Below, in pieces: positions 1 through 37,921 of a stretch of DNA of 37,921 nucleotides. The position numbers and the translations under genes were made by a program. The DNA lies in IMG/VR virus record IMGVR_UViG_2734482770_000007, one strand, 5' to 3'. Under the pieces are notes generated by a model that did not search any database, was not told the origin of the DNA, and saw only the letters and a list, made by a program, of their open reading frames with translations. This DNA is from a virus (Duplodnaviria > Heunggongvirae > Uroviricota > Caudoviricetes). Every line of letters starts with the position of its first letter. Positions within the stretch are counted from its first letter, which is position 1.

Positions 1-1053
1 TTACGGGGTAATGCCAACCGCTGCCGCCACTTTGTCGCCACTTGGCAGCGTTGCCAGAGGATTGAAACGGAGCGCCGTTTCTAGATGATCCGGTGCCAGA
101 TGTGCGTAACGCATAGTCATTTTTATATCGTGGTGTCCGAGAATTTTTTGTAAGGCCAGAATGTTTCCACCCGACATCATGAAGTGCGCCGCAAACGTAT
201 GGCGCAGAACGTGTGTGAGTTGACCGCGAGGGAGCACGATAGACGTTTTTTCCATCACGGATAAAAATTGAAAATAGCAGTCTGTGAAGAAATTGAACCC
301 ATCAAGCGCCATGATCTCTTCGTAAAGCTCTTTACTGATAGGGATGCTTCTGTTTTTCTTCCCCTTCGTTCTGACAAAGGTAATTCGGTATTTGGTCACC
401 TGTGAGCGGGTAAGATTTACGGCTTCACGCCAGCGTGCGCCTGTGCTTAAGCATATCTTAACTACCAGTGCCAGAATTGGGTCCTGACGTTTGCAATCAG
501 CCAGCAATTCAACAATCTGCTCATGGGTAAGCCATGCCATCTCTTTTTCTGCGATGGTGAATTTTCGCATGTTCTCCAGTGGGTTCGGATACGACCATTC
601 GCCCAGACGGGATAGTTCGCTAAAAACACTACTTAGATAGCTTTGCTCCAGGTTAATGGTGACCGGGCTTGCTCCTTTCTTCCATTTCTCGCTGAAGTAG
701 ATCTCGCCTGTCAGGCGTTTATCTCGATAGTGGGCAAACATTTTAGAGGTGAGATCGGTTGCAAGAGGATTGCCCAGAGCGTCAACCATCAACAGCAATT
801 TGTCATAGACATGCTGCCCAGCTGTCAGAGATTTACCATGTAGTTTGAACCATAGCTCAACCACGTCTTTCAGTGTTCGACGATCCACTGATTCACCCAG
901 CCAGGGCTTTGCTTCGGTTTCTTCCATCGTGTGGCGCTCAAAAGCCAGTGCTTCGCCTTTGGTGGCGAATTGTTTACGCACACGACGCCCACTTCGTCCG
1001 GCGGGGTAACATTCGCAAAGCCATTTCCCTGTGGTTAGTTTTCGTACTGCCAT
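1..1053 (-). CDS. int: Tyrosine integrase, P2/186 family
   Basis: 350-aa ORF ending at window edge; C-terminal catalytic region with R..HxxR..Y signature (LRHTFAAHF, HHDIKMTMRYAHL); sits next to a cI-type repressor as in P2/186 prophages. Confidence 0.9.
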   Translation of the reverse strand: MAVRKLTTGKWLCECYPAGRSGRRVRKQFATKGEALAFERHTMEETEAKPWLGESVDRRTLKDVVELWFKLHGKSLTAGQHVYDKLLLMVDALGNPLATDLTSKMFAHYRDKRLTGEIYFSEKWKKGASPVTINLEQSYLSSVFSELSRLGEWSYPNPLENMRKFTIAEKEMAWLTHEQIVELLADCKRQDPILALVVKICLSTGARWREAVNLTRSQVTKYRITFVRTKGKKNRSIPISKELYEEIMALDGFNFFTDCYFQFLSVMEKTSIVLPRGQLTHVLRHTFAAHFMMSGGNILALQKILGHHDIKMTMRYAHLAPDHLETALRFNPLATLPSGDKVAAAVGITP

Positions 1054-1077
1054 AAAAAGCCCTCATATCAGAGGGCT
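1054..1077 (-). terminator. Stem-loop with U-run on minus strand, between cargo gene and int start codon
   Basis: Inverted repeat agccctc / gagggct (1058-1064, 1071-1077) with 6-nt loop; minus-strand reading gives hairpin followed by TTTTT then the int ATG. Confidence 0.35.
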
Positions 1078-1135
1078 AAATTTAACTGTATATGTAACCA
1101 GTAATCAATGTGTGATTACTATGAAACATACATTG

Positions 1136-2812
1136 CTAAGCAACATGTAGTTCATCGTTGGCGGAAGTGGCTGCTTTGCGCTCCTGCTCAATAGCTAGAG
1201 ACTCTCTATATTCTTTCGCCTCTGCAAACATTGTCCAGTGGGCGTTGATGTTCATGTCTTCAATAACTGATTTGATTTCTTTTAAATTTACGTTAAAAAA
1301 CTCTTTTCGTGAGTTAATTTTATTGACCTGCTTTTCGTTGAAAACTTTATGCAGATGGTTTTCTAATGATGGTGCATCATCACTATAAATCATCGCATGA
1401 ACATCGAACGAAAAAGGAACACTAGCATCTCCGAGTTCACGAACACGATCAAGTGGTTCAAGGCGGCGTGTCATTCCAATTTTATATACATCTTCGCCAA
1501 ATGAACCAATATTACTAATGATATAGACGTGGCCTGATCTGGTTTGTTGAGCCATAGAAATAGCTCGTTGATTTTTAGCTTCAGCTTCTTCATATTTTAA
1601 CTGTAGTTCAGCTATTTTTTGCTCTAAAGCTAAGCGTTGTTCTTCATTTGCAAGCATAAGTTCTTTCGTTGCTTTATTTATAGCTTGCTGAATAGCTTTT
1701 TCTTCTTTTTCAGCTTCTTTTATCGCTTTTTCATATTCTCTACGAGCTCTTTCCTCTTCACGAAGCTGTTCTTTAATCCTTCTTTGCTCTTCTTTTTCTT
1801 CGAGCATAATTTCATTAACTGCTACACCCCATTTTAGCTCGTTGAGTCTTGCCTGAAGATAGATGTCACTTATTTTTGCGGACCTAAAGGCAGAGCCATT
1901 GTAATTTACTAGTTGAAATGCATCTTTTATTTCTTGGGAAAGTTTTCCAAAATTGTTGTGTTTGACTTTTGATAAAATACTGTCAACTCTTCCATTGAAG
2001 GCATCCAAAACAAAGTTTATGGCAGTATTACGCCTGTTTTGCTCAACATAATCACACGAAGCAGCTTTATTAGTTTTTATTAATGATTTGGTTAACTCTC
2101 TGGCTTTTTGTAATTCCTTGCCTGCATCTGTAAATTCATAATTTTCTGCCAGCTCATCAAGTACACTACGGTTAGGGATGATCCATTCATCACCATAACC
2201 TTCAATTTTATTTTTCATTGATTTTGCAACTGCTTCATATTTTTCTGCAAACTCTTTAGCTTCATATGCTGAACCAGCAATCTCCTTTGCTCTTTCTTCT
2301 GCATCAGAAATAATTTTTACTGCATTGTCATTAGCATTTGAGATTAGCTCATTTGCTTTATTATTAGCATTATCAAGACGTTCTTTGGCTTTCAGGCGTG
2401 CATCGCGAGCGTCTTTGGTGATTGCTATAGCTTCGCTATTAGCGTTGCTTATTGTCATCTGAGCTTGATAATTTGCTTCGTTTACTGTTTTAGCCGCCTT
2501 AATTTGGGCTTCATCTATTTTTTGCTTGGCTATTGAGTCCGCATTTTTTATCTTATTCTCTGCATCCATTACTGCGCTGTGCAATTCTTCGTATTGCCAC
2601 AATGGTGCTGCTCGCCCTTCAAGCTCTGATAATTCTCGTACGGTCTGTGCTAGTTTTTCTTGATTTTCAATCAGTTGGTTAGAAAGGGCTATGTTGTTAG
2701 CTGTCAGGTTATCTATAGCCGCTTTGTGTTTTTTACTTTGTTTAAATAATATTACAGCTAGAACAGGGGCGAGAAATGCTAATAAGAGTATAACGATGGC
2801 AAATGAATTCAT
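1136..2812 (-). CDS. Cargo (moron) protein: N-terminal transmembrane helix, long coiled coil, C-terminal T5orf172/GIY-YIG-like domain (DUF4041-type architecture)
   Basis: 558-aa ORF; N-terminus FAIVILLLAFLAPVLAVILF is hydrophobic; central region is Ala/Lys/Glu-rich heptad-like; C-terminus has GHVYIISN...YKIGMT resembling GIY-YIG/T5orf172 motifs. Visibly AT-rich versus backbone. Inserted between cI and int where 186/P2 have no gene. Confidence 0.6.
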   Translation of the reverse strand: MNSFAIVILLLAFLAPVLAVILFKQSKKHKAAIDNLTANNIALSNQLIENQEKLAQTVRELSELEGRAAPLWQYEELHSAVMDAENKIKNADSIAKQKIDEAQIKAAKTVNEANYQAQMTISNANSEAIAITKDARDARLKAKERLDNANNKANELISNANDNAVKIISDAEERAKEIAGSAYEAKEFAEKYEAVAKSMKNKIEGYGDEWIIPNRSVLDELAENYEFTDAGKELQKARELTKSLIKTNKAASCDYVEQNRRNTAINFVLDAFNGRVDSILSKVKHNNFGKLSQEIKDAFQLVNYNGSAFRSAKISDIYLQARLNELKWGVAVNEIMLEEKEEQRRIKEQLREEERARREYEKAIKEAEKEEKAIQQAINKATKELMLANEEQRLALEQKIAELQLKYEEAEAKNQRAISMAQQTRSGHVYIISNIGSFGEDVYKIGMTRRLEPLDRVRELGDASVPFSFDVHAMIYSDDAPSLENHLHKVFNEKQVNKINSRKEFFNVNLKEIKSVIEDMNINAHWTMFAEAKEYRESLAIEQERKAATSANDELHVA

Positions 2813-2832
2813 TTTAAAATCCTTTTACTATA

Positions 2833-3429
2833 TTAATTCGAGACTATTGTACTTCTTATACAAGCAACCACTTCAATATCAGAAAATGCACATTCAAAGC
2901 TATTCTCTGCTGTTGTAATTTTAATCATTCCTTTAGGAAGCCTTGTGATTTTTCGAATGGAATAGGTTCCGTCGATATTGATTAACCAGTTTCCATCAAG
3001 TACTTCAGAAAATTTTTGATCACAAATGTATGTGACGAGTCCATCCTGAACAACAATTGGTGATGAAAGGTTTGCAGGAAGAAATGATGAATCGAAGACA
3101 TATGAACCGTCTTCAATCATTTTGCCTGCGGCAAGGCGAAACTTAACAAGCTCTTCTGTAGCTGCTGTCAGCGAGCTTTGCTTAAGGCCTTGTCCGGTAG
3201 TTAACCATTTGAGGGAGGTTCCTGTTTCAAGAGCACATTGGATTATCCAGTCAGCAGGAAATGTATCCCGCAAATACCTGTTCGCTAGTGTGCTTTTTGA
3301 TACTTCCAAGTGATCAGCTAAAGCCTGTCGTGTCGTAAAGCCATAGGCTTCGACTAATCGCTCAATCGCAGCCTTACCACCTTTATTGGGATTTATTTTG
3401 ATCTCACTTGGGTACTTTGATGTTGACAT
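2833..3429 (-). CDS. cI: CI-type immunity repressor (186 CI-like, two-domain)
   Basis: 198-aa ORF, same strand and directly upstream of int operon, divergent from apl/cII; size matches 186 CI (about 192 aa) not the small P2 C; N-terminal HTH-like region. Confidence 0.8.
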   Translation of the reverse strand: MSTSKYPSEIKINPNKGGKAAIERLVEAYGFTTRQALADHLEVSKSTLANRYLRDTFPADWIIQCALETGTSLKWLTTGQGLKQSSLTAATEELVKFRLAAGKMIEDGSYVFDSSFLPANLSSPIVVQDGLVTYICDQKFSEVLDGNWLINIDGTYSIRKITRLPKGMIKITTAENSFECAFSDIEVVACIRSTIVSN

Positions 3430-3451
3430 ATCTCTTTTGCGATCCTAGTAT
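3423..3451 (+). promoter_or_regulatory. Putative lytic promoter pR (TTGACA-17 nt-TAGTAT)
   Basis: Consensus -35 TTGACA at 3423-3428, 17-nt spacer, -10 TAGTAT at 3446-3451, pointing toward apl/cII; overlaps the cI start codon region. Confidence 0.5.
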
Positions 3452-3458
3452 CAGTTTT

Positions 3459-3474
3459 GTACCCAATTGGGTAC
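3459..3474. promoter_or_regulatory. Perfect 16-bp palindrome GTACCCAATTGGGTAC, candidate repressor operator at pR start site
   Basis: Exact inverted repeat read directly; located just downstream of the predicted -10, where a repressor would occlude initiation. Confidence 0.45.
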
Positions 3475-3524
3475 TTGTCACGATTACTACAGGCTCACCA
3501 CAAGCCAATAGGAGATGTTGCATC

Positions 3525-3746
3525 ATGACCCCTAACATTTCAATAACTCTGAATACGCCACACGTCACAATCGAGCGTTATAGCGAACTTACTGGTCTTT
3601 CAATCGACACAATCAACGATATGTTGGCGGATGGTCGCATTCCTCGGCATCGTCTTCGTAAAGACAAGAAAAGAGAAAAGGTAATGATCAACCTTGCTGC
3701 TCTTACCGTTGATGCACTTACTGATTGCAATGTTGTATTCAACTAG
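3525..3746 (+). CDS. apl: Apl/Cox-like excisionase and transcriptional regulator (small HTH protein)
   Basis: 73-aa ORF from ATG 3525 preceded by AGGAGA; sequence [26 protein letters not shown] is a winged-HTH excisionase-like motif; first gene of the rightward early operon, followed by cII as in 186. Confidence 0.6.
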
Positions 3747-3778
3747 TTCCATTTTGGGATACATCAGAGGTGTCGACC

Positions 3779-4288
3779 ATGTTTGATTACCAAGTTTCCA
3801 AACATCCACATTTTGATGAAGCCTGTCGTGCATTCGCACTGCGCCACAATCTGGTGCAACTGGCAGAACGTGCGGGCATGAATGTGCAGATTCTGCGGAA
3901 CAAGCTGAACCCAGCTCAACCTCATTTATTAACCGCACCAGAAATCTGGCTGCTTACCGATCTGACTGAAGATTCAACGTTGGTAGATGGTTTTCTGGCA
4001 CAGATTCATTGTCTGCCATGTGTACCGATTAATGAGGTAGCAAAAGAGAAACTGCCGCATTACGTCATGAGCGCAACTGCAGAGATCGGGCGTGTTGCAG
4101 CAGGTGCGGTATCTGGTGATGTAAAAACTAGTGCCGGTCGTCGTGATGCTATCAGCAGCATTAACTCTGTAACACGACTGATGGCTCTGGCTGCTGTTTC
4201 ATTGCAAGCCCGTTTACAGGCTAATCCTGCGATGGCGAGTGCAGTTGATACCATGACTGGCCTTGGTGCTTCATTCGGTTTGCTGTGA
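3779..4288 (+). CDS. cII: CII lysogeny-establishment activator (phage 186 CII-like)
   Basis: 169-aa product from ATG 3779 ([24 protein letters not shown]...GASFGLL); near-identical in length and strongly resembles 186 CII as I recall it. Confidence 0.8.
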
Positions 4289-4295
4289 GGTGTTT

Positions 4296-4592
4296 ATGCT
4301 GACGAAAGAACCATCATTTGCATCGCTGCTGGTAAAACAAAGCCCGGCAATGCACTACGGTCACGGCTGGATCACGGGTGAGGATGGAAAACGCTGGCAT
4401 CCATGTCATTCACAAGATGAATTGCTGTCTGAATTGACCACGAGGAAACGGAGAAAGTCCAAATGTATGCGGCAGAAAGTGAAGTGGTTTATCAGTTTCG
4501 TTACAGAGGGGAGAGTTATTCAGTACCTGAAGGTGATTTGCTCTGTTGCTATCCGTCATTGTCGGGCGATGGCAGTTACTTTTTCACGTTAA
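4296..4592 (+). CDS. Hypothetical early protein (possibly real only to about 4465; 3' part overlaps next ORF)
   Basis: ATG 4296 with upstream TGAGG; ORF overlaps 4463..4687 by about 130 nt in a different frame; C-terminal part looks like read-through. Confidence 0.3.
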   Translation: MLTKEPSFASLLVKQSPAMHYGHGWITGEDGKRWHPCHSQDELLSELTTRKRRKSKCMRQKVKWFISFVTEGRVIQYLKVICSVAIRHCRAMAVTFSR

Positions 4593-4687
4593 AGGATGGG
4601 ACGTTTTTACGGGGAGAGCAGGTTAAAGAGACGATACGAAAAAATGTATCTCCTCTTGAGCGTTACCGTAAGAACAAAGAACGATAG
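4463..4687 (+). CDS. Hypothetical early protein
   Basis: 74-aa ORF with GGAGAAAG Shine-Dalgarno about 8 nt upstream of ATG 4463. Confidence 0.4.
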   Translation: MYAAESEVVYQFRYRGESYSVPEGDLLCCYPSLSGDGSYFFTLKDGTFLRGEQVKETIRKNVSPLERYRKNKER

Positions 4688-4709
4688 CTGCGTTTGGGGG
4701 ATATGAAGT

Positions 4710-5051
4710 ATGGCAATTAATGGCGCTGCAGCAACTGTTCCATTAAGCCCCGGTGAACGCCTGAATGGACTTAATCACATTGCGGAGTTAAGGGCGAAAG
4801 TTTTTGGCCTGAATATTGAGTCAGAGCTTGAGCGGTTTATTAAAGATATGCGTGATCCACGGGATATCAATAATGAACAAAATAAACGGGCACTGGCTGC
4901 CATATTCTTTATGGCAAAAATTCCAGCTGAACGTCATAGCATCAGCATTAATGAGCTGACCACTGACGAAAAGCGGGAGCTGATTAAAGCAATGAATCAT
5001 TTTCGTGCAGTGGTGAGCTTATTTCCCAGACGGCTAACCATGCCGAATTAA
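4710..5051 (+). CDS. Hypothetical early protein
   Basis: 113-aa ORF, GGGGGA upstream of ATG; same strand and spacing as early operon. Confidence 0.5.
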   Translation: MAINGAAATVPLSPGERLNGLNHIAELRAKVFGLNIESELERFIKDMRDPRDINNEQNKRALAAIFFMAKIPAERHSISINELTTDEKRELIKAMNHFRAVVSLFPRRLTMPN

Positions 5052-5118
5052 CCAACTAATGAAATTAATGGCGTAAACCCGCCGGGCATCCCTTTATCTA
5101 AATTCAGGAGAATTGATT

Positions 5119-5352
5119 ATGCGTAATATTGAAACCCTCACGACTAAAACCGGACCGGATGACGCAGGGCTTAATATTTTACTGACAGAGGCTCGTCTGG
5201 AAGAACGCCGGGCAAGGGCTGAAGCAATGGCTGCTCGCCTTGATAGCCTGGCGTGTCATATCTCATCCCGCCAGCTAAACCACGTGGAAGCGGCAGAACT
5301 GCTGCGCGTGACTGCTGAAGCAATCCAGAACGAAGCGCAGGAGATCCACTAA
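5119..5352 (+). CDS. Hypothetical early protein
   Basis: ATG 5119 preceded by AGGAG (5106-5110); stop overlaps next start (TAATG). Confidence 0.5.
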   Translation: MRNIETLTTKTGPDDAGLNILLTEARLEERRARAEAMAARLDSLACHISSRQLNHVEAAELLRVTAEAIQNEAQEIH

Positions 5353-5579
5353 TGGCTGATGCAATGGATCTCGTACAGCAGCGCGTTGAAGAAGAACGCC
5401 AGCGCCATATCCGTGCAGCCCGTGCCAAATCACCGGGCGTGTCACGCGTACTTTGCATTGAATGTGAAGCGCCAATTCCGCCAGCACGACGCCGCGCCAT
5501 TCCGGGAGTGCAGCTTTGCATTACCTGTCAGGAAATCGCAGAACTGAAAGGCAAACATTACAACGGAGGTGCTGTATGA
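5352..5579 (+). CDS. TraR/DksA-family C4 zinc-finger protein
   Basis: 75-aa ORF with CIECEAPIP...CITCQ (Cys-x2-Cys ... Cys-x2-Cys); start overlaps upstream stop and stop overlaps dam start (ATGA). Confidence 0.6.
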   Translation: MADAMDLVQQRVEEERQRHIRAARAKSPGVSRVLCIECEAPIPPARRRAIPGVQLCITCQEIAELKGKHYNGGAV

Positions 5580-6433
5580 GCACCATCCTGAAATGGGCGG
5601 GAAATAAAACCGCCATTATGCCAGAACTGAAAAAATACCTTCCTGCTGGCCCGCGACTGGTTGAACCTTTCGCGGGTTCCTGTGCTGTGATGATGGAAAC
5701 GGATTATCCCAGCTATCTGGTTGCGGATATTAATCCTGATTTAATCAACCTCTATAAAAAGGTTGCCGCTGATTGTGAATCGTTTATATCTCGCGCCAGA
5801 GTTTTATTTGAGATCGCAAACAGGGAGGTGGCTTATTACAACATAAGGCAGGAGTTTAACTGCTCAACTGAAATTACTGATTTCATGAAAGCGGTATATT
5901 TCCTGTATCTCAATCGTCACGGTTACCGTGGTTTATGTCGCTATAACAAGAGCGGGCATTTCAACATTCCCTACGGTAATTATAAAAATCCGTATTTCCC
6001 TGAAAAAGAACTTCGCACATTTGCAGAAAAAGCCCAGCGAGCAACGTTTATCTGCGCCAGCTTTGATGAAACGCTGGCGATGTTGAAGGCGGGAGATGTG
6101 GTGTATTGCGATCCGCCATATGACGGTACGTTTTCCGGCTATCACACTGATGGTTTCACTGAAGATGACCAGTATCACCTGGCATCCGTTCTTGAACATC
6201 GGTCATCAGAAGGACATCCGGTCATTGTTTCTAACAGTGACACATCCCTGATCCGTTCGCTGTATCGCAATTTTACTCACCACTATATCAAGGTAAAACG
6301 CAGCATCGGTGTGGCAGCTGGCGAGGGTAAATCAGCAACAGAAATCATTGCTGTTTCCGGGCCGCGCTGCTGGATGGGATTTGATTATTCGCGTGGCGTG
6401 GATAGTTCTGCCGTGTACGGAGTACGTGCATGA
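5576..6433 (+). CDS. dam: DNA adenine methyltransferase (Dam family, orphan)
   Basis: N-terminus ILKWAGNK...LVEPFAGS (AdoMet motif I) and catalytic DPPY (CDPPYDG) read directly; GGAGGT upstream of ATG 5576; no restriction endonuclease gene adjacent. Confidence 0.85.
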
Positions 6434-8844
6434 GTCATGCCGATATGAACAACTGCTGCGGCTTTAACGAGGCTGCCGCAGCATTCTCATGGAACAGCCC
6501 GAAAAAGGCCATTAACCCTTATCTGGACCCGGCGGAAGTTGCGCCGGTTTCTACGCTTTCAAACCTGATCACTCTGTACGCTGCCGATAACGAGCAGGAA
6601 CAGTTGCGCCGCGAGGCACTGAGTGATCAGGTCTGGGAGCGTTATTTCTTTAATGAATCACGTGATCCTGTCCAGCGCGAAATGGAGCAGGATAAGCTCA
6701 TTAGCCGGGCAAAGCTGGCGCATGAGCAGCAGCGTTTTAATTCAGACATGGTCATTCTGGCGGACGTCAACGCCCAGCCTTCCCATATCAGCAAGCCGCT
6801 GATGCAACGTATTGAATACTTCAGCAGCCTGGGCAGGCCAAAGGCTTATTCCCGCTATTTACGTGAGACGATTAAGCCATGTCTGGAACGACTGGAGCAT
6901 GTACGCGACAGTCAGCTATCTGCATCTTTTCGCTTTATGGCAAGCCATGAAGGGCTGGACGGCCTGCTGATCCTGCCTGAAATGAGTCAGGATCAGGTGA
7001 AACGCCTGTCCACCTTGGTAGCTGCGCATATGAGTATGTGCCTTGATGCAGCTTGTGGTGATTTGTATGCCACCGATGACGTTAAGCCAGAAGAAATCCG
7101 CAAGACATGGGAAAAGGTGGCAGCGGAAACCCTGCGTCTGGATGTCATCCCACCTGCGTTTGAGCAACTCCGTCGGAAAAGAAACCGCCGTAAACCCGTG
7201 CCGTATGAACTCATTCCGGGTTCGCTGGCGCGTATGTTGTGCGCCGACTGGTGGTATCGGAAATTATGGAAGATGCGTTGCGAATGGCGGGAAGAGCAGT
7301 TGCGCGCTGTTTGCCTGGTCAGCAAAAAAGCATCTCCTTATGTCAGCTATGAAGCCGTGATGCATAAACGTGAGCAGCGCCGTAAGTCGCTGGAGTTTTT
7401 CCGTTCTCATGAACTGGTGAACGAAGACGGCGACACGCTGGACATGGAGGATGTGGTAAACGCCAGCAGCAGCAACCCTGCGCATCGCCGCAATGAGATG
7501 ATGGCCTGTGTTAAAGGTCTGGAGCTTATCGCGGAAATGCGCGGTGACTGCGCCGTTTTCTACACTATCACCTGTCCGTCGCGTTTCCATTCCACGCTAA
7601 ATAACGGCAGACCAAACCCGACCTGGACAAACGCGACGGTAAGACAAAGCAGCGATTATCTGGTCGGCATGTTTGCTGCATTTCGTAAGGCGATGCACAA
7701 AGCCGGGTTGCGCTGGTATGGCGTGCGGGTGGCTGAGCCGCATCATGATGGCACAGTTCACTGGCACCTGTTGTGTTTCATGCGCAAAAAAGACCGCCGT
7801 GCCATCACTGCATTACTGCGTAAGTTTGCCATCCGTGAAGACCGCGAGGAGCTGGGCAATAACACTGGGCCGCGCTTTAAGTCTGAGTTGATTAACCCGC
7901 GCAAAGGAACGCCGACAAGCTACATCGCGAAATATATCAGTAAGAACATTGACGGTCGTGGTCTGGCTGGCGAGATCAGCAAGGAAACGGGTAAATCTCT
8001 GCGTGATAACGCTGAATACGTGAATGCCTGGGCGTCTCTGCATCGTGTTCAGCAATTCCGCTTCTTTGGTATTCCGGGGCGTCAGGCTTACCGTGAACTT
8101 CGCTTGCTGGCTGGTCAGGCGGCAAGGCAACAGGGTGACAAAAAAGCAGGTGCGCCGGTACTGGATAACCCGCGTCTTGATGCCATTCTGGCTGCTGCTG
8201 ATGCTGGTTGTTTTGCCACCTACATCATGAAGCAGGGCGGCGTACTGGTTCCCCGTAAATATCACCTCATCAGAACCGCTTATGAAATCAACGAAGAGCC
8301 GACCGCCTATGGCGATCACGGCATTCGTATTTATGGCATCTGGTCACCCATTGCAGAGGGCAAGATCTGCACTCATGCAGTGAAGTGGAAAATGGTTCGT
8401 AAAGCCGTTGACGTTCAGGAGGCGGCAGCCGACCAGGGCGCTTGCGCCCCTTGGACTCGTGGCAATAACTGTCCCCTTGCTGAAAATTTGTACCAACAAG
8501 GGAAAGACAAATCAGCTGATGGGGATACCAGAACGGATATCACCCGCATGGATGACAAGGAATTGCACGATTACCTGCACAGTATGAACAAAAAAGAGCG
8601 TCGGGAACTGGCTGCAAGGTTACGCCTGGTGAAACCGAAACGGCGTAGAGACTACAAACAGCGAATTACAGATCATCAGCGACAGCAGCTCGTCTATGAA
8701 CTGAAGTCCAGAGGATTTGATGGCAGCGAGAAAGAGGTCGATTTACTCCTTCGCGGCGGCAGCATTCCGTCAGGAGCAGGCCTGCGTATTTTCTATCGGA
8801 ACCAGCGTTTGCAGGAAGATGATAAGTGGCGGAACCTGTATTAA
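6430..8844 (+). CDS. A: Rolling-circle replication initiator (P2/186 gene A family)
   Basis: 804-aa ORF with metal-binding motif [11 protein letters not shown] (HUH-type) and Tyr-containing YIAKYISKN region; start overlaps dam stop (ATGA). Confidence 0.9.
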
Positions 8845-8938
8845 TTACGCGGGTTAACAATTCGTGCTCTTAATAATACCAGGTATATCAGGCTGATGAA
8901 CGTAAAAAAACGTTTTACATCAGTAAGATTATTATATA

Positions 8939-8954
8939 CTGTAAATATAAACAG
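8939..8954. promoter_or_regulatory. LexA (SOS) box CTGT-N8-ACAG
   Basis: TACTGTAAATATAAACAGTG read directly; close match to LexA consensus TACTGT(AT)4ACAGTA; 44 bp upstream of ATG 8998. Confidence 0.6.
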
Positions 8955-8997
8955 TGGTTATGCATACAGTATTGCTTGTGGTGTCATAGGAGGAAAG

Positions 8998-9186
8998 ATG
9001 CAGGACTATTTTTTGGAGTCTTTGAAGCTCCAGCGCATTGATTTTTTTCTTAAGCTTGTAGCGGCTAGTGAGTGTAGTGATGAAGAGAAGGGGCTGGCCC
9101 TGCAGTGGGTTTCTGAACTGACAGATGAACTCATGGCAAAAATCAGAACCCACGAATACAACCGCTCAATGGATGTCATCAGCTGA
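8998..9186 (+). CDS. Small SOS-controlled protein, possibly Tum antirepressor N-terminal module
   Basis: 62-aa ORF from ATG 8998 with AGGAGG Shine-Dalgarno; directly downstream of LexA box; position matches 186 tum. Confidence 0.45.
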   Translation: MQDYFLESLKLQRIDFFLKLVAASECSDEEKGLALQWVSELTDELMAKIRTHEYNRSMDVIS

Positions 9187-9196
9187 GGTGACTTTT

Positions 9197-9430
9197 ATGC
9201 GCATTGAAATAATGATCGATAAAGAGCAGAAGATTAGCCAGTCTACCCTGGACGCCCTTGAATCCGAGCTTTACCGCAATCTGCGCCCCCTGTATCCCAA
9301 AACGGTAATTCGCATTCGCAAAGGTAGCTCTAACGGTGTGGAACTGACCGGACTGCAACTGGACGAAGAAAGGAAGCAAGTGATGAAAATTATGCAGAAG
9401 GTGTGGGAAGACGACAGCTGGCTGCATTAA
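9197..9430 (+). CDS. DinI-like protein
   Basis: 77-aa product MRIEIMIDK...DALESEL...WEDDSWLH aligns by eye with E. coli DinI (MRIEVTIAK...DALAGEL...WESADDW); GAGGTG upstream of ATG 9197. Confidence 0.75.
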   Translation: MRIEIMIDKEQKISQSTLDALESELYRNLRPLYPKTVIRIRKGSSNGVELTGLQLDEERKQVMKIMQKVWEDDSWLH

Positions 9431-9460
9431 GAAACGTTGCCCCCAAGAGGATTCATTCTG

Positions 9461-9631
9461 ATGGGGGACTATTTTGGGCAACGAGTGAAACGAGGCGTTA
9501 GGTGGACGGCCATTTTGATAAGTGATCGTCCGCTTTTTGTTCTGAGTTCAAGCGATGGATTTAACACACTGGTTGAAGCAGAAGTATCTAAGTTCAATTT
9601 ATATTATTTGAAGGGCACTGGTCTGATGTAG
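9461..9631 (+). CDS. Hypothetical small protein in hotspot
   Basis: 56-aa ORF from ATG 9461 with AAGAGGA Shine-Dalgarno; track lists a longer version from 9437 (non-ATG start). Confidence 0.3.
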   Translation: MGDYFGQRVKRGVRWTAILISDRPLFVLSSSDGFNTLVEAEVSKFNLYYLKGTGLM

Positions 9632-9717
9632 TACGATTTTTGCCGGAGATGGCATGTTCTATATTGATCTCATCCATATAATGATTGGTATTATTAGCTT
9701 AGTTTAAAGAGGATTGA

Positions 9718-11295
9718 ATGGATATCAACTATGTTGTTTCAAAAATGGGGTTCGTAGATGATCTTATTAATGCAGGTTCATTTGATTCTGCCTATAAAAA
9801 TGTAAAGGATATTCTTAACGGTATCGATGAGATAAATACAATCAAAGAAAATAGAATAATTATATTATCTAATTTGGCCGGAAATCTTATTGATATCGGA
9901 AGTTTTAGTAATGTAAAAAATATAGCGGAGGAAGGCTTAAATATCTTTATAAACAATAAAAATGAATTTCTGACTATAATGAAAGAATCCTTATATTACT
10001 ATAACTTGGCAAATGGAATGAGCGCAGTTCTTGATTTTAATCCTAATGACAATGCAGATATTGATAGTTTCATTAAGCTGAATGATGTAAAAAATAATTA
10101 CTGGAAAGCGTTTAAACTTTCACAAGAAGATGGATGGGTGCCCCCTGATTTAATAGTTAATCTAGCTAATGTATTAAAAAAACAATATCGTATATCTGAA
10201 TCAATGGATTATTATGAACAAGCAATATCTATTGATAACTCAATTCCTCAGGCGTGGGTAAACAGATCTGAGGCATTAGAATTGCTTAATGAATTATCTA
10301 CAACATATACATATAAAATGATTAAAGAAGTTATTCGAGGTTATGAGTGTGCAATAAAGTCAGGGAAATGTTTTCCTTCATGGAAGGTTGCTCTTCAAAG
10401 AAAAATAAAGTACAACGAAAGTATATTGAGTGAATCATGTGTATATGGCATAGAGGATATAAGTACAGATGAAAGGCTCACGCAGGAGGAGTATGATACT
10501 TTATCAAACTACCAGAGGTTTTGTATAGATAATAATCTAATGTTGTCTGATCATTCGCTATATTGCAATTGTTATGCGTCATCTAAAGATAATATAACTA
10601 TTGCTACCACCGAGGAAGGTGTGTTTGGTGATTTTATAGTGCCAATGGAAATGGTGTTAAATAGACTTAAAGCTGAGTATTCCTTAGCACGAAAAATGTT
10701 TTTTGAATATAAGGTTGATAGTGAGTTTTTTGATGAGGATTCGGAGGTATGTTATTCTGAATTGTATAATGGAGAAATATTGTATGAAAATGTTGAGAAG
10801 TTAAGGGTTGCATTTAGAGCTTGCTTTGGTATCTTGGATAAAATAGCAGTTGCTCTGTGTCAATTATTTGATTTAAAACCAGATAGAGGACATATATACT
10901 TTCATAACTTCTGGCGGATTAGTGATGAAAAAAGAAAGCTTAAAATAAACAAAATAAATAATAAAGGATTGCTGGGTTTGTTTAGTATTGCTATGGATTT
11001 GAATGATAAAAATGGTGAGCTTGCTTTTTTTAAAGAATGGAGGAATGATTTAGAACATAAACTGTTAGTTATTCACGAGAAAGACATGTTAGTTGATTTA
11101 TATAATTCTTATGGGTTTTTTGATGAGGTGAGGTTTATTGAGAAAGAAAAGTTTGAGAAACAGCTCTTACAACTCATGAAAATTGTGAGATCAGCCGTTA
11201 TTCTTTTTGTGTTTACCATACGTATAGAGGGGAAAAAAAGTATTCCTAAAGATATGTTGACCATTAAAAATACCATCGAGAGAAAAGTATTGTAG
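9718..11295 (+). CDS. Cargo protein of unknown function; TPR-like N-terminal region, C-terminal HEPN-like Rx4H motif
   Basis: 525-aa ORF, strongly AT-rich by eye; AAGAGGA-like SD (AAAGAGGATTGAATG); helical repeat-like segment YYEQAISIDNSIPQAWVNRSEALELL; C-terminal EWRNDLEHK fits HEPN R-x4-H; followed by hairpin tcatcg-agc-cgatga plus T-run. Confidence 0.7.
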   Translation: MDINYVVSKMGFVDDLINAGSFDSAYKNVKDILNGIDEINTIKENRIIILSNLAGNLIDIGSFSNVKNIAEEGLNIFINNKNEFLTIMKESLYYYNLANGMSAVLDFNPNDNADIDSFIKLNDVKNNYWKAFKLSQEDGWVPPDLIVNLANVLKKQYRISESMDYYEQAISIDNSIPQAWVNRSEALELLNELSTTYTYKMIKEVIRGYECAIKSGKCFPSWKVALQRKIKYNESILSESCVYGIEDISTDERLTQEEYDTLSNYQRFCIDNNLMLSDHSLYCNCYASSKDNITIATTEEGVFGDFIVPMEMVLNRLKAEYSLARKMFFEYKVDSEFFDEDSEVCYSELYNGEILYENVEKLRVAFRACFGILDKIAVALCQLFDLKPDRGHIYFHNFWRISDEKRKLKINKINNKGLLGLFSIAMDLNDKNGELAFFKEWRNDLEHKLLVIHEKDMLVDLYNSYGFFDEVRFIEKEKFEKQLLQLMKIVRSAVILFVFTIRIEGKKSIPKDMLTIKNTIERKVL

Positions 11296-11617
11296 TATAT
11301 TTTCATCGAGCGATGAAACGGTCTGTTTTTCTTTATAGTTTTGTCATAAAAAAGAGATTTCCTGCTTAAAATTTGGCTATTACAGAGCAACTATGTATGT
11401 TCCTCGCTCACAGTAGAGCTTCATCTTTGTAAGTCTGTATGTTTCGTTTTTCAAGTGGTCATTCAGATACGGACTTTCACTTCTCTTAGACAGTGCATGA
11501 CTATGCTGCATGAAATCGCATGATCGTTTAAGGATCGTTTTTGCTAAGGCTCGCCAGAACTAGCGGGCTTTTACGTAGAACATGCAGGTGCATGAAAACC
11601 ACTACATAAAGCGGGCA

Positions 11618-11636
11618 GGCGTGGCGGGGATACGAG
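11618..11636 (+). other. Candidate cos (cohesive end) core
   Basis: GGCGTGGCGGGGATACGAG followed by GCGCGC resembles my recollection of the P2 19-nt cohesive end GGCGAGGCGGGGAAAGCAC; located in a 546-bp noncoding region adjacent to the portal-terminase operon, oriented as in P2. Confidence 0.3.
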
Positions 11637-11841
11637 CGCGCACTCTGGGGTAAAATGGTCAAAATCCACCGCAATTTACTGGCTCGGGAACGTAGTTAGT
11701 TTTGTAGGTATAAACGGCTCTCACGTTAGATAGGCATGCAGGATGTGTTAAATCGTTGTGATGAAGTTAACGGTGACTGAGACAGTTTAGGTCTAAGATA
11801 TAACTTCTGGGTTAGTTAAAAATTGGAATAGTAAGACATTT

Positions 11842-12138
11842 ATGAAAACTACTTATAGCTATGATTTTCAATATATGCGCAAAGGTCAGGATCGCCCTGA
11901 TGATGATGGAGAGGTTGTAGGGTGTAATTCAGAAGACAACTCGCTTTTGATGCTTCCAAATGTGGGAGACTACGTAACAATTACGAATAAGGGTGGGCGT
12001 GCTCAATTTGATGGGCGGGTGAAAACAAGGCTTTTCAATTACCTACGCATTGCTGATGGTCATGTTCATTGCTCCATTTGCATTGTAGTTGAGGAAGTTG
12101 ATATGGACTCCGTATGGGGGGCACTAATTAAAGAATAA
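11842..12138 (+). CDS. Hypothetical protein between cos and portal gene
   Basis: 98-aa ORF, no recognisable motifs; P2 has no gene at this position; followed by hairpin terminator. Confidence 0.5.
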   Translation: MKTTYSYDFQYMRKGQDRPDDDGEVVGCNSEDNSLLMLPNVGDYVTITNKGGRAQFDGRVKTRLFNYLRIADGHVHCSICIVVEEVDMDSVWGALIKE

Positions 12139-12144
12139 TAGAAT

Positions 12145-12160
12145 GCCTGCAAATGCAGGC
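12145..12160. terminator. Bidirectional hairpin between convergent 98-aa ORF and portal gene
   Basis: gcctgc-aaat-gcaggc perfect stem; T-rich on plus side (gctttaattt). Confidence 0.45.
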
Positions 12161-12168
12161 GCTTTAAT

Positions 12169-13209
12169 TTACTCAGAAATATCTAAGTTGTAAGATTCAA
12201 AGCAAATCACTTTTTCACCTAGCCAGTTGTTCAGCTCTTGCAGCCGCTTTTGCAGTGGCATCAGTTCATTGCGGACAAACACTCGACTAGCCTTCTCCAC
12301 ATCCCCAAACCCCCCGACATTATTAGGCATTATCCCCATCATTTGTGGCGGCACACGATGCGCCGCCATCATGTCGTCCCGGCTCACGTTCTTGATATTC
12401 AGGAACTCATCCTTCGCCGCCACTTCTGACAACGGGATAATCTGAAGCCCGTCCTTTTTACCGTTAGGCGAGTACATAAACAGGTTACGGAAGTTACCAG
12501 GACCTTTGGCGCTTTTCATCGCATTGCGGAGGTTGTTCACATCCTCCTGGTTCTGCGCAGCATCGGTCATGTACATGATGAAGCCTGCATGACTGCCGTT
12601 AATGTAATACTTGCGGCGGAACAGCGTGGCGGACTCGTTGAGCAGAGCTGACGGAATGGCAGAAAGATAACCGGGCAGGCCGTAGATCTCCTGGTTAATG
12701 TCCGGTTCCATTAGATGAAAAATGCTGCCTTTCGTGAACTGATACGGCTGGGTTGTCATACCGTATTGCACAAACCAGTAGGTATCCAGGTCTAACCCGC
12801 GTCGGGTGTATTTTGCCAGTGCAGGCTCAAGGGCGATAACTTCACCGAAGCGGTTCGTGCGTTTCTCCAGGTAGGCGTTACCAAAAACCAGATAGTCCTG
12901 CACAAAACGCGAAAAAGCCTGCTGGCTGAGCAGCGGGTGAGGGATGTAGGTGCTGGTCAGAATGTTGCACTTCACTGCAATCGGTGAGCTGTGATGCACG
13001 GCGGCGCGGAAGGTTCGCGCCAGTCCGTCGAAACTCACAGGCGGCTCATACCAACGATCCATCTGTACGCATTCCACATAGTCCAGCAGTTCGCGGCGGT
13101 CCAGAACAGGAACGGGATCACCGAAGCTGAATGCTTCGGCTGAAGTCTGGCTTTTATGCTGGATCTGTTTCGTCGACGCAGCGCGGTTCTTCTTACTCTT
13201 TCCCATCAA
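12169..13209 (-). CDS. Q: Portal protein (P2 gpQ family)
   Basis: 346 aa (P2 Q about 344 aa); leftward, upstream partner of terminase in a Q-P operon divergent from O-N-M-L. Confidence 0.9.
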   Translation of the reverse strand: MMGKSKKNRAASTKQIQHKSQTSAEAFSFGDPVPVLDRRELLDYVECVQMDRWYEPPVSFDGLARTFRAAVHHSSPIAVKCNILTSTYIPHPLLSQQAFSRFVQDYLVFGNAYLEKRTNRFGEVIALEPALAKYTRRGLDLDTYWFVQYGMTTQPYQFTKGSIFHLMEPDINQEIYGLPGYLSAIPSALLNESATLFRRKYYINGSHAGFIMYMTDAAQNQEDVNNLRNAMKSAKGPGNFRNLFMYSPNGKKDGLQIIPLSEVAAKDEFLNIKNVSRDDMMAAHRVPPQMMGIMPNNVGGFGDVEKASRVFVRNELMPLQKRLQELNNWLGEKVICFESYNLDISE

Positions 13210-14972
13210 AAAATCTCCACAATATTGCTGGTATTGGCGGACTCGCCCTGCAGCGGTTCGTTAAACAGTGCGTGCATTGTTGCCCAGGCCAGATCGGCAT
13301 GGCTGGCTTCTTCGCTGCGGCTGGCTTCATAGGTCGGGCGGTTGCCACTGGCAGTGGTAGCGCGACGGATTGCCATAAATGACTGCGCAATGTCGGTGTG
13401 CCCGGCGTCAAACTCCAGACGGCGGTGGCTGATAATGTCGTAGGCCTTGAGTACCAGGGCGTTTTTAACGTTGGGGTTGTAGACAAACTCCCTGACGGCA
13501 GGAAAAAACGCTTTCACGTTCTCGTAAACCCCGTGACCGACGCCGGTCGAGTCGATGCCGATATAGGTCACGTTGTACTGTTCGGTCAGTTTTTTGATGG
13601 CGTCAGCCTGGGCGCGGAAGTCCATCCCGCGCCACTGGTGACGCTCAAGAATGCGGAACTTACCACCCGGCACGGCTGGCGGAGCCACCACCACGCATCC
13701 GGCACTATCGCCGTTCTGCGTACCTTTTGCCGGGTCATAACCGATCCACACCTCGCGCCAGCCAAACGGGCGCAGCGCCAGTGCATGAAAGTCGGTCCAG
13801 ACTTCCCAGCTGTCCACCATGCACGCCTGCAGCTCGCTGAGCGGAAACACGGACGCGAGATCGTCCACAAACTCGCACATCAGCAGGTTCTGGTATTCGT
13901 CCGGGCTGTACTCCATGCGCAACTGGTCAAGGTCGAACAGGTTACAGCCGCCGCGCACCGCATCTTCCACGGTGACTATCTGGCGGTATTGCCCGTCTGC
14001 GCACAGCAGGCCGGGGGCCAGATTGCTGTGGGACAGGTCGATGTCCACCTTATCGGCTTTGTTGCGCCCACGGTTGAACAGCGCACCGGACCAGAACGGA
14101 TAAGCACTGTGTGTCAGACTGGATGGCGTGGAAAAATAGGTTTGTCGCCATTTTTTGTGAATAGCCATACCGGAAGCCACTTTGCGCAGCTCCTGGAATT
14201 TCGGTATCCAGAAATATTCATCCAGATACAGGTTGCCGTGGTAACTCTGGGCCGTGCGGGCATTGGTGCCGAGGAAGTAAAGCGTGGCCCCGTTAGGAAG
14301 CACCATCGGATCGCCTTTCAGCTCCACCTCCACTTCTTTGGCAAAGTCGATGATGTACTGTTTAAAGACGTGAGCCTGAGCCTTGCTGGCAGAAAGGAAA
14401 ATCTGGTTACGCCCGGTCAGCAGGGCGTCAATCAGGGCTTCACGGGCAAAGTAAAAGGTCGCGCCGATCTGGCGAGACTTCAGCAGGTTGCGGATGCGAT
14501 TGGTTTTTCCGGCTTCCCACCAGTGGCGCTGGTAGTTGAACATGGAGGAATGGAAGATTTCTTCCAGCTTCTCAATCTGTTCATCGGTGAAAACATTCTT
14601 TTCCGGCTGACGGCGCGGGCCTTTGTTGCGGTTGGCGACGTTAGGGTTTAAGTCGGCTTCGTTGCCGCCATTGTTAAACTTGCCGATGCGCGCGTGGCGC
14701 TCCGACTGGCGCGCCAGCAGGTCAATCTCTTTGAAATCTTTCCCTTCTTTGTGCTCCTTCATAATGAGCTGGCAGTAGCGTGCGGCGGTGGTGAGCTGCA
14801 TCTGATCCAGCGGCCCATAGTCACCCCACTTGTCGCGTTTTTTCCAGCTATGAACGGTTGCAACTTTCTCGCCCAGCATTTCAGCAATGCGGGCGACGCG
14901 GTATCCCTGAAAGTACAGCAGCATGGCCTGCCGACGGGGATCGAGATCTGCGGGTGTCAGTGTGGTGTTCAT
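13206..14972 (-). CDS. P: Terminase large (ATPase) subunit (P2 gpP family)
   Basis: 588 aa (P2 P about 590 aa); overlaps portal start by 4 nt; divergent from scaffold gene. Confidence 0.9.
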   Translation of the reverse strand: MNTTLTPADLDPRRQAMLLYFQGYRVARIAEMLGEKVATVHSWKKRDKWGDYGPLDQMQLTTAARYCQLIMKEHKEGKDFKEIDLLARQSERHARIGKFNNGGNEADLNPNVANRNKGPRRQPEKNVFTDEQIEKLEEIFHSSMFNYQRHWWEAGKTNRIRNLLKSRQIGATFYFAREALIDALLTGRNQIFLSASKAQAHVFKQYIIDFAKEVEVELKGDPMVLPNGATLYFLGTNARTAQSYHGNLYLDEYFWIPKFQELRKVASGMAIHKKWRQTYFSTPSSLTHSAYPFWSGALFNRGRNKADKVDIDLSHSNLAPGLLCADGQYRQIVTVEDAVRGGCNLFDLDQLRMEYSPDEYQNLLMCEFVDDLASVFPLSELQACMVDSWEVWTDFHALALRPFGWREVWIGYDPAKGTQNGDSAGCVVVAPPAVPGGKFRILERHQWRGMDFRAQADAIKKLTEQYNVTYIGIDSTGVGHGVYENVKAFFPAVREFVYNPNVKNALVLKAYDIISHRRLEFDAGHTDIAQSFMAIRRATTASGNRPTYEASRSEEASHADLAWATMHALFNEPLQGESANTSNIVEIF

Positions 14973-15018
14973 GGCACAAACCTACAGCCTTGAATGAAGG
15001 CTTTCCCCGCCTGCGGTT

Positions 15019-15036
15019 TGTGTGGTTGTCGGTACA
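15019..15036. promoter_or_regulatory. Late-promoter activator box TGT-N12-ACA (Ogr/B site) upstream of O
   Basis: TGTGTGGTTGTCGGTACA read directly in the P/O divergent intergenic region, about 80 nt upstream of O start. Confidence 0.5.
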
Positions 15037-15114
15037 AATACCGCGCATTGTTTCACTGCCCCCATCACCGCAACCATAAGGCTCCAGTAAGTTTTTTCTA
15101 ACGGAGCACGGCTC

Positions 15115-15948
15115 ATGACAGTGAAAGCAAAGCGTTTTCGCATCGGGGTGGAAGGTGCCACCACCGATGGACGCGAAATCCAGCGTGAATGGCTGGAACA
15201 GATGGCAGCCAGCTACAACCCGGCGGTGTATACCGCGCTGATTAACCTTGAGCACATCAAGTCTTATCTGCCGGACAGCACCTTTAACCGCTACGGCAAG
15301 GTGACGGCGCTGTTTGCTGAAGAAATTACGGAAGGTCCGCTGGCAGGCAAGATGGCATTGTATGCCGACGTTGAGCCAACGGAGTCCCTGGTGGAACTGG
15401 TGAAAAAAGGCCAGAAATTATTCACCTCTATGGAAGTCAGCCCGAAGTTTGCTGATACGGGCAAAGCCTACCTGGTCGGCCTGGCTGCCACTGATGATCC
15501 AGCCAGTCTGGGTACGGAAATGCTGACATTCAGCGCCAGTGCAGCCCATAACCCGCTGGCAAACCGCAAGCAGAATCCTGCCAATCTCTTTACCGCTGCA
15601 GAGGAAACGGTGATCGAACTGGAAGAAGTCCAGGATGACAAACCGTCCCTGTTTGCCCGCGTCACGGCGTTGTTTACCAAAAAAGAGCAGTCCGATGACG
15701 CCCGGTTCGCTGATGTGCATAAGGCCGTGGAGCTGGTCGCCACTGAGCAGCAGAACCTGAGCGCACGCACCGAAAAATCCCTGTCTGAGCAGGAAGAACG
15801 CCTGTCTGAACTGGAGACTGCTCTGCAGGAGCAGCAAACCGCCTTTAACGAACTGGTGAATAAGTTGAGTCATGAAGACAGCCGCCAGGACTACCGCCAG
15901 CGTGCAACAGGCGGTAACGCCCCCGCTGACACTCTGACCAATTGCTGA
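15115..15948 (+). CDS. O: Capsid scaffolding protein (P2 gpO family)
   Basis: 277 aa; motifs FRIGVEG..TDGR, INLEH, YLVGLAATDDPASLGTE, SDDARFADVH match my recollection of P2 gpO. Confidence 0.85.
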   Translation: MTVKAKRFRIGVEGATTDGREIQREWLEQMAASYNPAVYTALINLEHIKSYLPDSTFNRYGKVTALFAEEITEGPLAGKMALYADVEPTESLVELVKKGQKLFTSMEVSPKFADTGKAYLVGLAATDDPASLGTEMLTFSASAAHNPLANRKQNPANLFTAAEETVIELEEVQDDKPSLFARVTALFTKKEQSDDARFADVHKAVELVATEQQNLSARTEKSLSEQEERLSELETALQEQQTAFNELVNKLSHEDSRQDYRQRATGGNAPADTLTNC

Positions 15949-15964
15949 TGGAGCACAAAACCTG

Positions 15965-17023
15965 ATGAAGAAGAATACCCGCTTTGCTTTTAACGCTTAC
16001 CTGCAGCAGCTGGCGCGTCTGAACGGTGTGGCAGTTGAAGAACTGTCCAGCAAGTTCACCGTGGAGCCGTCTGTACAGCAGACGCTGGAAGACCAGATCC
16101 AGCAGTCTGCCGCTTTCCTGACGCTGATTAACGTCACGCCAGTGACTGAGCAGTCCGGTCAGCTGCTGGGGTTGGGTGTTGGTAGCACCATTGCCGGAAC
16201 CACTGACACCACCGCGAAAGAGCGTGAACCTGTCGATCCTACGCTGATGGTCGATGTGGAATACAAATGCGAGCAGACCAACTTTGACACGGTACTGACC
16301 TACGCGAAGCTGGACCTGTGGGCGAAGTTTCAGGATTTCCAGGTGCGTATCCGTGACGCCATCGTGAAACGTCAGGCACTGGACCGCATCATGATCGGCT
16401 TTAACGGCGTGAAGCGTGCGAAAACCTCCAACCGTAGCGAAAACCCGCTGCTGCAGGATGTGAACAAAGGCTGGCTGCAGAAAATCCGTGAGGATGCACC
16501 GGATCATGTCATGGGCAGCACCACCACGGGCGGTGAAACCACACCGGGCGCGCTGAAAGTCGGGAAAGGTGGCGAATATGCCAACCTGGACGCCGTGGTG
16601 ATGGATGCCGTCAATGAGCTTATCGACGTGGTCTACCAGGACGATGACGATCTGGTGGTGATTTGCGGCCGTGAACTGCTGTCTGACAAGTATTTCCCGC
16701 TGGTCAACAAAGAGCAGGAAAACAGTGAAAAACTGGCTGCCGATATGATCATCAGTCAGAAGCGCATGGGGGGCCTGCAGGCCGTGCGTGCGCCGTTTTT
16801 CCCGCCGAATGCGCTGCTGATCACCCGTCTGGATAACCTGTCCATCTACTGGCAGGAAGACACCCGCCGCCGTTCAGTTATCGACAACCCGAAACGTGAC
16901 CGGATTGAAAACTTTGAATCCGTTAACGAAGCCTATGTGGTTGAGGACTACCGCTGCGCAGCACTGGTGGAAAACATCCAGATTGGCGACTTCAGCGCCG
17001 TCGCAGTAGAAACCGGAGCGTAA
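15965..17023 (+). CDS. N: Major capsid protein (P2 gpN family)
   Basis: 352 aa (P2 N about 357); follows scaffold gene. Confidence 0.9.
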   Translation: MKKNTRFAFNAYLQQLARLNGVAVEELSSKFTVEPSVQQTLEDQIQQSAAFLTLINVTPVTEQSGQLLGLGVGSTIAGTTDTTAKEREPVDPTLMVDVEYKCEQTNFDTVLTYAKLDLWAKFQDFQVRIRDAIVKRQALDRIMIGFNGVKRAKTSNRSENPLLQDVNKGWLQKIREDAPDHVMGSTTTGGETTPGALKVGKGGEYANLDAVVMDAVNELIDVVYQDDDDLVVICGRELLSDKYFPLVNKEQENSEKLAADMIISQKRMGGLQAVRAPFFPPNALLITRLDNLSIYWQEDTRRRSVIDNPKRDRIENFESVNEAYVVEDYRCAALVENIQIGDFSAVAVETGA

Positions 17024-17026
17024 TCC

Positions 17027-17677
17027 ATGAGCCTGAGTCCCGCACGGCAGCATCGCCTGCGCGTTCAGGCTGAACAGGCCGCCCGTGAGGGCGGCAGCGT
17101 TCGCCACGCGTCGGGCTATGACCTGATGCTGCTGCAACTGGCGGAAGACCGCCGCCGTCTCAAGGGCGTTCAGTCCACGGTCAAAAAAGCGGAAATCAAG
17201 GTGGAGCTGCTGCCGAAGTACGCCGCCTGGGCTGAGGGTGTACTGGCTGCCGGAGGCGCTCAACAGGATGACGTGCTGATGTACGTGATGCTGTGGCGCA
17301 TTGATGCCGGAGATTATGCCGGGGCGCTGGAGATCGGGCGTCATGCCCTGCGTCATGGCTGGGTGATGCCGCTGGGTAACCGCAACGTGCAGACCGTGCT
17401 GGCAGAGGAAATGGCAGACGCTGCGCAGAGCGCAATGCTTGCCGCCACCGGCTTTGATGCCGATCTGTTGCTGCAGACGCTGGAGCTGACAGACGGTCTG
17501 GATATGCCGGACCAGTCACGGGCGCGTCTGCATAAAGCGATTGGCACTGTCCTGAGTGAAAGTAATCCGGCTTCCGCCCTTAATCATCTCAACCATGCGT
17601 TACAGCTCGATCCCCGCTGTGGCGTGAAAAAAGACAAACAGCAGCTGGAGCGCAGATTGCGCAATGACAGTCGCTGA
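17027..17677 (+). CDS. M: Terminase small/endonuclease subunit (P2 gpM family)
   Basis: 216 aa, immediately after capsid gene as in P2. Confidence 0.8.
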   Translation: MSLSPARQHRLRVQAEQAAREGGSVRHASGYDLMLLQLAEDRRRLKGVQSTVKKAEIKVELLPKYAAWAEGVLAAGGAQQDDVLMYVMLWRIDAGDYAGALEIGRHALRHGWVMPLGNRNVQTVLAEEMADAAQSAMLAATGFDADLLLQTLELTDGLDMPDQSRARLHKAIGTVLSESNPASALNHLNHALQLDPRCGVKKDKQQLERRLRNDSR

Positions 17678-17772
17678 CAGAACGTGCCCCCGCGCACGGG
17701 CGGCACGGGGTGGCGAAAGGCACCGCCACATCAAAACCTCGTCCACCGCCCTCTATTTCAGGAGAAAGCAGC

Positions 17773-18237
17773 ATGAAGTTTGTTGCGCCAGAACAGGCAC
17801 CGGAACAGGCGGAAATCATCAGAAATACGCCGTTCTGGCCTGATGTGGACCTGTCGGAGTTTCGCAGCGTGATGCGCACTGACGGCACGGTGACGCAGCC
17901 GCGTTTAAAGCAGGTTGCCCTGTCGGCAATTTCGGAGGTCAACGCAGAGCTGTATGAGTTTCGCAGACGCCAGCAGATGCTGGGGTATGCCTCGCTGGCA
18001 GAGGTTCCGGCGGAACAGCTGGACGGCAAAAGTGAGCGCATTCAGCACTATTTCAACGCGGTTTACTGCTGGGCACGCGCCATGCTCAACGAGCGTTATC
18101 AGGACTATGACGCCACAGCGTCTGGTGTGAAGCGAGGCGAGGAACTGGCGGAAGCAAGCGGTGATTTGTGGCGTGACGCCCGCTGGGCCATCAGCCGGGT
18201 GCAGGATGCGCCGCACTGCACAGTGGAGCTTATCTGA
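17773..18237 (+). CDS. L: Head completion/stabilisation protein (P2 gpL family)
   Basis: Start chosen at ATG 17773 with GGAGAAAG SD (track start 17710 lacks SD); synteny. Confidence 0.75.
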   Translation: MKFVAPEQAPEQAEIIRNTPFWPDVDLSEFRSVMRTDGTVTQPRLKQVALSAISEVNAELYEFRRRQQMLGYASLAEVPAEQLDGKSERIQHYFNAVYCWARAMLNERYQDYDATASGVKRGEELAEASGDLWRDARWAISRVQDAPHCTVELI

Positions 18238-18440
18238 TGAAAGTGCGTGCGTATCAGTATGACACGGTGGACGCGCTTTGCTGGCGTCATTACGGGCGCA
18301 CGCAGGGTGTCACGGAGCAGGTACTGAAGGCAAATCCGGGGCTTGCCGAATACGGCCCCTTTTTACCTCACGGGCTGCAGGTGGAGCTGCCGGACATACC
18401 GACAACCACCACCGTGCAGACCGTCCAGCTATGGGACTGA
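18237..18440 (+). CDS. X: Tail protein X (LysM-like, P2 gpX family)
   Basis: 67 aa, identical length to P2 X; start overlaps L stop. Confidence 0.75.
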   Translation: MKVRAYQYDTVDALCWRHYGRTQGVTEQVLKANPGLAEYGPFLPHGLQVELPDIPTTTTVQTVQLWD

Positions 18441-18443
18441 ATT

Positions 18444-18659
18444 ATGACGCTTGAGCGAATCAGCGCCTTTATCACGTACTGCATCGCCGTTGTCCTGGCC
18501 TGGCTGGGCGATTTGTCCATCAAGGATGCCTCAACGCTGGGCGGCCTGATGATTGGTGTGCTGATGCTGGCTATCAACTGGTACTACAAACACAAAGCCT
18601 ACCAGCTTCTGCGCGACGGGCAGATCTCGCGGGAGGACTATGAATCCATCAATCGTTAA
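18444..18659 (+). CDS. Holin
   Basis: 71 aa with two hydrophobic helices and charged C-terminus; immediately upstream of endolysin. Confidence 0.65.
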   Translation: MTLERISAFITYCIAVVLAWLGDLSIKDASTLGGLMIGVLMLAINWYYKHKAYQLLRDGQISREDYESINR

Positions 18660-19152
18660 ACGCTGCCTTGTCGGGACCGTGCTGGCTATTGCTGCCACGC
18701 TGCCGGGTTTTCAGCAGCTTCACACCTCCGTGGAGGGGCTGAAACTGATTGCCGATTACGAAGGCTGTCGTCTGCAGCCGTATCAGTGCAGCGCGGGTGT
18801 ATGGACTGACGGCATTGGTAATACATCTGGCGTCATTCCCGGCAAAACCATTACGGAACGACAGGCAGCAGAAGGGCTTATCTCCAACGTGCTGCGTGTG
18901 GAGCGGTCACTGGAAAGGTGTGTGAAGCAACAGCCACCGCAGAAAGTGTATGACGCGGTGGTGTCATTTGCCTTCAACGTGGGGACAGGTAATGCCTGCA
19001 GCTCCACGCTGGTGAAATTACTCAATCAGCGGCGCTGGGCGGATGCGTGCCGACAGTTGCCGCGCTGGGTTTACGTGAAAGGTGTGTTTAATCAGGGGCT
19101 GGATAACCGCCGTGCGCGGGAGATGGCCTGGTGCTTACAGGGAGCAAACTGA
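18640..19152 (+). CDS. K: Endolysin, T4-lysozyme-like (GH24) with N-terminal signal-anchor (SAR-type)
   Basis: LKLIADYEGCRLQPYQCSAGVWTDGIGNT matches the catalytic E-x8-D/C-x5-T region of phage lysozymes; hydrophobic N-terminus CLVGTVLAIAATLPGF. Confidence 0.85.
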   Translation: MNPSIVKRCLVGTVLAIAATLPGFQQLHTSVEGLKLIADYEGCRLQPYQCSAGVWTDGIGNTSGVIPGKTITERQAAEGLISNVLRVERSLERCVKQQPPQKVYDAVVSFAFNVGTGNACSSTLVKLLNQRRWADACRQLPRWVYVKGVFNQGLDNRRAREMAWCLQGAN

Positions 19153-19153
19153 A

Positions 19154-19531
19154 ATGAAAAAGAAATTAATCAGCGGGCTGTTTCTGATGTTATGGATGGC
19201 GCTGTTAATCGAAGCAATGGTGTATCCGCAGGGGATTTTTCCGGTACTGGCAGCGTCCGGCGTTTGGGTAGCCTGTTTGCTGACATGGGCGGTAATTCCG
19301 GTAGCACTGGCTGCGTTAATTAAGAATGGCCCGCTCTGGCAGGAGTTGAGGGCATCTTTGCTGAAGACAATTACCCGAAAAGAAAACGTATTTATCAGCT
19401 GGGTGATGCGATTGCTGATTGTCGTCAGTCTCGCCTGGACGGGGTGGGCTATTACCCTGGTCTTTTATCTGCTGACCGTTATTGCCTTCTGGATGACCCG
19501 TAATCAGATTGCGCAACAGGTATCTGCATGA
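19154..19531 (+). CDS. lysA: LysA-like membrane protein (lysis timing)
   Basis: Multi-pass hydrophobic 125-aa product from ATG 19154 (MKKKLISGLFLML...); position as P2 lysA. Confidence 0.55.
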   Translation: MKKKLISGLFLMLWMALLIEAMVYPQGIFPVLAASGVWVACLLTWAVIPVALAALIKNGPLWQELRASLLKTITRKENVFISWVMRLLIVVSLAWTGWAITLVFYLLTVIAFWMTRNQIAQQVSA

Positions 19532-19956
19532 ACCGGTTGCTGCTGGTTGTGCTGGCGTTATTACTGGCGGCGCTGGGCTGGCAGACGTGGCGGCTGGCTG
19601 ATGCCAGCCAGACCATCAGCACGCAGGCAGACGAGCTGCAGAGCAAAAGCCAGGCACTGGCAAAGAGCAACAGCCAGCTTATCAGCCTGTCCATTCTGAC
19701 TGAAACCAATAACCGGGAGCAGGCGCGGCTCTATGCCGACGCAGAACAGACCAGCGCGCAGCTGAGACAACGACAACACCGAATTGAGGAACTGAAGCGT
19801 GAGAACGAGGGTTTACGCCGCTGGGCTGATACTCCTTTGCCTGCTGACATTATCCGGCTGCGGGAACGTCCGGCACTCACCGGAGGTGCAGCTTACCGTC
19901 AGTGGTTGTCCGCGAGTGACGCCGTGTCGGCTGGATCAGGCAGCGCCGCGCACTAA
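19528..19956 (+). CDS. lysB: Rz-like i-spanin (LysB)
   Basis: N-terminal TM helix then coiled-coil-rich periplasmic domain; contains embedded +1-frame lipoprotein gene. Confidence 0.65.
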   Translation: MNRLLLVVLALLLAALGWQTWRLADASQTISTQADELQSKSQALAKSNSQLISLSILTETNNREQARLYADAEQTSAQLRQRQHRIEELKRENEGLRRWADTPLPADIIRLRERPALTGGAAYRQWLSASDAVSAGSGSAAH

Positions 19957-20089
19957 CGGTGATCTGAACGCGTTGCTGGATGAAACGGAGGCCGCCTGGG
20001 CGGTCTGTGCAGACAAAGTGGACATGATTATTGCGTGTCAGGAGCGAAACAGTGAACAAACCACAATCCCTGCGCCACGCCCTCAATAA
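19799..20089 (+). CDS. lysC: Rz1-like o-spanin lipoprotein (LysC), embedded in lysB and overlapping R
   Basis: +1 frame inside lysB; lipobox LTLSGC after hydrophobic signal; Pro-rich mature part. Confidence 0.6.
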   Translation: MRTRVYAAGLILLCLLTLSGCGNVRHSPEVQLTVSGCPRVTPCRLDQAAPRTNGDLNALLDETEAAWAVCADKVDMIIACQERNSEQTTIPAPRPQ

Positions 20090-20483
20090 AGCGGTGCCTT
20101 ATGTCCGCAATAACCCGGACAAACTGCATCTGTTTGTGGATAACGGTTCGCTGGTTGCCACGGGGGCCAACTCCATGTCGTGGGAGTACCGTTACACCCT
20201 GAACGCGGTGATTGAGGATTTCAGCGGCGACCAGAATCTGCTGATGGCCCCGGTTTTGCTGTGGCTGAGGGATAACCAGCCCGATGCCATCAATAACCCG
20301 GCGTTACGGGAAAAACTATTCACCTTTGAGGTGGATATTCTGCGCAACGATGTCTGTGATATCAGTCTGAACCTGCAACTGACGGAGCGTGTGCTGGTCA
20401 GCACTGACGGTAGTGTGTCGAGCGTTGAAGCTATAGCGGAACCTGATGAACCTGAAGAAATGTGGACGGTGAAACGTGGCTGA
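20031..20483 (+). CDS. R: Tail completion protein (P2 gpR family)
   Basis: 150 aa; synteny and size. Confidence 0.75.
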   Translation: MRVRSETVNKPQSLRHALNKAVPYVRNNPDKLHLFVDNGSLVATGANSMSWEYRYTLNAVIEDFSGDQNLLMAPVLLWLRDNQPDAINNPALREKLFTFEVDILRNDVCDISLNLQLTERVLVSTDGSVSSVEAIAEPDEPEEMWTVKRG

Positions 20484-20922
20484 ACTGCAGAAAGTGGACG
20501 ACTGGCTGAGTGCCTTGCTGGCGAATCTGGAGCCAGCCGCAAGAAGCCGCATGATGCGCCAGCTGGCGCAGGAACTGCGCCGGATACAGCAGCAGAACAT
20601 CAGGATGCAACGCAATCCAGATGGCAGTAGTTATGAACCGCGACGGGTAACAGCACGCAGTAAAAAGGGGCGCATCAAACGTCAGATGTTTGCAAAGCTG
20701 CGAACCACAAAATACCTGAAAACTGCCGCCAGCGCCGATTCTGCCAGCGTGCAGTTTGAAGGCAAGGTACAGCGCATTGCCCGTGTTCACCATTACGGCT
20801 TGCGTGATCGCGTCAGCCGTAAGGGGCCACAGATACGTTATGCTAAACGTAGGTTACTTGGAATTTATGATACTGATTTTGATATTATAGAAGAGATAAT
20901 CATAAATTTTTTGATTCGTTAG
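20476..20922 (+). CDS. S: Tail completion protein (P2 gpS family)
   Basis: 148 aa; synteny and size; 3' end overlaps convergent cargo gene. Confidence 0.75.
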   Translation: MAELQKVDDWLSALLANLEPAARSRMMRQLAQELRRIQQQNIRMQRNPDGSSYEPRRVTARSKKGRIKRQMFAKLRTTKYLKTAASADSASVQFEGKVQRIARVHHYGLRDRVSRKGPQIRYAKRRLLGIYDTDFDIIEEIIINFLIR

Positions 20923-22081
20923 ATTCATTAATTTTCTTAAAGTATGAGTCTATTTTTTCAATTAATAAATTGATGCTTTTTATAAATTCTTTTGTTTCTT
21001 TCTCTGTTGGTTCATGTGATGTATGAGCTATTTTGTCACGTAATTCTTTCCTGTTTTTATTTGCATGTTGCCACTCAAGTGGCGCAATTTCGGGTACAGA
21101 GATGTTAAAGAGTTGTTTGAATAGTTTTTTACATCTATCATCGAACTTCCAGTTTTTATTTAATGTTTCTTTTGTCTGGCATTCATTGATACCATTGCGA
21201 TGAAAGGCATTAATAATTTTTCTGAGAATATAGCTTTCAAGGCCTGCTGATGCTTCAATTACGGCTGATCTAAATGCACCTTTATGAACAAGATTGTCTG
21301 CTCTAATCAATAATAGTTCAGGATGTTCATTGAATTCATTTGACATTAAACGTTTTTTGAAATTATCAATGAGACTTTCATCGTGTTTATACCAGCTTTC
21401 TCTCATTAATGGGGTGATTACTCCAACTAAAGGAATTGCACTTATCTTAATACCATCGCAATAATGCTCTTGTAACACTCCGTTGGTAAATCCTGAGCCA
21501 ACTTGATAAAGAGATATCTCGTCTGCAAATTGATCTTTAAAGGCAACTCTATACTGTTTTATAAAGTGGTTTATTATTCCGATACATTCCTCTGATCTTT
21601 TAGGTGGAAATATCTCTCTAGCAGTTTTTATTTTTCTCTCTAACTCTATTTTTTTATCTATATCTTGCTGGCTCATTTTGGATAGGAGCATCTCAGCATC
21701 TTCCACAGATGGGAAGTTATCTTCTTTCCTTATTTGGTTTCTTATAGAGTTGATTAGTTCTTCATGTGATATTTCTAAAAGGTCAAAACATTCCCAATAG
21801 TTGGCGAGAGAAATAATAGTCCGGCATTTCATTATCCCTCTTTCATTTGTGTGATGTGGTAGTAGTTGTTCTCTGGTACCGATTAATAGGGTTTGAGGGA
21901 ATAAGCTTGCATCTTTAAATAGTGCATAGTAATCGTTGTGAACTGTTAAGCGTAAATGGTTATTTTCATATAGAAAATCATAATCACCATCTGGAATATT
22001 GAGGACATAAGGCAACTCGACCAAGTAACGTGCAGCAAAGATCATTTCAGTCATCTCCATATGAGAATTCAATTGTGCCAA
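20900..22081 (-). CDS. Cargo protein of unknown function in the S-V (orf30-equivalent) locus; C-terminal HEPN-like Rx4H motif
   Basis: 393-aa ORF, strongly AT-rich by eye, antisense to flanking late genes; C-terminal KELRDKIAHTSHEP fits R-x4-H; no other recognisable motif. Confidence 0.7.
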   Translation of the reverse strand: MAQLNSHMEMTEMIFAARYLVELPYVLNIPDGDYDFLYENNHLRLTVHNDYYALFKDASLFPQTLLIGTREQLLPHHTNERGIMKCRTIISLANYWECFDLLEISHEELINSIRNQIRKEDNFPSVEDAEMLLSKMSQQDIDKKIELERKIKTAREIFPPKRSEECIGIINHFIKQYRVAFKDQFADEISLYQVGSGFTNGVLQEHYCDGIKISAIPLVGVITPLMRESWYKHDESLIDNFKKRLMSNEFNEHPELLLIRADNLVHKGAFRSAVIEASAGLESYILRKIINAFHRNGINECQTKETLNKNWKFDDRCKKLFKQLFNISVPEIAPLEWQHANKNRKELRDKIAHTSHEPTEKETKEFIKSINLLIEKIDSYFKKINESNESKNL

Positions 22082-22091
22082 AAATCATACA
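22074..22091. promoter_or_regulatory. Late-promoter activator box TGT-N12-ACA upstream of V
   Basis: TGTGCCAAAAATCATACA read directly; overlaps the start codon region of the divergent cargo gene. Confidence 0.5.
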
Positions 22092-22136
22092 CTGCCACAA
22101 CGATGAAAAAAAATCTTGCTTTGCAACTATAGAAGG

Positions 22137-22715
22137 ATGAATGCACAACTAACCGAAATCATGCGCCTTATCACCAACCTGATCCGCACTGGTGTAGTCA
22201 CCGAAGTGGACAGGGAAAACTGGCTTTGCCGGGTGAAAACAGGCGACTTAGAAACCAACTGGATCAGCTGGCTGACCCTGCGTGCCGGGAATGCCCGGAC
22301 ATGGTGGCGACCATCGGAAGGTGAGCAGGTGGTGCTGCTGAGTCTGGGCGGCAATCTGGAGACCGCCTTTGCGCTGCCCGCTGTCTATTCGAATCAGTTC
22401 GCACCACCGTCGACGTCGGCGGACGCCTGCGTGACAGAACATCCTGACGGTGGCTGGTTTGAATACGAACCCGCCACCGGGCGCTGGTATGTCAGGGGCA
22501 TCAAATCCATGGTTATTGAGGCTGCCGACAATATCACCCTGAAAACCAGTGAGTTTGTGCTGGAGGCTGACCGCACGCGTATTAATAGTGAAGTAGTGAT
22601 CAATGGCGGCGTTACCCAGGGCGGCGGTGCAATGAGTTCTAACGGAATTGTGGTTGATGCACATCAGCATACTGGCGTCCTGAAAGGCGGCGACACAACC
22701 GGAGGCCCGGTATGA
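22137..22715 (+). CDS. V: Baseplate spike/assembly protein (P2 gpV family)
   Basis: Start at ATG 22137 after AGAAGG; 192 aa; first gene of V-W-J-I-H block. Confidence 0.8.
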   Translation: MNAQLTEIMRLITNLIRTGVVTEVDRENWLCRVKTGDLETNWISWLTLRAGNARTWWRPSEGEQVVLLSLGGNLETAFALPAVYSNQFAPPSTSADACVTEHPDGGWFEYEPATGRWYVRGIKSMVIEAADNITLKTSEFVLEADRTRINSEVVINGGVTQGGGAMSSNGIVVDAHQHTGVLKGGDTTGGPV

Positions 22716-23071
22716 CGCTTTATAGCGGGATGAACAATACCAGCGGCAAAGTCATTACTGATATTGACCATCTGCGCCAGTCGGTGCGGGACATTCTGCT
22801 GACGCCGCAGGGTAGCCGCATTGCCCGTCGGGAATATGGTTCCCTACTGTCGGCACTGATAGATCAGCCACAAAATCCGGCATTACGCCTGCAGGTCATG
22901 TCGGCAGTGTATGTGGCGCTGAGTCGCTGGGAGCCACGGCTGACGCTGGATTCCATCACCATCAACAGCAACTTTGACGGTTCTATGGTGGTGGAGCTGA
23001 CCGGGCGGCGGAATAACGGTGTGCCTGTGTCCCTTTCCGTATCAACAGGAGCAGAGAATGGCAGTGATTGA
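22712..23071 (+). CDS. W: Baseplate wedge protein (P2 gpW / gp25-like)
   Basis: 119 aa; overlaps V stop; synteny. Confidence 0.8.
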   Translation: MTLYSGMNNTSGKVITDIDHLRQSVRDILLTPQGSRIARREYGSLLSALIDQPQNPALRLQVMSAVYVALSRWEPRLTLDSITINSNFDGSMVVELTGRRNNGVPVSLSVSTGAENGSD

Positions 23072-23966
23072 CCTTTCGCAGTTGCCTGCACCGCAGATTG
23101 TGGATGTGCCGGACTTTGAGACGCTGCTTGCCGAACGCAAGGCAGAATTTGTGGCGCTTCATCCGAAAGATGAGCAGGAAGCCGTGATCCGCACGCTGGA
23201 ACTGGAATCTGAACCCGTCACTAAATTGTTGCAGGAGAACGCTTACCGTGAGTTGCTTCTGCGCCAGCGCATTAACGAAGCCGCGCAGGCGGTGATGGTG
23301 GCTTACGCGATGGGCGGCGATCTTGACCAGCTCGCTGCCAACTACAACGTGACACGCCTGACGGTGACGCCTGCTGATAATGATGCTGTGCCGCCCGTTG
23401 CAGCTGTGATGGAAAGCGATGAAGCGTTACGCCTGCGTGTGCCTGCAGCCTTTGAAGGGCTTTCTGTTGCGGGGCCAACTGCAGCTTATGAATTTCATGC
23501 CCGAAGCGCCGACGGTCGGGTGGCGGATGCCAGTGCAACCAGCCCGGCACCTGCAGAGGTGGTGCTGACTGTCCTTAGCCGCGAAGGCGATGGAACTGCA
23601 GAAAAAGACCTGCTGGACGTGGTGGAAAAAGCTCTGAACAGTGAGAACGTCCGCCCGGTGGCTGACCGTCTGAGGGTTCGCAGCGCAGAAATCATCCCGT
23701 ATCGCGTGGAAGCCACCATTTTTCTCTATCCGGGACCGGAAGCAGAGCCGGTAATGGCAGCGGCAAAAGCCAGCCTGCAGAAGTACATCGCCAGTCAGAC
23801 GCGTCTTGGTCGGGATATTCGCCGTAGCGCCATCTTTGCCGCCCTGCATGTTGAGGGTGTGCAGCGTGTGGAGCTGGCTTCTCCTCTGGCGGATGTGGTC
23901 CTGAACAAAACACAGGCGGCATCATGTACGCAGTGGAGCGTAACCAACGGAGGAACGGATGAATAG
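23058..23966 (+). CDS. J: Baseplate protein J
   Basis: Start at ATG 23058 (MAVIDLSQLPAP...) matching P2 J N-terminus pattern; 302 aa. Confidence 0.85.
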   Translation: MAVIDLSQLPAPQIVDVPDFETLLAERKAEFVALHPKDEQEAVIRTLELESEPVTKLLQENAYRELLLRQRINEAAQAVMVAYAMGGDLDQLAANYNVTRLTVTPADNDAVPPVAAVMESDEALRLRVPAAFEGLSVAGPTAAYEFHARSADGRVADASATSPAPAEVVLTVLSREGDGTAEKDLLDVVEKALNSENVRPVADRLRVRSAEIIPYRVEATIFLYPGPEAEPVMAAAKASLQKYIASQTRLGRDIRRSAIFAALHVEGVQRVELASPLADVVLNKTQAASCTQWSVTNGGTDE

Positions 23967-24564
23967 TCTGCTGCCACCGGGTTCAACTTCACTGGAGCGC
24001 CGACTGGCGCAAACCTGTAGCGGGATTTCTGATCTGCAGGTGCCGCTGCGTGACTTGTGGAATCCGGCTACCTGTCCGGTCAGCTTCCTGCCTTATCTCG
24101 CCTGGGCGTTCTCTGTGGATCGCTGGGACGAGGGCTGGACAGAAAGCGTCAAACGCCAGGTAGTGAAGGATGCTTTTTATATTCATCAGCATAAAGGGAC
24201 CACCAGTGCCGTGCGGCGGGTGGTGGAGCCGTTCGGCTTTCTGATCCGCATTATTGAGTGGTGGCAGACCGGAGAGGCACCGGGCACGTTTCGCCTGGAT
24301 ATCGGCGTGCAGGACCAGGGCATCACTGAAGATACCTATCTGGAACTTGAGCGACTGATAAGCGATGCCAAACCATGTAGCCGCCACATGATCGGCATGT
24401 CCATCAATCTGCAGACCAGCGGCCCGCATTGGGTGGGAGCCGCCAGCTATCTTGGTGAAGAAATCACGATCTATCCGTATATCAACGAAACAATTATTTC
24501 CGGCGGCACCGCGCATGAAGGCGGGGCGGTCCATGTTATTGACACAATGAGAGTGAATCCATGA
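23959..24564 (+). CDS. I: Baseplate/tail-fibre attachment protein (P2 gpI family)
   Basis: 201 aa; overlaps J stop and H start. Confidence 0.75.
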   Translation: MNSLLPPGSTSLERRLAQTCSGISDLQVPLRDLWNPATCPVSFLPYLAWAFSVDRWDEGWTESVKRQVVKDAFYIHQHKGTTSAVRRVVEPFGFLIRIIEWWQTGEAPGTFRLDIGVQDQGITEDTYLELERLISDAKPCSRHMIGMSINLQTSGPHWVGAASYLGEEITIYPYINETIISGGTAHEGGAVHVIDTMRVNP

Positions 24565-26045
24565 GCACAAAATTTTATACCCTGCTGACGGATATTGGCG
24601 CGGCGAAACTTGCCAGCGCCGCCGCGCTCGGTGTGCCGCTAAAAATTACCCATATGGCGGTGGGCGATGGCGGCGGAGCATTGCCGACGCCGGACGCAAA
24701 GCAGACGGCACTGGTAAATGAGAAACGCCGGGCTGCGCTGAATATGCTCTATATCGACCCGCAGAACAGCAGCCAGATTATTGCTGAACAGGTGATCCCT
24801 GAAAATGAGGGTGGTTGGTGGATACGTGAAGTGGGTCTGTTTGATGAGTCCGGGGCATTGATTGCCGTAGGCAACTGCCCGGAAAGCTATAAGCCGCAAC
24901 TGGCTGAAGGCAGCGGGCGCACCCAGACCGTGCGCATGGTGCTGATTACCAGCAGCACGGACAATATCACCCTGAAAATCGACCCTGCCGTCGTGCTGGC
25001 AACCCGCAAGTATGTGGATGACAAGGTACTGGAGCTGAAGGTGTTCGTGGATGATAAGATGGCAAAACATCTTGCCGCACCGGACCCGCATTCACAGTAT
25101 GCATCTAAAGAAAGCCCGACATTGACCGGAACACCCAAAGCGCCAACGCCAGCGGAGGGGAATAACACCACGCAGATTGCGACCACCGCGTTTGTTCAGG
25201 CCGCTATTACTGCTCTGATTAACGGTGCGCCAGCCACGCTGGACACACTGAAAGAAATTGCCGCAGCCATTAACAATGACCCGAAATTCAGTACCACCAT
25301 TAACAATGCGCTGGCACTAAAAGCACCGCTGTCGAGTCCGGCACTCACCGGAACGCCAACAGCACCTACTGCGGCACAGTCGGTCAACAATACACAGATT
25401 GCCACTACAGCTTTTGTGAAATCAGCGATTGCAGCAATGGTGGGTTCTGCACCTGCGGCACTGGATACACTGAACGAACTGGCGGCGGCGCTGGGGAATG
25501 ACCCGAACTTTGCCACGACAATGCTTAATGCACTGGCAGGTAAACAACCGCTGGACAATACGCTGACTAATTTGAGTGGAAAGGATGTAGCTGGTCTTCT
25601 CACATACCTTCAATTGGGAGAAGCGGCAAAACGGGATGTCGGAACCGGTAATAATCAACTCCCGGACATGTCCGCATTTGGTATGTCGCGAAACGGACAA
25701 ACTACCTGGGATATTCTCCCAAATGGTATGATTCGACAGGCTGGCACTGTGACACTGACACCAGTTGGTAACTTCAACTCGCAGGTGCTTGGTGGGGTGA
25801 CGTACTACACCCATTACTACAGGGTTAATTTCCCCAGACAATTCCCAAATGCACAAATAGCAACGCTGGCAACACTAGCGAGTTACAGCTATTCGACCCA
25901 GGCAACAATGGCCGGAAAATCACTGGCAACGCATCGCGATACTGATTCTGGCACTGACGTATCAAGAACGCGATTCACTGTGGCGTATACGACACCCAAT
26001 CTCGGCGAAACACCGACACTGCATTTTGAAGCAATAGGATACTAA
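24561..26045 (+). CDS. H: Tail fibre protein (P2 gpH family), C-terminal domain within invertible segment
   Basis: 494 aa; internal tandem fibre repeats; hix-like crossover site at codons 346-354. Confidence 0.85.
   Translation: MSTKFYTLLTDIGAAKLASAAALGVPLKITHMAVGDGGGALPTPDAKQTALVNEKRRAALNMLYIDPQNSSQIIAEQVIPENEGGWWIREVGLFDESGALIAVGNCPESYKPQLAEGSGRTQTVRMVLITSSTDNITLKIDPAVVLATRKYVDDKVLELKVFVDDKMAKHLAAPDPHSQYASKESPTLTGTPKAPTPAEGNNTTQIATTAFVQAAITALINGAPATLDTLKEIAAAINNDPKFSTTINNALALKAPLSSPALTGTPTAPTAAQSVNNTQIATTAFVKSAIAAMVGSAPAALDTLNELAAALGNDPNFATTMLNALAGKQPLDNTLTNLSGKDVAGLLTYLQLGEAAKRDVGTGNNQLPDMSAFGMSRNGQTTWDILPNGMIRQAGTVTLTPVGNFNSQVLGGVTYYTHYYRVNFPRQFPNAQIATLATLASYSYSTQATMAGKSLATHRDTDSGTDVSRTRFTVAYTTPNLGETPTLHFEAIGY
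25113..25556 (+). repeat. Tandem in-frame repeat (two copies of about 74 codons) within tail fibre gene
   Basis: Protein segments SPTLTGTPKAP...NNTTQIATTAFVQAAI...LDTLKEIAAAINNDPKF and SPALTGTPTAP...NNTQIATTAFVKSAI...LDTLNELAAALGNDPNF are clearly paralogous. Confidence 0.55.
25597..25622. promoter_or_regulatory. hix/gix-like 26-bp invertase crossover site (left), core TT
   Basis: TTCTCACATACC TT CAATTGGGAGAA; imperfect dyad resembling Hin hixR; inverted partner at 27131-27156 (19 of 26 identical in inverted orientation). Confidence 0.55.
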
Positions 26046-26047
26046 AT

Positions 26048-26281
26048 ATGGAGAATATCTATTTCAGCCCAACGACCGTTGGTTTTTATGTTTCTGAACA
26101 AGAGCGACCTGATGATGCGGTTGAAGTCTCGCCAGAGGTGGAGGCATTTTTGAGGGAGTGTGTTATCTGGGGAGCGGATACATTTAACGTAGAGCGAGAT
26201 GCAGCAACGGTGACATATCCAACAGAACTGCTTGAATATGTCACCACCTACAACGCCCCCGTTAAATATCCTGCGGATTGA
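26048..26281 (+). CDS. Small protein immediately downstream of H, possible fibre chaperone for current orientation
   Basis: 77-aa ORF starting 2 nt after H stop (TAA-NN-ATG), same arrangement as the inverted cassette; no recognisable tfa motif. Confidence 0.4.
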   Translation: MENIYFSPTTVGFYVSEQERPDDAVEVSPEVEAFLRECVIWGADTFNVERDAATVTYPTELLEYVTTYNAPVKYPAD

Positions 26282-26672
26282 CAGGCCATACGGGTTTGGC
26301 TGTATCAACGCGCATCAGCAAGACCCGGTATTTTTTCCATTCAGATAACGCGGCGGTTTCTTCTGCCGTCGCGATTTCCGCATCAAAAGCATCCTGTCTC
26401 CAGACTATTTCCTTATCAGCCATAGAACGCAATACCGTTCTTTTCTGTTCAGCCTGAATAATCTGTTGTTCAGCGGAGAGTGGCGGGATATCAATCCACT
26501 CAGGATTACCATTTTTATCAGCCCCCAGCGTTTTGCCTTGTGGCGCTACGCCTGTGTAAATTGCCATTGTTTCATCATCAACATCAACGCCATTTTCAGG
26601 CCATGAACCGGCGCTGATATATACCTCTTTTAGTGCTTTCGGATAGAAAGAGCCTTTATAAAATTTATTCAT
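26262..26672 (-). CDS. Tail fibre assembly protein (Tfa), paired with the alternative fibre cassette
   Basis: C-terminal [32 protein letters not shown] matches conserved Tfa C-terminus (lambda Tfa [27 protein letters not shown]); start taken at ATG 26672, 2 nt after cassette stop (track start 26702). Confidence 0.7.
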   Translation of the reverse strand: [136 protein letters not shown]

Positions 26673-26674
26673 TC

Positions 26675-27184
26675 TTAATACCCCAGCGCGATAAAACAAC
26701 AATCTTCGGTGCCCTCTCCGGATGGCGACCAGTTCTGAATACTGATATGCGTTCTGCTGGCAATACGCACATTCATCGCGGCATTGTAGCCAGATGTTCC
26801 ACGGTTTCCGGTCGCAAATAAGCCTGCATAGGGAAAAGCAAATGGTAAGGCATATCCAGCATCAGCTCCCTTTTGTGTTGCCACCGTTCCCCACTGCAAC
26901 ATAAGTTTCACCGGGTTTCCTGTCGTCGCAATGCATGGAATGTAGATGTAGCCATTCCCTGACATCATTGACCTGAAGCTATCTAAATCCAGTAACTTCG
27001 AGGCATTATCTGCTCCAACATCTCGTGTTGCGGCGGTCCCTAACTGGAGCGTATTTCGGAAGGCTGATACATCAGAAATATCAGCTCCATTAGCCGATTT
27101 CTGCATAGCTCCGGAGGCTTTATTTATCGTTTCTCCCAAACCAACGTTTATGAAAATGCAGAGATAACGGCTAACTGGCATCAT
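26675..27184 (-). CDS. Alternative tail-fibre C-terminal cassette (promoterless in this orientation)
   Basis: Minus-strand ORF with LQLGTAATRDVG paralogous to H YLQLGEAAKRDVG; contains hix-like site near its 5' end, in the same codon phase as the site in H, so inversion would fuse it in frame to H codons 1-354. Confidence 0.6.
   Translation of the reverse strand: MMPVSRYLCIFINVGLGETINKASGAMQKSANGADISDVSAFRNTLQLGTAATRDVGADNASKLLDLDSFRSMMSGNGYIYIPCIATTGNPVKLMLQWGTVATQKGADAGYALPFAFPYAGLFATGNRGTSGYNAAMNVRIASRTHISIQNWSPSGEGTEDCCFIALGY
27131..27156. promoter_or_regulatory. hix/gix-like 26-bp invertase crossover site (right), core AA
   Basis: TTCTCCCAAACC AA CGTTTATGAAAA; about 20 of 26 match to Hin hixL as recalled (TTCTTGAAAACCAAGGTTTTTGATAA). 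Confidence 0.6.
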
Positions 27185-27205
27185 CTCCGGTTTTTATTCA
27201 GGGGG

Positions 27206-27777
27206 ATGATCATGCTTATTGGCTATGTACGCGTGTCAACAAATGACCAGAACACCGATTTGCAACGCAATGCACTGAACTGTGCGGGATGTGAGCGGAT
27301 TTTTGAGGATAAAATCAGTGGCACCAAGTCCGACAGACCGGGGCTGAAAAAGCTGCTCAGGACACTATCGGCAGGAGACACGCTGGTTGTCTGGAAGCTG
27401 GACAGACTGGGCGCAGTATGCGGCATCTTGTTACGCTGATAGAAGCGCTGCGCCAGCGTGGCGTGAATTTCCGAAGCCTGACTGACAGTATTGATACCAG
27501 CACCCCAATGGGCCGTTTCTTTTTTCATGTCATGGGTGCCCTGGCTGAAATGGAACGCGAACTGATAGTTGAACGTACCAGGGCGGGGCTGGCTGCAGCT
27601 CGTGCTAAAGGCAGAGTAGGTGGACGCCGTCCTAAGTTGACCAGCGAACAGTGGTCACAGATTGGGCGTTTACTCGAGGCCGGAGAATCAAGACAGCGTA
27701 TTGCACTGATTTTTGATGTAGGCGTTTCTACCATTTATCGAAAATTTCCGGCAAATAAGAACAATAAATCTCCCTGA
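27206..27777 (+). pseudogene. Serine DNA invertase (Hin/Gin/Cin/Pin family) disrupted by a 1-nt frameshift
   Basis: Two ORFs (27206..27439, 27418..27777) together align with Hin: MLIGYVRVSTNDQN (catalytic Ser), VVWKLDRLG then frame change to MRHLVTLIEAL...SLTDSIDTS...GRFFFHVMGALAEMERELIVERT...VSTIYR (HTH). Intact frame would need one extra base near 27412. Confidence 0.75.
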
Positions 27778-27825
27778 ATCAGCTTTATTTTGATTATCCC
27801 TGAAAGCAGACAAATACCGTCATTT

Positions 27826-27843
27826 TGTGTGAATAACGGTACA
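27826..27843. promoter_or_regulatory. Late-promoter activator box TGT-N12-ACA upstream of sheath gene
   Basis: TGTGTGAATAACGGTACA; near-identical in outline to the O-promoter box (TGTGTG...CGGTACA); about 85 nt upstream of FI start. Confidence 0.5.
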
Positions 27844-27919
27844 ACTGCGCTTAGCTGTTTGTCAGGCACAATCACTTCAACATAGGGCGAAGCCTAATCC
27901 AATCAGGAGGTTCGCCACT

Positions 27920-29092
27920 ATGGCTCAGGATTACCACCACGGGGTGCGCGTTGTTGAAGTCAACGAAGGCACCCGATCCATTACCACGGTGAGCACCGCC
28001 ATCGTGGGTATGGTCTGCACGGGCGATGATGCCGATGCAAAAATGTTTCCTCTTAATAAACCCGTGCTGATCACTGATGTGCTGACTGCCAGCGGTAAAG
28101 CGGGTGAGTCAGGCACGCTGGCTCGTTCGCTGGATGCCATCGCTGACCAGGCAAAACCCGTGACCGTTGTTGTGCGTGTGCCGCAGGGTGAAACGGAAGA
28201 AGAAACCACGACCAATATCATCGGAGCAGTGACCGCTGAAGGTAAAAAAACAGGCATGAAAGCCCTGTTATCTGCCCAGTCACAGCTCGGCGTTAAACCG
28301 CGCATTCTCGGCGTGCCAGGTCACGACACGAAGGCGGTAGCTACTGAGTTGCTGAGCGTGGCGCAAAGCCTGCGTGGATTTGCTTACCTGTCAGCGTATG
28401 GTTGCAAGACAGTGCAGGAAGCAATCACTTACCGTGAAAACTTCAGTCAGCGTGAAGGAATGCTGATCTGGCCCGACTTTACTGGCTGGGACACGGTGCT
28501 GAATGCCGAAGCAACGGCTTATGCCACCGCCCGTGCGCTTGGTCTGCGCGCCAAAATTGACGAGCAGACCGGATGGCACAAAAGCCTGTCCAACGTGGGC
28601 GTTAACGGTGTCACCGGAATTTCTGCTGATGTGTTCTGGGATCTGCAGGACCCGGCAACCGATGCGGGACTGCTGAACCAGAACGACGTCACCACCCTTA
28701 TCCGCAAAGACGGTTTTCGCTTCTGGGGTTCCCGCTGCCTGAGTGATGACCCGCTCTTTGCCTTCGAAAACTACACCCGCACGGCGCAGGTGCTGACGGA
28801 CACGATGGCAGAAGCGCACATGTGGGCGGTGGATAAACCGCTGAATCCGTCGCTGGCCCGCGACATTATCGAGGGTATCCGCGCCAAAATGCGCAGCCTG
28901 GTCAGTCAGGGCTATCTCATTGGTGGTGATTGCTGGCTGGATGAGTCGGTGAACGACAAAGACACGCTGAAAGCCGGAAAACTCACCATCGACTACGACT
29001 ACACGCCAGTGCCGCCACTTGAAAACCTGATGCTGCGTCAGCGCATCACCGATCAGTACCTGGTGAATTTCTCCAGCCAGGTCAGCGCGTAA
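27920..29092 (+). CDS. FI: Tail sheath protein (P2 gpFI family)
   Basis: 390 aa (P2 FI about 396); followed by tube gene. Confidence 0.9.
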
Positions 29093-29101
29093 GGGGACAA
29101 C

Positions 29102-29617
29102 ATGGCTTTACCACGCAAATTAAAACACCTGAACCTGTTTAATGACGGGAACAACTGGCAGGGGATCGTTGAGTCGCTGACGCTGCCGAAATTTACCCGC
29201 AAATATGAGAAGTATCGCGGCGGCGGAATGCCGGGTGCAGTGGATGTGGATCTGGGGCTGGATGACGGCGCACTGGATACGGAATTTTCCATTGGTGGTA
29301 CTGAACTGCTGCTGTTTAAGCAGATGGGCAAAGCCACGGTGGATGGTATCCAGTTGCGCTTTACCGGCTCTATCCAGCGTGACGATACCGGGGAAGTGCA
29401 GGCCGTGGAGCTTGTGGTGCGTGGACGTCACAAAGAAGTGGATTCCGGCGAGTGGAAGACGGGCGAAAGCAACACCACCAAAGTGACCAGTACCAACAGC
29501 TACGCGAAGCTGACTATAAATGGTGAGGTGCTCTATGAAGTGGACCTTATCAACATGGTGGAAATTGTGGACGGTGTGGACCTGATGGAAGCGCACCGCA
29601 ACGCCCTCGGCCTCTGA
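29102..29617 (+). CDS. FII: Tail tube protein (P2 gpFII family)
   Basis: 171 aa (P2 FII about 172). Confidence 0.9.
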   Translation: MALPRKLKHLNLFNDGNNWQGIVESLTLPKFTRKYEKYRGGGMPGAVDVDLGLDDGALDTEFSIGGTELLLFKQMGKATVDGIQLRFTGSIQRDDTGEVQAVELVVRGRHKEVDSGEWKTGESNTTKVTSTNSYAKLTINGEVLYEVDLINMVEIVDGVDLMEAHRNALGL

Positions 29618-29671
29618 TGTATCTGAACGGCGCGGGATACCGCGCCAGAACCCAATTTACAGGACAGCAAA

Positions 29672-29974
29672 ATGAGCGATAAGCAGACTGAAAAGACTAT
29701 TCAACTGGATACCCCCATCAAGCGCGGTAAAACAGAAATCACCGAAATTGTGCTGCGTAAACCGCAGTCCGGTGCGCTGCGCGGTACACGCCTGCAGGCC
29801 ATTATGGATATGGATGTGAACGCGATGATGACCGTGATCCCCCGCATCTCCAGTCCGGCACTGACTGCACAGGAAATTGCAGAGATGGACCCGGCAGATC
29901 TCACTGCCATGTCGGTTGAGGTTGTCACTTTTTTGTTGAAGAAGTCGGTGCTTGCCGGTTTACCGACAGCCTGA
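29672..29974 (+). CDS. E: Tail assembly chaperone E
   Basis: 100-aa ORF between tube and tape-measure genes; contains slippery T TTT TTG near 3' end. Confidence 0.8.
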   Translation: MSDKQTEKTIQLDTPIKRGKTEITEIVLRKPQSGALRGTRLQAIMDMDVNAMMTVIPRISSPALTAQEIAEMDPADLTAMSVEVVTFLLKKSVLAGLPTA

Positions 29975-30108
29975 CGGTTGACGATCTGGTGGCTGATATC
30001 GCCACCATCTTTCACTGGCCGCCATCCGTTACTGACGTTATGCCGCTGACCGAAGTGCTGGAATGGCGGTATAAAGCGATTCAGAGAAGCGGGGCCAACG
30101 ATGAGTGA
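29672..30108 (+). CDS. Tail assembly chaperone E+E' (-1 programmed frameshift product)
   Basis: Slippery heptamer T-TTT-TTG at 29929-29935 in zero-frame phasing; -1 frame is open for 58 codons (VEEVGACRFTD...AIQRSGANDE) and stops at 30106-30108, overlapping the T start codon. Confidence 0.6.
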
Positions 30109-33100
30109 TAATAACCTGCGCCTGCAGGTCATTCTTAATGCGGTTGACAAACTCACCCGCCCATTCCGTGCTGCACAGGCCAGTTCGAAAGAGCTGGCTG
30201 GCGCAATTCAGAATACCCGAAACAGCCTCAAAGAACTGAATAAGCAGGCTGGCAGAATTGATGAATTTCGCAAGACGCGCTCGCAACTAGCCATAACAGC
30301 CAACAACCTGAACGCAGCCCGCGAAGAGGCGGCAAAACTCGCCACACAATTTGCTGCCACTAACAGGCCAACCGCCGCGCAGGCAAAGTTATTCAGTCAG
30401 GCCAAAACACGAGTACAGGAACTTCAGCAGACCTATAACGGCTTGTTGGGGGCGGTCCAGAGACAACGTCAGGCACTTAAAGAATCAGGGATTGATACCA
30501 GACAACTCAGTAGTGCCCAGCGAGAACTTAAGAAAAATGCCGAAGAAACTCGTCAGGCACTGGAGGGCCAGCAAAAAGCACTTAAACGTCTGGGTGAACA
30601 ACAGGCACGGATGAACGCTGCCAGAGAACAATACTCAAGACGGCTTGAAGTGCGCGATCGCATCGCAGGAGCCGGAGCCACCACCACGGCTGCAGGGCTG
30701 GCAATGGGCGCGCCAGTGATGGCGGCGGTAAAAAGCTATACCAGCATGGAAGATGCCATGAAAGGTGTGGCAAAGCAGGTCAATGGTCTGCGTGACGATA
30801 ATGGCAACCGCACTGCGCGTTTTTACGAAATGCAGGATGCCATCAAAGCTGCCAGTGAACAGCTGCCAATGGAAAACGGTGCTGTGGACTTCGCCGCACT
30901 GGTTGAAGGTGGTGCGCGCATGAATGTGGCAAACCCTGACGACAGCTGGGAGGACCAGAAACGTGACCTGCTGGCCTTCGCCAGTACGGCAGCAAAGGCG
31001 GCAACAGCCTTTGAGCTGCCAGCGGATGAACTGTCAGAAAGTCTGGGGAAAATCGCCCAGCTCTACAAAATACCAACCCGCAATATTGAACAGCTCGGTG
31101 ATGCGCTGAACTATCTGGATGATAACGCTATGTCGAAAGGGGCAGACATCATTGATGTCATGCAACGCCTGGGCGGTGTGGCTGATCGTCTGGATTATCG
31201 TAAAGCGGCGGCGCTGGGTTCCACCTTCCTGACACTGGGGGCTGCGCCGGAGGTCGCTGCCAGTGCTGCCAACGCGATGGTGCGTGAATTGTCCATTGCG
31301 ACCATGCAAAGCAAGAGTTTCTTTGAAGGAATGAATCTGCTGAAACTCAATCCTGAAGTGATTGAAAAGCAGATGACGAAGGATGCGATGGGAACTATCC
31401 AGCGCGTACTGGAGAAGGTGAACGCACTGCCGCAGGATAAGCGCCTGTCTGCCATGACCATGTTGTTTGGTAAAGAGTTTGGCGATGATGCGGCGAAACT
31501 GGCAAACAACCTGCCGGAACTGCAGCGCCAGCTAAAACTGACAGCGGGCAATGATGCGCTCGGTTCGATGCAGAAAGAATCCGACATTAACAAGGACTCA
31601 CTTTCTGCGCAGTGGTTGCTGGTCAAAACCGGAGCGCAGAACACCTTCAGCAGCCTGGGCGAAACGCTGCGCCAGCCGCTGATGGATATTCTGTACACGG
31701 TGAAAAGCATCACGGGGGCGTTGCGTCGCTGGGTGGAAGCTAACCCTGAACTGACGGGCACACTGATGAAAGTAGCCGCGGTTGTGGCTGCTGTTACTGT
31801 GGGCCTCGGCACCCTGGCTGTGGTGTTGGCTGCTGTGCTGGGGCCGCTGGCAGTCATCCGTCTGGGATTCTCTGTGCTGGGTATCAAAACGTTACCTTCC
31901 GTTACGGCAGCAGTAACGCGAACAAGCAGCGCGTTGTCCTGGTTGGCTGGCGCACCACTTGCACTGCTGCGACGCGGGCTTGCTTCATCGGGCAACGCCG
32001 CAGGTTTACTTACTGCGCCGTTGTCGTCTTTGCGCCGCACGGCATCACTGACGGGAAATGTCCTGAAAACTGTAGCAGGTGCGCCGGTTGCACTTTTGCG
32101 GTCTGGATTATCCGGTTTACGTGCTGTTGCTGTGATGTTTATGAATCCTCTGGCGGTACTGCGCGGTGGACTGGCCTCCGCAGGCACGGTGCTGCGAGTA
32201 CTGGCATCTGGTCCACTGGCGATGCTGCGCGTTGCCCTGTATGCCGTATCTGGTCTGTTAGGTGCTCTGCTCAGTCCGATAGGTCTTGTGGTTACTGCAC
32301 TGGCGGGCGTGGCGCTGGTTGTCTGGAAATACTGGCAACCCATCACCGCATTTCTTGGTGGCGTAGTGGAAGGATTCAAAGCGGCGGCAGGTCCCGTCAG
32401 TGCAGCATTCGAACCGCTTAAGCCCGTGTTCCAGTGGATTGGCGACAAAGTACAGGCGCTGTGGGGCTGGTTTACTGATCTGCTGACGCCCGTTAAGTCG
32501 ACCTCTGCCGAACTGCAGAGTGCAGCGGCAATGGGGCGACGATTCGGGGAGGCACTGGCGGAAGGGCTGAATATGGTCATGCATCCGCTGGACTCCCTGA
32601 AATCCGGCGTTTCCTGGTTGCTGGAGAAACTCGGCATTGTCAGTAAAGAGGCTGCAAAGGCGAAACTGCCGGAAAGAGTGACGCGTCAGCAACCTGCGAC
32701 GGTGAATGCAGACGGTAAAGTGATGATGCCACCGGGTGGTTTTCCGTCATGGGGATATGGCTTTGCGGGGATGTATGACAGCGGCGGCTATATCCCGCGC
32801 GGGCAGTTTGGCATCGTCGGTGAAAACGGGCCGGAAATTGTTAACGGCCCGGCAAATGTGACCAGCCGGAGAAATACAGCTGCACTGGCTGCCGTTGTTG
32901 CCGGAATGATGGGCGTTGCTGCCGCGCCTGCAGAGCTTCCACCATTGCATCCTTTGGCACTTCCCGCGAAAGGCGGCGAAGCGATGGTGAGTCGTGCAGC
33001 CACTGTACCGCCCGTTCACCGGATTGAGGCACCGACGCAGATCATCATTCAGACGCAGCCAGGACAAAGTGCGCAGGATATTGCGCGGGAGGTGGCACGC

Positions 33101-33178
33101 CAGCTTGATGAACGTGAACGCAGGCTGAAGGCAAAAGCCAGGAGTAACTACAGCGATCAGGGGGGATACGACGCATGA
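30101..33178 (+). CDS. T: Tail tape measure protein (P2 gpT family)
   Basis: 1025 aa; N-terminal coiled coil, central Ala/Leu/Gly-rich hydrophobic repeats; position after E/E'. Confidence 0.85.
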   Translation: MSDNNLRLQVILNAVDKLTRPFRAAQASSKELAGAIQNTRNSLKELNKQAGRIDEFRKTRSQLAITANNLNAAREEAAKLATQFAATNRPTAAQAKLFSQAKTRVQELQQTYNGLLGAVQRQRQALKESGIDTRQLSSAQRELKKNAEETRQALEGQQKALKRLGEQQARMNAAREQYSRRLEVRDRIAGAGATTTAAGLAMGAPVMAAVKSYTSMEDAMKGVAKQVNGLRDDNGNRTARFYEMQDAIKAASEQLPMENGAVDFAALVEGGARMNVANPDDSWEDQKRDLLAFASTAAKAATAFELPADELSESLGKIAQLYKIPTRNIEQLGDALNYLDDNAMSKGADIIDVMQRLGGVADRLDYRKAAALGSTFLTLGAAPEVAASAANAMVRELSIATMQSKSFFEGMNLLKLNPEVIEKQMTKDAMGTIQRVLEKVNALPQDKRLSAMTMLFGKEFGDDAAKLANNLPELQRQLKLTAGNDALGSMQKESDINKDSLSAQWLLVKTGAQNTFSSLGETLRQPLMDILYTVKSITGALRRWVEANPELTGTLMKVAAVVAAVTVGLGTLAVVLAAVLGPLAVIRLGFSVLGIKTLPSVTAAVTRTSSALSWLAGAPLALLRRGLASSGNAAGLLTAPLSSLRRTASLTGNVLKTVAGAPVALLRSGLSGLRAVAVMFMNPLAVLRGGLASAGTVLRVLASGPLAMLRVALYAVSGLLGALLSPIGLVVTALAGVALVVWKYWQPITAFLGGVVEGFKAAAGPVSAAFEPLKPVFQWIGDKVQALWGWFTDLLTPVKSTSAELQSAAAMGRRFGEALAEGLNMVMHPLDSLKSGVSWLLEKLGIVSKEAAKAKLPERVTRQQPATVNADGKVMMPPGGFPSWGYGFAGMYDSGGYIPRGQFGIVGENGPEIVNGPANVTSRRNTAALAAVVAGMMGVAAAPAELPPLHPLALPAKGGEAMVSRAATVPPVHRIEAPTQIIIQTQPGQSAQDIAREVARQLDERERRLKAKARSNYSDQGGYDA

Positions 33179-33660
33179 TGATGGTGCTGGGATTGTACGT
33201 GTTTATGCTGCGCACCGTTCCGTATCAGGAACTGCAGTATCAACGCAGCTGGCGACATGCGGAAAACAGCCGGGTAAACCGTCGTCCGTCCACGCAATTT
33301 CTGGGACCGGACAACGACATGCTGACGCTTTCTGGTGTTCTTATGCCGGAGATAACGGGCGGCAGGCTGTCGTTGCTGGCTCTGGAGCAGATGGCAGAAC
33401 AGGGAAAAGCATGGCCCCTGATTGAAGGCAGCGGCACGATTTACGGCATGTATGTGATTGAGGGACTGAATCAGACTAAAACGGAGTTTTTCCGCGATGG
33501 TATGCCGCGCCGGATTGAGTTTACCCTGTCGCTCAAACGGGTGGATGAATCCATGTCCGATATGTTCGGTGATCTCAGTGCGCAGCTGAATAATTTGCAG
33601 GATACGGCAACGTCTGCCTTAAGCGATATCAGTAAAACGGTGGGAGGGCTGCTGTCGTGA
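33175..33660 (+). CDS. U: Tail protein U
   Basis: 161 aa (P2 U about 159); overlaps T stop. Confidence 0.8.
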   Translation: MMMVLGLYVFMLRTVPYQELQYQRSWRHAENSRVNRRPSTQFLGPDNDMLTLSGVLMPEITGGRLSLLALEQMAEQGKAWPLIEGSGTIYGMYVIEGLNQTKTEFFRDGMPRRIEFTLSLKRVDESMSDMFGDLSAQLNNLQDTATSALSDISKTVGGLLS

Positions 33661-34757
33661 ATTTCAGCTCTGAACTGCTTAACAAAGGCAACAAAACTCC
33701 CGCATTCAGCATCAGTATTGAGGGGAAGGATATCACCACTGTGCTGGACAAACGCCTGATGGGGCTTACGCTGACGGATAACCGGGGCTTTGAAGCGGAC
33801 CAGCTTGATCTGGAGCTGGACGACGCCGACGGAAAAATCGTGCTGCCGCGCCGTGGTGCGGTCATTACGCTGGCGCTGGGCTGGAAGGGGCAGCCGCTTT
33901 TCCCGAAAGGGGCATTCACGGTGGACGAGATTGAACACACTGGCGCACCGGACCGCCTGACTATCCGGGCGCGAAGTGCTGATTTTCGGGAAACGCTGAA
34001 TACCCGCCGTGAAAAATCGTGGCATAACACCACCATCGGGGAAGTGGTGAAGGAAATAGCCGCGCGGCACAAGCTGAAGATGGCACTGGATAAAGACCTG
34101 TCGGATAAGCCCGTGGAGCATATAGACCAGACTAATGAGAGTGACGGCAGTTTTTTGATGCGGCTGGCGCGACAGTACGGTGCCATCGCGTCGGTGAAAA
34201 ATGGCAATCTGTTATTCATCCGGCAGGGGCAGGGCAAAAGCGCCACTGGTAAACCACTGCCGGTGATCACTATCACACGGAAGGACGGCGACAGTCACCG
34301 CTTTACCCTGGCAGATCGCGGAGCCTACACGGGCGTAATTGCCAGCTGGTTGCATACCCGCGAACCCGCGAAGAAAGAAAGCACCACGGTGAAGCGTAAG
34401 CGCAGGACTAAGAAGCAGAAGAAAGAGCCGGAAGCGAAGCAGGGCGATTACCTGGTGGGGACGGATGAAAACGTGCTGGTACTTAATCGCACTTATGCCA
34501 ACCGGAGCAACGCCGAACGAGCGGCGAAAATGCAGTGGGAACGCCTGCAACGCGGTGTTGCGTCATTCTCGCTACAACTGGCGGAAGGTCGGGCAGATCT
34601 CTACACGGATATGCCTGTGAAGGTCAGTGGCTTTAAACAGCCGATAGATGATGCGGAATGGACCATTACCACCCTGACACATACTGTCAGCCCGGATAAT
34701 GGTTTTACGACCAGTCTGGAGCTTGAAGTGAGGATTGATGATTTCGAAATGGAATGA
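33657..34757 (+). CDS. D: Tail protein D (late control/tail assembly)
   Basis: 366 aa (P2 D about 387); overlaps U stop. Confidence 0.85.
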   Translation: MNFSSELLNKGNKTPAFSISIEGKDITTVLDKRLMGLTLTDNRGFEADQLDLELDDADGKIVLPRRGAVITLALGWKGQPLFPKGAFTVDEIEHTGAPDRLTIRARSADFRETLNTRREKSWHNTTIGEVVKEIAARHKLKMALDKDLSDKPVEHIDQTNESDGSFLMRLARQYGAIASVKNGNLLFIRQGQGKSATGKPLPVITITRKDGDSHRFTLADRGAYTGVIASWLHTREPAKKESTTVKRKRRTKKQKKEPEAKQGDYLVGTDENVLVLNRTYANRSNAERAAKMQWERLQRGVASFSLQLAEGRADLYTDMPVKVSGFKQPIDDAEWTITTLTHTVSPDNGFTTSLELEVRIDDFEME

Positions 34758-34847
34758 TTCTTCGCAATGGAGAACTTTTAAGTTTGCAAAATGGAATAAT
34801 GCGGTATCATTATTGTGAATTTAGCAAAAATGGGGAGAACTCGAAAA

Positions 34848-35066
34848 ATGATGATTTGCCCACTGTGTGGAAGTGCCGCCCATACTCGCAGCAGTTTTCA
34901 GGTATCTTCATTGACCAAAGAGCGTTACAACCAGTGCCAGAACATTAACTGCAGCCATACTTTTGTTACCCATGAAACTTTTGTTCGTTCGATTGCAACG
35001 CCAAAAGAGTCAAATCCGGTTCAGCCGCATCCAATGAAATCAGGACAGGTGGCGCTCTCTCTTTGA
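34848..35066 (+). CDS. ogr: Zinc-finger late-gene transcription activator (P2 Ogr / 186 B family)
   Basis: 72 aa from ATG 34848 (GGAGA SD): CPLCGSAAHTRSS...KERYNQCQNINCSHTF matches Ogr Cys4 pattern CPLC...CQN.NCS.TF; last prophage gene before host DNA. Confidence 0.85.
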   Translation: MMICPLCGSAAHTRSSFQVSSLTKERYNQCQNINCSHTFVTHETFVRSIATPKESNPVQPHPMKSGQVALSL

Positions 35067-35142
35067 CTCTGCCGCCATTTTGTCGCCATCGTTAAAAAAC
35101 AGTGTTTCTAACATCATGATTTTAAACAGCTTAAATTTCAGG

Positions 35143-35189
35143 CAACAAAAAACCCATCAACCTTGAACCGAAATGGCGGGGTTGATGGG
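35143..35189 (-). terminator. Rho-independent terminator (minus strand) downstream of ybjL
   Basis: 10-bp stem cccatcaacc / ggttgatggg with 17-nt loop, followed on minus strand by TTTTTT. Confidence 0.4.
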
Positions 35190-35301
35190 CTCCACAAAAT
35201 GGGGACATCAAAGAAAAGCAGTGGCACTAATTAAGACTGATGCCCTGCGGAAAAGTTCTGCGGTTGTGCAAAAAAATTTCATTTTCAGGGCAACTTCAGT
35301 T

Positions 35302-36987
35302 TTATCCTAATCCTGGCCATACCATGACGATGATTGTCCCTGCCAGCGTCAGCAGGACGTTGGCGATTGCGTAGGTGCCCGCATAGCCCAGCGCAGGGAT
35401 GTTACTGCGAGCTGTATCACTGATGATCTCCATTGCCGGCGCGCAGGTGCGTGCGCCCATCATTGCGCCGAACAACAGTGCGCGGTTCATTCGCAATACA
35501 TAAGCACCGAACAAGAAACAGATAACCACGGGCACAAGACTGACAATTAATCCGGCAATCAACATCTGACCGCCAATCGCGCCCAGGCCGTTATTAATAC
35601 CGCTACCGGCGCTCAGACCAACGCCTGCCATAAACACCATCAAGCCGAACTCTTTCACCATGCTTAATGCACCTTGCGGAATGTAACCGAAGGTCGGGTG
35701 GTTAGCACGCATAAAGCCCAGCATAATTCCGGCGAATAACAACCCGGCAGCGTTCCCCATGCCGAAACTGAATGTGCTGAACTGGAAGGTGATCATCCCG
35801 ATCATCAGCCCAATAACAAAGAAGGCGCAGAATGCCAGCAGGTCAGTGACCTGGCTGTGAATCGAGATAAAGCCGATGCGATCGGCGATGGTTTTTACGC
35901 GGCGGGCATCGCCGCTGACTTGTAAAACGTCACCTTTGTTAAGCACGACGTTGTCATCTATCGGCATCTCAATCTGGCTACGAATGACGCGGTTAAGGAA
36001 GCAACCGTGATCGGTCAACTTCAGTTGTGCGAGACGTTTACCTACAGCGTTATGGTTTTTAACGACCACTTCTTCAGTGACGATACGCATGTCGAGAAGG
36101 TCACGATCGAAAACTTCTTTACCGTTACGGAAGCTGGGATCGAGTCGGGCATGGGCGTCGGGATAGCCTACCAACGCTATTTCATCGCCCATTTGTAGCA
36201 CGGCATCACCGTCTGGATTTGCCAGAATCCCGTTACGTCGAATACGTTCAATGTAGCAGCCGGTTTGTCGATAAATACCCAGTTCACGCAGATTTTTGCC
36301 GTCGGTCCAGGCCACCAGTTCCGGGCCGACGCGATAGGCGCGGATCACCGGTAAATAAACCTTACGGTTGGCATCAGTGTCCAGGCCACGTTCGCGGGCG
36401 ATTTGCTGGGCGCTGGTCTGTAAGTCCTGATGCTGCAATTTCGGCAAGTAACGCGCACCAACAATCAAACTCACCAGACCGATTAAATAGGTTAAGGCAT
36501 ACCCGAGGCTCAGATTATCCAGTGCCAGTGAGAGCTGCCTGCTTTCCATGCCGGAATGACGCAGTGTATCGCCAGCACCGACCAGAACCGGTGTCGACGT
36601 CATAGAGCCTGCTAACATACCGGCCGTCAGGCCAATATCCCAGCCAAACAGCTTACCTAACCCTAAGGCGATCACCAGCGCACTGCCAACCATCACCAGT
36701 GCTAACATTAGGTAATTTTTCCCATCGCGAAAAAAAATGGAAAAAAAGTTCGGTCCGGCTTCGACCCCGACGCAGAAAATAAACAGCATAAAGCCAAGAT
36801 TAAGCGCATCGGTGTTAATGCTGAAATGTTGTTGGCCTAATAACAGCGATACGACTAAAACGCCAATGGAATTACCCAGTTGGATCGAACCAAGTCGTAA
36901 CTTTCCGAGACATAGCCCAAGCGCGAGGACCACAAATAATAACAGAATGTAATTCCCATTTAACAATTCGGCGACGTTTATATTCAC
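35302..36987 (-). CDS. ybjL: Putative AAE-family transporter YbjL (two TrkA-C/RCK_C domains)
   Basis: 561-aa polytopic membrane protein; sequence matches my recollection of E. coli YbjL and the ybjL-ybjM-grxA gene order. Confidence 0.85.
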
Positions 36988-37256
36988 GGAGGCTAACTTC
37001 TTGTTTACTAGTAAGCTGTTGAAAGAAATGGTAATTTACGATAATGTTTTTTACCAGAATTCAGGGCGCAGATTCATTCAGCGCACCTAAACGATAGTAA
37101 AGTAACAATATATTTTACTAGTGTAATCACATTAGGTATCAACGGCTATATGAATTGCGTTGGCCTATATTAGCATGGAATGCGAAGCGGCTTTATCTTA
37201 CTGAACGCCACACTGGCGAAAAATGTGTTCGATAGACGCAGTGTCAGGAGGAACGA

Positions 37257-37634
37257 GTGAAACATAAACAACGTTGGGCGGGGGCAATCTGCTGTTTTGT
37301 CCTCTTCATTGTGGTGTGCCTTTTTCTGGCGACGCACATGAAAGGCGCTTTTCGGGCTGCCGGGCATCCTGAAATCGGCTTGCTATTTTTCATTCTTCCT
37401 GGAGCAGTCGCCAGCTTCTTTTCACAGCGTAGAGAAGTCCTGAAACCTCTGTTTGGCGCAATGCTGGCGGCACCCTGTTCGATGCTCATTATGCGGCTGT
37501 TTTTTTCACCGACGCGCTCATTCTGGCAAGAGCTGGCATGGTTACTAAGCGCGGTGTTCTGGTGTGCGCTGGGGGCACTGTGTTTCTTATTTATCAGTAG
37601 TTTGTTTAAACCACAGCACAGAAAAAATCAGTAA
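37257..37634 (+). CDS. ybjM: Inner membrane protein YbjM
   Basis: 125-aa hydrophobic protein between ybjL and grxA, as in E. coli K-12. Confidence 0.75.
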   Translation: MKHKQRWAGAICCFVLFIVVCLFLATHMKGAFRAAGHPEIGLLFFILPGAVASFFSQRREVLKPLFGAMLAAPCSMLIMRLFFSPTRSFWQELAWLLSAVFWCALGALCFLFISSLFKPQHRKNQ

Positions 37635-37653
37635 AGCCCTCAACGCGAGGGCT
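37635..37653. terminator. Hairpin between convergent ybjM and grxA
   Basis: agccctc-aacgc-gagggct stem-loop; on minus strand followed by a T-run after a short spacer. Confidence 0.45.
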
Positions 37654-37663
37654 TGTCAGACGA

Positions 37664-37921
37664 TCAGGCGTCCAGATTTTCTTTCACCCATGCAGCAAAA
37701 TCGGTATAGCCGCCGATATGTTGCTGATCGACAAAAATCTGCGGCACGGTTTCTACGGGTTTACCTGCCTTTTGTTGTAGATCTTCTTTAGTGATCCCTT
37801 CCGCACGAATATCTACATACTGATACTGAAAATCATCGCGTTCATTGCTCAATTTCTCAGCCAGATCTTTTGCACGCACACAGTAAGGGCAACCCGAACG
37901 ACCAAAAATAACGGTTTGCAT
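37664..37921 (-). CDS. grxA: Glutaredoxin 1
   Basis: 85-aa product with CPYC active site (GCPYCVRAK); full length, start codon at window end. Confidence 0.9.
   Translation of the reverse strand: MQTVIFGRSGCPYCVRAKDLAEKLSNERDDFQYQYVDIRAEGITKEDLQQKAGKPVETVPQIFVDQQHIGGYTDFAAWVKENLDA

What the first reader, a model, noticed from the sequence alone, without database searches (positions are those of the whole stretch)
25597..27777. Hin/Gin-type invertible tail-fibre switch with a frameshifted invertase
Two 26-bp imperfect dyads closely matching hix/gix crossover sites flank about 1.56 kb (25597-25622 with core TT, 27131-27156 with core AA, in inverted orientation). The left site lies inside tail-fibre gene H at codons 346-354; the right lies at the 5' end of a minus-strand fibre C-terminal cassette in the same codon phase, so inversion would swap the fibre C-terminus in frame. 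Each C-terminal cassette is followed by its own downstream ORF with an identical TAA-NN-ATG junction. The adjacent serine invertase is split by an apparent 1-nt deletion after the catalytic domain, suggesting the host-range switch is locked in the current orientation unless complemented in trans.
Basis: partly seen in the sequence, partly recalled or inferred. Interest (0 to 1): 0.7.

Follow-up and report, generated by a model that had tools for sequence, protein, structure and literature searches.

The report
Invertible phage tail-fibre switch, broken invertase
This is an ordinary Gin/Hin-type DNA flip-switch that swaps the tip of a P2-like prophage tail fibre in E. coli; its own flipping enzyme gene carries a real 1-base deletion, yet near-identical isolates carry the segment in both orientations, so the switch is not locked.

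Summary
Two 26-bp hix/gix-like dyads (25597-25622, core TT; 27131-27156, core AA) bracket a 1,536-bp segment. Flipping it in silico fuses tail-fibre gene H in frame to a silent minus-strand C-terminal cassette, giving 505 aa instead of 494. Both orientations occur in complete E. coli genomes (33 vs 14), and the junctions swap exactly at the 2-bp core. The adjacent invertase is 73% identical to Mu Gin and is split by loss of one G from a GGGG run. The break lies inside the catalytic domain, not after it.

The "locked" reading is not supported. The frameshift is real, being present in at least 24 independent contigs. One sequencing run gives an exact match to the window over 6.6 kb. Another gives an exact match to the in-silico inverted window, frameshift included. 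Inversion therefore happened after the frameshift, most likely through a second Pin/Gin-family invertase acting in trans, a known cross-reaction.

The same deletion recurs on three diverged invertase alleles but is rare: no full-length exact match in 5,426 complete genomes.

Verdict: a known kind of system, well characterised, with a mildly interesting natural case of inversion without the element's own invertase. Low to moderate interest.

The parts
24561..26045 (+). Tail-fibre gene H as currently assembled (494 aa). The constant part is 24561-25608 and the exchangeable C-terminal cassette is 25609-26045.
   Evidence: ORF. Pfam Phage_tail_fib N-terminal domain (E 7.7e-65) and Gp53-like_C. Annotated as phage tail protein in relatives.
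25597..25622 (.). Left crossover site TTCTCACATACC-TT-CAATTGGGAGAA, with the core at 25609-25610.
   Evidence: The junction comparison of the two natural orientations places the exchange between positions 12 and 15 of the site, i.e. in the TT core.
25609..27144 (.). Invertible segment, 1,536 bp from core to core.
   Evidence: The in-silico inverted sequence is found collinear at 97-98% identity in at least 10 complete E. coli genomes. It is found exactly in Logan contig SRR9002381_44.
26048..26281 (+). 77-aa ORF downstream of the active cassette, a candidate short tail-fibre assembly or chaperone protein.
   Evidence: No Pfam hit. Only its first 31 residues match phrog_188, tail fibre assembly (E 9e-5). 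The exact sequence is on at least 1000 contigs of Enterobacteriaceae. Function is inferred from position only.
26262..26672 (-). Tail-fibre assembly gene (136 aa from the ATG at 26672) belonging to the silent cassette. Its 3' end overlaps ORF77 convergently by 20 nt.
   Evidence: Pfam Caudo_TAP E 8.9e-31. phrog_188 E 2.4e-41. Annotated as tail fiber assembly protein in relatives.
26675..27145 (-). Silent alternative fibre C-terminal cassette (156 codons plus stop), in the same codon phase as H at the core.
   Evidence: Pfam Gp53-like_C E 1.7e-8. In-frame 505-aa fusion. The 505-aa form is annotated in EM06-18-14 and the exact product is on 2 Logan contigs.
27131..27156 (.). Right crossover site TTCTCCCAAACC-AA-CGTTTATGAAAA, with the core at 27143-27144. 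It lies 68 bp upstream of the invertase ATG.
   Evidence: Its inner half-site plus core is identical to 14 of the 16 nt of the e14 P-segment repeat CCTTCTCCCAAACCAA (PMC12529663). The geometry matches Mu, where the G-segment boundary is 67 bp upstream of the gin start.
27212..27439 (+). Invertase N-terminal fragment: 69 native residues including the Ser9 nucleophile motif VRVST, then 6 out-of-frame residues and a stop.
   Evidence: Pfam Resolvase model positions 2-76. Alignment with intact relatives.
27409..27411 (+). GGG run where intact relatives have GGGG. This is the 1-nt deletion that shifts the frame inside the DRLGRS motif.
   Evidence: Alignment. The same deletion is present in L005-L010 and L014-L023.
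27418..27777 (+). Invertase C-terminal fragment ORF (119 aa): the rest of the catalytic domain, the E-helix and the HTH_7 DNA-binding domain.
   Evidence: Pfam Resolvase 79-144 and HTH_7. The repaired protein is 137/188 identical to Mu Gin and scores E 7.7e-93 against Gin structure 3UJ3.
27233..27296 (.). Candidate Fis-dependent recombinational enhancer inside the 5' end of the invertase gene. The candidate 15-bp cores are GTGTCAACAAATGAC (27233-27247) and GTGCGGGATGTGAGC (27282-27296).
   Evidence: Inferred by homology only. There are no indels relative to gin. The proximal G-N13-C core sits 96.5 bp from the crossover core, against 95 bp in Mu. The distal core was read by eye from the alignment printed. 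The sequence is also constrained by coding for the catalytic motif, so its conservation is not independent evidence.

Best explanation
The locus is a Gin/Hin/Pin-type (Din family) site-specific inversion switch in the tail module of a P2-like prophage of E. coli.

How it works:
- A small serine invertase acts on two 26-bp sites in inverted orientation and exchanges strands at a 2-bp TT/AA core. This flips 1,536 bp.
- The flip replaces the last 145 codons of tail-fibre gene H, plus a 77-aa downstream ORF, with an alternative 156-codon Gp53-like C-terminus and its Caudo_TAP assembly protein.
- This presumably changes receptor specificity.

In this lineage the element's own invertase gene is inactivated by a genuine 1-nt deletion in a GGGG run within the catalytic domain. 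The segment has nevertheless inverted since that mutation. Most probably a second Pin/Gin-family invertase, encoded elsewhere in the host genome, acted in trans on sites that closely match the e14 pix sites.

Shown: the sites, the in-frame fusion, both orientations in nature, the crossover at the core, the reality of the frameshift, and inversion after the frameshift.

Inferred: the identity of the trans-acting enzyme, Fis/enhancer dependence, and the host-range consequence.
For: Sites and in-frame fusion.

Both orientations occur in complete E. coli genomes. 33 records hold at least 80% of the window orientation and 14 hold the inverted form. In those inspected (L001-L004) the invertase is an intact 188-aa gene.

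The junction sequences of EC3 versus EM06-18-14 differ exactly on either side of the TT/AA core. They do not break in the longer 9-nt identity block TTGGGAGAA, which is where homology-driven exchange would be expected.

Invertase identity: Resolvase plus HTH_7 domains. It is 73% identical to Mu Gin with E 7.7e-93 against 3UJ3. The Fis-contact residues Q/R/L and the helix-B basic residues that PMC3798978 describes as unique to Fis-dependent invertases are conserved.

The frameshift is real. The exact 119-aa fragment is on 9 contigs. The exact 75-aa fragment was read on 24 contigs and is listed in 35 index blocks.

Inversion happened after the frameshift. L015 equals window 24012-30639 exactly, and L017 equals the in-silico inverted window exactly, frameshift included. 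SRR23641888 differs from the window at 1 of 20,360 nt.

A trans enzyme is plausible. 4,680 of 5,426 complete E. coli genomes have an invertase homologue, with a median of 2 places per genome. The closest complete relative, GF124.3, has 2. As summarised in PMC12529663, PinE, PinQ and PinR all invert the same e14 segment, Fin of the Fels-2 prophage inverts the Salmonella H segment, and PinE inverts the Mu G segment. The window's right site contains the e14 repeat TTCTCCCAAACCAA.
Against: No second invertase lies within the 37.9-kb window. Only one Resolvase-domain gene was seen (not every ORF was scanned). The rest of the host genome could not be read, so the trans-acting enzyme is not identified.

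The same deletion recurs on three diverged alleles. Independent recurrence in both orientations of one clone is therefore unlikely but not impossible.

An intact version of this very allele exists on one Logan contig. Its context could not be fetched.

The effect on host range has not been tested anywhere for these particular cassettes.
Confidence: 0.75

Rival explanations
1. The frameshift has killed the only available invertase, so the segment is frozen in the present orientation in this lineage.
For: The deletion removes the Arg of the DRLGRS motif and splits the catalytic domain. By established knowledge of resolvase catalytic residues, this Arg corresponds to gamma-delta/Tn3 resolvase R71. 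No second invertase lies in the window. 7 of the 9 contigs with the exact 119-aa fragment are in the window orientation.
Against: Two contigs with the identical frameshifted allele are in the opposite orientation. One of them matches the in-silico inversion exactly over 6,628 nt.
Confidence: 0.1
2. The frameshifted gene still yields a trace of full-length invertase. One route is a -1 slip of tRNA-Gly on G_GGC, which would restore exactly ...LGRSM...; another is transcriptional slippage. That trace would be enough for slow inversion in cis.
For: A -1 shift at CUG-GGC would regenerate the wild-type protein sequence, as read from the sequence. Invertases act at very low levels. The allele persists in many assemblies.
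Against: There is no canonical slippery heptamer. The RNA downstream of the slip site shows no exceptional structure: z = 0.62, and 144 of 200 shuffles fold at least as well. A run of three G is too short for known transcriptional slippage. The allele is rare: there is no full-length exact match in 5,426 complete genomes. That rarity fits sporadic loss rather than a maintained programmed device.
Confidence: 0.08
3. The orientation polymorphism predates the frameshift. The same G deletion arose independently in cells of each orientation, because the run is a mutational hot spot, and no inversion has occurred since.
For: The identical deletion is found on three invertase alleles that differ at about 4% of sites, with allele-specific SNPs 2-3 nt away from it. 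This points to recurrence rather than spread by recombination.
Against: The two orientations are otherwise identical over 6.6 kb, including the private GAG>GCG change 37 nt downstream of the deletion. The deletion is rare overall, so two hits in one clone are improbable.
Confidence: 0.05
4. The 1-nt deletion is a sequencing or assembly artefact and the invertase is intact.
For: It lies in a homopolymer. No complete RefSeq E. coli genome shows it.
Against: It was recovered independently in Logan assemblies of at least 6 different sequencing runs, in 2 ENA metagenome assemblies and in several NCBI draft assemblies, always at the same position. More than 750 other genomes with the same local sequence read GGGG, so the context is not systematically mis-read.
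Confidence: 0.03

Closest known systems
Phage Mu G segment with the Gin invertase
   Same: The architecture matches: tail-fibre gene S with a constant N-terminus, two C-terminal cassettes each followed by an assembly gene (U and U'), and the invertase immediately downstream on the plus strand. The repaired invertase is 73% identical to Gin. The site-to-start distance is 68 bp here against 67 bp in Mu. The 26-bp dyad sites are of similar form.
   Different: The segment is half the size (1.5 kb against about 3 kb). The core dinucleotide is TT/AA, as in hix, rather than TC/GA. The cassettes are Gp53-like_C domains. One downstream ORF is a 77-aa protein without a Caudo_TAP domain. The host element is P2-like, not Mu. 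The invertase here is frameshifted.
e14 P segment with PinE (also inverted by PinQ and PinR) in E. coli K-12
   Same: It is a tail-fibre C-terminus swap of about 1.8 kb. The published crossover repeat CCTTCTCCCAAACCAA (PMC12529663) shares 14 of 16 nt with the window's right site, including the AA core. The segment is inverted by several different invertases acting in trans.
   Different: e14 is a defective lambdoid element. Its stf/tfa cassettes are different genes. PinE is intact in K-12.
Invertible tail-fibre loci of P2-like prophages (E. coli EPEC E2348/69; Fels-2 Fin in Salmonella; invertase genes annotated in phages Cartapus, pro483 and 500465-1)
   Same: It is the same phage family and the same position, between H and the sheath gene FI. 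Phase variation of P2-like prophage loci was shown by sequencing in EPEC (PMC4272514). DNA-invertase genes next to tail-fibre genes are annotated in P2-like phage records that match the window.
   Different: No paper found here describes this particular cassette pair (Gp53-like_C with ORF77, and Gp53-like_C with Caudo_TAP). The EPEC shufflon-like locus has three repeats where this one has two. The window's allele carries the frameshift.
Salmonella Hin/hix flagellar switch
   Same: It uses a Fis/enhancer-dependent serine invertase, 26-bp sites with an AA/TT core, and an enhancer inside the 5' end of the invertase gene about 100 bp from the nearer site (PMC3798978). Hin is backed up in trans by the prophage invertase Fin.
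   Different: Hin flips a promoter and lies inside its own invertible segment. Here the invertase is outside the segment and the flip exchanges coding sequence.

Membership tests
Din family (Gin/Hin/Cin/Pin) DNA inversion systems | A small serine recombinase with an N-terminal resolvase catalytic domain carrying the Ser nucleophile and a C-terminal HTH_7 domain, closely related to Gin, Hin, Cin or Pin. | tested here: met
   The Pfam Resolvase and HTH_7 domains are spread over the two fragments. The VRVST motif is present. The repaired protein is 137/188 identical to Mu Gin and scores E 7.7e-93 against 3UJ3.
Din family (Gin/Hin/Cin/Pin) DNA inversion systems | An intact, translatable invertase gene in the element. 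| tested here: not met
   A 1-nt deletion in the GGGG run at 27409-27411 splits the gene into 75-aa and 119-aa ORFs. The gene is intact (188 aa) in relatives L001-L004.
Din family (Gin/Hin/Cin/Pin) DNA inversion systems | Two 26-bp imperfect-dyad crossover sites in inverted orientation, with matching non-palindromic 2-bp cores. | tested here: met
   The sites are at 25597-25622 (core TT) and 27131-27156 (core AA). The right site fits the gix/hix dyad pattern with 1 mismatch, against 0.11 matches expected by chance. The inner half of the left site is degenerate.
Din family (Gin/Hin/Cin/Pin) DNA inversion systems | The segment actually inverts, with strand exchange at the core dinucleotide. | tested here: met
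   Both orientations occur in complete genomes, 33 against 14. The junctions swap at the core. An exact in-silico inversion product is found in SRR9002381. This is comparative evidence, not a measurement within one culture.
Din family (Gin/Hin/Cin/Pin) DNA inversion systems | A Fis-bound recombinational enhancer in cis, and invertase residues that contact Fis and the enhancer. | tested here: inconclusive
   Candidate Fis cores sit at the same positions as in gin. The Q-x-x-R-L patch and the helix-B K/K/R residues are conserved relative to Gin (residues as defined in PMC3798978). Fis binding and dependence cannot be tested here. The DNA is also constrained by its coding function.
Phage tail-fibre host-range switches (Mu G, P1 C, e14 P type) | Inversion exchanges the C-terminal receptor-binding part of a tail-fibre gene in frame, together with a cognate assembly gene. 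| tested here: met
   The products are 494 aa in one orientation and 505 aa in the other. Both cassettes carry Gp53-like_C. Caudo_TAP follows one cassette. ORF77, which follows the other, has only a weak tail-fibre-assembly-like N-terminus.
Phage tail-fibre host-range switches (Mu G, P1 C, e14 P type) | The two orientations confer different adsorption specificities. | not testable with these tools
   This needs phage induction and plating or adsorption assays with each orientation.
P2-like (Peduoviridae) prophage | P2 gene order: integrase ... V-W-J-I-H-(G)-FI-FII-E-T-U-D-ogr. | tested here: met
   The Pfam families of the called genes on the near-identical contig run in this order: Phage_base_V, GPW_gp25, Baseplate_J, Tail_P2_I, Phage_tail_fib, sheath, tube, PhageMin_Tail, GpU, GPD, Ogr_Delta. 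The integrase is at window 1-1053.

The most novel reading that the evidence does not exclude
The G-run in the invertase gene may be a recurrent, possibly reversible (GGGG<->GGG) mutational off-switch layered on top of the inversion switch. The same deletion sits on three diverged alleles, and an intact copy of the window's own allele also exists. Under this reading, prophage tail-fibre switching in such lineages is run by the host's pool of other invertases or by low-level frameshift read-through, rather than being lost.
Probability: 0.07. Interest if true: 0.5.

Novelty: new member of a known kind. Interest (0 to 1): 0.27.

Why it matters
The locus itself adds nothing conceptually new. Gin/Hin/Pin-type tail-fibre switches are textbook systems, and their presence and activity in P2-like E. 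coli prophages has been published.

Two points have practical value.
- An apparently dead invertase next to an invertible segment should not be annotated as a locked switch. Here, natural isolates with the identical pseudogene differ by a clean site-specific inversion. This fits the known cross-reactivity of Din-family invertases and recent work in which several Pin enzymes invert one segment.
- The case gives a simple way to find natural trans-complementation in public read archives: an exact-match test against an in-silico inverted sequence.

Tried and rejected
- An exact search of GTDB species-representative genomes for the deletion-bearing 48-mer found nothing.
- I looked for a complete E. 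coli genome with the deletion, to inspect its other invertases. There was no full-length exact match for either allelic version. The trans-acting enzyme therefore could not be identified.
- I tried to fetch the one contig carrying the intact version of the window's allele (P0032).
- I tested for an RNA structure that might stimulate programmed frameshifting. There was no signal.
- The promoter scan of 25900-27950 found no sigma-70-like site, so it says nothing about invertase expression.
- A simple Fis-motif scan finds the proximal core at the Mu-equivalent position. It cannot separate enhancer conservation from coding constraint.
- Two reviews or papers I wanted for hix and enhancer details (PMC4384473, PMC1347348) are not held.
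- Homology-driven (RecA-type) inversion was considered and rejected. The exchange maps to the 2-bp core, not to the longest shared 9-nt block.


Full report
**What is in the sequence**

Window 24.5-28 kb is the tail-fibre end of a P2-like prophage. The whole window runs from the integrase (1-1053, minus strand) to ogr and the host genes ybjL, ybjM and grxA.

- Gene H (24561-26045, 494 aa) has the Phage_tail_fib N-terminal domain and a Gp53-like_C C-terminus.
- A 77-aa ORF follows it after TAA-AT-ATG (26048-26281).
- Converging on that ORF from the minus strand are a 136-aa Caudo_TAP tail-fibre assembly gene (26262-26672) and, upstream of it after TAA-GA-ATG, a second Gp53-like_C cassette (26675-27145).
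- Next comes a serine invertase gene on the plus strand (27212-27777), then the sheath gene FI (27920-29092).

**The sites**

- Left: 25597-25622 = TTCTCACATACC-TT-CAATTGGGAGAA.
- Right: 27131-27156 = TTCTCCCAAACC-AA-CGTTTATGAAAA.
- They are the longest inverted repeat in the region.
- The right site fits a generic gix/hix dyad (TTNNNNNAAACCNNGGTTTNNNNNAA) with one mismatch. Only 0.11 matches at <=2 mismatches are expected in a window of this composition.
- The left site has one good half, the constant H side, and one degenerate half.
- The Mu gix sites read from the Mu record are TTATCCAAAACC-TC-GGTTTACAGGAA and TTCCTGTAAACC-GA-GGTTTTGGATAA.
- The published e14 P-segment repeat is CCTTCTCCCAAACCAA (PMC12529663). 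It shares 14 of 16 nt with the window's right site, including the AA core.

**In-frame swap**

Reverse-complementing 25609-27144 joins codon 349 of H to the minus-strand cassette without a stop. The result is a 505-aa protein ending ...IALGY, against ...EAIGY for the present form.

**Does it invert in nature?**

Yes.

- A megablast of window 25300-27900 against 5,426 complete E. coli genomes finds 33 records that hold at least 80% of it collinearly.
- The in-silico inverted version finds 14. Ten of these show 100% coverage in a single piece at 96.8-98.4% identity.
- In strain EM06-18-14, RefSeq annotates a 1,518-nt (505-aa) H gene followed by the 136-aa assembly gene. ORF77 and the other cassette are on the minus strand.
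- I compared EC3 (window orientation) with EM06-18-14 (inverted). Sequence left of the core stays and sequence right of the core is exchanged. The informative positions bracket the crossover to the TT/AA dinucleotide.
- A homology-driven exchange would be expected in the longer shared block TTGGGAGAA instead. The breakpoint is therefore the signature of a serine invertase.

**The invertase**

- Relatives have an intact 188-aa gene.
- The window lacks one G of a GGGG run, at 27409-27411.
- This yields a 75-aa product (69 native residues including the VRVST nucleophile motif) and a 119-aa ORF.
- Pfam places the break between Resolvase model positions 76 and 79 of 145. That is inside the catalytic domain, in the conserved DRLGRS motif, not after it.
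- By established knowledge of resolvase catalysis, the lost Arg corresponds to gamma-delta/Tn3 resolvase R71. Neither fragment, nor the pair together, is expected to be active (inference).
- The repaired protein is 137/188 identical to Mu Gin and scores E 7.7e-93 against Gin structure 3UJ3.
- It keeps the Q-x-x-R-L patch and the basic helix-B residues. PMC3798978 describes these as unique to Fis/enhancer-dependent invertases.
- The distance from the right core to the start codon is 68 bp, against 67 bp in Mu.
- A G-N13-C, A/T-centred candidate Fis core lies 96.5 bp from the crossover core, against 95 bp in Mu. The motif definition is from PMC4784862.
- The enhancer is inferred, not shown.

**Is the frameshift real?**

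- The exact 119-aa fragment is called on 9 contigs: Logan assemblies of different SRA runs and two ENA metagenome assemblies.
- The exact 75-aa fragment was read on 24 contigs and is listed in 35 index blocks, including NCBI draft genomes.
- All of those inspected have GGG.
- More than 750 complete genomes with the same local sequence have GGGG, so the context is not systematically mis-read.
- The deletion is therefore a real but rare allele. No full-length exact match exists among complete genomes.

**Is the switch locked?**

No.

- Among contigs with the identical frameshifted allele, L005/L015 (SRR23641888) match window 24012-30777 exactly.
- L007/L017 (SRR9002381) match the in-silico inverted window exactly over the same span, deletion and the neighbouring private GAG>GCG change included.
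- L006/L016 (SRR12827226) is also inverted.
- The SRR23641888 contig differs from the window at 1 of 20,360 nt, so these are one clone.
- A single cell acquires the deletion in one orientation. The other orientation must therefore have arisen afterwards by a clean site-specific inversion.
- The simplest source is another Din-family invertase in the host.
  - 4,680 of 5,426 complete E. coli genomes have a homologue, with a median of two places per genome.
  - Cross-action is well documented. PinE, PinQ and PinR all invert the e14 segment, Fels-2 Fin inverts the Salmonella H segment, and PinE inverts Mu G (PMC12529663).
- I could not read the rest of these genomes, so the enzyme is not identified.

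**Alternatives considered**

- Read-through by a -1 slip on G_GGC would restore the native sequence. There is no slippery heptamer, however, and no unusual downstream RNA structure (z = 0.62).
- Independent recurrence of the deletion in both orientations is conceivable. The same deletion occurs on three alleles that differ at about 4% of sites, with allele-specific SNPs 2-3 nt away from it. It is nevertheless improbable within one otherwise identical clone, given the allele's rarity.
- A sequencing artefact is excluded by the many independent assemblies.

**Comparison with what is known**

The organisation matches Mu G/Gin, e14 P/Pin and the P2-like prophage loci. Those loci were shown to phase-vary in EPEC E2348/69 (PMC4272514). 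P2-like phage records matching the window already annotate a DNA invertase beside the fibre genes: Cartapus, pro483 and 500465-1.

The locus is thus a new member of a well-known kind. Its small points of interest are:
- the natural evidence for inversion without the element's own enzyme;
- the recurrence of one particular frameshift;
- the 77-aa partner ORF, which lacks a recognisable assembly-protein domain.

Noticed in passing
L014, L019, L021, L022, L023 (invertase genes), compared with window 27409-27411: The identical GGGG>GGG deletion is present on three invertase alleles that differ from each other at about 4% of nucleotides. They sit next to different fibre cassettes (Collar-domain, 469-aa H). 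This suggests a recurrent mutational hot spot rather than one inherited event. An intact copy of the window's own allele exists on one Logan contig.
   Followed up: partly
window 1136-2812 (minus strand): A 558-aa protein next to the integrase, with T5orf172/MUG113 and DUF4041 domains. It matches the PADLOC model PD-Lambda-1 (E 2.4e-120), a candidate anti-phage defence gene carried by the prophage.
   Followed up: partly
window 20900-22081 (minus strand): A 381-393-aa ORF on the opposite strand, wedged between tail genes S and V. It has no Pfam hit above threshold and no PADLOC hit. It is also called as a gene on the Logan contigs. It may be a moron of unknown function.
   Followed up: partly
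window 20838-20863: A third gix/hix-like dyad, TTATGCTAAACG-TA-GGTTACTTGGAA, with 2 mismatches to the generic pattern, at the 3' end of gene S. Its TA core does not match the TT/AA cores, so it is probably a chance match or a relic.
   Followed up: no
window 25714-25723: An extra copy of the inner half-site, TTCTCCCAAA, lies inside the invertible segment. It is 91 nt from the left site and forms a 12-nt inverted repeat with it. It is a half-site only, with no dyad partner.
   Followed up: no
window 26048-26281: ORF77, downstream of the active cassette, has no Pfam family. Only its first 31 residues resemble tail-fibre assembly proteins (phrog_188, E 9e-5). It is nevertheless conserved on at least 1000 contigs across Enterobacteriaceae. 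It overlaps the convergent assembly gene by 20 nt (26262-26281).
   Followed up: partly
L006, locus positions about 2277-2632 (inverted-window coordinates 26694-27049): This inverted-orientation contig differs from the in-silico inverted window at 14 positions, all clustered within about 350 bp of the now-silent cassette. It looks like a gene-conversion patch from another prophage's cassette.
   Followed up: no
L019-L023 (contig ends): Several draft-assembly contigs that carry the frameshifted invertase end 370-1100 bp upstream of it, inside the invertible segment. The cause may be repeats shared with other prophages or mixed orientations in the sequenced cultures. This was not resolved.
   Followed up: no

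Follow-up and report, generated by a model that had tools for sequence, protein, structure and literature searches.

The window, that is, the whole stretch of 37,921 nucleotides that was analysed, carries on its plus strand a block of tail genes in the order FI-FII-E-E'-T-U-D, and in this block the E/E' pair is flanked by FII, the tube gene, and T, the tape-measure gene. The features considered in this work are the following:

27920-29092, plus strand: sheath gene FI (Pfam Phage_sheath_1 and Phage_sheath_1C)
29102-29617, plus strand: tube gene FII (Pfam Phage_tube, 6e-60)
29672-29974, plus strand: gene E, predicted tail assembly chaperone, the 100-aa zero-frame product (open reading frame; PF10109; phrog_103)
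29920-29974, plus strand: shift window, the sole stretch where a -1 shift joins E to E' (from the last -1 stop to the E stop)
29929-29935, plus strand: slip site, heptamer T TTT TTG, with X XXY YYZ phasing relative to the E frame (phase computed)
29935-30108, plus strand: E', the -1 extension, with 57 sense codons and TGA (PF06528; phrog_1756 and phrog_6416; the only frame open in the relatives)
29989-30108, plus strand: 39-aa open reading frame from GTG, annotated as free-standing in public records and more plausibly the 3' portion of E'
30101-33178, plus strand: tape-measure gene T, 1025 aa (open reading frame; Pfam PF10145 PhageMin_Tail)
33175-33660, plus strand: gene U (Pfam Phage_P2_GpU, 7.5e-45)
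33657-34757, plus strand: gene D (Pfam Phage_GPD, 3.7e-27), which completes an operon of the FETUD type

The heptamer TTTTTTG is located at 29929-29935 on the plus strand, and begins at the last base of the ACT codon (29927-29929) in the E reading frame. Read in the zero frame the site is ACT TTT TTG, so that T TTT TTG stands in the X XXY YYZ phase in E. The zero-frame stop of E is the TGA at 29972-29974, 39 nt 3' of the heptamer. In the -1 frame there is a TGA at 29917-29919, after which the frame is open from 29920 to the TGA at 30106-30108. The shift window delimited by these stops measures 55 nt, and T TTT TTG is the single in-phase X XXY YYZ heptamer inside it. We modelled the junction as a simultaneous slippage, in which TTT and TTG are decoded and the G is then read again. 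After the slip, the first codon in the -1 frame is GTT (29935-29937), and the frame comprises 57 sense codons in total, or 58 if the TGA is counted. The predicted E+E' product has 145 aa: residues 1-88 come from 29672-29935 and the following 57 residues from 29935-30105. At the junction it reads ...VVTFL followed by VEEVG..., with ISSPALTAQEIAEMDPADLTAMSVEVVTFLVEEVGACR as the junction peptide. The earlier note on this DNA had placed T-TTT-TTG in zero-frame phasing near the end of E and had counted 58 open codons in the -1 frame, and both statements agree with the computed phase and with the end at 30108. It had also claimed that the -1 frame ends exactly at the start codon of the tape-measure gene, and this has to be corrected: the stop of E' overlaps the ATG of T (30101-30103) by 8 nt, ATGAGTGA, at 30101-30108.

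The same 8-nt overlap between E' and T is present in the P2-type genome, 186, ENT90, SopEPhi and the Klebsiella relative, and in RSA1 and Carl1 the overlap is ATGA. The T start of the window has its own Shine-Dalgarno-like GGGG, with a pairing energy to the anti-Shine-Dalgarno sequence of -7.0 kcal/mol. If there is any termination-reinitiation coupling to T, it would be limited to a minority of the ribosomes, because only those that have shifted frame would stop at 30101-30108. On the other side of the pair, in the gap that separates the stop of FII from the start of E, there is a GC-rich hairpin, GGCGCGG-GAUA-CCGCGCC, at 29629-29646 on the plus strand (z -2.9 for the 58-nt fold), which is not followed by a T tract. 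In phage 186 a partial terminator (tI) is annotated at the position of this hairpin, and the P2-type genome has a similar hairpin between FII and E (z about -3). The hairpin may attenuate the expression of E-T-U-D relative to that of the sheath and tube genes.

TTTTTTG occurs 22 times on both strands of the window, against 12 +/- 3.3 expected in shuffles. Furthermore, a similar frameshift geometry was found at 9 of the 84 in-phase heptamers of the mechanically called open reading frames of the window; at these nine the -1 frame runs well past the zero-frame stop, mostly by way of spurious reading frames or of adjacent genes. The heptamer and its geometry inside the window are by themselves weak evidence and are not statistically remarkable. 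Since this geometry does not discriminate, the case rests on homology and on the comparison with relatives.

The E protein matches the Pfam family PF10109 Phage_TAC_7 (E 1e-18, 67.5 bits for a cutoff of 25, profile positions 1-78 of 79), which is described in Pfam as 'tail assembly chaperone proteins, E, or 41 or 14'. The -1 extension matches PF06528 Phage_P2_GpE over its full profile, positions 1-37 (E 4e-19, 68.2 bits for a cutoff of 23). In PHROGs, E belongs to phrog_103 (tail, 4e-44) and the extension matches phrog_1756 and phrog_6416, so that both parts fall in tail families; the alignment to phrog_1756 begins at residue 3 of the extension. When the window fusion was compared by BLASTP with the P2-type E+E', the two aligned over 139 aa with 49% identity and 0 gaps through the junction (E 3e-51). 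When the P2-type locus was reconstructed in the same way, it gave an E of 91 aa and an E+E' of 142 aa, equal to the sizes published for P2 (PMC3091744). NCBIfam gave zero matches for E, E' or the fusion, and no PDB chain was matched by sequence at E <= 1.

To extend the comparison, the fusion was searched with tblastn against 50,697 phage records. Matches were obtained in 425 of them, and 387 cover at least 80% of the query. Among the tblastn rows listed, 57 of 60 are joined from two pieces; that the two pieces lie in different frames was confirmed for the loci that were read individually. These loci come from 19 relatives: 17 phages (16 named Peduoviridae genera), a Vibrio phage without a family assignment, and an element from Zymomonas that was submitted as plasmid pZM36. 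The closest named relative is Escherichia phage Cartapus (Elveevirus). In the relatives, E was placed by its annotated coordinates. In all 20 sequences, counting the window, E is in frame 0 and E' in an open -1 frame; lack of conservation of this frame was the outcome that the earlier note had set against its own reading. Close to the 3' end of E, at the homologous position, all 20 also have an X XXY YYZ heptamer that is in phase. The shift window is 37 nt long in the P2-type locus and in that of 186, with one in-phase heptamer each. The fused proteins align across all relatives, with a core DDL-x-AD-IA-x-IFHWPPS...L-x-E-L-x-x-WR-x-x-A-x-x-RSG. The extension is longer in Xuanwuvirus P88_4B11 and in Kp4848-1, where it has 70-71 residues.

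The heptamer is T TTT TTG in 13 of the 20 sequences (the window, Cartapus, SopEPhi, the Klebsiella Kapieceevirus, ENT90, the P2-type genome, 186, EtG, phiCTX, RSA1, FLC5, Carl1 and PhiBP82.2), among which there are phages of GC-rich hosts. T TTT TTT is found in three (Smp131, Zymomonas pZM36 and the Vibrio phage), and there are four single variants: T TTT TTC in skin clone 2F_1, A AAT TTT in Xuanwuvirus P88_4B11, G GGA AAG in PHL101 and C CCT TTC in Kp4848-1. In the GC-rich relatives (GC3 of E 0.83-0.90) the T run of the slip site, which is T7 in Smp131, is unique in each 1.6-kb locus. This indicates selection at the nucleotide level, in addition to that at the protein level.

The nature of the site raises the question of which machinery slips. 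A homopolymer, T6 in the window and T7 in Smp131, the Zymomonas element and the Vibrio phage, could make the RNA polymerase stutter and add one extra U, which would give the junction ...TFFVEE..., and transcriptional slippage is a known alternative route to fusions of this kind (PMC5009743). However, productive runs in bacteria have about 9 A or T (PMC5009743), so that six is short. Besides, the strict X XXY YYZ phase with respect to E is always kept, which a polymerase does not require, and the sites of PHL101, Xuanwuvirus and Kp4848-1 lack a long homopolymer and yet obey the rule for tandem tRNA slippage. The event in P2 is also described as a translational frameshift (PMC3091744, PMC3931495). 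Because of the G GGA AAG, A AAT TTT and C CCT TTC sites, we favour slippage of tRNAs over slippage of the RNA polymerase, and consider the latter very improbable.

The comparison of substitutions was used to evaluate how the -1 frame evolves. When six sequences were translated in three frames, the -1 frame alone was free of stops in all six. In the part that is only E', the substitutions with respect to the Klebsiella relative are distributed 3/3/12 by codon position, and those with respect to SopEPhi 6/2/9; over the whole extension, the Klebsiella relative shows 13 synonymous and 7 non-synonymous codon changes. Judged by these patterns, the -1 frame evolves as a coding sequence.

Another alternative is that E' is an independent small gene. 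Both PGAP and phage annotators treat it as a CDS of its own, encoding a 39-aa 'GpE family phage tail protein' that would start at GTG 29989 and need no frameshift, and many relatives have a codon capable of starting translation (GTG or ATG) at the homologous position. The pairing to the anti-Shine-Dalgarno sequence upstream of GTG 29989 is nevertheless weak, -3.0 kcal/mol as a computational proxy vs -7.0 kcal/mol at the T start, and it is +0.3 kcal/mol in SopEPhi, 186 and EtG. The homologous codon cannot initiate in RSA1 (GCC), the Vibrio phage (TAC) or Kp4848-1 (GTT). In addition, the 18 codons between the heptamer and GTG 29989 stay open in all the relatives and are partly conserved as protein (F-V-A/E-E...S-L-T/S-V-D-D-L), and the phrog_1756 alignment mentioned before starts at extension residue 3. 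The E' of P2, moreover, is described as having no ribosome-binding site and as being made as an extension of E (PMC3931495). Taken together, these observations make an independent start at GTG 29989 most unlikely, and argue that the 39-aa frame is the 3' part of a longer extension reached from E.

A third possibility is that the two frames are the product of an error or of decay, that is, of a homopolymer sequencing error or of a pseudogenising indel in what was one true open reading frame. The neighbourhood offers some grounds for the suspicion: a nearby invertase gene of the window lacks one nucleotide in a run of G, and many genes of the closest public record are flagged as frameshifted. 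Against it, the identical T6G length and the two-frame layout recur in independently sequenced genomes of many genera, obtained with many technologies; the 100-aa E ending at 29974 exists as the exact protein on at least 1000 contigs; and none of the relatives examined has E and E' in one frame. We therefore regard an artefact as extremely improbable, even more so than the two previous alternatives.

The invertase gene deserves a description of its own. It is of the Gin/Hin type, lies at 27206-27777 on the plus strand and is split into the reading frames 27206-27439 and 27418-27777, with its Pfam Resolvase domain broken at profile positions 76/79. In comparison with the intact gene of Cartapus, one G is missing near 27409-27411 (GGGG to GGG), so the split gene is either a pseudogene or the result of a homopolymer sequencing error. 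Adjoining it, two imperfect 34-nt inverted repeats (25597-25630 and 27123-27156, 71% complementary) flank about 1.5 kb of tail-fibre or fibre-assembly reading frames. This is probably an invertible host-range segment like the G segment of Mu or the C segment of P1, and it may be locked in one orientation because the invertase is broken.

Regarding the closest public record, CP019275.1, it was deposited as 'plasmid p13P477T-2' and carries ssrA, smpB, bamE, recN and an NAD/polyphosphate kinase gene. It looks like a mis-circularised chromosomal prophage region next to ssrA, and not a plasmid. The window and CP019275.1 are mosaic relatives, with blocks that are 94-99.6% identical and unrelated stretches at about 9440-12248, 20816-22137, 25645-27131 and 30213-30643; the last of these breaks is located a short way into the 5' region of the tape-measure gene. 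Within the window, there are no tRNA or tmRNA genes.

To look for elements that could stimulate the frameshift, both flanks of the heptamer were analysed. The 100 nt located 3' of the heptamer fold no better than shuffles (z -1.3), and RNAalifold found zero consensus pairs among 12 relatives. There is a local hairpin, GUCGGU-N12-ACCGAC, at 29944-29967 on the plus strand, 8 nt 3' of the heptamer, whose support is marginal, with z -1.5 to -2.1 in the three closest genomes; elsewhere z is about 0, and the hairpin is not conserved outside their clade. In the Klebsiella relative (870-893) it reads GUCGGC...GCCGAC, with the closing U-A pair replaced by C-G through changes on both sides; this comparison covers just three distinct sequences. 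On the 5' side, a Shine-Dalgarno-like GAGGU is found at 29918-29922, 6-7 nt from the heptamer, with an unremarkable pairing energy of -6.8 kcal/mol. The motif (G/A)AGGU is present in the enteric and in some beta-proteobacterial relatives, where it coincides with conserved Glu/Lys-Val codons, and it is missing in ENT90 (AAA GTG), Smp131, the Zymomonas element, the Vibrio phage and Xuanwuvirus. For its overlap with these codons and its absence from several lineages, the upstream motif was rejected as evidence of frameshifting.

With no conserved 3' structure and no convincing 5' Shine-Dalgarno element, the site was not placed in the stimulator-dependent class of the dnaX or IS911 type. Since a stimulatory element was not detected at either flank, the efficiency of the frameshift would rest on the heptamer, in agreement with the reports on P2; P2 and its Burkholderia relatives are reported to be without stimulatory RNA structures (PMC3091744). 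It is conceivable, though rather unlikely, that in the clade formed by Elveevirus, Felsduovirus and Kapieceevirus the frameshift is tuned by GAGGU 29918-29922 and the hairpin 29944-29967, a condition that has not been described for P2.

In view of the above, the prophage is P2-like (Peduoviridae, Elveevirus-like), and the gene for its tail-assembly chaperone very probably undergoes programmed -1 ribosomal frameshifting. Most of the ribosomes would read E (29672-29974) to its stop and produce the 100-aa chaperone. In a minority of them, the tRNA-Phe on UUU in the P site and the tRNA-Leu on UUG in the A site would move back one base on U UUU UUG and pair again with UUU UUU, and reading would resume at GUU (29935), now in the -1 frame, and end at the UGA of 30106-30108. 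The product of the slip would be the 145-aa E+E', with residues 1-88 in common with E and a C-terminal domain of 57 residues belonging to the GpE family; E' would be translated solely as this C-terminal domain. By analogy with E/E+E' of P2 and G/GT of lambda, the shared N-terminal part would coat the product of T, the tape-measure protein, and the long form, which is less abundant, would couple the T complex to the polymerising tube, the ratio of E to E+E' being set by the frequency of frameshifting. According to the literature on P2 and lambda, the shift takes place there and both of its products are required. We infer from the sequence both that this prophage would express E+E' and that it would do so at a minor frequency, and the chaperone role is assigned here by analogy. 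Because of the 1-nt deletion in its invertase gene, it is possible that the prophage is defective, and in that case the slip site could be intact and not be used in this host. The reading as an E+E' tail chaperone that the earlier note had offered is upheld by the Pfam and PHROGs families, the synteny, the colinear fusion, the conservation in 20 of 20 sequences and the coding -1 frame.

Another aspect to mention is how the locus is represented in the databases. The segment is present in about 1000 of 5426 complete E. coli genomes. The exact E protein appears on at least 1000 public contigs, under the name 'phage tail assembly protein', and the 39-aa frame on about 1000. In CP019275.1, Cartapus and RefSeq E. 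coli genomes, E' is listed as the separate 39-aa 'GpE family phage tail protein', and in the records of PHL101, RSA1, ENT90, the Vibrio phage and 2F_1 it is wholly unannotated. The exact 145-aa fusion is absent from a public collection of about 15 billion proteins. In this way, a protein that is essential in P2 is systematically missing from the proteome databases on which mass spectrometry searches and homology studies rely. The value of the locus for discovery is little, as the P2 frameshift was demonstrated by experiment in 2002 and its conservation in P2-like phages has been pointed out repeatedly, and the gain is the practical annotation gap that it exposes. In addition, the heptamer variants (T6G, T7, T6C, A AAT TTT, G GGA AAG and C CCT TTC) constitute a natural series for the evolution of slip sites.

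Among the known systems, the dnaX gene of E. coli shares with the window a tandem-slippage heptamer of the X XXY YYZ form (A AAA AAG) that is read by bacterial ribosomes. The difference is that dnaX has flanking stimulators, Shine-Dalgarno-like on the 5' side and a stem-loop on the 3' side, and reaches about 50% (PMC5009743), whereas none that is convincing was found in the window.

The lambda G/GT arrangement, which the earlier note had seen mirrored here, is indeed reproduced in the overlapping reading frames between the tube and tape-measure genes and in the canonical heptamer. The heptamer of lambda is G GGA AAG, unlike the T TTT TTG of the window. The G/GT tail assembly chaperones were reportedly characterised by Levin, Hendrix and Casjens in 1993 and by Xu, Hendrix and Duda in 2004, 2013 and 2014. 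The likeness, which is to the class of Xu et al. 2004, includes the -1 slip and the shared N-terminus. In lambda the long form is minor, at a ratio of 30:1, and the proteins chaperone the tape measure and recruit tube subunits (PMC5009743). Lambda differs in its non-contractile tail, and a sequence similarity was not detected: at E <= 0.01 only PF10109 and PF06528 were matched in Pfam, with no homology to gpG/gpT detected. The functional class is defined by arrangement and not by sequence, so that this result does not speak against membership in it.

Within the P2-like phages, gene H of phage 186 (orf51/orf52) has the same arrangement and a homologous slip site, and its record notes that the product is 'probably produced by a translational frameshift'. 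SopEPhi, a relative with 88% identity, carries the label 'similar to gpE+E' of bacteriophage P2'. The joined E+E' CDS is already annotated in EtG, Carl1, FLC5 and Smp131, in contrast to the records of the lineage of the window. There are also differences in detail, since the E proteins of 186 and EtG have a longer N-terminus (111 aa) than that of the window, and the slip site of Smp131 is T7 instead of T6G.

As regards P2 itself, the likeness comprises T TTT TTG in the same phase, the position between FII and T, the ATGAGTGA overlap, the extension of 57 residues and the same Pfam families; the parallel drawn in the earlier note was thus borne out by the sequence comparison (49% identity over 139 aa, 0 gaps, E 3e-51). 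Christie, Temple, Bartlett and Goodwin (2002, J Bacteriol 184:6522) are said to have found that the P2 fusion is made at about 10%. PMC3091744 and PMC3931495 cite Christie et al. 2002 for the experimental establishment of the -1 frameshift in P2, and describe a -1 shift at TTTTTTG and an E' with no ribosome-binding site, kept among P2-like phages. The E' of P2 'extends 37 nt back into E' (PMC3931495), and the shift window computed for the P2-type locus is also of 37 nt. A literature search gave no new functional data on gpE. The published P2 proteins are of 91 aa for E and 142 aa for E+E' (PMC3091744), compared with 100 and 145 aa here; E is longer than that of P2 because its zero-frame stop lies 39 nt past the heptamer, against 21 nt in P2. 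About half of the residues differ, and the phage of the window belongs to another genus. All the defining features of a P2-type E/E+E' frameshift that can be tested in sequence are present at this locus, and on that basis the feature is taken to be the E/E+E' frameshift of P2, ordinary and already known.
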